This document shows positions 1 to 64,000 of a stretch of DNA of 64,000 bases, in pieces. The translations under genes and the position numbers were made by a program. Numbering within the stretch: the first letter of the stretch is position 1; each line of letters starts with the position of its first letter. The notes below the pieces were generated by a model. That model saw only the letters and a program-made list of their open reading frames with translations. It had not been told where the DNA came from and did not search any database. The stretch lies in NCBI GenBank assembly GCA_951406725.2, contig OX597817.1, positions 136,896,001 to 136,960,000 of the forward strand. The letters run 5' to 3'. The stretch comes from Octopus vulgaris (taxonomy: Eukaryota).

Positions 1-1389
1 AACTTTATACAATATTTTCATGATTTATCATCTTTGATCAGTAATTTAGTCTACTAACAGACTTAGAAGACTTAGAAAATGTACGCTCACAACCTAGTTT
101 GCTCTTTTTATTTTTGTTGGAATTCCTTGTGGCACAGTGAGGGCAAGTCATTTTGGAAAGGAATGCTGGTTTTGACGACTGGGTTTGTTGTTGTCTCCTG
201 GTTCTTCATTTCTTATAAGAAAAATCCAGACTATATTGGGTGCAAGTTTCTCATCTGTTAAAGTCTCCAGATTATGAATTTTGTGGTATGACTGGAAGTA
301 AGGGAGGGTTGGGGCAGGTGATGACTGACAGAGCACAAAAAGATATGCAGAATAGTAATAATGATGCAGTCAGGCAAAAGATTAGGGAGGAGAGAAAGCG
401 AGAGAGATGATATGTGGTTGGGTAAGTTGCTGGAATATATGGGCAAAGTGGCAAGCATAGCACATTAAGAAAGTAAAAGATATTTGGTGGAGGGGGAGGG
501 AGAGTTAATCTGGTGGCATAGTGGGAGAAGAGTGATCAATGTAAAGTGTGAGTGGAGAGAACAGTATGAATAGACGAAGGATAGATAACAAGTGAAATGG
601 TTCTGGGGTGTCAGAAAAATAAATGTTATGAAGGAAGAGCTGCAGTTAGAGAGATACTGGGTGGTGTGGGTGTTTTGCTGAGAAAATAAATTTTAAAATC
701 ATTCTTTAAATTAACTTGAAAAATAAATTTTACCAAGAAATTGTTTCAAGTTACAGGAGGAGGCAAGCTAGCACTGTTATCCACACCTTCCCATTCAGAC
801 TAGTTCACATCAGTTAAGCCACAAAACATCATCTGGAGACAAATGGCTGTTGCACTAATTACCTCCACACTGTAAATGTGTCTTCATTAGAAATCAATTA
901 GCATCAAATCGTAGGAGGTAGGGGTTGAAGTTTAGTTTAACGAGTTCTCTTTAACAAAAGAATCCAAGTAAAAAATTTTTTGGTAAAATGTGAGAATGTT
1001 TTGACAACAAGAGCAAAAAAAAAAAGTGTGAATGGCAGCCACAATATGTTTAGTGGGAAATTTTTGACCTATGTAGCGGTGGTGGAGGTGGTGGTGCAGC
1101 TATAGATAATGCTAACCTAATTGTTATGCACTGTTGCTATGAGACATAATCTACAATATAGAAACGTATGACAGGATGTCCACCAGTGTTGGGCATCCGG
1201 TTCTATTACCAGGTCAATTTCATGTTTTTCTGATGGTTGCTGAAATCGTTTCTCTACATCTCTCTCTCTCTCTCTTTCTCTTCCCACAAACTGAACTTCA
1301 TCTCCCACTAACCCCCCACCCCTTACCGCTCTCACTCTCACTCCTTTTCTCTCCTTGTTACTCCTGATCTCTTTTCTTTCACGCACATG

Positions 1390-1735
1390 TGCGTGTACAT
1401 ACACATGCACACCTAAATATGTGTGGGCAGATGTGTTTGTATATACATGTGTGCGTGTGTGTGCATGTATGTATATACATATGTATATCTGTATATATGT
1501 ATGTATATATATATATATTTATTTCTGTGTATATGTATATACTTGTGTGTGTGTGTATATGCATGTATATATTTGTGTGTGTGTGTGTGTGTAAATATTT
1601 TTGTGTGTATATACATATATATGTATGTATATATTTTTGTGTGCCTGTATGTGTGTGTGTGTATATATATATATGAATATATTTCTGTGTGCATACATAT
1701 GTTTGTATATATTTTTGTGTGTGTATATATATATC
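1390..1735. repeat. Compound (TA)/(TG) microsatellite
   Basis: Low-complexity TA/TG/CA runs that produce the overlapping Y/I/C/V/H/T ORFs. Confidence 0.95.
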
Positions 1736-2055
1736 ATCGTCATCATTTAATGTCCACTTTCCATGCTGGCATGGGTTGGACGGTTTGACTGAGGGCTGGC
1801 GAGCCAGAAGGCTGCACCAAGCTCCAATCTGATCTGGCAACGTTTCTACAGCGGGATGCCCTTCTTAGCACCAACCACTCTGAGAATGCAGTGGGTGCTT
1901 TTACGTGCCACCGGCACGAGGGCCAGTCTGGCGGTACTGGCATCGGCCATGCTCAAATGGTGCTTTTTACATGCCACCTGCACAGGAGCCAGTCTGGCAG
2001 CCCTGGTAATGACCACGCTTGAATGGTGTTTTTTTATGGGCCACTAGCACAGGAG
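1733..2055 (-). mobile_element. SINE family B (internal GGCACGTAAAAAGCACC repeats, (GAT)n tail)
   Basis: Reverse complement of the body at 21481-21675 and 49694-50013. Boundaries approximate. Confidence 0.8.
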
Positions 2056-2304
2056 CTTGTATATGTGTGTATCAGTGTGCACCTATATATATGTATGCTA
2101 TCATTCTCATTGATTTAACATCCACTGTTTCATGCTTGCATGGATCAGGCAGAATTCTGTTGTAGCAGAATTCTCTACTGATAAATGCCTTTCCTGTCAC
2201 CAACCCTTACCTGTTTGCAAGCAAAATAATATCTTCCCCCATGATGAGATATCATGTGCTATCAAGGAAAGAAGGTAACAACAACTAACATACATATATG
2301 ACAT

Positions 2305-2445
2305 GCTTCTTTCAGTTTCCATCAACCATATCCACTCAACCTGGTGCTATACTTGACACTTGCCCAAAGTGCCTTGTTGTGAAACTGAACCCAAAATTAT
2401 GCGATTTGGAAACAAGCTTTTTACAACACAACCACGCCTGCACCT
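2305..2445 (-). mobile_element. tRNA-derived SINE head fragment (related copies ~31670-31825, ~39870-40005, ~46095-46230, ~63375-63490)
   Basis: Minus strand reads GTGGTTGTG...GGGTTCAGTTTCAC...CACTTTGGGCAAGTGTC, with A/B-box-like segments. The sequence recurs across the window. Confidence 0.65.
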
Positions 2446-2488
2446 CTATGTATATATATTTATATTTATATGTATCATCATCATCATC

Positions 2489-2524
<36 letters not shown>

Positions 2525-2528
<4 letters not shown>

Positions 2529-2690
2529 GTGTCTGGTGGAGAGTCATTCTGTTTTGATGCCTTATTGATTGACACACTCACCAGTTGGATTTCCACTCAT
2601 TTACTTATTTATTTTTTCTAGGATATTTGTTGCTTCTTGCAACCTCTTCAGTAGCTTTCGACTCTCTAACCCTAACCCAAAAACGAAATA
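2525..2690 (-). mobile_element. Short interspersed repeat with a degenerate hammerhead-like motif (possible Penelope-like terminal repeat)
   Basis: Minus strand 2654-2618 reads CTA CTGAAGA G GTTGC-AAGAA-GCAAC AAA TATCC TAG, with G12 of the core missing. Confidence 0.4.
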
Positions 2691-2691
2691 G

Positions 2692-2751
<60 letters not shown>

Positions 2752-2857
2752 GTGAGTGTGTGTATGTGTGTATATATATATATATTTATATATATATATA
2801 TGTGTGTATATATATATATAAGTGTATGTATATATATGTGCATGTATATGCAATGTA

Positions 2858-2908
<51 letters not shown>

Positions 2909-3474
2909 GCATGTATATGCAATGTATGTATGTATATGCATGTATAGATAAATATATAAACATATGTATATATGCATGTGTGTGTGTGTGTATGCATGCC
3001 AGTGATATGTAAAATGCACCATTTGAGCATGGCTGATGCCAGTGCTGCCTGACTGGCTCCCATGCCAGCGGCGCGTAAAAAAGCACCCACTACAATCTTG
3101 GAGTGGTTGGCATTAGGCTGTAGAAACACTGCCAGATCAAATTGCGTCCTGGTGCAGCCTCTTGGCTTCCCAGACCCCAGTCGAACTGTCCAATCTATGC
3201 CAGCATGGAAAACGGACGTTAAATGATGATGATAATGCATATGTATATATATATATATATATGTGTATACATGCATATGTATATATATGTATGTATATAT
3301 ATATATATATATGTGTGTATGTATATATGTATATGCATGTGTATGTATATATGTATATGCATGTGTATGTATATATGTATATGCATGTGTATATATGTAT
3401 GTATATGCATGTGTATATATGTATTTATATGCATGTGTATATATGTATATATATGCATGTGTATATATATATAC

Positions 3475-3550
<76 letters not shown>

Positions 3551-3828
3551 ATATATATATATGTGTATATGTATATATATGTGTGTATATTTATATGTAT
3601 ATTTATATGTGTATATATATGTGTATATATATATATGTATATATATATGCATATATATATGCACATATATGTATATATATGCATGTATGTGTGTGTGTGT
3701 GTATATATATATATACATATATATATACATATATATATATATACATACACTTATGTATGTATATACACCCATGTACGTACCTTTCCTATTTCCTTTCACT
3801 CTGTCTCTGTTATGTTTGCATTATGCAT

Positions 3829-3878
<50 letters not shown>

Positions 3879-3880
3879 AA
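2692..3880. repeat. Compound microsatellite block ((CTAT)n, (TA)n, 24-bp GCATGTGTAT-type units, (CA)n) interrupted by a SINE
   Basis: Directly visible. It is the source of the 200-336 aa spurious ORFs. Confidence 0.95.
2998..3235 (+). mobile_element. SINE family B copy
   Basis: AAAAAGCACCCACTAC...CCAGCATGGAAAACGGACGTTAAATGATGATG, shared with the other copies. Confidence 0.8.
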
Positions 3881-5406
3881 TATATTACTTTATAGATATA
3901 TAACCATGTTTATCACCATTGTTATCGTTGGATAAACACTGTGTAAACTAATGAACATTTACCCCACATCATTCTGACTTTCACCGTCTTCTTGCAAGGC
4001 AATCTGCATGGATCGATCATCGGTAAATATTGTTGACTTCACTTAATCCATAATCTTCAATATTTGCAAGGAAACATGTGTGACCAATCACCACAATGTC
4101 AGTCTGATATTAAGTCTGCGGCTGTTTTATATTCTCAATTGGCTTATATCCACCACCACTGCCACCACCACCACCACCACCATCACCTCTCTCTTCTGCT
4201 CTCTGTCTCTTTTCTCTCCTCTTTCTTTCTACTGCTTACGCCCTCCCGCCTCCGTTTCCTCCCCAACTTTTTTTCTATGTGTCAGTGTTTTATTTCCAAT
4301 AAATCTACTCTCAAAATATACCCAGGAAATTATAATGGCCAGAAAATGTGGTTCAAATATTATGTAGTTTTGAGTTACAGGTTTTTATTTTTATTAGTTT
4401 TCAAGAGAGCGATGGAATGACTCCGCTTGTTATCTTCTCTTACCATCTTTAGAATGGTGTCAAGAGCAATGAGCTGAAGCTGATATTGTTTAAAACCTTG
4501 CTTGAATTTGCAAAGGTTTTGGGTTGAGAGGGACTGGCTGAGAGGGACTTTAATTTTAGGGAGTTAAGATGTGGAGAGTATTCTATGCTGGGTGTTCAGA
4601 ATATGATAGAGAAGAAGAGATGAATAAGTACAAGGGAATGTGTTTAAATAAATGTCATTATGTTAAGCAAGATACCATTTGTAACAGCATGTGGACCCAG
4701 CTTCCCTGTGGGTAGGGATTCTTAAATTCTGGTGAATGTTGAAGGGTTGTCTCTTAGCCTAAAAGACTGATGGTGTGCAGAATGAGTGAACCCTCTTATA
4801 TTTGTGTGCAATATTTAATATTAGGGTCCTCCATCTTGAAAATGTAACAATTCTGGGACATTGAAGAGTGTTTCATTGGAGTGACTTTTAAGGGCCACTA
4901 TCATTGGGATTTACTGAGAGTGTGGTATTTCATTTCTGATAGTATTGAGGGTGTCATGTACCTATTCAAATTGGGTTTATGGTCTCCGATAAGAGTGTGT
5001 ATATTTGTCAAAAGTTGAGGTACACAGTGCAAAATCTCTCTCTCTCTCTCTCTCTCCCCCTTTCTCTCTCACACACACTATGAATTCACTTACTACTTTT
5101 AATTGTAAGACTCATCCTTTGGCTGTGTCTGACTTCATTGGGGTGAAAAAAGAAAAAAGACTGAAACCCTTTTCTGAAAAGATTGATAAGAGTTTTTGTC
5201 CTAAATTGTTAGAAATGTAATGCAGGTGTCAAACTGAAAGTTTATCAGAGAAATACAATATAGCTTCTTTACAGAAATTTCACTGTCAAATATTTGTTTA
5301 TGAAAACACTTTTCTTCATGTTTTACCATTGAGTTTTTCATCACTTTATTTTATATTATAAATACTCCACAGCTACACCAGAAAAAACCTCATTCCTTTT
5401 CTTCTA

Positions 5407-6491
5407 TTCAATCTCAGTCAGATTTTTAAATTAAAATCTAAACAGTTTGAAACTTTAGATACTGGTTGAATGTGTCACATAGAACATAATTTGCTCTTAA
5501 TGTTTTTGAGAAAATTTTGTATTTTAGAAGTTATTTCATGTTAAAGTTGTCGTATTTGGGTCATTTTAACCAATCAATGACTTGTATTCAGCTGAAGAAA
5601 GTTACTGCTGTTTGCGAAAGTAATGGAAGAGCAACAACGTTCGGGTCATCTATTTTGGATGCTGCATACATATATGTATGTATATACACAGACACATGTA
5701 TATGTATACACACACACACACACACATGCGACTTTTAGAATGCTGAGGAAAGGAAAGGGAGGTGGGTGTGAGGAATACATAGCTCTAAAGAGGGAGGGCA
5801 GTTGTGAAGTTGACGACAGTTGTTCATGCAGCGTTTCTACTGTCCATCACACACACGCACATACACACACGCATTCATATGTAAAGCTGATAAAATCCTG
5901 AATGGAAGCAAGGTAAAAGAGAGGGTTTAATAAATTAATATGTAGGGGTGGTGGTGGTAAATTTATATAAGCTGTTGTTCAGATTGTCAACACACTGCCA
6001 CACTCTCCATTCTCTCTCTCTCTCTACAATTTACTGTAAATAGCAGCCAAACTTCTCTCAGTGTCACACACTAACATTATATAGACAAGTGGACACATTG
6101 GATAAGATGGAAAAAATACACATGCACACACACATGTATGTATTCGCTATAAAAGAACTTCCTGTTTTTCTCACCCACCTTTCTTATCTTTCTACTTTTC
6201 TTCCACCTCTCTCTCTCTCTCTTTCATGACCTGATGATCCGGAAGTTGTTGCTCTTCCATTACTTTTGCAAACAGCAGTAACTTTCTTCAGCTGAATACA
6301 AGTCATTGATTGGTTAAAATTACCCAAATACGACAACTTTAACATGAAATAACTTCTAAAATTCAAAATTTTGTCCAAAACGTTAAGAGTAAATAAACCC
6401 TGTTCTTATGTGACACATTCAACCAGTACCCAAAGTTTCAAACTGTTTTGTTAAAAAAATTTTAATTAAAAAATCTATGACTGAGATTGAA
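5407..6491. mobile_element. Foldback/MITE-like element with ~245-bp inverted arms (5407-5650, 6233-6491) around a ~580-bp spacer
   Basis: The arms are near reverse complements. ORFs 5517+ and 6184- share the translation FRSYFMLKLSYLG.FNQSMTCIQLKKVTAVC.SNGRATT. Confidence 0.85.
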
Positions 6492-7632
6492 AAGATCCGG
6501 TAGATTTCTTTTAAACACAAATGTGGCACATTTTGAGGCCCTATAATACCTCCCTTTATGAGGACCTGTTTTATAAGACCCCAAGTTAATGAGTTTTATT
6601 TTTCAAGCACAAGATCCAAATTTTGAACATGATAAATGCTTCTGTGTGTTTCCGAGAAATTGATAGAGAGCAAAAAAAAACTTCTTCTAAGCAAACAACT
6701 CTAGACTTGCTTTTGAAAAAGAAATCTACAAGTCTGTCTACAAGTGCTTGTGAATGAGTGATTGCGTCTACAAGTGGATGGTGTGTGCAAGTGAAAGTGA
6801 TTCAGAAAACGATTATAGTAATATTTTTTTATTATAAATGATCTTGACATTCTTTTTACTTAACATAAAGTATTCTTTACAGTCTACTGTTGTCTTATTT
6901 ATGAGTATTATAAATTTTATAGGTAATTTTTTTTTTTTTCTGGGAACGAATTACAATTTATAACATTGCTGCTATGGGAAATTATTGCTCTGCTTTACAA
7001 GTTTTTGCTTTGCGCACTGTCTCCATGGGACAGATTATTGAGGTATTACTGTATTGCCTTCACATCTAGACTCGTATTACTGCTGTCGCATAAATGTATT
7101 CCTGAACTCCATCTAAATACAATTGGTGTTGGAGGTGGTGGTGGGAACCAAGCAACTGATTATTAAAGAATCACTCATTAACCCTACAACCAGGTTACCA
7201 CCCCTCCCCACTTCTAAGCCTACTTAATTCAAATACCTCTTCACCTTCCATCCCCTACATTGTCTGATTCCTCAAATCCTCTTCTAAATACTGTCTTGTC
7301 CTTCCCATTATTGAATCTCCTGAGGAATATCTCACACCCCACTACCCAACCAACCATTGCTATTGTTTCTTTAACCTACAAAAGACTGACTAAAAACAAC
7401 AGTTGCATTGATCCTATCAGGCTAAGAGGAAGGATAATCATGGTCATTAGGTTTGTCCCCTCCTCCCTACTCCACCTTCTATAAACTCCAAAACAATAGA
7501 AGCCATCTAAAATCTTTGATAATTCAAAAAAATATTGAAATAATGATATTTTCAAAACACATGAGCAATTATTAGTTGATGGCAATGGAGACATCAGAAA
7601 TAATTAGAGTTTTAAGTTTTTACAAGTTTATA

Positions 7633-9225
7633 AGTTAGTTAGTTAGTTAATTTTTTGGCTCAAAAAGCAAAAAGCAAAGCCATGTAGGGGGGACATGGAG
7701 TTATGTACAGGGTGGTGTTCATGTAAAGAGTTCAGGCCACTTGAGGTCAAGGGAGACTTTGAACAAAGCGATCGTCGGCATCTTCACCATCTCGTCTGGC
7801 AGCTTGTTCCACGGATCCACAACCCGGACGGAGAAAGCCCCTTTCCTTCGATTGAGATGAAATCGTCGCAGATAGAGCTTTTCGGAATGACCCCGCAGCC
7901 GACGCTCTGGAGCAGGAGTGAAGAACAGCTCTTTCGAGAGGTTACACTTTCCGCTTATGATGTTGTGAGTGAGAATGAGATCACCACGGCGGTGGCGTTT
8001 TTCTAGAGAATAAAGGTCGAGCGTCTTAAGCCTTTCTTCATAAGACAAATTCTTGAGACCATGAACCATGCGGGTAGCCAGCTTATGGACTCTTTCGAGA
8101 TGCTGTATGTCTTTGAGGAGATAAGGAGAAGAGGCTTGAATCCCATACTCCAATATGGGTCTCACCAGCATGACATAGAGCGGTAGGAATATGGCTGCTG
8201 TGAGCATTCCGAATGACCGTCGAATCAAGGACAGAATTCCGCGTGCTTTGTTGGCAGCATGGACGCACTGGGCCGAAGGCGAAAAGGAGGAATCCACCAA
8301 GATACCCAGGTCCTTTACCTGATCGGTCCTCTCCAGCAGCAGACGACCCGGCTCGAAATCAAGTTGAGTTGCAGGAGGAGAGCCAACAGGCAGATGACAG
8401 CACTTTGACATGTTCAGACACAGGTCCCATTCACTAGACCACCTCCAAATTTGGTGGAGGCATCGATGAAAATCCTCTATATCACTGCGAGGAGCGACCA
8501 GTTTGACATCGTCGGCAAATAGAAGGGTGTGTTGCGTGAGGTCGTCCGGCAAGTCATTTATGAAGACTAAGAACAATAAGGGCCCAAGCACTGAACCATG
8601 AGGCACGCCGCTGCTCACACTGGAGACAAGGATGCGCGTCACCAATTCTTCCATTACCAGTAAGTTGGTCAAGCATGATCTCTTCAGCATGAAGCCGTGT
8701 TGGGAATCAGAGATAGAGGCTGTGTTTTGGAGGTGGAGCATCATACTTTTCTTAAGGATGGTTTCGAACATCTTGCTGATTATTGATGTAAGGGAAACCG
8801 GTCGGTAGTTAAGCGGGTCTTCGCGGCTCCCTTTCTTGAAAATTGGGCAGATTATCGCTGTTCTCCAGTCCGCAGGTATAACACCCGTCGCCAATGACAT
8901 ATTGAATAGACATGTTAAGGGCTCACAGATGACCAGAGCCAACACTTTGATAACCCGTGGGTGTATGCCGTCAGGGCCGTGACCCTTGTTGACATCGAGG
9001 CCTTGAATAACACGTTTGACTTCGTCCCGCGTGATGACCAATCGAAGCATTGGAGGTACCGATCTATCAAATGGAGGGGGTTCACGACCATCATCTTGTT
9101 TGAAAATAGTTGAAAAAGCCTCGGCAAATAATTAACTCTGTTGATAAGGGTCCTCAATTGATACGCCTATTGAGTCTACCAACGTTGCAATTTGGTTGTT
9201 CAAGCGGGAATTCCGTTGGACATGT
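7633..9225 (-). mobile_element. CR1-clade LINE, 5'-truncated ORF2 reverse transcriptase with an internal deletion
   Basis: ORF 7719-9050 has GPDGIHP, PIFKKG, NYRPVSLTS, QHGF, GVPHGSVLGPLLF, FADD and the CR1-type tail LRGHSEKL...FSVRVVDPWNKLP. A (TAAC)n tail lies at ~7633-7650. The segment is GC-rich relative to its flanks. Confidence 0.93.
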
Positions 9226-9817
9226 GTTTATGTTAGATATAATAAATAATTAAAAGTCAATTTATTCCATATCAAAGATAGATTTTCCTTCTCTTTACTG
9301 TTCTTTATGAGAATATTTTATTTATTCCTGGTTATGTTCTCTGGAATTGTTTGCGAACCTGCTGTATTGTGTCGTGTTGCTTGCTACATGTCATTTCTAT
9401 ACTTTATTCAACTTTGAGAGGCAAAAAATGTCGCAAACTAAACATGTAGCAAATATGCTTACACATGAATATTTTATGTATATCTGATAATTTATAGAAC
9501 TTTGTCAACCTTCGACTTTAGTAGTGGTGGTGGTAGTAGTAGTAATAGTGGTAGTGGTTTTCTACAACTTGGTTCCACCATTAGATTTCTTTTGTTCCTG
9601 TCTCAATGTTAGTTGTTCAGTTTTGCCTTTTATATTTATTTTCTTCCTTGTATGTATGTGTGTGTTTGTTGCCTGCATCTGTGTGTGTGTGTGTGTGTGT
9701 TTGGACAGATTATGTGCGCAAGTATTATATCGTTTGTTTTCTCATATGTATATGTAAACATGTGTATGTTAATGTGCGTGTGTGTCTGTTAATATATATA
9801 TATATATATATATATAG

Positions 9818-9857
<40 letters not shown>

Positions 9858-9901
9858 ACTTACTTGGAAATGGATATATATATATATATATATGCATTAT
9901 A

Positions 9902-9932
<31 letters not shown>

Positions 9933-10654
9933 TAGATATGATGTATATATGCATACATATGTATGGTTGTGCACACACACCCACACAGGGTCAGAGGGCG
10001 AGAGAGTGAGTGAGAGTATCTAGGGAATATTGTTAAGTTACTTGTAGGATATGGTGTGGGAGAGGGGGAGAGCAAATTGTTGTTTTTAATTTGCAATTAA
10101 TTGCTGTCTCCCTTTGCCAAGACATCCAGTTATGTCAGCTGAAGTAAAACATTCTGAGTGAATAAACAGAGCAAAGGAAATGAAGAGAATAAAATCAACA
10201 AATTTATCATGGAATATAATGAATCCTGACATTGGCTGCTGTTGTGATCTTTATCAAGCTAATATTGATACACAACTTTACTTTGGAATGAAGAATGATT
10301 TTATAAAGAACAAACACATATCCGCAAACGGTTAGATTGATATTCATTGTTACACTCAAGTATTCTTATTGTTTCATGATTTTATAGCAAATAGACTAAA
10401 ATCAGAATTATCAAGTCAACACTGTTTTCTTGGTGATTCTGATATAAATATATCCAAACTATACTAGACCTTTCCTCCTTTATCCAGTTTAGTTGTCAGA
10501 TAATCTATAGAGATGATACTTGCTCTCTCTCCTCTGCCTCACTGGATAAATTATTCTACTCCTTACACATAAATCATTTCTGAAAATGTACTTTTCTGTT
10601 GTATATATGAATTAATGTTCATGAAATATATCACAAACAATACATATGTATACC

Positions 10655-10889
10655 TATTTTTTTACTACCCACAAGGGGCTAAACACAGAAGGGATAAACA
10701 AGGACAGACAAACGGATTAAGTCGATTATATCAACCCCAGAGCGTAACTGGTACTTGTTTAATCGACCCCAAAAGGATGAAAGGCAAAGTTGACCTCGGC
10801 GGAATTTGAACTCAGAACATAGCGTCAGACGAAATACTGTTAAGCATTTCGCCCGGTGTGCTAATGTTTCTGCCAGCATGCCGCCTTAT
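10655..10889 (-). mobile_element. SINE family A (tRNA-like head; core GAGTTCAAATTCCGCCGAGGTCAACTTTGCCTTTCATCCTTT)
   Basis: B-box-like GAGTTCAAATTCC followed by a conserved core repeated more than 10 times in the window. Confidence 0.85.
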
Positions 10890-13035
10890 ACATATTTATA
10901 CCACCATGAATACAGTGTACACTTGTATATATATTTACCTCTAGACTTAGGGAAAAGACCTGTTTCACACATAAAACACTGTTATCTGTGTGTGTTGGAA
11001 AGGTAAGCCCAATATGTCGCCTGGTTTATTACCTCAGGATGTCTTCAGATGGATTCAATCAATTGTGACTATTTGGAGCAGGCTTCCAAGAGGAGGATTA
11101 AGGGCTGTACTCAGACAGATCTTCTTGCTGTTTCCTCTATTTCCACTTTCTATCCTTCATTTGGCTAATCTCACTGTCTTGAAGAAATCTATCTACCATT
11201 CCCCTCTCTGCTATGATTTTCAGTAAAGTTAATGCATACAATTCCCCACTGGCCCTTGCACCTTTTCACACACACCACACACATCGAAATTCTTAAATGC
11301 AAACCAAACAACCTTCAGCTCTCTCCACCAGTTAATACCCACACCAGTCCATATCCCTCATAGACACATTTATACCCCAATTACATGTCATCTTCAAACT
11401 CAGTCTTTCTGCATCTACTCTCACTGCACCTATTGTTTCTTTTTCTCTCCTAACCGAGGTAACATACCTTACATCCTGCTACCCTACAACCCTATCCCAA
11501 ACTTTCTTGGACTTCATCTCTCATATCATCTCAGTTCAATTAATTCTGTCGGATTTTTGTCAATATCCTTGTTTCACTTCCTATCTTTTTTTAAAGTATT
11601 CTCCGAGTGAAAGAATATCTCTTCACATGTCTTGCAACCAAAACTTCTAAACCCCAATTTCCAAGTGATTTCCCTACACTAGAAATATGAGCAAAGAATT
11701 CTGGAGAATTTACTCATCACATTGACATCTGTAGAACTGCTGTCAGACAAACTTAGGATACCTTGTTTTTCCAGATTGTCTATTCTAGTTGACCTCTCTG
11801 GTCTTTTGCCAAGAGGATCTCTTACCTACTGACTGGAATCTTTCAAATCACCACTTCTCAGTCAGCACAGTGCATTTTGGTTTGTAACACACACACACAC
11901 ACGCCTGCCAAAAATATATCTTTAGCTCCATACTTTTGACAGACACAACAAAACTCTTTTGCTTTCTGTCCCACCACCACCATATAGTCACCGAGTACAA
12001 TTATTCCTTTGATTACTGCAGTTTAAAAATCTTACTGCTCCAAATAGTTTCCTGTACATTACATTCAAAAAATTATGCATCAGACAAAGCTCATATCTTC
12101 ATCAAATGGCACCTTACCATCATGTCTCCATACAAGAAATCTATTCAAATAATTGACAGATCCTTCAGTGTTCTAATAATTCCATGATACTCATCCTTAC
12201 GTGTGGTGTTGTCTGAAAATAATGAACTTGCTTGCTCTCTTATTGATGTTGTTGGATACATATTTGGTTAGCAAGTGGGGTCAGTTTTATGGGAATGTGT
12301 GAGCCCAAAGTTAAGTCAAGTGCAACATCCAGGAAGTTTGTCTCTTGAGTTACCTTAGACTGTTACCTTTCACTGAAAGTTGTTATAATAATCTTTGTCA
12401 GTTGTATGTCCAGCTGTAATATTTGAGATCATAAGTCTCTCATCAATGTACAGCCGTCTGTAATATCGAATGATTTCTCCAGAATCTATAAAACCAGTCT
12501 TACTTACTGACTTCTATACCATGGAACTAACTCAGGGTATATAAGCATCTTGTGAACATTTGTAGAGAGAACACAACATTTAGGAATTGGTTGAAGTTTT
12601 GTAACTTCTGTGTTACAGAGAATCTTCACTTTATCTGTTTCTCTACTTCAATCCTTAAAAAAAAACAACAAAGAAAAATAAACTCATTGCAACTTTCCAT
12701 TTTATGCCAAATTCGTTGTAGAATCAACTGTTCATGATAATTGGCTAAAACTTGATGACAGCATCAACCTAACATCTTGATTTAGGAATCAAATTCACAA
12801 CCCATCCATTGTGAACCATACATTCTAACCACTTGCCCACATATCTTCACAGATGCACACACACGTGTGAACAAAGCCATGTCTGTAATGTAACATGCAT
12901 ATATGCATTATATAAAAACAAAAATACATTCACATGCTCACACATGTATACAACTATACACTCTTGTTCACACATATCTACAAATTTCATCATCATCCTG
13001 CTACTGTCTGCTTTTCCATGTTTGTGGCCTCTCTT

Positions 13036-13097
<62 letters not shown>

Positions 13098-13317
13098 TCG
13101 AATTAAAAGCAGCTCTAATAATGTAAACATCGGTTGCACATACCTGGTGTATGTTATTTGTTTAGATGTCAGTTTGCTGCAGGACAAACATCCCGGGAAA
13201 GCTCCTTACACGACACTGAGTGTTAAAGAGCACTGATGTCCCAGGTAGGTTGAAGCAACTCACCTGTGATGATTGAGAAGATAGATATCAATATTTCTGA
13301 ATCACCAGTCTGGGACA

Positions 13318-13446
13318 TACAAGGAGTGTATGAAAAGTTTTGAGCCTTCAACGCCTTTGACCCTTGAAGTCTTGTATCTTCATCAGAAGTCTTGTACCAT
13401 GTTTTGTTTTCTTTGAGGCTCAAGGCTTTTCATACACCCCCTCATA
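13318..13446. mobile_element. Tc1/mariner-type MITE, ~130 bp
   Basis: Imperfect ~28-bp terminal inverted repeats (TACAAGGAGTGTATGAAAAGTTTTGAGCCT / AGGCTCAAGGCTTTTCATACACCCCCTCATA) with TA at both ends. Confidence 0.7.
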
Positions 13447-13480
13447 TATGCAAATAGTGTGAAGTTTATTTGCTAGTACG

Positions 13481-13543
<63 letters not shown>

Positions 13544-13589
13544 TCGACCAGACCATCAGATGCTGTTATATTCCACTGGTCACAATGCA

Positions 13590-14340
13590 CGTCCAGTTCA
13601 ATCTTTATTGCACCATTCTTTTCCATGTTGACTCAAATTGCTTGATTATATTGTCTTTTCATTGTTGTGGAGATCTTCCGAGTGGCCTTTTCCAATCTCT
13701 TCAATATCACTCAGCAACTTTGCAGGTCCACCTGTTGTCTGTGAACCTTGTGACATGTGTCTCAGCAGAACTTGCTCTTTTGGTATCCTGCAGTCACAAT
13801 TCAATCTGCTCCATTTTAAAATTATTTCATTCTGAATGAACTCTAGCGATGCCATTTCTAGCATGGATCTTTCCAAGGCCCTTTGTGTTGTAGCAAACGT
13901 ATGTTCTGTCCTCTTTGTAGTAGCCCCCATCTTGCTTGCATATAAGAATGCAGGTAGGGCAGTGTTATTAAAGAGTCTGGCTTTGTTTAGAGCACATCCT
14001 TTATTGAGTCAATTGCCTTCCATCCCACCCTTATTCTCTTAGAGTTCTCAGCTACCATATCTTGGCACATATCCACTCTGTGTCCTAGGTAGACATACAC
14101 CTTTATCTCCTTGATTTCATTGCTTCCCACCTGTATTCAGTCTTGTGCTATCTCTTCCAACTGTATAAGATTTGTTTTCATGCAGCTGAATTCGAGACCT
14201 GTTGCTAAGCTCTGAGAATCCAGCTTTATCATCATGGTCTGCACCTGGTCTATGGTTTCAGCAATGAGTACAATGTCATCTGTGAGCTCATCATTGATGT
14301 TCATCAGTGTCCTTGATGACCATTTCTAGACTCCAGGACA
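13590..14340 (-). mobile_element. Degenerate RTE-clade LINE, RT 3' part
   Basis: Minus-strand fragments translate to DDIVLIAET, ATTQRALERSML and HVTRFTDNRWT, with stops and frameshifts. Confidence 0.7.
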
Positions 14341-14827
14341 GGTGACATACTGTAACCATGATTGAGGCTCTTCATTTCATATAATTGTATGTGTATGGAT
14401 GTTTTCACTAATTGTTTTAGATGCCTGTGTAGTTAGGAGCAGATGTAGAGGTATTCTTTGTCCTTCCCATCTTCACCTAGTCAAACATCCAAGATGTGAT
14501 GGCTGGACAGTGAGTGAGAGAAAGAGAGAGAGCTAGAGCTACACCTGTAGTCAGTCAGTACATGTTTTAATGGAGTAGATTAATGTAAAATGAATTCAAT
14601 CAGTCAAAACACGTTGCCTGTTCTTGAGTTGAAACCACAATTTGGGGGATCATCATCATCATCGTTTAACGTCCGTTTTCCGCGCTAGCACGAGTTGAAG
14701 AAATATATAACATTAAGAACGGAGAAGTGGACAGTAAAATGGTGATGGTGGGGATAATGATGAAAGGATGTATGGACGTGTGTGTGTAATCATGTGTATG
14801 TATATGTATGGGCATGTGCATGTGCAG

Positions 14828-14871
<44 letters not shown>

Positions 14872-15559
14872 AGAGAGAGAGAGAGAGAGAGAGAGATTGA
14901 TTGATTTTATATACTTAACATTACCTGGTGACACATACCTAGTTAATGATCCAATAAATTATAATAATAAATGCTATATGATTTGTGTTTACCTGGGAAT
15001 ATGTAATCAGTGTTAATGTAAAAAGGTTAAAATGATTATTAAGCCAGGTGGAGTCGATTCCGCCTGCGCCATATGTAACATTGAATATATTTCGTGACAT
15101 AGGGAATAAAACGGATTGAGAAATCGGTTAAGGTTATTTATTATTGATTGTTGTTGGTGAAGAAAAAGGTAGGATTGTATTTACTTCTAGTCCCCATCCC
15201 CCCCCCCCCCCCATAAAAAGAATCACTGTTCGTCATTGCATCCCCTCCCCCAACAGCAACGAACGAAAATTTATTTAAAGGGTTTTTTCAAAGTTGATTA
15301 GAAAGGCAGAAGTTTCCAAGGGAAGTAACTCTCGTACATAGCCTGCAATGAAGAGTAATACCTCTTGCTACATTGCTTGTCTGTCTGTGTCTTTCCACAC
15401 ACGCTCATTATCTCTCTCTCTTTCCTCCACCGCTTTCTCCCTCTACTACTGCATCAATGATATTTATTATACCCGGCTACTATGGCGACGGTGATATACA
15501 TTAATTTCACTCACGTTATCTGTTTCTTTTTAAATTTATACACACATATTTTTGCCTTT

Positions 15560-16130
15560 ATTTTTCTAATAGTTTCTTACGACCACTCCATTCTTTGTCC
15601 ATTCATAAATATCCAGTTCATGTATTGTGTTCACCCCGATCCTCATTGTAATTTTTACCCCACATTTCCCTTACGCTGGATGGTTCTTCTCCCAGGACAT
15701 CATCTCACCACCTGTGATCCTTCGTACATCTGCTTCATCAAGTTTCCTATTGACAAGTCTCCTTGATTTATTACTATGTCTTTTATGGTTTTTCCCTTCC
15801 GCTACATGATCCAACCTCATGGGTCATGTAGCGTTTCTTTCCCTAGCTGCTTTCTTCCATATGCATCATGCATGGCCCCAGGGAAATCCTCTCTGTTTTC
15901 TTTTTTCATTTTTTCTCCACACCTTCATTCTCCATCACTCATACACCCTAGCATAAACGCATCAAGCAGATCGTTGACTGCTTCTAGCCTTCAGCCAGTC
16001 TCTTCCTCATTCAATGGCCATGTTGCGCAATCATACAAAATTGTACACCGAACACACGCAGCTTACTAATGTAGCTCCTTCTTTAGAGATGGTCACAACT
16101 GGAACACCTTTGATCATTTATCTGCTTGAT
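15560..16130 (-). mobile_element. Degenerate LINE 3' fragment, probably RTE
   Basis: Minus strand resembles the ACVR...LY..ETWPL region of RTE ORFs but is heavily decayed. Confidence 0.45.
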
Positions 16131-16262
16131 CAAGGCCTGCCTGGGGCTAAGCAACAATGCTGTCATTGATATAATGCAAGGTTATTGTTGAGATAAAAAT
16201 GATAAAATATGGAATTATTATTGTATCCTCTGTTAATTTTAGAACATGGTGTGTATGATATA

Positions 16263-16956
16263 CAGGCTGGCCATAAAGTCATGCACCTTCTTGCAATATG
16301 TGAAATTGCAAACATTCTGTATTTTTATCTCTTTTCACAACTGCCAATGTTACTCACAAACCAATCCTCATTGGATGGAGGAAGATAATCAACAAGGCTG
16401 GGGCAAGGTAATGGTGTGATGTGGGATTTGGCACAATCAAGTAATTGGACCATTTTATTATGAGGGCCATGTGACAAGTGCTGCATATCTGGACATGTTT
16501 GGCAGCATGCCTTATATGCATTCACTTGGAAGGAGAAGTCCTGTCTGGTTTCAGCAGGATGGGGTTCTACCCCATTATGCATTACAGGTTTATGATATTC
16601 TGAATGAACATTTTCCAGGGAGATGGCTCAGGTGTTGCAAGCCAATTGAATGGGCACCATGGTCACCAAATTTAATTCCCATGCACTTTTTCTTCTGGGG
16701 TTACATTAAATCCCTTGTGTATTCTGAAAAGATTCCTGGCCAAAGACATCTACTTCAAAGAATTGTTGAAGCGTGTGAACAATTCAACAGCAATGAAGAG
16801 CTATTTGAGAGGGTTCATTGCCATTTCAAATTCTGTATGAACACTTGTTGAGAGCCACATGGCCAACACTTTGAACATTTGTAATGGATTACCTATTTCA
16901 TTGCTAATAAAACCTACTGGGTATCTCCCATGGTGTGTGACTTTGTGGCCAGCCCA
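16263..16956 (+). mobile_element. Internally deleted Tc1/mariner transposon with a transposase C-terminal relic
   Basis: TIRs CAGGCTGGCCATAAAGTCATGCACC / GGTGTGTGACTTTGTGGCCAGCCCA flanked by TA. ORF 16471-16851 has WFQQDG.LPHY...FPGRW...WAPWSPNLIPMHFFFWGYIKSLVY, with the third catalytic Asp lost. Confidence 0.88.
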
Positions 16957-16989
16957 TATATTTATACATTATTACTATCATTATTACTA

Positions 16990-17215
16990 AATCAGCAAGA
17001 TGGCAGAATCGTTAGCGCACTGAACAAAATATTTAGTGGCATTTCATCCATTTTTACTGTGTGAGTTCAAATTCTGCTGAGGTCGACTTTGCCTTTCATC
17101 TTTTTGGGGTTGATAAGCCAAATACCAGTGAAACACAGGGATCGATGTAATCAACTAGTGCCCCTCCCCCCAAAAAAATTTCAGGCCTTGTGCCTTTAGT
17201 AGAATGGATTAGTAT
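16990..17215 (+). mobile_element. SINE family A copy
   Basis: TGGCAGAATCGTTAGC...GAGTTCAAATTCTGCTGAGGTCGACTTTGCCTTTCATC...GGCCTTGTGCCT. Confidence 0.85.
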
Positions 17216-18083
17216 TAATATATAAAAGAACTCATTATTATTTTTTTTTCTGTAAACTTCCACATTAAAAAGGAATAAGTCATAGGAATATAATTTATAT
17301 TATCTCAATTCTGTAGATTATAATCACAGTGGGTTGGGATAACAATTCTTCTGTTGGTAATTCTTTGGTGTGAACTCTTGTCATGATCCAAGAAATAACC
17401 TTGTTACAAGCAGCTCTAACAAATCCCTAAACTTTCTCCTGTTCTTACTTTGGCTGCTGTGCTTTCAAACACCCACCACCATCTCTATTACTAATTGCTC
17501 ACCTAGGTTATAGAAGCTATCAACTTCTTGTTGGGAATATTCGCTGCAGTTGAAAAAAATTTATTACCAGTTGTTTATGACTAAATTGGCCAACATTATT
17601 CAACCATCTTTAAGAGAAAGAGGAGAAATGGGCTTTTTTTTTTATACTGGAAATCTCTTGCAACAAGTTAGCCAAAAAAAACTAACAATAAAACAAGCCT
17701 CAAGCAATGTGCATGTGTTTGTGTCGTTTTGTTTTGATATTTCTGCACTGGTTGTAGACAAGGTCACCATTCATATCAAAATAGTACCATTGATTTTCAC
17801 ATCATCTATGAAAAACAATGTCTAGTCATGGAGTTGATTGTTTAAAGAACTTGCTTGGGGACAGGTAAGGATTGGTGACAAGACGGGCATCTGGCTGTAG
17901 AAAATTTACCTCACCAAGTTTTGTCACATCCACATATGGAAAACTGGACATTAAATAATGGAGGCGGTGGTAGTAGTAGTGGTGGTGGTATGTCATTCAC
18001 TTTTCAGTGACAAAGTTTTGGCAGTGAAAATTTTAGTAATTTTGTAATATGTTTAAACATGTGCATGTATGTATGCATGTGTG

Positions 18084-18122
<39 letters not shown>

Positions 18123-19385
18123 TTATATGTGAGTGTATATATATGTATGTACGTATGTATGTATGTATATAAAATGACTAGTTCAAGGAAATCCGCTTCT
18201 GTATTTATTTAAGCTTAACCTAAAATCCAGGTCAAAAGCATGCATCTAAATGATACTCTTCCCTCTCACCCCCCATTCTTGTTGTGTTTCATAATTGAAC
18301 TGAAATCCTAACAGATCTCTGCTGTGCTTCATAAACCATTTCCTATAATTACTGATGCTTCCTGGCACTTTTTTTTTCTCAAATTCCGGAACTGTTTTTT
18401 CACATATTCACATTGGTAGTCTTAGTGACTACTTTGTTGTTGCCTTCTTTTTGTCAAATCCTTCCTTATATCCTTGTAGTACTTGCTAGACAGGGACTCT
18501 AACCCCAGCAGGTTAATTTCATTAAGCATTGTAGAATGAAATTTTAATGAATTTAAAAAAAATGATCTGATTAATTTACCTCGTCAGAACTGAATTTAGA
18601 AAACACTAATTTTAGCGGTGAATCTTAACAGCAAGAACCTTATTTCAATTAACTAAAACTAGTATCTCCAAATTCTAAAACTATAAGTTTGCTTATCTTT
18701 ATTAATCTACAGAAAATGCTATTATTTTCATTGTTTGAAAAATATTACTATGAAAATTGATCTCTAAGCAAACTTATTTTATACGTCAAAATTCTATGGC
18801 ATTCTGCCATCTCTATCTGTTGTTATTATTATAGCCATTATAATTCCCCATAATAGTTTTAAAATTGTAGAATTCATAGAAACCCCCTTGGGGGTAGCAA
18901 CTACTCCCAACCAATGATTGATGTAGACAGTTCATGTTTAGATTCTACTTTACCAGATATTTTATACACCAGAATCTCTGAAAAGGACAGTTCCTAACCA
19001 TGTCTTTTTTTCTTGGTGTTTTTTTTAAAACAAGACTCAACCCTCATTTCTCAGTTTTGCAATTAATATCTATATAGCTGTACATATGCATGCATTATTC
19101 AAACGTACTGGCCTTTATATGGCCATCTTTAACTAATGAATATATTGGAATGTATTCTTGAATAGACTCTTGTTGGCTTTTATAGTAAAAGACAAGAATT
19201 TAATGTTTTGTCTCCTGAAATGGCCTAGTTTTCCTCTACACTGCATTTTATTTTAGCAACAAATTAAAAACAGATATGGAGAGGTAATTCTAAAATGTCT
19301 GGCAGACTTTTGCCGCAGAAACCCCTGAGTATCTGCGATGGTCAACTTTTCTAAATCTATCATTTGTATTTGTTTATTCTTTCAG

Positions 19386-19713
19386 ATTCTCCCAGTACTT
19401 CCAAAGCAGCAGCCGCACCAGCAGCAGCAGCAGACCCAACAAGCTTTGCAACAGGCCCACATGGATATTACATCTCAACTCCCTTCAATTCCTCCATTGT
19501 CCAATGCTTCAAATGTCCCCCTTTTAACCTCCACACCTGCCATGAGTTTATCACCCACTACTACCTGTACATCACCTCAAATGGTCATCTCTACTGCCCA
19601 TCCTGCACATTCACCTGTCCAGCAGTCACCCCAGCACCAACAGCAAGCCTCCAGCAGTGTGGGACCAATCCGTCGACGGGTATCAGACAAGTGCAATCTG
19701 CCTATCTCTGCTG
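19386..19713 (+). CDS. FoxP: FoxP coding exon: Q/S/P-rich linker upstream of the forkhead domain (ILPVLPKQQPHQQQQQ...GPIRRRVSDKCNLPISA)
   Basis: Acceptor ttattctttcag| at 19385. The frame is open and ends in GPIRRRVSDK, the motif preceding FoxP forkhead domains. Donor G|gtgggt at 19714 is phase 1 and joins the next exon in frame (G+AA = Glu). Confidence 0.92.
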
Positions 19714-19814
19714 GTGGGTAGTACAACCTGATGAGAGAGAGAGAGAGAGTTATTGATGTATTTTTAACACCTAACCTTAGTTGTTTTATCAAGTTTAGTT
19801 ATTATGTATTATCA

Positions 19815-19848
<34 letters not shown>

Positions 19849-19913
19849 CATTATTATTATTATTATTATTATCATTATTATTATTATCATTATTATTATT
19901 ATTATTATTATTC

Positions 19914-20127
19914 AGGCGGTGAGCTGGGAGAGTTGTTATCCTGCTGGGCAAAATGCTTTGCGGCATTTTGTCAGTCTTCGTGTTCTGAGTTTAAATGCTG
20001 CTTGGGTCAGCTTTGCTTTTTTATCCTTTCAAGGTTGAAAAAATAAGTACCAGTGAAATACTGGAGTCGGTGTAATCAACCTATCCCCTCCCCTCAAATT
20101 GGTGTCCTTGTGCCAAAACCTGAAACC
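19914..20127 (+). mobile_element. SINE family A copy, preceded by (TTA)n at 19806-19912
   Basis: Diverged match to the family A head and core. Confidence 0.75.
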
Positions 20128-21480
20128 ACCACATCATCATCATCATCAGTATTACTAGGGTGTCTTTTTTTACACCAAGTGTAGTTTCACTGTCTCATAT
20201 CTGACACCCACCCCCCACAATAGATTCCTAAGTATCAATGGAATCACCCTTTCCCCACACTAACAGTAAATTCCATCTGACCCATGCAAGCATGGAAAGG
20301 TGGACGTTAAAACAATAACACTGACGATTGCATAACATAAAGAGGTTATTTGAAGAGATACTTGACTGAATATCATCATAGAAACACGTTTCTCTCTCAT
20401 AACTGACATTTTATGCTCCAGGACTTGTCTTTTTAAACTTTTTATGTTACACTTATTTTAGAAATTGAAAGCCTTTGTTGATTCCTTCTGCTATTGGGAA
20501 ATTTTTGTGATTCTTGCCATTGTTACATAAGTGCCATAATAGATCGTTAGCCACTACACACATTTTTTTCTCTTCTTGTTTTTTCTGTGTCCCTTTCTGT
20601 AGAAGAGCATTAATACATCTGTTTGTTTTGTACACCACCTGTCTTCGTCTTTTGTTTTTTCGTAAACTCTCCTTACATAAGCGATATAGTGGTATTGTTT
20701 TAACAATTTTAATGAAGCCATACCCTAAAACTCCTCGAATTTTTCGAGTCATTTTTTTCTTAAGATTAAAAAAAAAAGGAAAGAAAAAGAAGAAAACAAT
20801 AATCCCTTATGGAGATCTTCTTATAAAGAAGTTAAAATAAAGAAACGTGTACAGTTTGTAGAACTAACTTTAGATTATTTATTTACCTAGTATAAGCATT
20901 GTTTAAATTAAAAATAAAATTTTATCAGTGGCTTTGTTTTCCTGTGTCAGAAGACAGAAAATTCTAAGCTAATTCGGCATCGACTATGCCGCTTTTCCCA
21001 AAAGTAACCCCTGACTTCAGATTTGAATGAAGGGAAACTGGATAACCTGTAGTCAAGGGAGACTATTCGACATTTAAGAGTTACCTCCCATGGCCTTCAA
21101 TGCTTGCTCTTTCATTTCTGTTCAGAGGGAGAAAAATAGATGGATGGATGGATAAATAGTGAGTGAAATAGAACATGTGCAGGTGACGTTGTCATAGCAA
21201 CAGGGTGGTGGTGGTGGTGGTATATATTTATAGTTTCTGCCATGCTTTATGATGGGCCTTTATAGTAGAAGACTATTTATTACAAATGTATTGGGGACAT
21301 GGGTTAGGTTGGTGACAGAATAGCCTGGAGCTGTTTCACTCCGACGTCCTAGATTAATCTCAATGGTAGTGGTGGTGGTGGTGAGGATAGGGTAATAAAG
21401 TTAAAATAATCTGCCAGCCATCATATTCGTCAGTATCTCTGACTGTCAACCATTTATTTGACTCAATTTGAATATTAGTG

Positions 21481-21675
21481 CAGGTGGCACGTAAAAAGCA
21501 CCCACTACACTCTCGGAGTGGTTGGCGTTAGGAAGAGCATCCAGCTGTAGAAACTCTGCCAAATCAAGACTGGTGTCTGGTGCAGCCATCTGGTTGTCAG
21601 CCCTCAGTCAAAACCGTCCAACCCATGCTAGCATGGAAAGCGGACGTTAAACAATGATGATGATGATGATGATGA
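21481..21675 (+). mobile_element. SINE family B copy
   Basis: GGTGGCACGTAAAAAGCACCCACTACACTCTCGGAGTGG...GCGGACGTTAAAC(GAT)n. Confidence 0.85.
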
Positions 21676-21811
21676 TCTCTTTGTTACCAATCTACAGAAT
21701 TCCAGTTGGCTGCCATAGATTGCATCTAAATTGTGTAAAAAGGAACCTGACAAATTAAAACTCAACTCGCATTTAATGAACATGAATGATTATGATTTCT
21801 ATAATAATAAT

Positions 21812-22027
21812 GATCCTTTCTACTATAGGCACAAGGCCTGAAATTTGGGGCAGAATGATAATCAATTACATTAACCCCAGTGGTCAACTGGTATTCATTT
21901 TATCAACCCTGAAAGGATAAAAGGCCAAGTTGACCTTGGCAGAATTTGAACTCACAACATAAAGACAGACGAAATTCTACAAAGTATTTTGTCCTGTATG
22001 CTAACGATTCTGCCAGCTCACTGCCTT
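21812..22027 (-). mobile_element. SINE family A copy
   Basis: Reverse complement of family A, embedded in (TAA)n. Confidence 0.85.
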
Positions 22028-22258
22028 AATAATAATAATAAAAGAAGTTAACTATGACACTTGAGTGCAGTATAGTTTGTTGGAAGAGGGTAAAAAGATG
22101 AGACAGAAATGAGTAAATAAGTAAAGTGAAGAAAGACAGCAAAGATAGCCAAAAATGCCAGCATTGTACGCAGGATGAAGAACACAAGAAGACAAAAGGG
22201 AACCTTAAAAAGGGATGCATAGACACCTTTATTTCTTCATTATATCATTGGTATTCCA

Positions 22259-22880
22259 AGAACTGTTTGTCAGCAGAAAATAAGATATTGCAACAGCATC
22301 AATGCCATCACAACATCTTGATGGAGGTGAAAAATGTTAATGTCCGGTTTTATACCAAAGCAGCCAATCAATGTCAACACATTGTCAGAATTATGTATCA
22401 CAATAAACGTGTTCCAAACAAATAACAGGATTTTTAAATACTGTTGGGGAATTCTTACACAGCATTCTTTCTGAAAATTTCTAGCCTTGTGCCTGTAGCA
22501 GAAAGGATAGCATCATTGTCACGAATAGTAGTTGTAGTAGTAGTAGTAGTAAGCATACATAGGAAACACTCCCAAAAGTTAACCTTTTTTTTAAAAAGTA
22601 TTAATTTTTTTTTTCGGAAACTTTTTTTAAAAAACTGTTCCAAGTTAAAGAATGCTGTGTAAGAAATCCCCAACAGTATTTAAAAATCCTGTTATTTTTT
22701 TGGAATACGTTTATTGTGATACATAATTCTGACAATGTGTTGACACTAATTGGCTGTGTGATGTGGGGGAATTCATTACTGCTTTGGTATATAACATCAG
22801 ACATTTTTTCAACTCCATCAAGATGTCGTGATGTCATTGATGCTGTTGCAATATCTAGTTTTCTGCTGACAAACAGTTCT
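22259..22880. mobile_element. Foldback/MITE-like element with ~210-230-bp inverted arms (22259-22470, 22648-22880)
   Basis: AACTGTTTGTCAGCAGAAAA...CTTACACAGCATTCTT is mirrored by AAGAATGCTGTGTAAG...TTTTCTGCTGACAAACAGTT. Confidence 0.85.
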
Positions 22881-23263
22881 CCTTAACCTCGTTAGAATTG
22901 TGTCCCCCCCAATTAAGCAAATCTATGTACTGCTTGTTAGAATAGTGCCTGTCCTAAGTGCACAACTTATGACTTGTGTTCAATTCCACACCCTGTCAAA
23001 TAAAACGTTTATTTTCTAGAATCTGTGGCAAAAGAATATGAATATTGATAGAATTGTCAGAGCATCAAGCTAAGCTGTGGCATTTAGTTGTGGTACGATC
23101 ATTTCTGAGTTCAATTATCATTGAGGTCAACTCTACTTTTCATTTGTTTCAAGTTGATTAAATAAATAAGTATTGGGGTGGTTTTCTTAATTAATCCACT
23201 TCTCTAAAATCTCATGTCTTAAGCTTATGTTAGGAACAATCATCATCATCTCCATCGTCATCG

Positions 23264-23294
<31 letters not shown>

Positions 23295-23852
23295 GTTATT
23301 TTCTGCTCTTCGTGCCTGTTTGTTCATTGTGTTGAAAACTTTTTGGATAATTCTTGCTAAACCTAGTTAAGTATTTTCTTCACCCTTCTTGCTCCCGGAT
23401 TAAGATCAAGCTTTACCAGGTTTGTCCTCAGATTGTTTCTGTCACTATACTATTTATAATAATTGGTGCTTTAATGATCCCTATTAATTCCTTCATTCTG
23501 GTATTTGAGAATTTCATACTTTCAGCTTTGTAGAATTCTCTCTGCTTTGTCATTTTTTTTTTCCTTTCTTTTCTCTTTGACCCTTTTAATGCCAAATGGC
23601 CAAGTTATGTTGTTTTCTTCATTCAGTTTGTCACACAACAACTCCACTTCATCATTTCTAAGGACTTGCATTTCTATTTCCACAAAATTGCCATAGTTTT
23701 GTGTGTGTGTGTGTGTGTGTGAGAGGTGGGGGGGAGAGAAAGAGAAACTAAATTTCCAGCAAACATTGCAATGTTTTGTTGCAGCAATCTATATGTTGCC
23801 TACAATTTTTACATTCATTATAAAGTAATCATAATAATAATAATAATAATGA

Positions 23853-24343
23853 AATTATTGTGTATAGTGCTCAGGTGCAGTACAACTTGCATGTACAGTA
23901 CATAGAATTATGTGCAAAACTCAGGAAAGTGAACAGTGTATGAGTCATTATGTACATGTGTGCATGCGCATGGCAAACACTCACAAAATTATTAACCATT
24001 GTGCCAACAACTACCTTGAGCACCTTTGTGTCTAAGCTCCATGTGTCTAACACATGTTGACATGCTTACAAAGTCAGAAAGCAGCACAGTTCCCATGACT
24101 TTCGGAAACATTTTTTCATGCTCAGAGTTGCTGAAGCATGGAACAAACTACCTGCATCAGTTGTTAGTTGCCAAGATATTGCATCCTTTAAAACCTCTGT
24201 GCTTCCTGAAATTCGCCAACATGACACCTGGTATCCCCCACTCTCCATACAAATACATACACATGTATATCATGACTCCTACACTGTTTTCTTTCCTGAC
24301 TTTGATGAGTTGTAGTGCACCTGAGCACTGTACACAATAATTT
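23853..24343. mobile_element. Two CR1/L2-type LINE 3' ends in inverted orientation (minus ~23853-23965, plus ~24020-24343)
   Basis: Plus strand translates to YKVRKQHSSHDFRKHFFMLRVAEAWNKLPASVV. Its 3' end GTGCACCTGAGCACTGTACACAATAATTT is mirrored at 23853-23880. Confidence 0.8.
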
Positions 24344-24437
24344 CATTGCAGTTCTATATTTAAGAGATGAGGAATTATTTACATTATTTGTATTATTTAC
24401 ATTTTACGGATATTTGTCCTCATCTTGTTTGTTGTTA

Positions 24438-24481
24438 GCACAACGTTTCAGCTGATATACCCTCCAGCCTTTATCAGGTGT
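24438..24481 (-). ncRNA. Minimal type I hammerhead ribozyme motif, with G8>A in this copy
   Basis: Minus strand reads ACAC CTGATAA A GGCTG-gagggtatat-CAGCT GAAA CG TT GTGC, with palindromic AACGTT at helix III. Confidence 0.65.
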
Positions 24482-24518
24482 TTTGGGAAAATTTTGAACC
24501 TGGGTTCTCATTCCCAAG

Positions 24519-24562
24519 ACACCTGATGAAGGCTGGAGGGTATATCAGCCGAAACGCTGTGT
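24519..24562 (+). ncRNA. Minimal type I hammerhead ribozyme motif, with U16.1>C in this copy
   Basis: ACAC CTGATGA A GGCTG-gagggtatat-CAGCC GAAA CG CT GTGT: stem I ACAC/GTGT, 5-bp stem II and the conserved core. Confidence 0.7.
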
Positions 24563-24609
24563 TAACAACAAACAAGATAAGGACAGATATCCGTCAAATG
24601 TAAATAATT

Positions 24610-24641
<32 letters not shown>

Positions 24642-25059
24642 GTTGTTCTGAGTTGAGTTGTGAATATACCAATATAATCTATGCTGTCATTTCGATCTTT
24701 ACACATTTAACTGGTTGGAGGATCTAAATCTTTTTATTTAGTCCACTGACGTTCAACATTTAAATATTCCTTACATCAACTTTTCTCCTTCATCATTTTA
24801 ACATTCATAAATTATGTCAGCCCATATAAATTAATGTTGTGCCATTCCAAAGAGAAAGGAAAGTAATTATTTTTTTATGTTAATTACATTTTTATTTCTT
24901 TTATTTATTTCTTTCATTTCTTTTAATTTTTTTTAGCTTTTTATATTTTTGTTTTTGATTTCTTTTTTTTTTAATCTATTATTTCCAAGGTCGTTTTATT
25001 TTTTGTTTTTGTTGTAGGAATGCAGAGAGACATGGAGAACGCATTTCTTTCTTTTGTAG

Positions 25060-25136
25060 AAATCCAGAGAAATCGCGAATTTTACCGAACAACAGACGTC
25101 CGACCACCATTCACATATGCCTCTCTCATTCGTCAG
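25060..25136 (+). CDS. FoxP: FoxP forkhead exon 1 ((E)[25 protein letters not shown]); a possible longer form starts at 25018
   Basis: Acceptor tttcttttgtag| at 25059 and donor CAG|gtaggt at 25137. Manual translation gives the FoxP signature [14 protein letters not shown]. Too short for the ORF track. Confidence 0.96.
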
Positions 25137-25389
25137 GTAGGTGCATCGTTTAGAAAGAGCTGCTCCACATAACATGACTGCTAAGTCAGTATGTGTAGAC
25201 TCTTTTATTCTCTGTTATACAATCTGTTTTGCCAGCCAATGCTTTCCAACCATTTGCAGTCTAGCTATGCCAAGGTGAATGCAATAAAATATCCACTTAA
25301 ATGGTAAAATAATACTCAACATTAAACTGAAACAAGTTCTGCTTGATTAAAAAAATGTTTCCAACACCACAATAACTTTACTAAAGTTT

Positions 25390-26340
25390 TTTTGCCGACA
25401 TAACATGGCAGTCCTGGTTTAGGATGAATGTTGCTGTAATTTAGCCCCAGGAGATATCATCTCCAGCTGACTATACAACACGATCTGTGTCCTTATATTT
25501 TCAAACAAGGGAATCTAGCACCCTCACCCAGCTCAAAACAATATCTGTGTATCGTGATTCCGGGTTATTTCCCTTCATCAGCACAGAATAATGGTTCAAC
25601 TAGAGGTGTTTACCAACATAACATGGCAGTCCTGGTTTAGGACGAATGTTGCTGTAATTTAGCCCCAGGAGACATCATCTCCAGCTGGCTATATGACATG
25701 ATCTATGTCCTTATGTGATGTGTTGACAAACAATCTTTACTACAAAGTACTGTTGCTGAATATCTCATGTTGTGAGATTTAAAAATAGTAATTATCACAA
25801 TAGTTCTAATCAAACTTGTTTCAAAAATTAACAATTTACTCAATGAGATAAATAAACTTATAAAGATTCATAAAGATAATGAAACTGAATTAAAAACTGA
25901 TTAAATTAATCATAGCAATAAATCTACTGAGTGAAGCCCCTTTTGTCACCGTCTTCAAAGTAGAATTCACTCCCAACACATATCCATGTAACAGTGCTCA
26001 ATATACACCCCCCACCCCATCCTCCCTCAAACTGCATAATATCTCTGATAAATGCCTACAAGAATAGCTAACAATTAGAGATTATCATCATCACACAAGA
26101 CACAGCAGAGAGAAATGGTTCACTGTCAGCTGAAGAGGTGAAAGGACCCTGAGAGCTTAAAAAAGAGATGATGTTTTCACTTTTGATGTAGGAAGTCTGT
26201 TTACTAATATTCGAATGGCAGAAATAATACAAGCCATATTAAACAACAGACTATAACTAATTTTGATATCAGTTGATGTTCTGAAGAAAAGATTGTGTAA
26301 TGTACAACAGAATTATCTTTTGCTGTCCCTAAGGTAAATG
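25390..26340. mobile_element. Penelope-like element relic: tandem partial terminal repeats (25393-25590, 25609-25715) plus a decayed RT fragment
   Basis: Direct repeat ACATAACATGGCAGTCCTGGTTTAGG occurs twice and is the same family as 57577-57971. The + frame from 26182 reads FDVGSLFTNI, resembling the Penelope-type RT motif SFDVxSLFTNIP. Confidence 0.7.
25544..25587 (-). ncRNA. Hammerhead-like motif with GGAA in place of GAAA
   Basis: Minus strand reads TCTGTG CTGATGA A GGG-aaataa-CCC GGAA TCACGA T A CACAGA: 6-bp stem I, 3-bp stem II, helix III ATC/GAT and a UH triplet. Confidence 0.6.
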
Positions 26341-27466
26341 GTTCACTTCACATCACAGTATTCTTTGAGACTACAACAAAATTGTGGTGACAAGACAAAA
26401 GTACAAAATATACACCAGATCAATCTATTCTTGTATTGATATACCCCAAAGATATCTATTCTAAGCCTCTTATTTCCCCATCATTTCTTTTATTCATCAT
26501 ACCCTCCATAACTAAGAGGACAGTACTTGATTTGTACACATTGAATATCTCCTGCTCCCAAACTCTCTCACTCTCTTTTCTCTTTCCTCCTAAATTTTGC
26601 TGCTTCACTGGGATGGGATGATGGCTTCTGGCAACTTTTACACACCCTCCAAGGTTCTCTTGGATATGCTGCCTTAGCCCCACTCTGCCCACCCATATAT
26701 AACACGGGGCACTACTGAATCTTCTCCAACTTCACCCCATCTCCCTCACCATCCTATAAACCCTCCCCACCTCCCATGCTATCCATGAGAGATTGGAGCC
26801 AGAAGTGCTCCTCCAACTTCTCAAATCCCATTAACTCATCCTACAAATGTCAGCATAGAAAACAGATGTAAAATGATGACGATAATGGTGATGATGTTGT
26901 ATGCACACTCTATACATGTCTGAGTATATGTACACACTGTTATCCTCCTCCTACTCATCCTCATCATCACTTAACATTGGTCCTCCATCCTGCCATGGGT
27001 TCGATGGTTTGATGGCATCCAACAAGCTGCAGGGCGTGTCATGCTTCAGTGTGTGCTTCAGCACAGTCTCTACTTCTGGATGCCCTTCTGAATACCAACC
27101 CCTACTTTTTTCTTCTTTCATGGTATAAGCCCTAGTGAGGTAACCAAGTAACTTCCAAGACAAGGCCCCCCCCCCCCCATCAACTGAGTTAAGGTACAGT
27201 AGAGAGGAAGGTTGCTTTATGCCTGGTGTTGAGAGACTAAAGTATGAAGGAGGGACAGGAAGAGGTTACTTTTCATTGTATATGGGGGTAGGAGTAGCTA
27301 GGTTGGAGCTGGAAAGAAATAAAGAGGATATTGCTACACTACATTCTCCGTTGTACAACTGTTTCTCATCCTGTTGTATTGCTTCCATTGCCTCACTGCA
27401 ACACCCTGTCTGACTCCTTCCATCACACCTTCTATGATGAGTTTCTGTCTTTTCTCACACTTTCAG

Positions 27467-27568
27467 GCCATCATAGAATCTCCACATCGACAATTAACAT
27501 TGAGTGAAATCTATCAGTGGTTCGCAAACACATTTGCTTATTTCCGGCGGAATGAAGCTACGTGGAAG
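27467..27568 (+). CDS. FoxP: FoxP forkhead exon 2 ([34 protein letters not shown])
   Basis: Acceptor ctttcag| at 27466, donor AAG|gtaaat at 27569. 102 nt, phase 0-0, covering forkhead helices 1-2 and the FoxP hinge FAYF. Confidence 0.97.
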
Positions 27569-28849
27569 GTAAATATACAAGATTTTCCTCAACATCAACA
27601 AAATTTAATATATGTTGTTGTTGTTATCAAAATTAATGTTTCTGTTAATTTTTCAATGTAATTTAAAAACACTTCAGTGAACTGAATGCTTCTCTTTTCT
27701 TCCTCTGGCTTCTCAAATATCAATCAATGTATCCTTTGTATTAGAGTTTATTTCTCTTTGCTTAATGAATTGTTTGCCTTCAAATTCAACATTCTAAACC
27801 ACATGTTGCTCCACCAGCTTTATTTTGACTTAAATATTTATTGCAGTTTTCAGTAATACATAATGCTGTGTAATTTTTGTTTTCAATATTGAAAGATGTT
27901 CGTATTCTGAAGAGTAGCTCACTGTTTATGTCATTAATGTTAGTTTAGTTTTAACTCTTTCTTTTCATATCAATCTAATGACAGACTCACCTGTAGATCA
28001 AACACATTCTTTGGGATTCTAGTTTTGAGTGGGGGTTAAGTATTATAGAGTGTTTAAAATGTAGCTAAAAAAAATTCCATAATTTAGCAACAAGATGGAA
28101 TTAATATCAAGTCAAATCTAGAAATTAGCAACAGGATATGTCCAAAAATTAGCAACCACATGGATTAAATTAGCCTATAAATTTAGTAGCAAGATATGTT
28201 CCGAAATTAGCAGCAAAATGTTTATGAATTAGCAACAAAATAAGTCAGTAAATTTAGCAACAAATGTATGTAAACTAGCTTTGAATGTTGGAAATATTTC
28301 ATTTGTGTTGCTAATGGCTTCATGAAGAGCATGAACGTGAAAACTTCCCTATTTCTGCTGTCTTTGAAATAAGAAAAGCCATCATTCTTTCAGATATCAA
28401 GTGTGTGTTTGTATGCTCATCATCATAATTTAACATCCACATTCCATGTTAGTGTGGGTTGGACAGTTTGACAGTTCCGCAATCTAAGTTGAACTCCATT
28501 GTCTACTTTGGCCTGTGTTCTACTGCTGGATGTCCTTCCTAATGTCAACTACTCCTCTGCTGTGTGTACTGGGTGCTTTTGTCTTTTTTTTTTTCATGGC
28601 TCCAGCTCTAGGGAAGTTGCCATTTAGCTTACAAGACTAAGATCCTTTTTGACTGAGAAGGGTTACAATAGAGAGGGAGGTGGCTTTATGCTCTGTGATG
28701 AAAGGTTGAAATTTGAGAAAAACTTGAGTAGGCTTCTTAATGTAGAAGAGCTGCTTGTCTATTCACATTATAAGAGGGAAGGTGAGAGTGGCTGGGGTGG
28801 AGTTGGAGAGAGAGGATGTGTCAAGGAGATACAATGTAAGGTAGAAATG

Positions 28850-29520
28850 CATGTCATTTAGTCTGTTCGTGATCTCATTACACCATTTGTGTGTCTATAG
28901 CTTACACTGGGTATAACAAAAGGAGCTTATATCCACCCCTTTTTTGTGTATTGAATAAAACCATCTTCCAGGTGATACAGAATCCTATCTTTGTTTCTAT
29001 TTAGTCTTTGCTAAGCTTGTCTTGAGGCCTCTCAGTTCTAGGTTCAGCTTTTTTATTGCATATCAAGCAGGGCCCCTTTCCAGAAAGCAAGGGACTCTCT
29101 TATCCTCTTTCCTTTCAATGTTTGTCTTGACTCATAAGATCTCACAAGTCTAAGTTTTGTTTCCATTTTTGGAATATCTTTTTCTGATTCTTTGGCAGAT
29201 TTTGCTATAGGTATTATGTTACTAACAAACAAGTTCTGGACAGCATATTGTAGAGCAGGTAACTGAAATAGGCACGAGGAGGCTAAGGGCTGATCCCTGT
29301 AAAGTAAATTCCTTGCTGAACTTATTGGATAACTGTCATCCTGTCAGCAACTTTGTACACATTATTCATGACTGTCACATCTAAACCTTATTCTTTTAGT
29401 GACTATGAGACTACAGAGTGTGGTATTCTGTTAAAGACCTTCTCTAGGTCCACAAAATTCAAGGTATAGTAACTTGCACTTTGCTAAGAACTCCTGTACT
29501 CAACCCACATCACCCAACTA
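28850..29520 (-). mobile_element. Degenerate RTE-clade LINE RT fragment; an endonuclease-like relic lies at ~30340-30600
   Basis: Minus-strand fragments DLEKVFNRIP and QGSALSLL; TRLLEFCDVN in ORF 30415-30651. Confidence 0.6.
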
Positions 29521-32500
29521 CTCCAGTATCTTTTCAATCTCTCTAGACTTACCTTTCATTGTGTCAATGTTGATAATGTCAGCTCTTCTCTGACAGGGTG
29601 ACTCGAGTTTCCGATGGTTTTGGGTTGTTTGATGTTTATTTTCAGGATCTGAAAGGAAGAGAGATGATGCAGTTATTTGACTATGTTGAAGGGGTCTCAC
29701 ACTTGGCCTAATGTGTGAGACCCCTTGGCCTAATGTTTCCAGCCAGCTGTCTGTGTAGTACTGATATGGTAGGTGTTAGCCCACCTCACAGCATTGACTA
29801 AATATATTTTGTCACCCTCCTCCATCACCATCCCTCAGTTGTTGTGACAGATCACACTGCTACATGTGTTTGTGTGCATGTGCTCATTATTCTCAACATC
29901 TGAGGGGTAAATGTATCACTCTCATTTCAAATGCCCCTCCCACCTACCATCAAATGCTCTGATTGTCACTGACTCACTCAGCTACTTTGCAATCCAGAAC
30001 ACTTCACACCTTTCAACCCCCTAATTACAAAACATTGGTAAACTTGTTGCTTTTCACTCCTCTCCGTCTGTTCTGTATAATAAACCTGACGTCTAGCTTC
30101 TCTTATAACTATTTAACATTGTTCACAGTTGCTTCGATTCTTCCTGTCCTTTTAGGTTTGTCTTTCAGATTCTGTGGCTCTCTTTACAGTCAGATTCCAC
30201 TCTCGTGTTACCTCCTCCATGTTTATAAGTCTCTAACTTCTCCTCCCTCTCATTTTACCTAAACTCTTATGGAACCTACACTTAACTGAGGGATCTTTTA
30301 GCTTCCCTATCTTTCATTTTCTGATTGTCTTGTGGTTCTCAGTCTGTCTGCGGTTGATGCTCATTATTCTATGCAGAGTGATATTAAATCCTTCTCCCAG
30401 GAAAGACTTAGTATTCACAACCAGTTCATTCCTTTCTTCGTGAAAATAAAGTCTTTCTGGTTCATGTGGTCACCTGGTTGGTGAGAAATCAGATGACTTG
30501 TTGGAGGAGGGTCTTCTTCATTTACATCACAGAATTCCAGAAGCCTTGTTTCCACCTCATTCTTCATAGTCATTACATATTTTAGAGTGACCATTATAGT
30601 GTTGCCAGCACCCTCCCCCACTCCCTCATATACTTGCACACACACACCCATGTTTCAATTTCTTAGTCCTCAGAAATCATATTTTATCCTTCCCTTAATA
30701 TGTAAATAATTTATTCTTAATTTCTTGAAATTATCTCCCTTCCTCCTTCAAAGTCACTAACTATTGCATTTAATTTGTATTTTCTATTTTCCCACTTCAA
30801 AGGAAATTTCTAAAAATTCAATATTTACTGTGTCATTCACTACTCCATCTTTTAACTTAATTATACATTTCCTCCTATTGTTCTCCTCAGCTATTTACCT
30901 TAGCTCTAGGTATTTTTTTTTTTCCCATATGCAAATTACTCTCGATCACTGCCATCAAATTGATACTGTGCTATAATTGTTACAAAAATTAACATTTAAA
31001 ACAGTAATAATTAATTTCACAATTTATGCAGATTTGATGCTAAGTTCCTGACCACATCACTAACTCACAATTCCACTCTCAGGGTCCCATATAAATATAC
31101 AGTACCCTTTAGAGATATGCAGTGTACTGCACAGGTACACTGTCATATTTAATTGAACTTCCCTGAAGTTTATGGCCCTTTTTCTTTATCCACCTAAAAT
31201 TAATGGATATATAGTTCTGAGCCACATAAAGCACACCCAGTACATTCTATAAAATGGTTGGTATTTGGAAGGGCGTCCAGCCATAGAAACCGAGTCAAAT
31301 CAGGCTGGAACTTCGTGCAGCTCTCCTGCTTGCCAACTCATGTTGAACCATCCTACCCATGCCAGCATGAAACACAGATGTTTAATGATGATGATGATGA
31401 TGATGGTATAGTCTTGTTATGTCTAGTGTCAGTTTATGTGTTGTTACACTAATTGTTTCAATGGTTAAATAAGAGGAAGAATAGCCCTATTTATAGCTCT
31501 CTTTTGTAGAATCTCCAAAATTGGTGTGGCGGGAAATGAAATTCCTCAAAGACCAGAAATATGAGTGAATGCTCGTAACAGAGCAGATACCCCTAAAGAT
31601 AGTCTAGGTCCATCTGGTGATGTTAATCTGAGCAATAGATTAAATCTTCTGACCAAGAACCACGAGACTCAGGCTTCCACACAGTTTCCATCTGTGGAAT
31701 TTCACTCAACAAAGCTTTGGTTGATCTAAAGTTGTGATAGAAGATACTTGCTTAAGAAGGGACATTATGAGATTGAACCCAAAACCATTAGGTTGTAAAG
31801 TGAACTATTCAACCACACAACCACCAGTGCTGGAGCCACTCTGTGAAGTCGTTGGCATTAGGAAGGGTGTCCAGCCATAGAAATTATGCCAAAACAGACA
31901 ATTGAAGCCTGGTGTAGTTCTTTGGCTGTCCAGCTCCTGCCAAACCATCTTAACCCATACAAGCATGGAAAATGGCTGCTAAATGATGATGATGATGATG
32001 ATGATGAGTCAAGTCTGACTGTAAATATTTTGTTATGTAAACTTTCTAAATATTCGAAGAACATTCCAACTTTAATATTCTTTAAAATGTTGAATCAATT
32101 TTCCAATTGGTTGGTTCTCTTTGATTCAACAACATTCTTTCATGTTTGTCCTTTATATCACATGTGGTATTACACATGTAGCAGTTGCCTTAAGCCACCA
32201 GTCATTGAATGGCTTTCCTTTTATACTTTGTTTGCAAGAAACCCTGCTGCTGCTGCTGTGTAAAGTGAATAAGACTTGTGAAGGAAAATTGGATTTTCAC
32301 AGACAGATGTAAGGATTATGATGTTGAAGAGATATTGGGTTAGAGAAACATTTAATCTTTGTTGACATGTGAAATTGATGTTAAAACAATAATAATGATA
32401 TCAACATAAAACACACACACACACACACACACATCATCATCATCATTGATGCAGTCAGAGGTGTGAAACGTTACTATTCCATATGTAAGCAGTTCTCCAT

Positions 32501-33329
32501 TGTAGGTACATTTGAATTTAATGCAGGGTTTAATATATAGTAATTAGCAATGTAAATTTATTTGCTGTCATTTTAGGGTGGTTGTGTGGGAGAGAGAAAT
32601 GACTAACTGATAGAGAGTGAATGACAAATGAAGTAAAATGAAAGTGAATGGAAGGATGAGGTGTTTTGTCATATTGCTCTGATGGCAAACTGTGAAAGAG
32701 AAAATTAAAATAGTGTTTAAAGCAGGACACAATCTTTATATAGTGATGAATAATGATAGAAAATATTAAAAAACTTTTTATGGAATTTACAATTTTTCTG
32801 TGAATATTGGGATAAAAGAATTACTGAAATAATAATAATTAGGTGTAAATCTTTCAATGTTAAGTTGTATTGTAATATTTTTATAGATTATAATATCATG
32901 ATGGTTAATTAAATTTTCATAACTAACATTAAACCAGTAAAAATATTTCAATTTTTGTAGCCCAAGTGTTTATGTGTTGTATACCTTTGCTATTAACTGT
33001 TTGCACACATGCATGCACATTTACAAATTATTGGTCTCAGACTTTCACCTAAGTTCTAAGTAATACTTTAGTAATAAAGTACAAAGTCTTTAGGGAAAAA
33101 ATTAATGGTTTCATCTGTCATTCTCTACAGTTAATAAAACTGCTGTCATTGTTTATGACGTGGATATACTAGGATTTATCACATATGTTGTTTTGTGTTT
33201 GGAATTGTGGTTAAAGAGACTCGGATTTGTGTGAATGTTAAATATCAGTCTATGATGTTCATCTCTTTACCAAAGTCATTTGTTGTCTAAAGAAAAATGG
33301 GTGAATCAGTTAACTATTGGGTTAACTAT

Positions 33330-34132
33330 TTTAATGTTGGATTTGTAGATTAAATATTGGATTAACCAGTTGAAGTTTGGATTTGTAGATTAAATATTGG
33401 ATTAACCAGTTTAATGTTGGATTTGTAGATTAAATATTGGATTAACCAGTTGAAGTTTGGATTTGTAGATTAAATATTGGATTAACCAGTTGAAGTTTGG
33501 ATTTGTAGATTAAATATTGGATTAACCAGTTTAATGTTGGATTTGTAGATTAAATATTGGATTAACCAGTTTAATGTTGGATTTGTAGATTAAATATTGG
33601 ATTAACCAGTTTAATGTTGGATTTGTAACCATTATTAAATATTGGATTAACCATTTAAGTTGGTGGATTAATATTGGATTAACCAGTTTAATGTTGGATT
33701 TATAGATTAAATATTGGATTAACCAGTTTAATGTTGAATTTGTAGATTAAATATTGGATTAACCAGTTTAATGTTGGATTTGTAGATTAAATATTGGATT
33801 AACCAGTTTAATGTTGGTTTGGATTAATTAACAGTTTAATGTTGGATTTGTGATTAAATATTGGATTAACCAATTTAAGTTTGGATTTGTAGATTAAATA
33901 TTGGATTAACCAATTTAATGTTGGATTTGTGGATTAGATTTGGATTAACCAGTTTAATGTTGGATTTATAGATTAAATATTGGATTAACCAGTTTAATGT
34001 TGAATTTGTAGATTAAATATTGGATTAACTAGTTTAATGTTGGATTTATAGATTAAATATTGGATTAACCAATTTAAGTTTGGATTTGTAGATTAAATAT
34101 TGGATTAACCAGTTTAATGTTGGATTTGTAGA
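33330..34132. repeat. Minisatellite, ~20 copies of the 40-bp unit TTGGATTTGTAGATTAAATATTGGATTAACCAGTTTAATG
   Basis: Directly visible tandem array. Each unit is two related 20-bp halves starting TTGGATT. Confidence 0.97.
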
Positions 34133-34472
34133 TAGAATATCCCAGTTTATGGTCATGAAGTGTTCTGCTGGAGTTTTCATAAGTCTTTGGATATAAAACA
34201 TATTTTCTCATTGCTCGCTTACCTCAGTCACCCATCTGTTAGAAATTAGTAATAGAACTAAAGTAGTTGTGGATTAATCTATAATCTGATTAAAGTAAGT
34301 GAAATTGGGATTCCAGTGATCCACAGGATCAGTGGATATTCTATGTCTAATAGATCTTATTTCTATTTTAATGCATAAATTTATATTTTTAATCAATGTT
34401 TGACTCTGTCCAACATTTTTATTTTGTCTTCACTTGTGTCCCATAGTTAAAGTTATTAAAGTGACATACAAC

Positions 34473-34505
<33 letters not shown>

Positions 34506-35508
34506 GTAATAATAATAATAATAGTAATAAAGATGGGTGGCCTTACAGATCACCTGGGTTTATACAGAAATCACCATCATCATCATCATCTGTGTACTGT
34601 CCATGCTGGTATCAAACAGGTGATTACTGTCTAAGCCAGATTCTATTAGGGGCTAACTGTCCTCCTAGACAGTTTGAGGATTATGTTTTGTTCAATCATT
34701 TTTAGCATAGTTCCCATAGCTGGGTGCCCTTCTTAAAAGCAACCCTTTTACAGAATGTATTCATCACATTTTACCATGGCACCAACACTAGAGAGAGAGT
34801 ATCTTGTTCCCAGCAAGACTAAAGAGTTCCCTCTTTTCTATCCTGTTTCCATTCATTTAAAGCAATGAAATGGAAATAGCTCAATATCATAAATTGAAAT
34901 GATTCACAGATTTATACCACAGGAAGCCTACATTGACTCAGTAAGTAAGCTCTCAATATTTTATGGAAGTGAAAAGGTAAGACATGGAAACTGTAAATTC
35001 CTATCTGAAATAGTTTGAAAATTTCTTCCCTCTGGTAATTAAGTTTAGATCCTGCTGGGGGTGTATTTAACCTTTCAGCATCCAAGAGATAATGAAATAA
35101 ATACCAGTGGAACACATTACGGTCCATTCAATCAAGAGAACCATATTATATAAATTTTTAGTTTGTGCGAAACGTAAATGTTTGTCACTTTGGTCCTAAT
35201 TATTATTAGTATTAATAACATTTATGATGCCTTACTCTATACAAGTGTTGGGTGGATGTGGAGTACAATATTGGGTGGAATAAGGGTACAACAGCAAGTG
35301 GAATAAATGATAATGGATTGAATCAGTATCCTTTATGCTGTTTATTCACATCATCCTGAGCCCAAAACTGATCCAAGTTAAATTCCTTTTCATCTTTTCC
35401 AAGTCCATAAAATGTCAAACCAGTTACATATTGCCCTTGATTGAAGCAACCCTAACCCTTCCCTCTGTCCTGGTTTCTAAAGTATTATTATTATTATTAT
35501 TATTATTG

Positions 35509-35690
35509 AAGGTGAAAAGTTGGCAGGCAATATACTTAGCAGCATTTCTTCTGGCCCTAAATTCTGAGGTTGACTTCGCCTTTCATCCTCTCAGGGTTGA
35601 TGAAATCAGTACCAGTTGGGCACTGGGGTCTATGTAATCGACTAGCCCCTGTTCCTAACATTTCAGGCCTTGTGTCTATAGTTGAAAGGA
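35509..35690 (+). mobile_element. SINE family A copy (further + strand fragments at ~39040-39225 and ~41270-41360)
   Basis: AATTCTGAGGTTGACTTCGCCTTTCATCCTCTCAGGGTTGATGAAATCAGTACCAG. Confidence 0.75.
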
Positions 35691-37189
35691 TTATTATTAT
35701 TGTTATTATTATTATTAATAATATTATTATTATTATTATTTTGTTGCTGTGTTGATCTTTCAACTGGTTCTGTTACAAACCTGTAATGTAAAATCTATCT
35801 CTTTAGAGATGTTGTTTATTGAAGCTGTCTGTTCAAATTTTAAAAACTAACAAATCAATGTATTTTTTGTTGTGATTGATTTTTTTTTCTTTCTTTGTTT
35901 CAATGTTGTTTAATTAATTCCTCACCCATTGAATATTTATCCCTCTGTCCCTGACTGTGTATATTATATTTTGTATTTTACAGCACATTTAAAATCTCTT
36001 TCTTTCTTTCTCTCTCTCCTCTCTCACTCTCTATTATCTTTCTTCACACACTCACACACAAATCTATACATGTGTTTTTCTCTTAAATGTCTCCCTTCGC
36101 AAACATTGTTTCTCTTCCCTAAATATGTTTCGGTTTATGTCTATTGCAATATTAATGAATTTCTTTCAGATTTATAATTTATAACAATTTTTATTCTTGT
36201 TGCTTATTTCAAAATATATTTTTTTTCCTAAAGTGGGATTGGGAAATCCTATTAAGTCGGTTTATAAAATCATAAGTTGTTTGGATTTTTAAAAAAATCC
36301 GGTTATTGTTATCAAGTGGTCTTGAAGACTACAGGTTCTGTGTGATATCCCTGTAAATATAGTCCTAGTTTATTATTAGTGATGGTAGGCAGTGGCTACT
36401 GCTTTTATTTAGAGAGTATCTGTAGTTCTATCAGTGCTTCTCTTTCCTAGTGTCCTGCATACTGTAGTCAGAACTGCTTTTGCATGGACTAATTGGCAGC
36501 ATTACCACAGCCATGGGATCATGTTTACAAATCCAAAACTGGGATCAGTTTTTTTTTTTGTTTATTTGCGTAGTTTAATGTATTATCTTAGTAGTTCTGT
36601 GACAGACCTAGAAATGCACAGACTTCCATCAACTTTAAACTATTCATAAATCAGAACAACAAACATGTTACAGTAATATCGTATTTCAACACTTTTCCAT
36701 GTTCAATGTTTTGTCTATCAAACTCTGTTTTCTCTTCTCATAAAAATACAATATTGATTCAAAATTACTGAATAAGATATAAATGTTTGGTTTGTTGTGG
36801 AAGGGAAAACTTTTAGCATTTGAATTCTAGATTCATATAATGCTTCAGCTTTTTTTGGTCAGTAAATTTAAACTTGTTAGGTTTATGGATTTCTGAAGGG
36901 TTTTGATGGAATATTTCTATGTGGGATTTAAAACAAGGTAGGGTAGGTGCTTCATTAAGAACTGAGCTCTTCACAGTGCTTTCATAAATTTTTGAAACAC
37001 TTCAATATTTGCCCAGCAGTGATGCTGGTGGTCCCAAATGCCAACAGGACAAAGACACAAGTACTGCTCATACCAAGAACACACTATTATACCTGACCCT
37101 TTCTGAACATGAAAACTCACATCTGAAACCCCTCACCATTCACTACAAATGCTAAGATCTCCCAACAAGGCCAAAGAGTGTTTCACAGA

Positions 37190-37660
37190 GTTTGGACATT
37201 GTCTTCAGAGCTGTCAGAGGATGTTTCATTGTTCCGCTAATGACTAAATTCTCTGCAACCTCAGGTGATAACCCCAACAGAGTCCTGCTCTTTTATCTGG
37301 ATTGGTGCTGCTACGAGACACAGAGACATCCTAGACTGCTGCTAAAGAAAGCCCTCCAAGCTAATTACAATGGAGCCACTTTCCATCCTTTGACATACAG
37401 ACATGCTGTATCTGCTCCCCCCTACCTTTTCTACCACTACTATCGTGGCCTCTGCTCCTTAGAGTAGGTTGATATTATCCTGCTTCAAGTCACGTAATCC
37501 GGATTTAGTCTCTTCTTCTCATCACCCATACTCTCTCCACCCCACTCACATCGATTACTTTACCCACTCTTTCTTCTCTAGAATGTCCCCCCTCTGAAAT
37601 TCCTTCTGTGTCCAACATTTTCTGGAGTCATCAACTTTCAGTTGTTCAGTAAAAAGTTAA
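37190..37660 (+). mobile_element. Decayed CR1/Jockey-group LINE 3' fragment
   Basis: ORF 37192-37467 ends HPLTYRHAVSAPPYLFYHYYRGLCSLE, resembling the L..RR.V....LFYRYY.G.CS.EL tail of these LINEs. Confidence 0.55.
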
Positions 37661-40005
37661 CGATGACATCAGATGTTGGTGCTTTCAGGCATCTTGTGGG
37701 GTCCATGGGCCCTCCACCATCTCTCTCTCTCATGAAACCAATCTAAAAACATCTCTCACAGCTAAAAGTCTAATTATATTGAACAATCTCATATTTTCAT
37801 CTACAAGATTATTATTGTAGTCTCCATGTTGCTAATAGTCTTACAAATATGAAAATATATTCTAGAATCAAGCTTTTTATTAAAAAATTTTTTTCAACAT
37901 ATTTAATCAGGTTGGTTTTATAGTTTTTGGAATTCTGTGCAATAATAGGAACTGATTCTACAGAATTGTAGTGCTGTTAGGTTGACTGGCTGAATAGCTC
38001 AGCATTTCATCCAGGAAAAATATAAAGATGCTGTAAAAGAAAAAGACAAAAAAAAATGAAAACAAAAATATTTAAATTGTCATATACCTTATACAAAATC
38101 ATTGTCAATTTTTTCTGGTTTTTTTTTTTTTGTTTTTATTTGTTACCTTGCTCATCTTGTGTTGTGTTACCTGTGCTTGACATCGTTAGCAATCACTGTA
38201 TTTTATATTTCATAATTCTAACCAATGCTTCTCATTTGTCTTCATATTTCTCTTCGCAATCCTTTTTGTTTTACTCACAAATTTTCTTTGCAATCTTCCA
38301 TCTTTTACTTTTGAGCCATCTTCTTTCCATTCACATTTTTCTTTCCTGAAAATTAGAATTTCAAATTAAGTCTTATCCCATCAGAATAATTGCTATCTTT
38401 GTGGTAATTCTTCAACATTTACTCATGTGCAGGAGCTCTTGTTTCCAACAGGCTTGAGAAACCATATTTCTAACTTCTACTCCATCTTGTTCTTCTACAA
38501 TTCATGTAATTCCATATAATTCTTACCAGAGATGTTATTAACAACATTATTATATGGTTTATTTAATTCCATTAAACATGGAAGAGTTTCTTGTCAGAGT
38601 TCTAAAACTAAACATAATCTTTGACCTCACATACATGGATGGGGAAATTAGTTTCCATTCTCTAAAGCAGTTGCTTTTGCTGTTATTGTTTTAGTCCAAG
38701 TGAGTGACCTTCCCATCCTATCGCATATCAAGAAATACAGTATTTAGTGTTACCTCTATTTAACATGATTGAATATAATTTGAGTGAGATTTTTCTGCTA
38801 TTTCTAATAGATCAGGGATCTGAGTGAGGGTTTCCCCTGCACTTGGAATGTATTTTTACCTTTTCTGGCGATAGAAATAAAAGCTGTCTCTTATCATAGC
38901 AGTCCTGTTTGGGTGAAATTAATAAACATTATTTCCAAAAAGAATGGCATTATAAGTCTAAACATCTTCAGTGGCATGTCGGTTACGTTGTTATCTACCA
39001 GACTCTTGCAGCAGATTAATATTTTAAGTCTTACAAGATGGGGAGTCTGCAGAATCATTATAATGTTTGGTAAAATGCTTAGCGGCATTTCATTCATCTG
39101 TATGTTCTGAGTTCAAATTCCACTGAAATTAACTTTCTTTCATCCTTTCAGCTGCTGGGGGTTAATGTAATTCACACATCTCCTACCTTGAGGTTGCTGG
39201 TCTTGTGCAAAAATTTGAAACCAATATTTTAAGTTGGTGATATAGAATCTCTCTTAAGGTTCCATTCTGGTTTGATTCCCTGAAACATCAGAATGAAATG
39301 CAATGTTGAATCTATCACTCCTTGATGCCATTCTTTACTTTATAATTTTATTCTTTGTTTTAACCAAAAACATTTCTTCTTGACCATGATTCTGAAATAT
39401 AGCCTGAGAGAATCCTTTTATTGTCCGTAGACACCTAATATGTTGATTCGTCATGGTCTGGAATGTAGTCCAAACATTAAAGTCACATCCATCTAAAACA
39501 AAAAAAAAAATTATGCTTCATAAATCATTCTTTTAGTTTAATGCTAAAGATCTCCATTGTCTTCTGTCAGCTTCCCTCTGACATCATCATAATCATCATC
39601 ATCATCATCACAACCACCACCATCATTGTCCTAAGTGGCACACCCAGAAGACTAAAAGTTCCACATTACACTAATGATTAAATGTTATGTCTATAGTTGA
39701 TTGTTTTGCATGGATTAGACAAATGTGTTGTTGTGATGTTGTTTTAGAGTGAGGTGCCCTTCCTGTTGCTAACCCTCATCTGGTTTTTAAGAAAGGAACC
39801 TCTTAATCTATTGGCTTTGAAGATATGAAACAAGCAGATGTTCACACACACACACACACATGATTGTCTTCTTTCAGTTTCTGCCTATGAAATCAATTTC
39901 CAAGGCTTGGGGCTCATGGCTATTTGCCCAAGGCGCCTTACAGTTGAACTGAACCTGGAACCATGTGATTGGAAATAAAACATCTTAACCACACAACCAT
40001 GCCTG

Positions 40006-40041
<36 letters not shown>

Positions 40042-41356
40042 GTGGTGTAGTTTGGACAAGTGGTCACTGTTCTTTGAACTGTAACACTTTGTCCAACTCA
40101 TGCCATTATGGAAAAAGTGGATGAAAAACAGTGATGATGATAATGAAGGTGATGATGTATTTGCGTATTTGTATCTCTTTGTATGCATAGAATTACCTTC
40201 CTGTCTGTCTGTCTCTCCCTCTTTATATGTGTGTGTCTCTTTGTGTTTGTGTCTTATACATTTATGTTTGTCAAAATAGATGTGAGTTTGTGATATTCAT
40301 GCAGTACCTTCAATATCCCAGTAATTAACTGTTCTCTGTGTCTTCCCTCTGGTACACAACCTCAGTATTTTCCTACCTGAAAACAAACAGCAATCTTTAT
40401 ATTTTTCCTACAGTCGATATCATTAGACCAGCATTTAGTAACCACTGGTAAAGTGAAGCTATCAATTCATTTATTATTATTATTATTATTATCATTATTA
40501 TTATTATTATTATTATCATTATTATTTTTTTTTTTTGTGTGTATGTAAGTTCGGCTTTTTAATAAATTTCTTTTTTTTTTTCTTTTTGACTGTGCATGTT
40601 TCATGATTAAAATCCCTGAGCAGAGTTTAAGTTGTAGCAAAAACTAATGACAGAGTCTCTATTGAAGGCATGTATGGTACATGTGTATTTATATATGCAC
40701 GCACACACACACACACGCACACATTTTGTATGTGCCTATGAGCATGTCAGCTCATCACCCTTAAAATGTCTCTGAGATGTCATTGGAAATTATCTAAAGA
40801 GTTTGTGTGGGTGCATGCATACGTGTGAGTGAGGGTGAGAGAGAGAGAGAAATATGATACATACAATAAAGAAAATATATCTGCAAGTCTGTAAAAATGC
40901 ATTTTGCCTTCATTTGATTTTTTTGCTGAAATTTTTATGGGACTTGATTCTAGTAAATATTCTTTTTTGTTAAAGTTTATATTTGACAGCAAGAAATGAA
41001 CCGAAAGAAAATGGGTTCATTTTCTTGTCAAATAAAGGCAGAATTTCAAAGCCACTTCACTTACTCCACCAGTTATTAATCTAAACACCAAGTCAAACCT
41101 ATTTGCAGATTCATAAAATTTATTCTTCTCAAGATTTCTATTGTTATATTTCAAAATTTTCAAATATTTATCTGAAGCCATTAATTTGTATGGTTCTTTG
41201 GTCATTCCTGGTTTTAGCTACCAAACAGTCTGAGCCAGAAAGTGTTCTACTATAATTGAAGTAAAGAACAGTGAAGATGGTCAGACTGTATGAATCTAGT
41301 ATAGGGACATAGCATTTTGAGCTCAAATCTTGCTGAGGTTGACCTGGTTCGATACA

Positions 41357-41910
41357 TTAAATACCAGTAATACACCAGGCTACATGATTATCATTTATCT
41401 TTTACTTGAACCAAAGAATCTCACTCCTGAACATCTAAATAAAAGGGACTACTTTCCCTTAACCCTTTCATTACTGTATTTATTTTGAGATGCTCTGTGT
41501 TTGTTTCAATTACTTTTAAATATAACAAAGAATTTAGTAGAATAACTTAGTTATCATTCAGCTAGTGTTAGGAACATAAATTGTGACTAAGGTTTGGTGG
41601 AAGATTTTAATTCAAAACTTATGAAAACAAGACATTTGTACTCAGAGCCAGAGCCGGTTTTAGCCGGATTGGTTACGAAAGGGTTAAATACCATATTAGA
41701 ATGACAGCCTGCTCAACCAGCTTAAACTCTGCTTGTGTTACTTTTTTAAATACCAGTAATACACCAGGCTACATGATTATCATTTATCTTCTACTTGAAC
41801 CAAAGAATCTCATTCCTGAACATCTAAATAATAGGGACCACTTCTCCTTAAATACCGTATTAGGACAACAGCCTGCTCAAACAGCTTAAACTCTGCTTGT
41901 GTTACTTTTT
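41357..41910 (+). repeat. Local tandem duplication of ~165 bp (copy 1 41357-41746, interrupted by a MITE; copy 2 41746-41910)
   Basis: TAAATACCAGTAATACACCAGGCTACATG...AACTCTGCTTGTGTTACTTTTT occurs twice. Confidence 0.9.
41463..41683. mobile_element. piggyBac-type MITE, ~220 bp, TTAA target-site duplication
   Basis: TTAA|CCCTTTCATTAC...GTTACGAAAGGG|TTAA. The empty site survives in the adjacent duplicate, and a second copy lies at 58302-58522. Confidence 0.9.
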
Positions 41911-42000
41911 TTTTTTTTCCGTTTTATTTTTCAAAGTTTTTAGTTGTTATTATTTCAGTAGATCTCGTAGTAAAGTGGATGTTATGTGTTCTCTGCTTAG

Positions 42001-42441
<441 letters not shown>

Positions 42442-43651
42442 TAACTATTCTCCCCCCACCACTGCCATACAAACTCTAAAGCTCAGAAAAAAGTTCAGTC
42501 TTTGTTAACCTCACCACATTACTTCAATTATTACAAAAAGAAAAGAAAAAAAAATTTTAACGTTTTTCTCTTAAATATTTTATATAAATTTTTAAAAACT
42601 ATTTATTTTTGTCTTTTTCTTAAGTTAATTTCTTTTAGAAAGTTTTTTTTTTCCTTTTCATTTTACATGTGAGAGTTTATATGAGTATGTACTCATGTAT
42701 GTTTATATACTGTTTGCATGTGTGAGCAAAGGTGTATGTATGTGTATATATATATATATATATATATTTGTGTGTGTGTGTGTGTGTTCATCCATACTTG
42801 TCTGTCGATTCATTTATCTCTTAATTTCTTTCCAAGTAAATATTTAGAAAGTCTTGCAGAATTACATCTTATAAATTTCCTACATTGTCTTCTTTTCCAG
42901 TAGTTTTGATGCTAAATAATTTTGTATTTGCCTCAAGGTTTCTTTTTGTCTTCTACTAGTTCCAACCAATGGCTTGTGTGTGTTTGTGGGGGGGGGATTC
43001 CTTCATCTGGCGCTTGTTGTTGCCACTATGCTTAAATCTTTCAATCTTTCTCTCATACAGTTTTTATAGGAACCAAGTAAATATTAACATTAATAATAAT
43101 TATAATAATAATAATAATAATGATAATGATTTATTTTATTTGCCACCAGGGTGAAGGATGAGGCGGGGCAATAGAAAGACAGACATAAAGTGTTGAGGTT
43201 TACATATAATGGAATAATTAAAGCAAACGAAGTATACATGGTGTACAATAAACAAAGGAAGGCAATATACAGTAGTAAGGAAACAAAAAAGATGATAGTG
43301 ATGTGGTCCTCCTGATACAGGAAGACTTCTAGGGAAAATTGTTGAACCCTACCATCCAAGATCTCCTTGAACACCAAGGGCAAGCACCTTCTCCAACTCA
43401 CGGGTCAGTGGAGGGGAATTGGAGAAGTAGCACCCACTCTTGCCAATAAATTCAACCAAGGACCGCACCTCTCTACGCTCACTTTTCTTTCCAAGTGAAA
43501 CTTAAAAAAGTTGATGAGGCCTCCACCAAAGAGGAATGCATCTATCCTCATGCCTTTCAACCTCGTCACTAACAACATTGATATCAGCAGCCATAATAAT
43601 AGATAATAATGCCAATAATAATAACCGCAACAATAATAATAATAATAATAA

Positions 43652-44341
43652 TCCTTTCTACTATAGGCACAAGGCCTGAAATTTGGGGTGGGGGACTAGT
43701 TGATTACAGTGACCCCAGTATTTCATCAACCCCAAAAAGATGAAAGGCAAAGTTGGCCAAGGTGAAATTTGAACTACCAAACATAAGGACAGACAAAATG
43801 CTGCTAAGCATTTTCCTGCTGTGCTAACAATTCTGCCAGCTCACCACCTTAATAATAATAATAATAATAGTAGTAGTAGTAATCGATAACAATAACAGCA
43901 ATAATAATCCTTTCGACCACAAGCACAAAGCCAGAAATTTTTGCAGGAGGGGATTTGTTGATTACATTGACCCCAGTGCACAACTGGTATTTATTTAACT
44001 GACACCAAAATGATGAAATGATGGAATTTCAACTCATAATGTAAAAATGAATGAAATTCCACTCAGCAATTTGTCCAACATGCTAATTAATAATTCTGCC
44101 AATTTACTGCCTTAACAACAAGAACAATAATGATGATGATGATGATGATGATGACAATAACAAGATAATCCTTTCTACTAAAGGCACAAACCTGAAATTT
44201 TGGGGAAGGGGATTACTCAATGACATCAAGCCCAGTGTTTCACTGGTACTTAATTGACCCCTAAAGGATGAAAGGCAAAGATTGAAATGCTAATAAGCAT
44301 TTTGCCTGGCATGTTAACAATTCTGCCAGCTCACTGCCTTA
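43652..44341 (-). mobile_element. Three tandem SINE family A copies (43652-43851, 43907-44113, 44168-44341) separated by (TAA)/(TGA) runs
   Basis: Each begins TCCTTTC.AC..(T/A)AGGCACAA and ends TTCTGCCA...GCCTTAA on the + strand. Confidence 0.85.
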
Positions 44342-46374
44342 ATAATAATAATAATAATAATAATAATAGATATCCACAAAAGGGAAATCAAACCCTAAGA
44401 ACTTAAATTTTAACAGGTTGTTGTGGTGACATTGAATTGGGATAGAGTGCTAGGGGCTTGCTTAATTCAGATCAAGGAGATAATACTAAGACAATTAGAA
44501 GGGAAGACCAATTATGTAGATGGAAGGAGAACTGAAAAATGCCCTGAAAGATAGCAAAAACGATAAATGGTAATTGGTATTCACAAATTACCATTTACAC
44601 AAATAGGAAATGAGATTAAGTAAATGAGTAAACTCTACGCCTGTATTGAGTACAATTTGTGTCTCTTTTGCAAATTCAAATACTTATGGCGTGTTGTGTG
44701 TCTATTGTAGAGAAAATAAATCTTACGGTCTTGTGTAAGGTTAGTAAATTTGATGTTTGTATTGAACGTTGAAAAGGTTTATGATATTAGAAGGACTGTT
44801 CCAAGTGACTGCAATAGATGTGATAAGAGGACAACTGGGTATTTCGGGTGAGTTTAAGGTTAGGCTGGTACACGGTTTGTTGCTTCTGATGATTAACTGT
44901 TAGATTACTTGGTTATGTTGTTGTTGTGGATGTAATCATTATGATTGTTGTTAAAAATTGTTGCTTTTATTGATGTTGTGAGATGACCAGAAATGCAGTT
45001 TCAGTTCTTCTAGTTACTTCCATTATACTATAATTCATATTTTATGATCTTATCAGCATTGTCTTGGATAGATATTAAATTTTCAGGGAACATTATTTTA
45101 TGAAATTCCAGCATATTCTTTAAAAAAAAATTTTGCCATTTTTGATTGGTTTAAAAATCTTGAATGTTGACCATAAACCTTGTGAGGGGCAAGATTCTCT
45201 GTTAATCCTTCTATTTTGACTTGAATCATCTCTCTGCTCAACCAATCAAATTCTTGTTGAGCTAACACACTTTAAGAGTTATTACTTTCACAATTTGTGG
45301 CCATTCTTCATGCTAAAAATAGAAATCAAGTGACTTTAAATTCATTTTATTTTACCATCTAGGTATTGGTCTTTAAATATCTTTACTTACAATTTTTTTT
45401 GTTTTAATTGTATCCCATTATCTCTTTTACAACTTTAATGATCTTAACTTTAATCTTTCTTCCTACAAAAATTGAATTTTGCATCAATCTTAAAGTACAA
45501 AATTGCAAAGTGTTGCTTTTTTTCCTCTCCCCTCAATCCTTTGTGTCCTAATGTTCCTATTTGCCTACACTTCTAGGTTTACCTCTTGCAAATTCTTCAG
45601 ATGTAAATCACTGTCTGTCAATTACAGACCAACAACATTTTAGATATCTTACATATATGGTATTCTAATCTGACTAACTTCAAGGACATATGAGGCTACA
45701 TTGAAAGAAAGTCTGTTAGACTTTCCTCCAGCAATCCTTTATAACCACAGGCCTACTTTCAAATGTCTTTCACTCTTTCTCTTCTCCTAAATATTTATTA
45801 TTTTTCCCTGACCCCTTTTAATTAAATTTTTCCTTCTCACAGCATATTTGTAGATTAATCCTTTTATTCTTCATCTCCCACCCATTACACCCCTCTTGAA
45901 TTCAGTTTACAATTTTCCATCAACTATTAATCTCCAGTCATTACAATTAAACTTAATTTTTCTCTAAACTCATCAGCCATTTTAGTGTAGGAGCGTCGTA
46001 ACCAATAATGAGTCTTAACAGGTTATGAGTCTAAACAGGTTATGAGCCAGCATGGAAAAATGAATGTCAAATGATGATGGATGAGGATATACAGTGTGCT
46101 TCTTTCAGTTTCCATCTATCAAATTAACTCCCAAGACCTTAGTTGGCCTGGGTCTATTGTAGAAGATGCACTTGCCCAAGGTGTCATGCAGTGGGACTGA
46201 ACTTGGAACAAGTTAACCAGACAGCCACATCTGGTACATAGTGTTAGAAAATGAAAGAAACCATTTCCTTTGAGTATCCATTCAGTTGGTTTCAAGACTT
46301 CACATTCTAGAACAGAATTAAAAAAAGTAAACATCATAAACTCAAACTAACAACAACCTTTATATCATTAATAA

Positions 46375-48499
46375 TGATTCTTGGTTTAGACACTGGGTTA
46401 GTAAGTTTTGATGGGGAGGGTGTGCTGTCAACACTGTCAAATCTAGTACTTGACTGCTACTTTATCTAAAGAATGAAAGGCAAAGTTGATGCTGGTGTGA
46501 TTTGAACTCAAAATGTGAAGAACACTGGAATACCACAAAGCAGTTTTCCCAATGCTTTAATGACTTTGCCAAATTATTTTTGTTATTGTCATCATTGTAA
46601 TGACAAAATCGTTAAGGTATTGGATGAAATGCCTTGGAGCATTTTTCTGAGTTTTTATATTCTGAGATCAAATCTCATTGCATTTAACTTTATCTTTCAT
46701 CCCTCAAGGGTCAATAAAATAAAGTAGCAATCAATCACTGGCACTGGTGGTATTCACTCTCAAATTTCTGGCACAAGGTCAGAAATTTGAGAGTGAGATT
46801 TTGAAACTATGATTATTATTATTATTATTATTATTATAGGAACAAAGCTCAGATTTGGTCCTATTCCTGGTAGGGTTTATGTGGGTAGCAAGTTGCTACC
46901 AGTAACCTTAGGTATCCACACATTTTTGGCTGTCTTTTAAGTGCTTAGAAACCTCCTGATAATCCCTGTTCTCCCTAAGAGGCAAACTTTCTGTAGGAGC
47001 TCTACTGGGCATTCTATTTCAATCTCCTTCAGTCATTTGCCTGCATCTCTGCTTACTGTTCCCAACACATCAATTATTATAGGCATGACCTTTACCATTC
47101 TCATGCTCCAAATTCTTCTTCTTATTATTATTGTTATTATTATTTAGCAAAGCTGGTGAGCTGGCAGAACCATTACCATACTGGCCTAATGGTTGGTAGC
47201 ATTTAATTCATTTTTACATTCTGAGCCCAAATTCCGTCAAGGTTGATTGTGCTGCTCCTCCTTTTGGGGTTGATGAAATAAGTACCAGTTGAGCACTGGG
47301 GTCAATTTCATCAACCAGCTCCCTCACCCCAAATTTCTGGCCTTGAGCCTATTGTTGAATGTAATCGGCTTACTCTGTCATTGGGGTCAGTAATATCGAG
47401 TAATCCCCCCACCCCCAAAGATTGCTGTGCTCGTGCCTAATCAGAAACAATTGTTTAAGAATAATGGATTAACAGAACCATTAGAGTGTTGGATAAAATA
47501 TCTTGAGGAATTTTTTCCAGTTTTCATATTCTGTGTTCAAATCCTGCTGAGGTCAACTTGGCTTGTCATCTTTTCAGGGTCAGTAAGCTAAAGTACTGTT
47601 CGAGTTTTGGGATCAGTGTAACTGACTGTCCCCATTTTCTCAATTTCTGCTCTTCTGACTATGTTAGAAACATCATCATCATCATCATTATTATTGTTAT
47701 TATCATTGAGAGAGAGAGCAATTCTTGCCATTAATGTGATGCTGGGGTACAAATATGCGAAGACTAATATACTCATCATGACTACTTGTCTGATGAGGGT
47801 TCGCCAGGCACATGCATCACAACCATATGTGCACAACAGGATGACCTCAAATCAAAATAAATAGCACATGACTTTCAGGTGGGGACTAGTTAGTTAGGCT
47901 TTCCTTCAGGTTGAATAGCACATCTGCTCAAAAGGTTCATGAATAAGGGTTGTTTAAGAACAATGAATAAAAAACCCATGTTTCCAGAGGTGAATTATCC
48001 AAACCCCAAAGAATCCCTCTCAACACATGATGCTTCCCCACTACTTCTGCTCATGATCAGAGATGCACATATTGTCAGCCACTAAGGGACATGCTCAACT
48101 GGTTAAGATGAAAACAACTGACGAGCAAATCTGCGGTACTGAGCAGAATATTTGCTGTAGCCCATCTTTTATAACAAGACAAACCAATGTACATGATAAC
48201 ACTTCCAATCAGTTAAGATCAGAAGCCATGAGAGCCATTGCCTAATGGGCAATAATAATAATAATAATAATTATTATTATTATTTTTAAGGTGGTGAGTT
48301 GAGAGAATTGTTAGCATAGTAGACAAAATGTTTGGTGGCATTTCATGTCTTAATGTTCTGAGTTTAAATTCCACCAAGGTCAGCTTTACTTTTCACCCTT
48401 TCAGGGTTGATAAATTAAGTAACAATGAAACACTAGGGTTGATGTAATTAACTAGTCCCCTCCTCCAAAATTTCAGGCTTTGTGCTTATAGTAGAAAGG

Positions 48500-48500
<1 letters not shown>
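46375..48500. mobile_element. Cluster of SINE family A copies (minus ~46375-46570; plus ~46600-46810, ~47150-47450, ~47465-47670, 48288-48500)
   Basis: Recurrent diverged family A cores interleaved with (TTA)n. Confidence 0.75.
46839..47121 (-). mobile_element. 3' end of an R4/Dong-like restriction-endonuclease LINE inserted in a (TAA)n tract
   Basis: Minus strand translates to RRIWSMRMVKVMPIIIDVLGTVS...LLQKVCLLGRTGIIRRFLST*, resembling R4/Dong C-termini. (TTA)n on both flanks. Confidence 0.7.
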
Positions 48501-48567
<67 letters not shown>

Positions 48568-49635
48568 CATTATTATTAGCATATATAACTTTTGATCTTG
48601 AGTTTAAATCTTACACGAATCAACTTTGCTTTTTATCTTTCTTTGCTAATTATTTTACTATTGATATGTAATTGCCTCTGTCCCCTGTAGGATATTACTG
48701 GTACTTACTAACCTGAAAGGGAGAAGTAGCATAAATCCAAAACACAATATTGGAACTGTGTGTGTGTGTATAAGATGTACAATAAAAAATTTATATATGT
48801 TGATGGTGTTGGAACATGATACTTAAGAGGAGAGAATCACTTCTCGGTTTATTTTTCTTGTTGCATCTCTCTCTCTCTCTTTTCACTTAAGTAAGAATGT
48901 TCTGTTGGAACAAACTATACTGCGGTAGTTGCTATGAGAGAGACTATCTTATCAACTGCTAGTGATAGTAGTGACTCCTCTCCCTGCCAACGATATGTAG
49001 AATAACAGTGCCAGAGCAGGTGCTTGTGGGATTGTTAAAAAGCTTACTGAAGAAGCTCACTAGCTAACTGCATCATTAGCACCTGTTTTGGCACTATTAT
49101 TCAATATGTCACTGGCAGGGAGATGATTTACTGCCCTCTCTAGCGGCTGAGTGTCCATCATTGACAAGACCAAGGAAGGTTGAAATCACATAAACTGGTA
49201 GTCTTGGTGCTGGAGGTGGTGGGGATTTGTCTCCTCTGCTTGCGATATATACAAGTGTGCATTGTGCACCAAAAGCCAATATGAGAATTTCTCTCATGGC
49301 ATCTATTGCAGTATAGTCTGTTCTAACAGAACATCCACATTCAAGTGGGAATAGATATTACTTCTCCGTATTAATACTGCCTCTGTCACTGATATCTTTC
49401 TGTTGATTGATTCATTAGATAAACAGTGGAAAATGGTACTCAGCACATTTGTTAGGAGTTACATATATTGATAATGACAGTCTGACTGAACTCTGTATGG
49501 CTTAAGAATTTTGTGGGCATATAGAACATGTCCGTCTCATCCGATCTCAGAAGACTTTCTTCTCTTATCTGATGAGATGGATGCATCCTCTGCACCCACA
49601 AAACTTGTAAGTCATATGAAGCAGAGTCAAACTGT

Positions 49636-49678
<43 letters not shown>

Positions 49679-49693
49679 TATGTATATATATAT

Positions 49694-50007
49694 CCGGTGG
49701 CACGTAAAAAGCACCATTCAAGTGTGATTGCTACCAGCGTCGCCTTACTGGCACTTGTGCCGGTGACACGTAAAAAAAAAAACACGATTTTCCGTGACCG
49801 TTGCCAGTACTGCCTAACTGGCCCTCGTGCTGGTGGCACGTAAAAGCACCCACTACACTCTCAGAGTGGTTGGCGTTAGGAAGGGCATCCAGCTGTAGAA
49901 ACTCTGCCAGATCAAGATTGGAGCCTGGTGCAGCTATTTGGTTCGCCAGTCCTCAGTCAAATCATCCAACCCATACCAGCATGGAAAGCGGACGTTAGAC
50001 AATGATG

Positions 50008-50013
<6 letters not shown>
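49694..50013 (+). mobile_element. SINE family B copy
   Basis: Three GGTGGCACGTAAAA-type units, then the family body and a (GAT)n tail. Confidence 0.85.
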
Positions 50014-50038
<25 letters not shown>

Positions 50039-51297
50039 CTTTTGAGCATCACATCATTGCTGTGTTCAATACTGTGACAGGTAACATGGTTTGAAAGGGT
50101 CCACTGGATCCAAGAAATACCTCATGCTTCACTGTCCACATTGGCGTGGTTTCTATCACTGGATGCCCTTTCTGAGGCTAACCACTTTATCGCATGTGCT
50201 GAGTACTCTTTACCAGCACTAGTGAGGTGGTTGTCATATAACTTACAAAACTCTGAACCCTGGGAGGGCCAACTTTATGCTGTAAAATGAGGGAAGGGGC
50301 CAAGGCTGAACAAGTTTCTTGATGTAGAAGATCTATATGGTTACTGTGTTATTGCAAGAGAATACACGCACACACACATATACATGTGTATGTATGTATG
50401 TGCATATGTATATATATATATATCCATATCCAAACTGAGGGAGTGGAACTTGTAAAATGCAAGCCACATATGTTTCCTAGCTAAGTGAAGCTCACAGTGT
50501 AATAGTTATGTAATGTGTGTAATTCTTTGTTACCAATGAATTATTGTTTCTTGTACGCTTTCCACATTTGTTCTCTATACCTGCCATTCACTGCTTGAAG
50601 CTTACCAACTTCCTACACTTGGATCCCCAGGTTGTATCTCACTCAACATATATATATATCAGTGATTAGTTTTGATTATTGCAGAATAATAGTTGGAGGG
50701 AAATTGCTAAATTAGAGATTCTAGAAGGTGATAAGAAGAAAGTTACAGCTGAGGTTTGATTACAGAGCTTAGAGGATTAATCTATTAATCTGTTAGAGAT
50801 GTTGTAAGAAAGCAATGTTTAATCCAATTTACATCTGATTTATTTTGCATAAGATTGAATTCTCTGATACCAAGTCAACTCCTTTGGTTGCTTTAGTATT
50901 TCAAACATGCTGAGAGGGGGTTCTTGCCCACCAGTTGCATGAACAGTTCTATATAACCAGTGTTTTAAATTCTCTATATCAAACAATGAGAAACTGAACA
51001 TGTATTTAATATACAAAGACATGTGATGTAGTCTTTCTCAGCCATAACCAGCCTCACTACATCCCATCTGTTTATATATTTATTGATTTCTTATTGCCTG
51101 CTGAGTAGAATAATAATCACTAAGGAGGACTGATAAGACTGAAACAAGTCTCTTATAAAGATAACAATATCCACTCATATTTCTCTGAGATATTTAGAAA
51201 TTTAATATTTCTAAAATCCACTCCAATTTGCATTGTCTTTATTTTCTCAAACTTTGCACTGTTATCATTAAAGTTATCTCCTTTCTCTATAATATTG

Positions 51298-51640
51298 ATA
51301 GTGCTGCCTGACTGGCTCCTGTGCTGGTGGCACGTAAAAAGCACCATCCAAGCGTGGTCGATGCCAATACTGCCTGACTGGTTCCTGTGCCAGTGGCATG
51401 TAAAAAGCACCTTTCAAGTATGGTCAATGCCAGTGCTGCCTGACTGGCCCTTGTACCAGTGGGACATAATAAAAGCACCCACTACACTCTTGGAATGGTT
51501 GGCATTAGAAAGGGCATCCAGCTGTAGAAACCTTGCCAGATCAGATTGGAGCCTGGTGCAGCCTCCCAGCTTGCCAGTCCTCAGTCAAGCCGTCCAACCC
51601 ATGCCAACATGGAAAGCAGATGTTAAACAACGATAATGAA
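51298..51640 (+). mobile_element. SINE family B copy
   Basis: Three ~67-bp internal repeats, then the family body. Confidence 0.85.
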
Positions 51641-52843
51641 ATGTTTAGTAATAACTTGTAGGCTGGATATTGACAAATAATTTTTGTGAACTCAGTCTTT
51701 TTACTATTGTCTCACCTTTTCATTAACCTGTAACAGTTAAGTACAAGATCTAATTTTAACAGCTTAAACATTGGAGGAGGTCACCAATTATAATGATTTG
51801 CACCAAATAAATGAGAGTAGAAGATATTAATTGTTAGTTGAAAAGGTTTTTTTTTTTTTATATCGTTATTGTTACAAAGTTACAACTACTCTGAGTTGTA
51901 TCTTCAGTTTTCTGTAGGTAGTTAGCTTCATCTGTGAGTAATTAGTAAAGAAAGAAAGAGTAAGAGAGTTGTACATTGACAATCCCTAAATGAAAGGAGC
52001 AAATGAGCTGTGTTCTTTGGGTAGGTGTCAAGTAACCAAAGAGGAGGAACTGATTTCAGGTTGCTTATCTATATTCTTCCTAACCAGATTACATCAGGTT
52101 AATCAAAGAATATTTTCCTCTGTATCAGCTTTGACCCATGTATGTCTCAAAAAGATTAGAGATTTCAGTTAACTCTCATAAATATTTTAGTGCAACAGGC
52201 AAGAACAATAGGCAGAGAACTTGTAGAAAAATGTAGATTTAATTTGAAATCCTGGTTCAGAAATTGGAAGCTATAATCAACTGACTATAAATTTACCTTT
52301 TTTAGGCAGTTGAAATTATTTAACTCCCCCATTTCACTTCATCAGTGTATTTCTGCATTAATTTTCCATATAAAGGGTGGAGGTGGGGAGGTCTTTTTCA
52401 TTAACATCAGACTGATTAGTAAGATTTATATGTAAGAAGAAAACCTTTGCAAAATTTTTCAGTTAATTTTCATTTTAATTGTTTTAGAAATTGGAAAATA
52501 TTTCCTAATGGCATCAGGATTTATGTCTGCAAGTGGATCTGTGTATGTGTTCATGTAAACTTCCCAGTATTTTTACTCTCAGTCAGTGGATGATATTATT
52601 CTTTGTTTTTTATTTGTTTTTCTTTTATTTTTTTCATTCCATATTAACAAAATACAACATGATAAAGCATTAAACCAATTGGTTTGAGTATCTTATATGC
52701 ATGACCAACGAAAATTTCTCTACAAACTGAAGACTTTTTCATGGGCTTGGCTACTGTATATTCCCCTCTCTATATACATTTTCTGCCCTGCTGCTAACGC
52801 CATCTGCTGTCTTCTTTCCCATTTTTCTTCTCTTGCTGCACAG

Positions 52844-53001
52844 AATGCTATTCGCACCAATTTGTCCCTGCATAAATGTTTTGTAAGATATGAGGATGAT
52901 TTTGGATCGTTTTGGATGGTGGATGACTTTGAGTTCGTTAGGCGCCGCCATCTGACTCGTGGACGACCCCGAAAATATCACGAAAGTGACACTGCTGCAC
53001 A
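52844..53001 (+). CDS. FoxP: FoxP forkhead exon 3B, alternative paralogous exon ([53 protein letters not shown])
   Basis: Branch-like GCTAAC at 52793-52798, a long pyrimidine tract and cag| at 52843. Donor CA|gtaagc at 53002. 158 nt with the same 0-2 phase as exon 3A, aligning to it residue by residue. Confidence 0.95.
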
Positions 53002-56000
53002 GTAAGCACTAACTGGTTCTTTTCTCTCCTCCTCACAAACCAATTAATTCTGTCATGTTATCCCCTCCACCCCACCCCCAATCATTAAGATTCTCCACTT
53101 TCTTTCCTCTTTTTCATCATGTTGATGATTTAACTCTGATATTAGTTCTTCACCCTTTTCTTCCTCCCACCCTATTTTACTTCTCTCCCCGTTTTTTAAC
53201 TCAACCTTTAACATGTGGCTGATTCTCCCTCCTTCACTGTATTCTCTATACTCACTCCTCTCACTACCCCGCACCCCACCCTATAGACTTTTAATCTTTC
53301 TCAGATATTTCTGACCCTTGGCTCAAGATGACCAACTTTTTCTGTTTTACCATTCATTTTAGTGGGGAATTTTGAAATTTTCATCATTTTAGTTAAATAG
53401 ATGTTCTGCAATTAGTTAAATGACAGAGTTTTATTAGTTTAAAAAAAAATCAATTAAGAGAATAATGATTGAATAATTAACTCTACAAATTTATAATTAT
53501 AAATATTTAAGTTCCACACAAACTTCTTGAGGTTGTTGCTAAGATCTGAACTATTCTGTGTTCTGTTATGATTCTTCAGATATCCAACGTTAATCAACCA
53601 TTTCAATGGTTCTCAATATTTCTAAACATAACTGTTATGTTTTAAAGACATGAAACTAAGTCTGATATTCAGGGCTTTTATTTAGATGATTCCATTTGGA
53701 TTTGTTTGATTCCATTTGGATTTGTTTGATTACATTTTACTATCAAAAAGATCTTTCATAAATTTGCAGATATGAATTGTGTTTCTGTGTGTTTGTGGTG
53801 GCATGTTAGGGATTGTATAGCCAAGTTTATTCTCAGCTGTGAACTAGCAGGATCAATCTTAAGGCATGGTACCTGGGACTGCCATAGGCTCATGTTGCTG
53901 ACTTTTGAATAAAAGGGAGTTCATAGAAACCATGTAGAGATGTTTCAGATAAGCTGTACCAACTATAGATTTATCTGCTGTTAGTATATCTCATCTCAGC
54001 AACAATTCTATGTGTAAACCTTCTTAAAGATATTTCTAGGAAATAATCACCATTTTTCTGGCCAAATATTATTGATGACTTTTTAGAAATTTCTTTCCTA
54101 TAATTATTGAATGAACTAATTTTGAATTTATAGTGTACCAAAATAATTAAAGTTTTATAAATATTTACTTTTAAATCACTTTGTCAATTAATGAAATTTA
54201 AATTAAAACTAGGTATTGCAGTTCATTTGCTTGTTTCAGTAATATACTGCTGCCATGCTGGAGCACTGCCTTTAAAATTTGTTTGTAGAAAGATGTCTAT
54301 AGAATGAGGGTTAAATATATCTAGTTATTTTTAGCCTTGGGTCATAAATACCCTACTATTCTACATTTTTGGCAATTTTCTCCTGTAACTTTGAAGAAAT
54401 CCTTGCTTTTTTCTTTTTCCACCATTGGATATTGTCCCTTTTATCATTAACAGTTTTTTTTTTATTATTGTTTACTTAGGACCAGTTCTGTTCTTCATGT
54501 TCTTAAATATATTTAAACCTTACTTATTGAAATACCTGTTACCGGCTTCAGTAGACATTCTCCTTTTAGCTATACTATAGTTCCTTCTCTTATCTATTCT
54601 ATAAACCTATAATTAGCTACATAGAATGTTCTTCTTATTAACTTCAATATAGTTCCACTTAACAGCTATGGGATAGTTCTTCATTTTATATATAATATAG
54701 ATCATATTAACTATTGTAGACTTCCTCTTATTATCTTTTGTATAGTCCTCTTAATAGCTGTAGTAGACTTCCTTTAATTAGCCTTAGCGTTATTCCTGTT
54801 ATTAGCCGTAGTATAGTTCCTCTTACTAATGACATTATTGTTCCTGTTGTTATTGCCGAGTTCTTTACTTTGTATGTATTTTCATTAATTTACTTTCAAA
54901 ACTGAATTTGTTTGAAACTATTCCCAAAGTAAAACTAACAAAATATGATTATATATAAATACTGTATGTAGTTTAGCAGTATCTGCTATATTCCTTGAGT
55001 ATACTGTATGTAGTGTGGAATCATCTAGCTTCTAAGAACCACTCTGCAGCTGATAAACTGTTGCAATAAGTGCACCTGAGAAATTCTACTACAGTTTATT
55101 GCGAGGGACTCTATTTGGTGGCCACCACCACCACACACAAAAAAAAAAACAAATGAAAAATTGAGAATATTCTTTAACATTTTTGATACTGGTAACATTA
55201 TTTTCTTCTATTTGGGTTTGGAGAAATGTTTGCTTGCATTATTCTGCTAGATGCCTCATGATGGTATTATATTCACCAATGCTAAAGATTTCCTTTCAAA
55301 TGAAAATATGTTAGAATTTTCCAGCTCATTGAATTAGAAATGTTAATATTAAAAAAAAAAATGGCCAAAGAAGGAAAATCATTTTAAGTTGTGGAAAATT
55401 TAATTTGTTGTTATCAAACAAGCATTTATTTATTGAGTACCTTTTAAATTTGATGAAATTATTTTCTAATTTCCTGTGTGGTACCTATTTTCATACTTTA
55501 TATCTAGAATTATTTTAATTATACAACATCGCCACCCCACCAACAATAACAACAACAAACATTACAATGAGGTGGGAAGGGGGTAGTTGGTTACTGTCGC
55601 GGTTATCTGAAAATGTATCGTGTGAAAAATATTAAACGAGTGAGATTAAATTGCTGTACATCAATATCTGTGTGTAAAGGTGTTGTTTATGATTTACTCC
55701 ATTAAACATTTTCCCACTGCAACACTGTTTGCCTCTACCACCGTTTCTCAGCTGCCTCAGCTACAGGAGCAGCTGACAACAAACTGTTCGCTCTAGTGGT
55801 GGATTGAGTTGCAACAATGCAGTTCTTGTCTCTTCTAATCTCCCAAACTACCTATTACTGCTATAGTTTGGTTTGTTCCATCAGGTTCTATTGTAATTGA
55901 GTCTTAGCAAGTGTAATTACTTTGGTAATTACTTCCACTCTGATAGTTGAGGAACTATCAAAGTGAATCACTAATTCCTTTATATTTTGTTATCAGGAAC

Positions 56001-57576
56001 TCACAAAGAAAATATCATTTTTATTTATTTATTTACTTCTTGCTTTACATTAATCTTTCTATCGAGCCTAATATCACTCCAGCTTCACATATTGGTAAAT
56101 TGAATTGTCAAAGAATCCACCAGAAGAAATCTATTAAAGCACTAACATTTTAATTAAATCTTTTTCCTCCCATTATTTTCCTTCTTTTCATCCTCCTTTA
56201 CTCATACAGCTTATACATATAAGCACATATATACATATGTCTTTTTACGTATGTGTTTATGTGTGGATAATCATTAGAATATTTCTGTATATACTATCGA
56301 TATTCATGTCTACATTCCTGTTCTCAAAGTAAAGAGCCCAGCTTGGAGATTGGTAGCATTATTATCCACAAAAGTGACAGACTTATAAAGCCCCCATTAT
56401 ACAAAAAGTTACAAACTCCTGTTATACAAAGTGATAGAATTTCAAGGCCCTGTTATACAAAGAGTTACAAATCCCTTTTAAATGTTAGACATTCTTCCAC
56501 CTTTCTGCAGGATTCTTGTTTTAAAGATCAATGACTTTTGCAAGGTTCGTTTGAGTACATCGTGAACCAGGAATTGAAAATATGCCATCTTTTAAATGAA
56601 TTTTTATCATCTTCCTCTTTAACTTTTCGCACAAAAGAATCCCTTCCTCAATGTCTTTCTCATCCTTAAATATTCTCCACTGAATCAACATTTCATCCCT
56701 TCTAAACCATTCTCTGATGGTTATTGTTTTGTTTTTTTTTATTATTTTGGGTAGTTTTCATCCACTGTCCCAAATTCTTTAATCTTCTTAGCTTACAAAA
56801 CCAACATCATCATTTTATTATTGGATACGACATTGAATTCCTCTCCAGAATTCAATGTCTGCCAACAGTTTTACCAGTTGTGGTCTGAGTGACATGCTTT
56901 CAATTAATTTTCTTCACCTCTGCATTACTTGTGATGCTTGTCTTTCTAACTCCCTCTTTTTCATCTTTCTATTTCTCTTTAAATTCCTTTCCTGTTTCTT
57001 AATAATTATAAGTATGGTTATATTGTCTAATTATGAAACACACTCACATCTTGATCCCACAATTAATCTTGTCAATATGTTGTGCTTTAGAATATTTTGA
57101 GAGTGGAAAATGACGTTATTTCAGTAAATCACATTAAATTTATATTGTTGCATTTGTTGGATGCCTTTTTTTTTTTATCTAAATTGATTTAAAATAATTC
57201 AATAAACCAACATTTAAAAGGAATTCAGAAGGGTGGGAAAAAACAAAAAAATGACCCCACCTTTTTTGTTTTTTTTCAACTTTTATAACATAATTCAACA
57301 TGCCTATTTTCTAAACTTATTTCTGCCATGGAATTTGTGTGTGTGTGTGTGTGTGTATTAGTAACTGAATAAGTTAAGGGTTTTGCATATTAAATGATTA
57401 ATATGCAAAAAGTTAAACTTTCTTAAAATCTTCATTTCTTCCATTGAGAATCTGTTTCACAATTCTCCTTGAAAATATTTTCATTTTCTGTCGATATTAA
57501 TGATTATCTCAAGTTACTTTCAAAATGAGAGTTACTATTTTCAAATCTCACAATGAGAGATATTCAGCAACAGTAC

Positions 57577-57971
57577 TTTGGAGTAAAGATTATTTGCCAA
57601 CATAACATGGCAGTCCTGGTTTAGGACGAATGTTGCTGTGATTTAACCCCAGGAAACATCGTCTCCAGCTGGCTATACGACACGATCTGTGTCCTTATAT
57701 TTTCGAACAAGGGAATCTAGCACCCCACTCAGTCTACCATCCCAGCTCAAAACAATATCTGTGTGCTGATGAAGGGAAATAACTTGGAAGTCATGACACA
57801 GATAATATTCTGAGCTGAGTGGGGGTGCTAGATTCCCTTGTTCGAAAATATAAGGACACAGATCGTGTCATATTGCCAGCTGGAGATGATGTCTCCTGAG
57901 GCTAAATTAAAGCAACATTCGTCCTAAACCGGGACTGCCATGTTATGTTGGCAAACAATTTTTACTCCAAA
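57577..57971. mobile_element. Inverted pair of Penelope-like terminal repeats (~395-nt hairpin) with a central hammerhead-like motif at 57762-57800
   Basis: TTTGGAGTAAA...GGAATCTAGCACCCC is mirrored by GGGGTGCTAGATTCC...TTTACTCCAAA. The centre reads TGTG CTGATGA A GGG-aaataa-CTT GGAA GTCATGA CACA. Confidence 0.8.
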
Positions 57972-58301
57972 ATGAAAGTTTTTAAACCATTTGAAGTCAA
58001 CACCAGCTGAAATAGATATTGTATAGAACTGTTCGAACATATGAGAGATATAAAGGACAAAGTTATCAAAGAATACAATTTGGAGGCTGGCGGTTGTTCT
58101 GGAAGCAAGACTCCATTATTGTCACTTTATAATAAATATAAAATATCTTACCAAAAATCTTCCCAAATGAAATATTAGCCTAATTCATAACAATACCTCC
58201 TTTACATGCTTTAATTCATTTGTCAATCTTTCCCCAATTAATGCTAAATATTATTGTGATGTCTTTCTCCAGAAGGCTAAAAAACAGTAAACAAATATTA
58301 A

Positions 58302-58522
58302 CCCTTTCATTACTGTATTTATTTTGAGATGCTCTGTGTTTCTTTCAATTATTTTAAATATAACAAAGAATTTAGTAAAATTAATTAGTTATCATTAAGT
58401 TAGTGTTAGGAACATAAATTGTGACTAAGGTTTGGAGGAAGATTTTAATTCAAAACTTATGAAAACAAGACATTTGTACTACAGAGCCAGAGGCGGTTTC
58501 AGCCGGGTTGGTAATGAAAGGG
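58302..58522. mobile_element. Second copy of the piggyBac-type MITE
   Basis: TTAA|CCCTTTCATTAC...GTAATGAAAGGG|TCAA, nearly identical to 41463-41683. Confidence 0.88.
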
Positions 58523-59913
58523 TCAAAACAATAATTACTCAAAGAGTCTCCAGTAAATGAAACTGGCTGAACTACTACAGTTAGGATGAATATGTTAATA
58601 TATTACTGAAAGTAATTAGGACACAATAATCAGCATTAAATTACAATTTATATATTCTTTTGAAAAATTTGAATATGTAAATGTCTTTAATTATCCAGTT
58701 CCTCATCATTTTGGAACTGAAGTTTGTGAAAAATTAAAAGTAAATTTATTTAATAAGATTATAACTATTAACGATAAGGTCAGGTTATATTGTGTGTGTG
58801 TGAGACAGTGCATATGCTGATGAGTCACGAAACAAAAGCCGGCAGAACTAATGTGATAAAATCTGAAAGTCATTTAGTTTATAATATCTTATTAGAGTTT
58901 CACTCGAAATATTCCATATCAAAATATTTTATTAAAAAAAAATGAAACCAGTGAGTATATATGTATGTATATAATGTATATATATATATATATATATATC
59001 TCACATAAATCAACATGTGAGTATATATGCATCTGTCAGTGTAGATGCTGTTAATATTTTAACTATATACACATTTACATCTTGTGACGTTTCTGCTCTG
59101 AACAGGTAGGTATGATTCAAAATCTTTTCTTAATTGCAAATTTAAATTATGGAAAAAAAAAAAAATTCTGTCATTTAATTGACCATCCCTCTGGGTTACA
59201 TTATGGAATCAATATGTATGTGTATCACAATTCATGCAGTGTGATCTTAAATGGCAGACCAATGATGGACAGTGTCTGGAAGGTGGTTGTGATGGTGAAA
59301 GTCTTAGATGTTGTTCAAAGAATATGGAAGATATAAAGTTTTGTATGATGTGGCCACCACTGACTAATTTATAAAACATACACAGAGTAGCTCTCGTGTG
59401 AAAATAGCTTGAAAAGGAACAGTTTATATAAGATAACCTAATGAAAATAGAAATAGTTCTTCAGTTGTGAATGATTTTTATCTGTTTATAGTTTTTCCCT
59501 AAACACAAATGGTGTGATGTTTGTTATTCTTCATTGAAATTTCTGGATTAATTTGAGTGGAACAAATGTTTTGAATATTCTATTGTGGAAAATATTTTAA
59601 TGTTTGTGTTCATGTTTATTAGTTTGTGAAAATATATATTATTATTCTGTAGACTGTTTAGTGAAGCTTAAAACTTTTCAGAAGAAATACTTGTTCCATA
59701 AATATTCTCATTTAAGGAATTAAAGTCTGTATTTAGAATCAAAGAGAATCTTTCGAAGTTTTTACTTTAAAACTTGGTTATTTTTATACATCTTGCTAGT
59801 GTTGTAGGTGTGTGTGTGTGTGTTTGTCAAATTAATTCTAATGTAATCTATGAATCACAAATTAAAACTTCTTTTTCTACTAGTAGGGGGGAGTGTGTAG
59901 ACATACACACACG

Positions 59914-59963
<50 letters not shown>

Positions 59964-61519
59964 CATGTGTGTATTTTTAAAATAATATTTTGCTTAATAG
60001 TAATCTGAATGAATTTACTATATTAACTTAAAATTATTTAATTGAAATAAGTTAAATCATTCCTGTCTTATTTTGATCATATTATGTCTCAGTAATTCTT
60101 GAGGAAATATTGGTGTTTTCATAGTTCCATAGGAAAACACTGACTTTCAACTTTGTTACAAATGATGCCATCACAAAAGCAACAAAGAGTTTATAATTTA
60201 ATTGTTTTAACATCATTCTTCATAGAATGGTCCCTTCTGAATCACGAGGCTTCACATCCCTTCATAGCACATAAAATATATTTTACAGATTCTTAATTTG
60301 ATCTTTATTTCGCTTCTTTAAACGAAGCATTATCAATATTTAAAATAGTCCAATTCCAATGGGAACCCTGACACATGGAGGAATATTTTTGCTTTTATTT
60401 AAGGTTCTGACAAATTTCTCAACTGTTTGCCATAGAATCAATGGAAAGAAATAATACTTGCAGTCACATTTAAATTACTAAGAAATTGAATAGATTTACT
60501 GACGAGAAAGTAATTAGTAATCAAGAACAGATGACTTAATAATCAGAATTTTAGTTCTTTCATCATAGTGTTTTGGGCTTTTTTTGCATATTATGGAGTA
60601 GTATGAGAGGTTTATGTAAGGTAGGAGTAAGTCCCAGGTGGAGACCAAGGTAAGCATATAGTAACATTTGTGTTTTCCTAGGAAGTGGGGCATATAGCGA
60701 TAGGAGGGTGTGTGTATATCTGTATGTAATGGGTGTGTATGTGCATGTGTGTGTAATATATACATACTGACATGTGTATTTCCTATTCGGTCCAGCTAAA
60801 ATCTTTTGTCAGTATGATGCTAAAAATACCACAAATAAAACACTTTATAGTGTAATGAATTATACAAACACCTTCACTTGCACGCACACACACACACACA
60901 CACACACACAATATAACTTAGTTTCCTAGTTCCAGTTTCAGTTGGCAGTTGATATAAATTTTCTCCTCTGGATGCAAAGGTAATGATGCTGATCACCATC
61001 ATCATTTTATATCCATCTTTTTTTTTTATCCTTCTGGCATAAGTTGGACATTGTTGCTGTACAAAAAAACTCTGGACCAGAGAAACCATCCAACTTTATT
61101 ATGCCTCACGTTGTGGATTGGGTCATTTTCATGTCACCACTGACAATTCTTAGGCTGTGATATGTAGAAAATACTAAAAATTGTCTTTTCTAACCAGTAT
61201 CACTACTTATTTGAACATACCACCTCGCCTTTCCTAGAGAGGTAGCCTTTGATGGAGTTTGCAGAATCCACATGTTGCATGCATTTTCCATTTCTGGCAT
61301 GTTGTTTACAAATAGACAAACTTGCTATCAATAACAACAAAATGTTTTTTGAGACAGCAATATGTTGCTGTAGCATGGTCACAGAGTGACATTGATGTTA
61401 ATGTCAGAGAGTGGCAAGGTTGGACTACTTCTGTATTCTGATGGAAATGTCTCTTTATCCGAATGCCATAGAACCAGGATTGATTACTTAGTTTTAATGG
61501 TTCTTCGCAGATAATGGAA

Positions 61520-61760
61520 GTGTGTGGCTTAGTGGTTAGGGTTGTTGGACTCTTGTTTGTAAGAGCATGGTTTCAATTCCTGGACTGGGTGACGTGTTGT
61601 GTTCATGAACAGAACACTTAATTTCATGCTGCTCCACTCCACTCAGCTGGTAGAAATGAGTAACCCCTGCAATGGACTGGTGCCCCATCCAGGTGGAGAA
61701 TATATTCACCACAGAAACTGGGGAACTGGCCCCTACAAGTATATATGACCCAGAAAGGAT
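61520..61760 (+). mobile_element. tRNA-derived SINE with a V-domain-like core
   Basis: A-box-like GTGGCTTAGTGG, B-box-like GGTTTCAATTCC, then CCTGCAATGGACTGGTGCCCCATCCAGG. Confidence 0.6.
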
Positions 61761-61849
61761 CTCCATCCTTTTACATCTGCTTCCCACTTTCATGTATACC
61801 CTTCTATTTAATTGTGCTCATCAGACGTATGTACACATACATGTGATCA

Positions 61850-62197
61850 TTGCCAGGGCCACTGATTGGATCCTATGCCAGTGGTATGTAAAAAGCACCA
61901 TTTGAGCATGATCGCTGCCGGTGTCACCTTACTGGCACATGTGCCGGTGGCATGTGAAAAACAATATTCGAGTGTGGTTGTTACCAGAACCACCTGACTG
62001 GCCCTCATGCCGGTGGCACGTAAAAGCATCCACTACACTCTCAGAGTAGTTGGCATTAGGAAGGGCATCCAGCTGTAGAAACTCTGCCAGATCAGATTGG
62101 AGCCTGGTGCAGCCTTCTGGCTCACCAGTCCTCAGTCAAACCGTCCAACCCATGCTAGGATGGAAATTGGATATCAACGATAATGATGATGATGATG
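61850..62197 (+). mobile_element. SINE family B copy
   Basis: Internal repeats, family body and (GAT)n tail. Confidence 0.85.
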
Positions 62198-63920
62198 AAG
62201 AAGACTTGCTCTGGAATGTTTTTCTGCTGGTTGAGAATGATTTTCACCCGCACCTTCCTGCAATAACCAACAGAGAAATGACCTCGTGGTTCTCATATTC
62301 TACTTGATCCTACTTCTTTTTGAAAATGATGACTATATCAGGGCTTCCCAAAAGTCCTGGGGTACACACTCATTAGAAAGATATTGAGGAGAAACAATAG
62401 AGATAATACAAAAGTGCACTTGAGAGGCGTAACTTTGTTAATGCACTAAGTAGCTTCACTTGCAGCAGATGTCTTCACTGTTGCAGATGAAGAAGAGCAG
62501 GCCATGTAGCCCACATGCAAGCCTGCCACAGATGATTACTGAACAAAAATAGTCAAACATCGACCTACAATGGACAGACAAAGAAGGAAAATCTATAAGT
62601 AAACAGCCATCTGTTTTCCCCCTTATTGCCAATTTCAAACGGTGTACACTTGTGATTATTTTCCTGAGTTTACATGACTGACTGAGCACTTCCATTGTCA
62701 GAGATAAAATGGTAATGTCTTTTGGAACCTAAATCTCTGCCGCTATCCTTGGATACCCCAGCACATGCACTGAACTGTGTCCATTGGTTTGCTGCTGTCA
62801 CAGACTTCAGCACTCAATCTTGTCATTAAATTCTATACATAGCCTTCACCCTTAACTCTCAATATCTTCATCCAATCAATGGTATCTCAACATCAGAGGG
62901 AGGTCAAGTAGTGGTCACAGTTTCATTGATGCGTGTTATGTTAGAAATAATCAATTGAAAAAAAATCTGTCTTAGATCTTTAACATCAATGATTTTTCTG
63001 TAAACTGACTTCTTTAAATCTGATGACTGAACTCATTGCACCAGTGATTTCTCTCTCTCCACCCTCAACTATCATGTTGAATGATGTAATATTTACGAGG
63101 GGATGGTCTTTATCAGTTAATGCAGGATGGTTGTCAGATATACATAAACACATAACCATTGTTTGCCAATCCTCTTCCTCATGCTTGCATGGGTCAGACA
63201 ACTTTTTGAGGCAGATTTTTTGCATCCTAATGCCTTTTATATCTCCAAGCCTTGTTTCCAGGCAAGGTAATATTTTTCCCCCGTAGCCACACAAGTTTTT
63301 CATGGATGATTTTCATGGAATATTGACACTTGAATGACAAGGATGCTTGTTTACATTCATCATATAATATCAAGTTTGTTCAGCCTGGGGCTTTGTGGAA
63401 GACACTTGCCCGAGTTACCCCACAGTGGTACTGAACCTGAGACCACATAGTTGAGAAACAAGCTTCTTAACCACACAGCCATGCCTGCATCTATTTATCT
63501 GTATTTTTCCCCACCCCCGAGAGGCTCCTTCACATTATTCACAAACACCAGATCATTTATGTCCCTGTGAAGGTCAGCCCCATTTCAAACCAGAAGCTGT
63601 TTCACACATTGACAATCAATCCAGTTTGTCAGTTATGAAAGATTCACTGGAAATAATTAACCCATTCCTTCCAACCAACTGAAACAAAATATTGCTGAAT
63701 TACTGATAAGAATGTAAACAAATCATAACAAACACACACACACATACACACACACACACACAGGGTAAAATGTTTAGATGTACAGAAATACATAGATCAG
63801 CCATAAGTAAACAACTGCATGAGTATATTAAATACATACATGCTTCACAATTGTTTGTGCATAAATATCATCACTATTATAGACATTTTAATTTCATGCT
63901 AACGAATCTTATTTCTACAG

Positions 63921-63996
63921 AAACCTATCCATGAAGAGTTCCAATATCAACCAGGATCCTTCATTATTTGGTGATAACTTGAATGCCAGTCTTAGG
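63921..63996 (+). CDS. FoxP: FoxP post-forkhead common exon (NLSMKSSNINQDPSLFGDNLNASLR)
   Basis: Branch-like gctaac and atttctacag| at 63920, donor AGG|gtaa at 63997. The phase-2 start fits exon 3A (GG+A) and exon 3B (CA+A). FGDNLNASL resembles the FoxP YG-x-ALNASL motif. Confidence 0.9.
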
Positions 63997-64000
63997 GTAA

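Follow-up and report, generated by a model that had tools for sequence, protein, structure and literature searches.

The FoxP Locus and Its Repeats

The window, by which we mean the whole 64-kb stretch of DNA that was analyzed, is the Octopus FoxP locus, because an upstream coding exon has 100% identity to Octopus vulgaris FoxP over 109 aa (90% to O. bimaculoides). The FoxP exon that opens the forkhead region is found at 25018..25137 (+). It has two acceptors, at 25018 and 25060, which are 42 nt apart and are both in use by the named O. vulgaris isoforms P0002 and P0001. The second half of the forkhead is encoded by two alternative exons (42001-42123 and 52841-52948), and named Octopus isoforms carry one or the other. 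Similar mutually exclusive exons are present in insect FoxP and in vertebrate FOXP1. A search of the FoxP/octopus literature gave nothing relevant among the matches listed.

The intron contains a long hairpin that lies upstream of both acceptors, by 452 nt for 25060 and by ~410 nt for the alternative one at 25018. A preliminary description of this DNA had placed it about 450 nt upstream of the first forkhead exon, in agreement with the distance to 25060. The window contains other repeats. A second palindromic family, MITE-like and with arms of ~190 nt, is found at 57577-57971 and at 25382-25797 together with 57526-57602. Its centre reads CUGAUGA-A-GGG..CCC followed by GGAA, not GAAA, and is therefore similar to a hammerhead core without passing the hammerhead descriptor discussed below. 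There is a further long inverted repeat at 22259-22880 and a tandem array of ~160-190 nt units at 33310-34140. A 470-aa frame on the minus strand (7719-9131) resembles a LINE reverse transcriptase fragment.

Two Opposed Hammerhead Motifs

An inverted-repeat search resolved the hairpin into two arms of 98 nt each (24392-24489 and 24511-24608), which are 92% complementary and separated by a 21-nt gap. Compared with each other, the arms differ at 8/98 positions. The palindrome folds at -156.3 kcal/mol and none of 200 shuffles was equally stable. Outward from the centre, both arms show the same order of parts: stem I of 4 bp, the CUGAUGA box, one A left unpaired, stem II of 5 bp with a closing G-C pair, GAAA, CG, and an NUH triplet. 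The right arm carries a minimal type I hammerhead motif at 24519..24562 (+). It consists of stem I (24519-22/24559-62), the CUGAUGA box (24523-29), the unpaired A (24530), stem II (24531-35/24546-50, with a sixth pair, G-U, possible), and GAAA (24551-54), then CG. Position 17 is U (24558), after which the cut is predicted. The left arm carries the mirror image of this motif at 24438..24481 (-).

Cleavage requires G8 and U16.1 (hammerhead numbering). Each arm has lost one of the two. In the right arm U16.1 is changed to C at 24557, while in the left arm U16.1 is intact and G8 is changed to A at 24472. The preliminary description had reported a pair of opposed hammerhead-like arms here with exactly these lesions, U16.1C in sense and G8A in antisense, and both the arms and the lesions are present. 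Its list of lesions was incomplete, since the left arm has also changed C11.1 to U (24450, giving a G-U pair) and has a mismatched outer stem I pair (24438). The 15.2/16.2 palindrome, through which an intermolecular helix III could form, is A-C-G-U in the left arm and is broken in the right arm by the U16.1 to C change.

When one core mismatch was permitted, a descriptor built after the published consensus found these two sites alone on both strands of the 64-kb window and no site in 60 shuffled windows. With zero mismatches the descriptor found no site on either strand of the window. An 18-nt pattern returned the same two sites, with 0.01 expected. An Rfam scan of 22000-27000 had no hammerhead in its 10 matches (E up to 5). 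We also considered a microRNA and rejected it, as Rfam gave generic hairpin matches alone (MIR9486, 63 bits vs. a cut-off of 100; mir-875).

Insertion Boundaries and Target Site

The whole insertion is 255 bp in length (24348-24602) and lies between 12-bp target-site duplications. The left duplication (24336..24347) is an exact match to the right one (24603..24614), and these are the only two plus-strand occurrences of the 12-bp repeat in the window. The right duplication borders an (ATT)10 run, placing the insertion in AT-rich/microsatellite DNA. The insertion is at the end of an older repeat (24259..24347, +), which picks up again at 24615-24636. After scripted removal of 24348-24614, the flanks align without gaps to the older repeat's inverted partner at ~23826-23961. 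Thus, an empty site is preserved 500 nt away. The older inverted pair (23826-23961 and 24259-24347+24615-24636) ends in (TAA)n/(ATT)n and is an abundant repeat as well. Reads leave the older repeat at 24347 into an ATT run.

Two copies make up the insertion. The left copy (24392..24518, -), as judged from family reads, includes the 21-nt "spacer" and is 5′-truncated near 24511-24518. The right copy (24511..24608, +) is 5′-truncated ~10 nt ahead of its motif, and the 6 nt at its far end are shared with the target duplication. The left copy alone continues into a 43-nt 3′ extension, or tail (24349..24391, -), which has no counterpart on the right copy and has a 9-nt tandem duplication inside it (tandem 24374-24403). 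The hairpin described previously is therefore correct as to the position of its arms, but the insertion is larger, its tail is one-sided, and the apparent spacer is left-copy sequence. Both 3′ ends face outward, which is the arrangement of an inverted 5′-truncated copy joined at the 5′ end. This anatomy, an inverted 5′-truncated copy with an optional tail, is the published insertion pattern of Penelope-like elements (PLEs).

The Repeat Family in Public Reads

Four of the 24 listed runs were mapped on 24150-25200. Three are sets of DNA contigs (X1, X6, and X11, from organisms A, C, and E) and one is a raw RNA run (X23, organism E). The summed contig depth, which is not a copy number, is 1.4-7.1 million on the element vs. 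48-60 on the unique flank. Read from depth alone, and again not as a copy number, the abundance of the element is of the order of 10^4 to 10^5. G8 is found in the majority letters with 69, 77, and 77% of the depth in the three DNA runs and in 1855/1956 RNA reads. U16.1 is found likewise with 94, 94, and 93% of the depth and in 840/1256 RNA reads. The family majority keeps G8 and U16.1, both of which are damaged in the FoxP copy. The family state at 11.1 is taken from the right arm, because 24450 is absent among the best 40 of 184 difference rows. The family also has copies in O. sinensis and O. bimaculoides, recognized via named proteins. Its copies have also entered Octopus gene models (P0007, P0010, P0018). 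Isoform X2 of O. sinensis LOC115224785 and dystrobrevin beta X1 of O. bimaculoides owe spurious N-termini to them, and one entry of 51 aa consists of such a copy entirely.

The reads also define the ends of the element. In 4/4 runs, the family has two end points, 24349 and 24392, which are reached by near-equal numbers of reads (loose ends 264/218 in X1, 328/258 in X6, 234/206 in X11, and 1424/1518 in X23), i.e., with and without the tail. Where reads enter the right arm at 24513, the sequence ahead of that point resembles the reverse complement of the spacer, and the spacer is thus the extra 5′ part of the left copy. The reads go on past 24518 in shared family sequence, and upstream of the motif this family sequence enters a GTT/ATT microsatellite after ~18 nt. 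Among the joints listed (15 of 200) are 24436-24516, 24440-24515, and 24449-24513, which point to other head-to-head copies with differing truncation points. "Opposite strands" joints near 24441/24555 were rejected as junctions and are read as a 3-nt deletion variant mapping across the arms.

These observations bear on a very different reading of the palindrome, namely a MITE or fold-back DNA transposon with terminal inverted repeats that are hammerhead-like by chance. Such an element would account for a long inverted repeat with a target duplication, and the window does contain further long palindromes (22259-22880 and 57577-57971). However, the two ends are unequal owing to the one-sided tail, the junction varies among copies, the spacer is itself family sequence, and the descriptor had no chance site in the shuffled windows. 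We regard a MITE as very improbable.

The RNA run informs on the family and not on the FoxP copy. Of its reads on the element, 91% continue into other sequence and the RNA depth on the flanking intron is 0-2, so that the reads come from other loci. There is no pile-up of RNA ends at any position, the predicted cut site included, in this run (X23; a fragmented, unstranded library, 6% of it covered). A 3-nt deletion at the cut site (24555-24557) is carried by 294/1340 RNA reads (22%, X23) vs. 0.1-0.4% of the depth in the three DNA runs. This is possibly due to one highly expressed copy. An excess of A>G changes (29 places in RNA run X23 vs. 7 in DNA run X11) was considered as editing and rejected, given that C>T is also raised (37 vs. 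23), that the library does not preserve strand, and that different individuals were sequenced.

The frequency of the 3-nt deletion in RNA, set against less than 0.5% of DNA depth, is also the basis of a more far-reaching proposal. Tens of thousands of Octopus copies, mostly with intact cores, would cut host transcripts as trans-dimers, and intact motifs would be depleted from RNA. Head-to-head copies, being self-silenced, would be tolerated in introns. We think this quite unlikely. Were copies of the intact majority to cleave host transcripts in vivo, the family would matter more.

Predicted Folding and Activity

Folded alone, the right motif is predicted to form both stems with p 0.93-0.95, and inside the insertion with p 0.0. 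The left motif alone is predicted to lack the hammerhead fold (stem I p 0.0, stem II p 0.06). In the whole insertion both stems have p 0.0 on either strand, and the same is true of a nascent chain ending at 24565. Forcing the hammerhead stems within the insertion costs ~69 kcal/mol (-160.4 to -91.6). The 98-bp hairpin is thus predicted to abolish the fold of either motif, and no activity is expected from the locus. Because the hairpin is predicted to bury both motifs, the copy in the FoxP intron is likely dead whatever its core. The preliminary description had judged the copy probably inactive from one core lesion per arm; predicted burial in the hairpin adds a second ground.

It had also proposed dimeric cleavage. 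The palindromic 15.2/16.2 on which that idea rested is there, but the opposed arms at this locus are unable to pair in cis. FoxP pre-mRNA has only the right motif in sense. The motifs are on opposite strands, with one sense motif per transcript, so no cis double hammerhead can come from this pair, and a cis-dimer of both arms is excluded by strand. In the nearest-neighbour model, the double-hammerhead form (with U16.1 set) reaches -19.5 kcal/mol vs. -31.4 for the dimer optimum, although such models give the hammerhead core no score.

A stable duplex in an intron may also have been put to use by the host. The hairpin could, as dsRNA in FoxP pre-mRNA, be edited by ADAR or affect which of the two acceptors (25018 or 25060) is used. 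Repeats are heavily edited in coleoids, and a 98-bp duplex of -156 kcal/mol lies 410-452 nt ahead of two alternative acceptors. Such an exapted hairpin is nevertheless highly improbable, as the arms are 8% different with their lesions scattered as under neutral drift, and the RNA depth of the intron adjoining the locus is 0-2. As to an insertion at the same site in other species, a single contig (X6 record 24) extends into the arm, and covers just 24 letters of it.

Search for a Parent Gene and a Sister Family

No PLE coding remnant was found in the 64-kb window by tblastn of PLE frames from three of the metagenome loci described below (L033, L043, and L048; best E 0.23). An open frame runs through the motif of the left copy, from an ATG at 24511 to a stop at 24405, and was used as the query for a parent protein. 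The search with the motif translation gave 1 + 51 protein hits, the longest of 413 aa. Of the 52 proteins bearing the motif translation, 23 were scanned and 0/23 had an RT or GIY-YIG domain. The protein hits are read as gene-model artefacts of repeat copies, and a coding role for the motif frame is unsupported.

Most of these hits (P0008-P0058) are a translated sister repeat family with a CUGAAGA-type core. The sister family is often arranged head-to-tail with 38-43 codons per unit (~115-130 nt), a layout that would permit a cis double hammerhead. By a strict pattern, head-to-tail units are found in 5/52 proteins. The translations hint at a difference in stem II, with W..Q in the family studied here vs. 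mostly W..R or R..R in the sister family. The hint would fit a single stem II pair that is U-A in the first family and either U-G or C-G in the sister family.

The missing parent gene raises the question of whether the family should be called a PLE. It could instead be a non-autonomous SINE-like or retrozyme-like hammerhead element, whose PLE parent is lost and which uses the RT of another element, the palindrome being two copies joined at insertion. A parent gene was not found in the window or in the 23/52 proteins scanned, and the shared upstream sequence reaches a microsatellite after ~18 nt. The head-to-tail sister units in 5/52 proteins recall those of non-LTR retrozymes (bioRxiv 10.64898/2026.07.22.740005). 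On the other hand, the literature treats a one-sided tail and an inverted pair that faces outward as signatures of PLEs (PMC8557442, PMC11167929), and we find a SINE-like or retrozyme-like origin unlikely. The retrozyme version differs from a PLE mainly by label, because the preprint derives such elements from PLEs (bioRxiv 10.64898/2026.07.22.740005).

The Same Core in Other Animals

The core was also searched for in metagenome contigs with a pattern derived from the motif in the FoxP intron. An exact 28-nt search of metagenome contigs had 0 matches, and the gapped core pattern had 0 matches in viral contigs. The gapped core pattern was found at 122 metagenome loci, of which the 121 analyzed contain 126 motifs. 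These motifs belong to other families and their flanks are without similarity to the Octopus family. Stem positions left free by the pattern pair in 98/126 cells vs. a shuffle mean of 51.6 and maximum of 68 (5000 shuffles). This count covers 21 families from 123 motifs with full flanks, three motifs having been dropped. Stem covariation is thus a finding on the motif class as it occurs in other animals, and not on the Octopus family itself.

Many of the motifs adjoin PLE genes. A PLE protein match ends ≤700 nt upstream on the same strand for 42/126 motifs, starts just downstream for 20 motifs, and is on the opposite strand for 18 motifs. Because the PLE queries came from three of the same loci, these numbers include self-matches and miss distant families. 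The clearest case is locus L043, where an 823-aa RVT_1 + GIY-YIG frame, both domains above the Pfam cut-offs, ends 67 nt before the motif. Opposed hammerhead pairs were found in three distinct contigs, and 3/3 face outward like the pair in the FoxP intron. These pairs (L026 3200-4400, L048, and L061) have PLE coding fragments between them, i.e., the same layout with longer copies.

Origin of the Insertion

The locus is best explained as a single 255-bp insertion in which two truncated copies of an abundant Octopus repeat, likely a PLE pLTR, stand back to back, with damaged minimal hammerheads that are predicted to be inactive. We give this reading a probability of about 0.85. The preliminary description had already recognized an inverted pair of PLE-type minimal hammerheads, and this identification has gained from the read majority, which restores both core positions, and from the target duplication and one-sided tail. 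Against it, a target duplication of 12 bp does not by itself mark an insertion as a PLE, and an upstream run into a microsatellite is also expected from the 3′ tail of a LINE or SINE on the opposite strand.

The insertion may have arisen as follows. A PLE RT/GIY-YIG protein would have nicked AT-rich DNA at the edge of the (ATT)n run. Element RNA would then have been reverse-transcribed from two start points ~43 nt apart, leaving one tailed and one tailless end. Both cDNAs would have come from one event, and near-complementarity of 7-8 nt (24511-24518) would have served to join them where their 5′ ends are truncated. The arms would since have drifted neutrally to their 8% difference. Drift of ~4% per arm would correspond to an age of very roughly 10 million years if scaled as in PMC13282606, in which a distance of 0.065 stands for 18 million years. 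In an active element the transcript would be cut after GUU, either as a double hammerhead or aided by protein. In FoxP pre-mRNA, the sole sense motif (right) would be trapped in the 98-bp hairpin.

As it stands the locus is of little consequence, being one dead repeat insertion. It is, however, an unusually clean record of PLE-type integration, with a target duplication, a neighbouring empty site, a one-sided tail, and an inverted junction. A very abundant Octopus repeat is now labelled as hammerhead-bearing, which is useful to repeat annotation.

Comparison With Known Systems

The family motif resembles the minimal hammerheads in the pLTRs of metazoan PLEs described by Cervera and de la Pena (2014, PMC4209133). 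Shared features are a CUGANGA core, an unpaired base after A9, G10.1-C11.1, a helix II of 5-6 bp, a helix I of 3-5 bp, a palindromic CG at 15.2/16.2, GUU as the NUH triplet, and dispersal as stubs. Minimal hammerheads in PLE repeats, with thousands of stubs and opposed pairs, have been published there. The opposite-strand pairs of that study are 100-700 bp apart, whereas the opposed motifs here start ~40 nt apart, are both damaged, and have no parent gene in view. There are no cephalopods among the species listed in Fig. S3 of PMC4209133. A minimal motif on its own is inactive, and as a dimer it shows weak cutting (PMC4209133). In metazoans, cleavage by minimal hammerheads is weak and takes place only as multimers or with PLE protein (PMC4209133, PMC11167929), which qualifies the prediction of the preliminary description that the family consensus should cleave.

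In Octopus, a described element that likewise carries a hammerhead and inserts into microsatellites is Hydra-1_Obim. It was listed for Octopus bimaculoides as a PLE of the Hydra clade (Craig et al., 2021, PMC8557442 File S2). Its sequence differs, having a CUGAAGA core, a 7-bp stem II, and a 4-bp stem III. A 14-nt probe of the motif of the FoxP-intron family matched 0 places in the PMC8557442 supplement, in which line breaks could defeat the probe. Elsewhere, the giant squid genome has 235 Rfam hammerheads (PMC6962438) and O. vulgaris has 30 recently active Penelope families (PMC13282606). We did not find a description of the family motif in the octopus and cephalopod literature on hammerheads and Penelope elements; Repbase, Dfam, Lunse et al. 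(RNA Biol), and the supplements of PMC13282606 and bioRxiv 10.64898/2026.07.22.740005 may hold one.

The mode of insertion has close parallels. PLE insertions often have an inverted 5′-truncated copy at the 5′ end and a tail of 30-40 bp on one side (PMC8557442). The protein of the Anolis Poseidon element PAc has ATT as its cutting site, and the tail is set by the two positions from which it begins reverse transcription (PMC11167929). PAc therefore shares with the FoxP-intron insertion an ATT target and an optional tail from two RT start sites. It is also alike in that RNA-seq ends are absent at the hammerhead cut site and a frame opens inside the pLTR (PMC11167929). Unlike this locus, which is known from sequence alone, PAc is autonomous and has been assayed. 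Its hammerhead cuts only with protein, is dispensable for insertion in vitro, and is abolished in cleavage by G8C (PMC11167929).

Non-LTR retrozymes (PMC7229834; bioRxiv 10.64898/2026.07.22.740005) are similar to the family in being non-coding, in carrying a type I hammerhead, and in their high copy number in animals. They are defined by head-to-tail tandem units, whereas the FoxP-intron locus consists of two head-to-head copies only. Thus, while the family motif itself was not met in the literature, the hammerhead pair is an ordinary case of a known kind.

Follow-up and report, generated by a model that had tools for sequence, protein, structure and literature searches.

A compact cluster of six YGCY words overlaps the polypyrimidine tract and predicted branch point of exon 3B, one of the two mutually exclusive forkhead exons of octopus FoxP. 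The best explanation, which we advance tentatively, is that this cluster is a lineage-restricted silencer on which Muscleblind could act, shifting splicing from 3B, with its strong acceptor and weak donor, to 3A. That the logic of this switch was inherited in common by molluscs and mammals is unproven.

The octopus FoxP exon pair

The window, which is the whole 64-kb stretch of DNA analyzed, is octopus FoxP, and its features are collected in Table 1. Exons 3A and 3B are homologous to mammalian FOXP1 exons 18 and 18b, respectively. An either-or FoxP A/B pair was known for molluscs before this work (Santos et al., PMC3002244), the bilaterian FoxP/FOXP1 A/B exons (human 18/18b) having been predicted for Mollusca in that paper, and the pair is ancestral by both that paper and the tree built here. 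In the tree (23 rows) the A and B exons formed separate clades with support of 100/100. Exon 3B was identical to the B exons of deer and marmot at 27/34 positions and to their A exons at 21/34, and 3A was identical to their A exons at 32/34. The homology of 3B to 18b, proposed in a first-pass annotation of this DNA, was upheld by the tree and these counts; the tandem exons encode the second half of the forkhead domain, with B grouping with vertebrate 18b. A prokaryotic genome scan with exon 3B returned 600 pattern matches, none of which was confirmed.

The two exons agree in splice phase, their lengths of 122 and 158 nt both being 2 mod 3. Either exon alone is in frame, and inclusion of both or neither leads to early stops; when 3B is spliced after 3A, a stop codon arises at 52884-52886. 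None of 8 chiton records contained both exons. Among 13 annotated Octopus records, 9 carried B, 4 carried A and none carried both; by these counts B does not look rare or normally silenced, although annotation counts are not expression.

Table 1. Features of the FoxP window, all on the + strand
Feature	Position	Remarks
FoxP feature	27467..27568	tblastn of O. bimaculoides XP_052822827.1 and junctions
3A acceptor region	41940..42000	Short tract; AGs at -27, -32, -41, -44
Exon 3A	42001..42122	122 nt; homologue of FOXP1 exon 18 / fly isoform A; donor GG/GTATGT
U/UG-rich stretch directly 3' of 3A donor	42129..42168	78% T
TGCATG (Rbfox word)	52698..52703	-146 from 3B; chance-level
AG-free zone before 3B acceptor	52733..52841	Preceding AG at -113
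Six-YGCY cluster, candidate Muscleblind-type silencer	52784..52837	Motif counts; read-through identity in O. bimaculoides
Predicted branch heptamer TGCTAAC	52792..52798	Branch A predicted at 52797; YGCY sites overlapping
3B polypyrimidine tract	52809..52833	
Exon 3B	52844..53001	158 nt; homologue of FOXP1 exon 18b / fly isoform B; donor CA/GTAAGC
ACTAAC, lone STAR-family core (QKI or SF1)	53008..53013	+7..+12 of 3B donor
Most pyrimidine-rich 300-nt sense-strand window	53013..53312	75% Y, 7% G; unique sequence
Downstream exon common to both isoforms	63921..63996	TGCTAAC before; TGCATG at -105

Splice sites of 3A and 3B

The 3B acceptor is stronger than that of 3A, as had been claimed. The pyrimidine fraction at -30..-3 was 0.57 for 3A versus 0.86 for 3B, the longest pyrimidine run 6 versus 13, and the AG-free zone 27 nt versus 113 nt, the latter being the longest among the seven acceptors measured. 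No branch-like heptamer was matched in the 3A acceptor region. With respect to donors, that of 3B was the poorest match to U1 (6/11) of the five scored. The U/UG-rich stretch that follows the 3A donor we take to be a candidate enhancer, possibly of TIA-1/CELF type. Steric exclusion between 3A and 3B was considered and rejected on the basis of their 10.7-kb spacing.

The YGCY cluster

YGCY is a common word. All six tetramers claimed to lie within 54 nt around the 3B branch point and tract were found in place (TGCC at 52784; TGCT at 52789, 52792, 52805 and 52834; CGCC at 52798), overlapping both of these predicted signals. This was the sole 54-nt window with at least 6 sites on the + strand of the 64 kb; the minus strand likewise had one, in a CAG-repeat coding exon. 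On the sense strand the cluster was the tightest for k = 5, 6 and 7 sites and the second tightest for k = 4, and of 3309 60-mers ending in AG, the only one with at least 6 YGCY was that before 3B. Among the 16 YNNY words, YGCY ranked best at the 3B acceptor (window fraction 1e-4), followed by YTGY (0.005); at five other acceptors the best word reached window fractions of 0.005-0.05. Six YGCY lay upstream of 3B, four inside it and none in the 250 nt downstream, where their lack follows in part from G depletion.

The cluster was significant by mononucleotide shuffle (p=0.002), and 0/30000 simulations reached it under Markov models (orders 1-3) fitted to 221 pseudo-acceptors rich in pyrimidines. 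Clustered YGCY upstream of or within the exon was thus above background, the result being negative against the dinucleotide shuffle only (p=0.21). Because of this last result, the signal is to be described as a GpC excess within a pyrimidine run.

These statistics bear on whether a dedicated regulator is needed at all. Exon 3B could simply have a strong branch point and tract in which the few purines happen to be GC, with the flanking words there by chance. The dinucleotide shuffle is compatible with this, and one of the YGCY sites belongs to the heptamer TGCTAAC, an ordinary branch word here that is also found before the common downstream exon; in addition, TGCATG occurs at chance level and ACTAAC was picked post hoc. 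We nevertheless regard this explanation as unlikely. When the branch heptamer and CAG were held fixed the shuffle gave p=0.007, and among 108 pyrimidine-rich AG-ending 60-mers only that of 3B had more than 3 YGCY, the other 107 all having at most 3. Five other acceptors had 0-1 YGCY in 60 nt, and 3B is the site of three window-level extremes, in the density of YGCY, in the zone free of AG and in the pyrimidine tract that follows the exon.

Flanking words and RNA structure

The TGCATG word was present upstream of 3B as annotated, and the Rbfox role attached to it did not hold up. The + strand of the 64 kb contains 40 copies, giving a chance of 9-27% (~9% for a 150-nt flank), and another copy lies before the common downstream exon. 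Near 3B there was a single copy, without the enrichment of UGCAUG expected at Rbfox-regulated exons. Rbfox was rejected as a 3B regulator since the word did not exceed chance, and TGCATG is probably incidental.

ACTAAC, annotated as a QKI-type site directly after the 3B donor, was likewise in place, as a lone core without a neighboring half-site, which weakens the proposed QKI role. The + strand has 21 copies, and the chance of one at +7..+40 is ~1%, a borderline value for a word picked post hoc. The NACUAAY core of a QKI response element was present (CACTAAC at 53007-53013), and the nearest downstream UAAY starts at +44, 31 nt past the core. The gap to the half-site in such elements ranges from 1 to 20 nt and is 13 nt in the MBP example. 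By the published map a downstream QKI site favors exon inclusion (PMC9122611). ACTAAC equally resembles a branch point heading the 300-nt pyrimidine tract, and together ACTAAC and tract, placed after the weak 3B donor, probably serve as an additional control region. A cryptic exon after the first AG of the tract (53088) was rejected, as 53090-53500 contained no donor-like word to define one.

The flanks could be regulatory and yet be read by other factors: a CELF/Bruno-type protein on CUG, a PTB-type protein on the CU tracts on both sides, SF1/U2AF on a decoy branch point and tract near the donor, or a tract-exon hairpin. The rank of YTGY and the 14 CU words upstream and 17 downstream of 3B would suit this view, although downstream of 3A there were also 17. 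The branch-point-like order of ACTAAC and tract is in keeping with competition between SF1 and QKI for ACUAAC (PMC13004596), but no donor-like word that would define a cryptic exon followed in 53090-53500. The hairpin, a lead at most, was predicted with z -1.83 in a window trimmed post hoc, whereas the acceptor of the common exon scored -1.60. We judge such other readers to be improbable.

Stable local structure near 3B was not found in the other windows folded (z +0.43, +0.33, +0.05, -0.47 and -1.28); in a 241-nt fold the GC cores of the cluster were predicted to be mostly paired. Long-range pairing was rejected, the best duplexes (-34 to -39 kcal/mol) being comparable to those of 4 random segments (-28 to -39), and competing long-range duplexes with the flanks of both exons, as in a docker-selector arrangement, were not seen. 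Ranked by length, the top 25 among 629 inverted pairs all fell mid-intron. Derivation of the sequence flanking 3B from a repeat was also rejected, with only T-rich low-complexity matches at 52594-52652, and Rfam gave no matches in 41000-55000.

Muscleblind as candidate regulator

Repression of FOXP1 exon 18b by MBNL1/2 was reportedly described by Han et al. in 2013 (as cited in PMC8189919, PMC4978528 and PMC13044900). MBNL1 is termed the dominant repressor of 18b in PMC8189919, and repression of the homologous exon by MBNL is also given in PMC4978528; MBNL is an a priori candidate for this reason. The first-pass annotation had drawn on the same repression, and the YGCY cluster stood far above local background at a repressive position. 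In the MBNL repressive map, sites lie upstream and include those blocking tract and branch site (PMC13044900), and the octopus layout, upstream and exonic with none downstream, fits this arrangement. The planarian protein, from another spiralian, has the same binding specificity as the mammalian one, and the role of MBNL as a repressor of stem-cell splicing is conserved (PMC4978528).

In the mechanism we propose, Muscleblind would bind the YGCY words over the 3B branch point and tract and block recognition of the acceptor, so that 3A is chosen. Without Muscleblind the strong 3B acceptor would win; with it, the weak 3A acceptor would be used, perhaps aided by the U-rich flank of its donor. Messages with both exons or neither would presumably be cleared by nonsense-mediated decay.

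Conservation of the cluster

Conservation was read from gene models and proteins that translate through the intron, and such peptides give only upper bounds. The UniRef entry A0A0L8FR17 (O. bimaculoides) translates through the intron before 3B, and its last 26 codons were identical to the window (26/26), with 4/6 GC cores of the cluster forced by Ala codons and with one substitution and one frame change just 5' of the identical stretch. The simulated chance of 26/26 was 0.14, 0.036 and 0.005 at assumed neutral divergences of 3, 5 and 8%, the two species having split ~34 Mya. This suggests that the cluster is retained in O. bimaculoides; the two-species identity may also reflect core splice constraint.

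Among the matches listed, the five closest non-octopus read-throughs could hold at most 2, 4, 5, 3 and 2 YGCY in the same 60 nt (expected 0.5-0.8), so that none of these five has room for the six-site cluster at this position, taxa being inferred from exon similarity only. Of 79 invertebrate read-throughs only 10 had room for six YGCY, and the median expectation was 0.68, against 3.8 in O. bimaculoides. Among the top 120 matches from each of three homologue searches (388, 156 and 261 in total) and the top 150 of 489 in a representative search, none was recognized as a read-through from a further cephalopod genus. The closest read-throughs end at the 3B donor. Octopus and mammalian intron read-throughs bore no resemblance by eye. 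The cluster appears to be restricted to Octopus, perhaps to cephalopods, and would therefore have been gained, or have turned over, instead of descending together with the exon.

The claim that molluscs and mammals share the regulatory logic survived only in part: the same factor may act in Octopus and mammals, but the same 60 nt of those five closest read-throughs had no room for the cluster. Under deep homology, repression of FoxP exon B by Muscleblind would date back to the ancestor of bilaterians, the sites having shifted position since then. The ancestry of the exon pair, the donors conserved across phyla as implied by read-throughs, and the conserved specificity and stem-cell role of MBNL are consistent with this; deer and marmot read-throughs before 18b have room for up to 10-11 YGCY (expected ~2), and fly hemocytes contain isoform A only. 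The low invertebrate counts argue against it, as does one invertebrate relative whose ~94-nt A-B intron is poor in possible sites. Exons regulated by MBNL in both planarian and human were reported only as non-homologous ones (PMC4978528), and FoxP gave no matches in the 8 supplements of that study, whose tables may use gene ids. In flies isoform B is carried by ~65% of FoxP neurons, adults included (PMC7776582), unlike the situation in mammals. Deep homology is thus quite unlikely, and we give equally little credence to the version in which the Muscleblind-FoxP exon B link was kept from the bilaterian ancestor and, when the A-B intron of octopus had lengthened to 10.7 kb, was remade there as a compact silencer at the branch point.

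Significance

The FoxP A/B switch alters a DNA-contacting residue (PMC3002244), and the mammalian exon switch alters the FoxP target motif (PMC11701043). Our literature search found no selector of exon B outside vertebrates, and PMC6682673, PMC8989529 and PMC11998571 contained nothing on cis-elements. The 54-nt candidate element makes selection of exon B directly testable, and would show whether ancient alternative exons keep or reacquire their regulator; planarian work found the role of MBNL conserved and its targets largely not shared (PMC4978528). Were the deep link true, a mollusc and a mammal would share by descent both an exon and its control, which is rare, and the switch would change the DNA specificity of FoxP in the nervous system of octopus.

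Comparison with known systems

As in FoxP A/B pairs elsewhere, A precedes B in octopus, the phases are the same and a His-to-Thr change falls in the recognition helix. Octopus B retains Asn where mouse B has Gly, and both octopus exons are internal, whereas in fly A/B are the last two exons. The octopus A-B intron measures 10,721 nt, compared with ~142-169 nt implied by the deer and marmot models and ~94 nt in the invertebrate relative, assuming uninterrupted read-through.

The ACTAAC word has the same ACUAAC core as the QKI response element and the sites of SF1 competition (PMC2697983; PMC13004596), but without the neighboring half-site and at donor +7 rather than in the exon's own branch site. 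In fly neurons Mbl sets another two-exon either-or cassette, Dscam2 10A/10B, by repressing the first exon and selecting the second; no site cluster was mapped there, and 63 YGCY sites surround the cassette without clear positional logic (PMC6357765). In planarians, exons repressed by MBNL are enriched in exonic rather than upstream-intron sites (PMC4978528). A further likeness is to MBNL1/2 and FOXP1 18b, with a homologous exon, YGCY over the upstream splice signals and a repressive position, while fly isoform B, unlike mammalian 18b, is not stem-cell-restricted.

Organization of the octopus FoxP gene

The 3' half of octopus FoxP lies on the + strand of the window, and the two exons tested matched O. 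vulgaris CAI9721853.1 at 100% identity and O. bimaculoides at 95-96%. From the shared forkhead exon onwards, the introns measure 14,432, 10,721 (A-B) and 10,919 nt. The reading frame is kept with exon 3A alone or exon 3B alone, while joining both creates a stop at 52884-52886, 115 nt ahead of the next junction, and skipping both creates a stop inside the next exon; by the general rule of nonsense-mediated decay (NMD), both kinds of message would be degraded. Annotated Octopus records (n = 13) contained B in 9 cases, A in 4 and both in none, and chiton records (n = 8) B in 5 and A in 3. A tree of 23 exon peptides, taken from the window and from named records, separated A from B at 100/100 and placed 3B among the B exons, together with the 18b-type exons of deer, marmot and eel. 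The A/B switch itself is already known: PMC3002244 describes the pair as bilaterian and predicts it for Mollusca. Further upstream, two AG acceptors 42 nt apart (25016-25060; exon starts 25018 and 25060) are consistent with isoforms that differ by 14 residues just before the forkhead domain.

Exons of the octopus FoxP gene around the A/B pair
Feature	Position	Strand	Length
Shared forkhead exon	27467-27568	+	
Exon 3A	42001-42122	+	122 nt, 2 mod 3
Exon 3B	52844-53001	+	158 nt, 2 mod 3
Next shared exon	start 63921	+	

A YGCY cluster at the 3B acceptor

The first-pass annotation had described six YGCY words (bound by Muscleblind, Mbl/MBNL), the Rbfox word TGCATG and the QKI/STAR-type word ACTAAC around 3B, and on rechecking the sequence every coordinate was correct. 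Window counts, shuffles and Markov models showed the YGCY cluster to be strongly non-random against local background. Six sites per 54 nt occurred in a single window of the sense strand, where the tightest clusters of 5, 6 and 7 sites spanned 25, 54 and 66 nt (runners-up 36, 79 and 118 nt). Only 1 of 3309 AG-ending 60-mers, the 3B acceptor, held six YGCY, and the other 107 pyrimidine-rich ones held at most 3 each. YGCY ranked first of 16 YNNY words at this acceptor (window fraction 1e-4), compared with 0.005-0.05 for the top word at five other acceptors. The count gave p = 0.002 by shuffle, p = 0.007 when the branch heptamer and CAG were kept fixed, and 0/30000 under Markov models; against a dinucleotide shuffle no significant excess was seen (p = 0.21). 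That 3B has no dedicated regulator is unlikely. One of the six sites sits in the predicted branch heptamer TGCTAAC, which is also found before the shared downstream exon.

Splice sites and flanks of the two exons

The 3B donor was the worst U1 match among five scored (6/11, none exonic), and no other acceptor measured had an AG-free zone as long as that of 3B (113 nt; others 24-58), so 3B is a strong-acceptor, weak-donor exon. Exon 3A is a weak-acceptor exon with a donor flank of 78% T. Local duplications (92-98%) lie just upstream of its acceptor, at 41357-41462/41746-41851 and 41684-41747/41848-41911.

Since TGCATG has 40 copies on the sense strand, one of them at -105 of the shared downstream exon, its presence near 3B is uninformative. 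ACTAAC does stand at +7 of the 3B donor with a single-test probability of about 1%, but it was chosen post hoc and has no close UAAY, the closest downstream being 31 nt away; QKI binding reportedly requires a neighbouring half-site (PMC2697983), and a position of QKI downstream has been linked to exon inclusion (PMC9122611). Just 3' of the donor, 53013-53312 has the highest pyrimidine content of any 300-nt stretch on the sense strand (75% Y, 7% G) and is AG-free up to 53088, and no tandem repeat was found in the 300 nt after the donor. By its sequence, ACTAAC with the following tract looks like a putative branch point and tract, and SF1 and QKI are described as competing for this type of word (PMC13004596). 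A different factor reading the 3B flanks, or a hairpin, is an improbable explanation. In the predicted hairpin 52800-52925 the 3B tract pairs with the purine-rich exon body at z -1.83, a post hoc value that the shared exon nearly equals (-1.60).

Many protostome exon-B read-throughs (protein records whose frame continues into the intron) end in Q and then a stop, as in octopus (52999-53005), which implies a putatively conserved CA/GTRA donor at exon B; were the intron after 3B retained, translation would terminate right at its donor. The read-throughs closest to octopus stop at this donor, short of the position of ACTAAC. At exon A, the donor is read as G-Y-V (GG/GTAYGT) in octopus (42121-42128), several insects, a crustacean, and models from eel, deer, marmot and tamarin, so that it is probably conserved across bilaterians. 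A-Q before exon B (GCNCAG acceptor, 52838-52843) is common to mollusc-like read-throughs and present in 12/139 overall.

The A-B intron spans 10.7 kb in octopus, whereas the read-throughs imply about 94 nt for one invertebrate and 142-169 nt for deer and marmot; steric exclusion could work where the gene is compact, but not at the octopus spacing. Long-range RNA pairing for the 3A/3B choice was unsupported in the window, as were Rfam family membership (41000-55000) and a repeat origin of the 3B flanks. Between 43080 and 49355 the A-B intron holds many inverted dispersed and simple repeat copies (up to 92 nt, 85% complementary), possibly forming double-stranded RNA for editing. An open frame around 8744 (- strand), in an upstream intron, resembles a LINE-type reverse transcriptase region.

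Conservation of the cluster

Protein records with a reading frame through the intron served as a conservation proxy; a scan of prokaryotic genomes with exon 3B confirmed none of 600 pattern matches. In UniRef A0A0L8FR17 (O. bimaculoides) the last 26 codons before 3B translate as in the window (26/26); a single substitution and a single frame change lie immediately 5' of them, and four of the six GC cores follow necessarily from Ala codons. The simulated chance of 26/26 was 0.14, 0.036, 0.005 and 0.001 at assumed divergences of 3, 5, 8 and 10%; proteins of the two species differ at 16/829 positions, and their split is dated to about 34 Mya (10.1101/2023.05.16.540928).

For each read-through we worked out how many YGCY its last 20 codons could hold at most and how many would be expected; calibrated on the window, the true 6 gave a maximum of 10 and an expectation of 3.7. 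Filtering 310 stored proteins for distinct read-throughs of 20 or more codons with an invertebrate signature left 79, with a median expectation of 0.68. Ten of the 79 had capacity for six YGCY, the highest expectation among the ten being that of O. bimaculoides. The five most mollusc-like exon-B read-throughs (43-48/53 identical to octopus), whose taxa were judged from exon similarity alone and some of which may be model joins, gave maxima of 2, 4, 5, 3 and 2; further sites may lie upstream, the preceding 60 nt of these five having room for up to 1-8. Deer and marmot models had room for 10-11, with about 2 expected. An inherited bilaterian control of exon B seems distinctly improbable, and the earlier three-factor, mollusc-to-mammal proposal is overstated.

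A candidate Muscleblind silencer

Octopus orthologues of mbl and QKI are presumably present. Our most likely reading, held tentatively, is a Muscleblind-type silencer: Mbl at the candidate element over the 3B branch point would repress 3B, cells with Mbl would fall back on 3A, and NMD would remove mis-spliced messages. Among mammalian repressors of 18b, MBNL1 is reported to be dominant (PMC8189919) and to act through direct intronic binding (PMC4978528, reporting Han 2013). MBNL can repress an exon by covering its branch site or tract, and human targets are also recognised by the fly protein (PMC13044900). The planarian protein resembles mammalian MBNL in specificity, but its targets in common with human are non-homologous exons, and its repression tracked exonic sites (PMC4978528); FoxP had no match in 8 supplements of that study. 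In flies, isoform B is reported in about 65% of FoxP neurons of larvae and adults (PMC7776582), and hemocytes are reported to express isoform A only (PMC3002244). Among the listings and abstract openings of a literature search outside subscription journals, no paper on control of FoxP exon B in molluscs appeared. Fly Dscam2 10A/10B choice is set by Mbl, with 63 YGCY and no clear site logic described (PMC6357765). The octopus YGCY element is a credible, testable new case of a known type of control.
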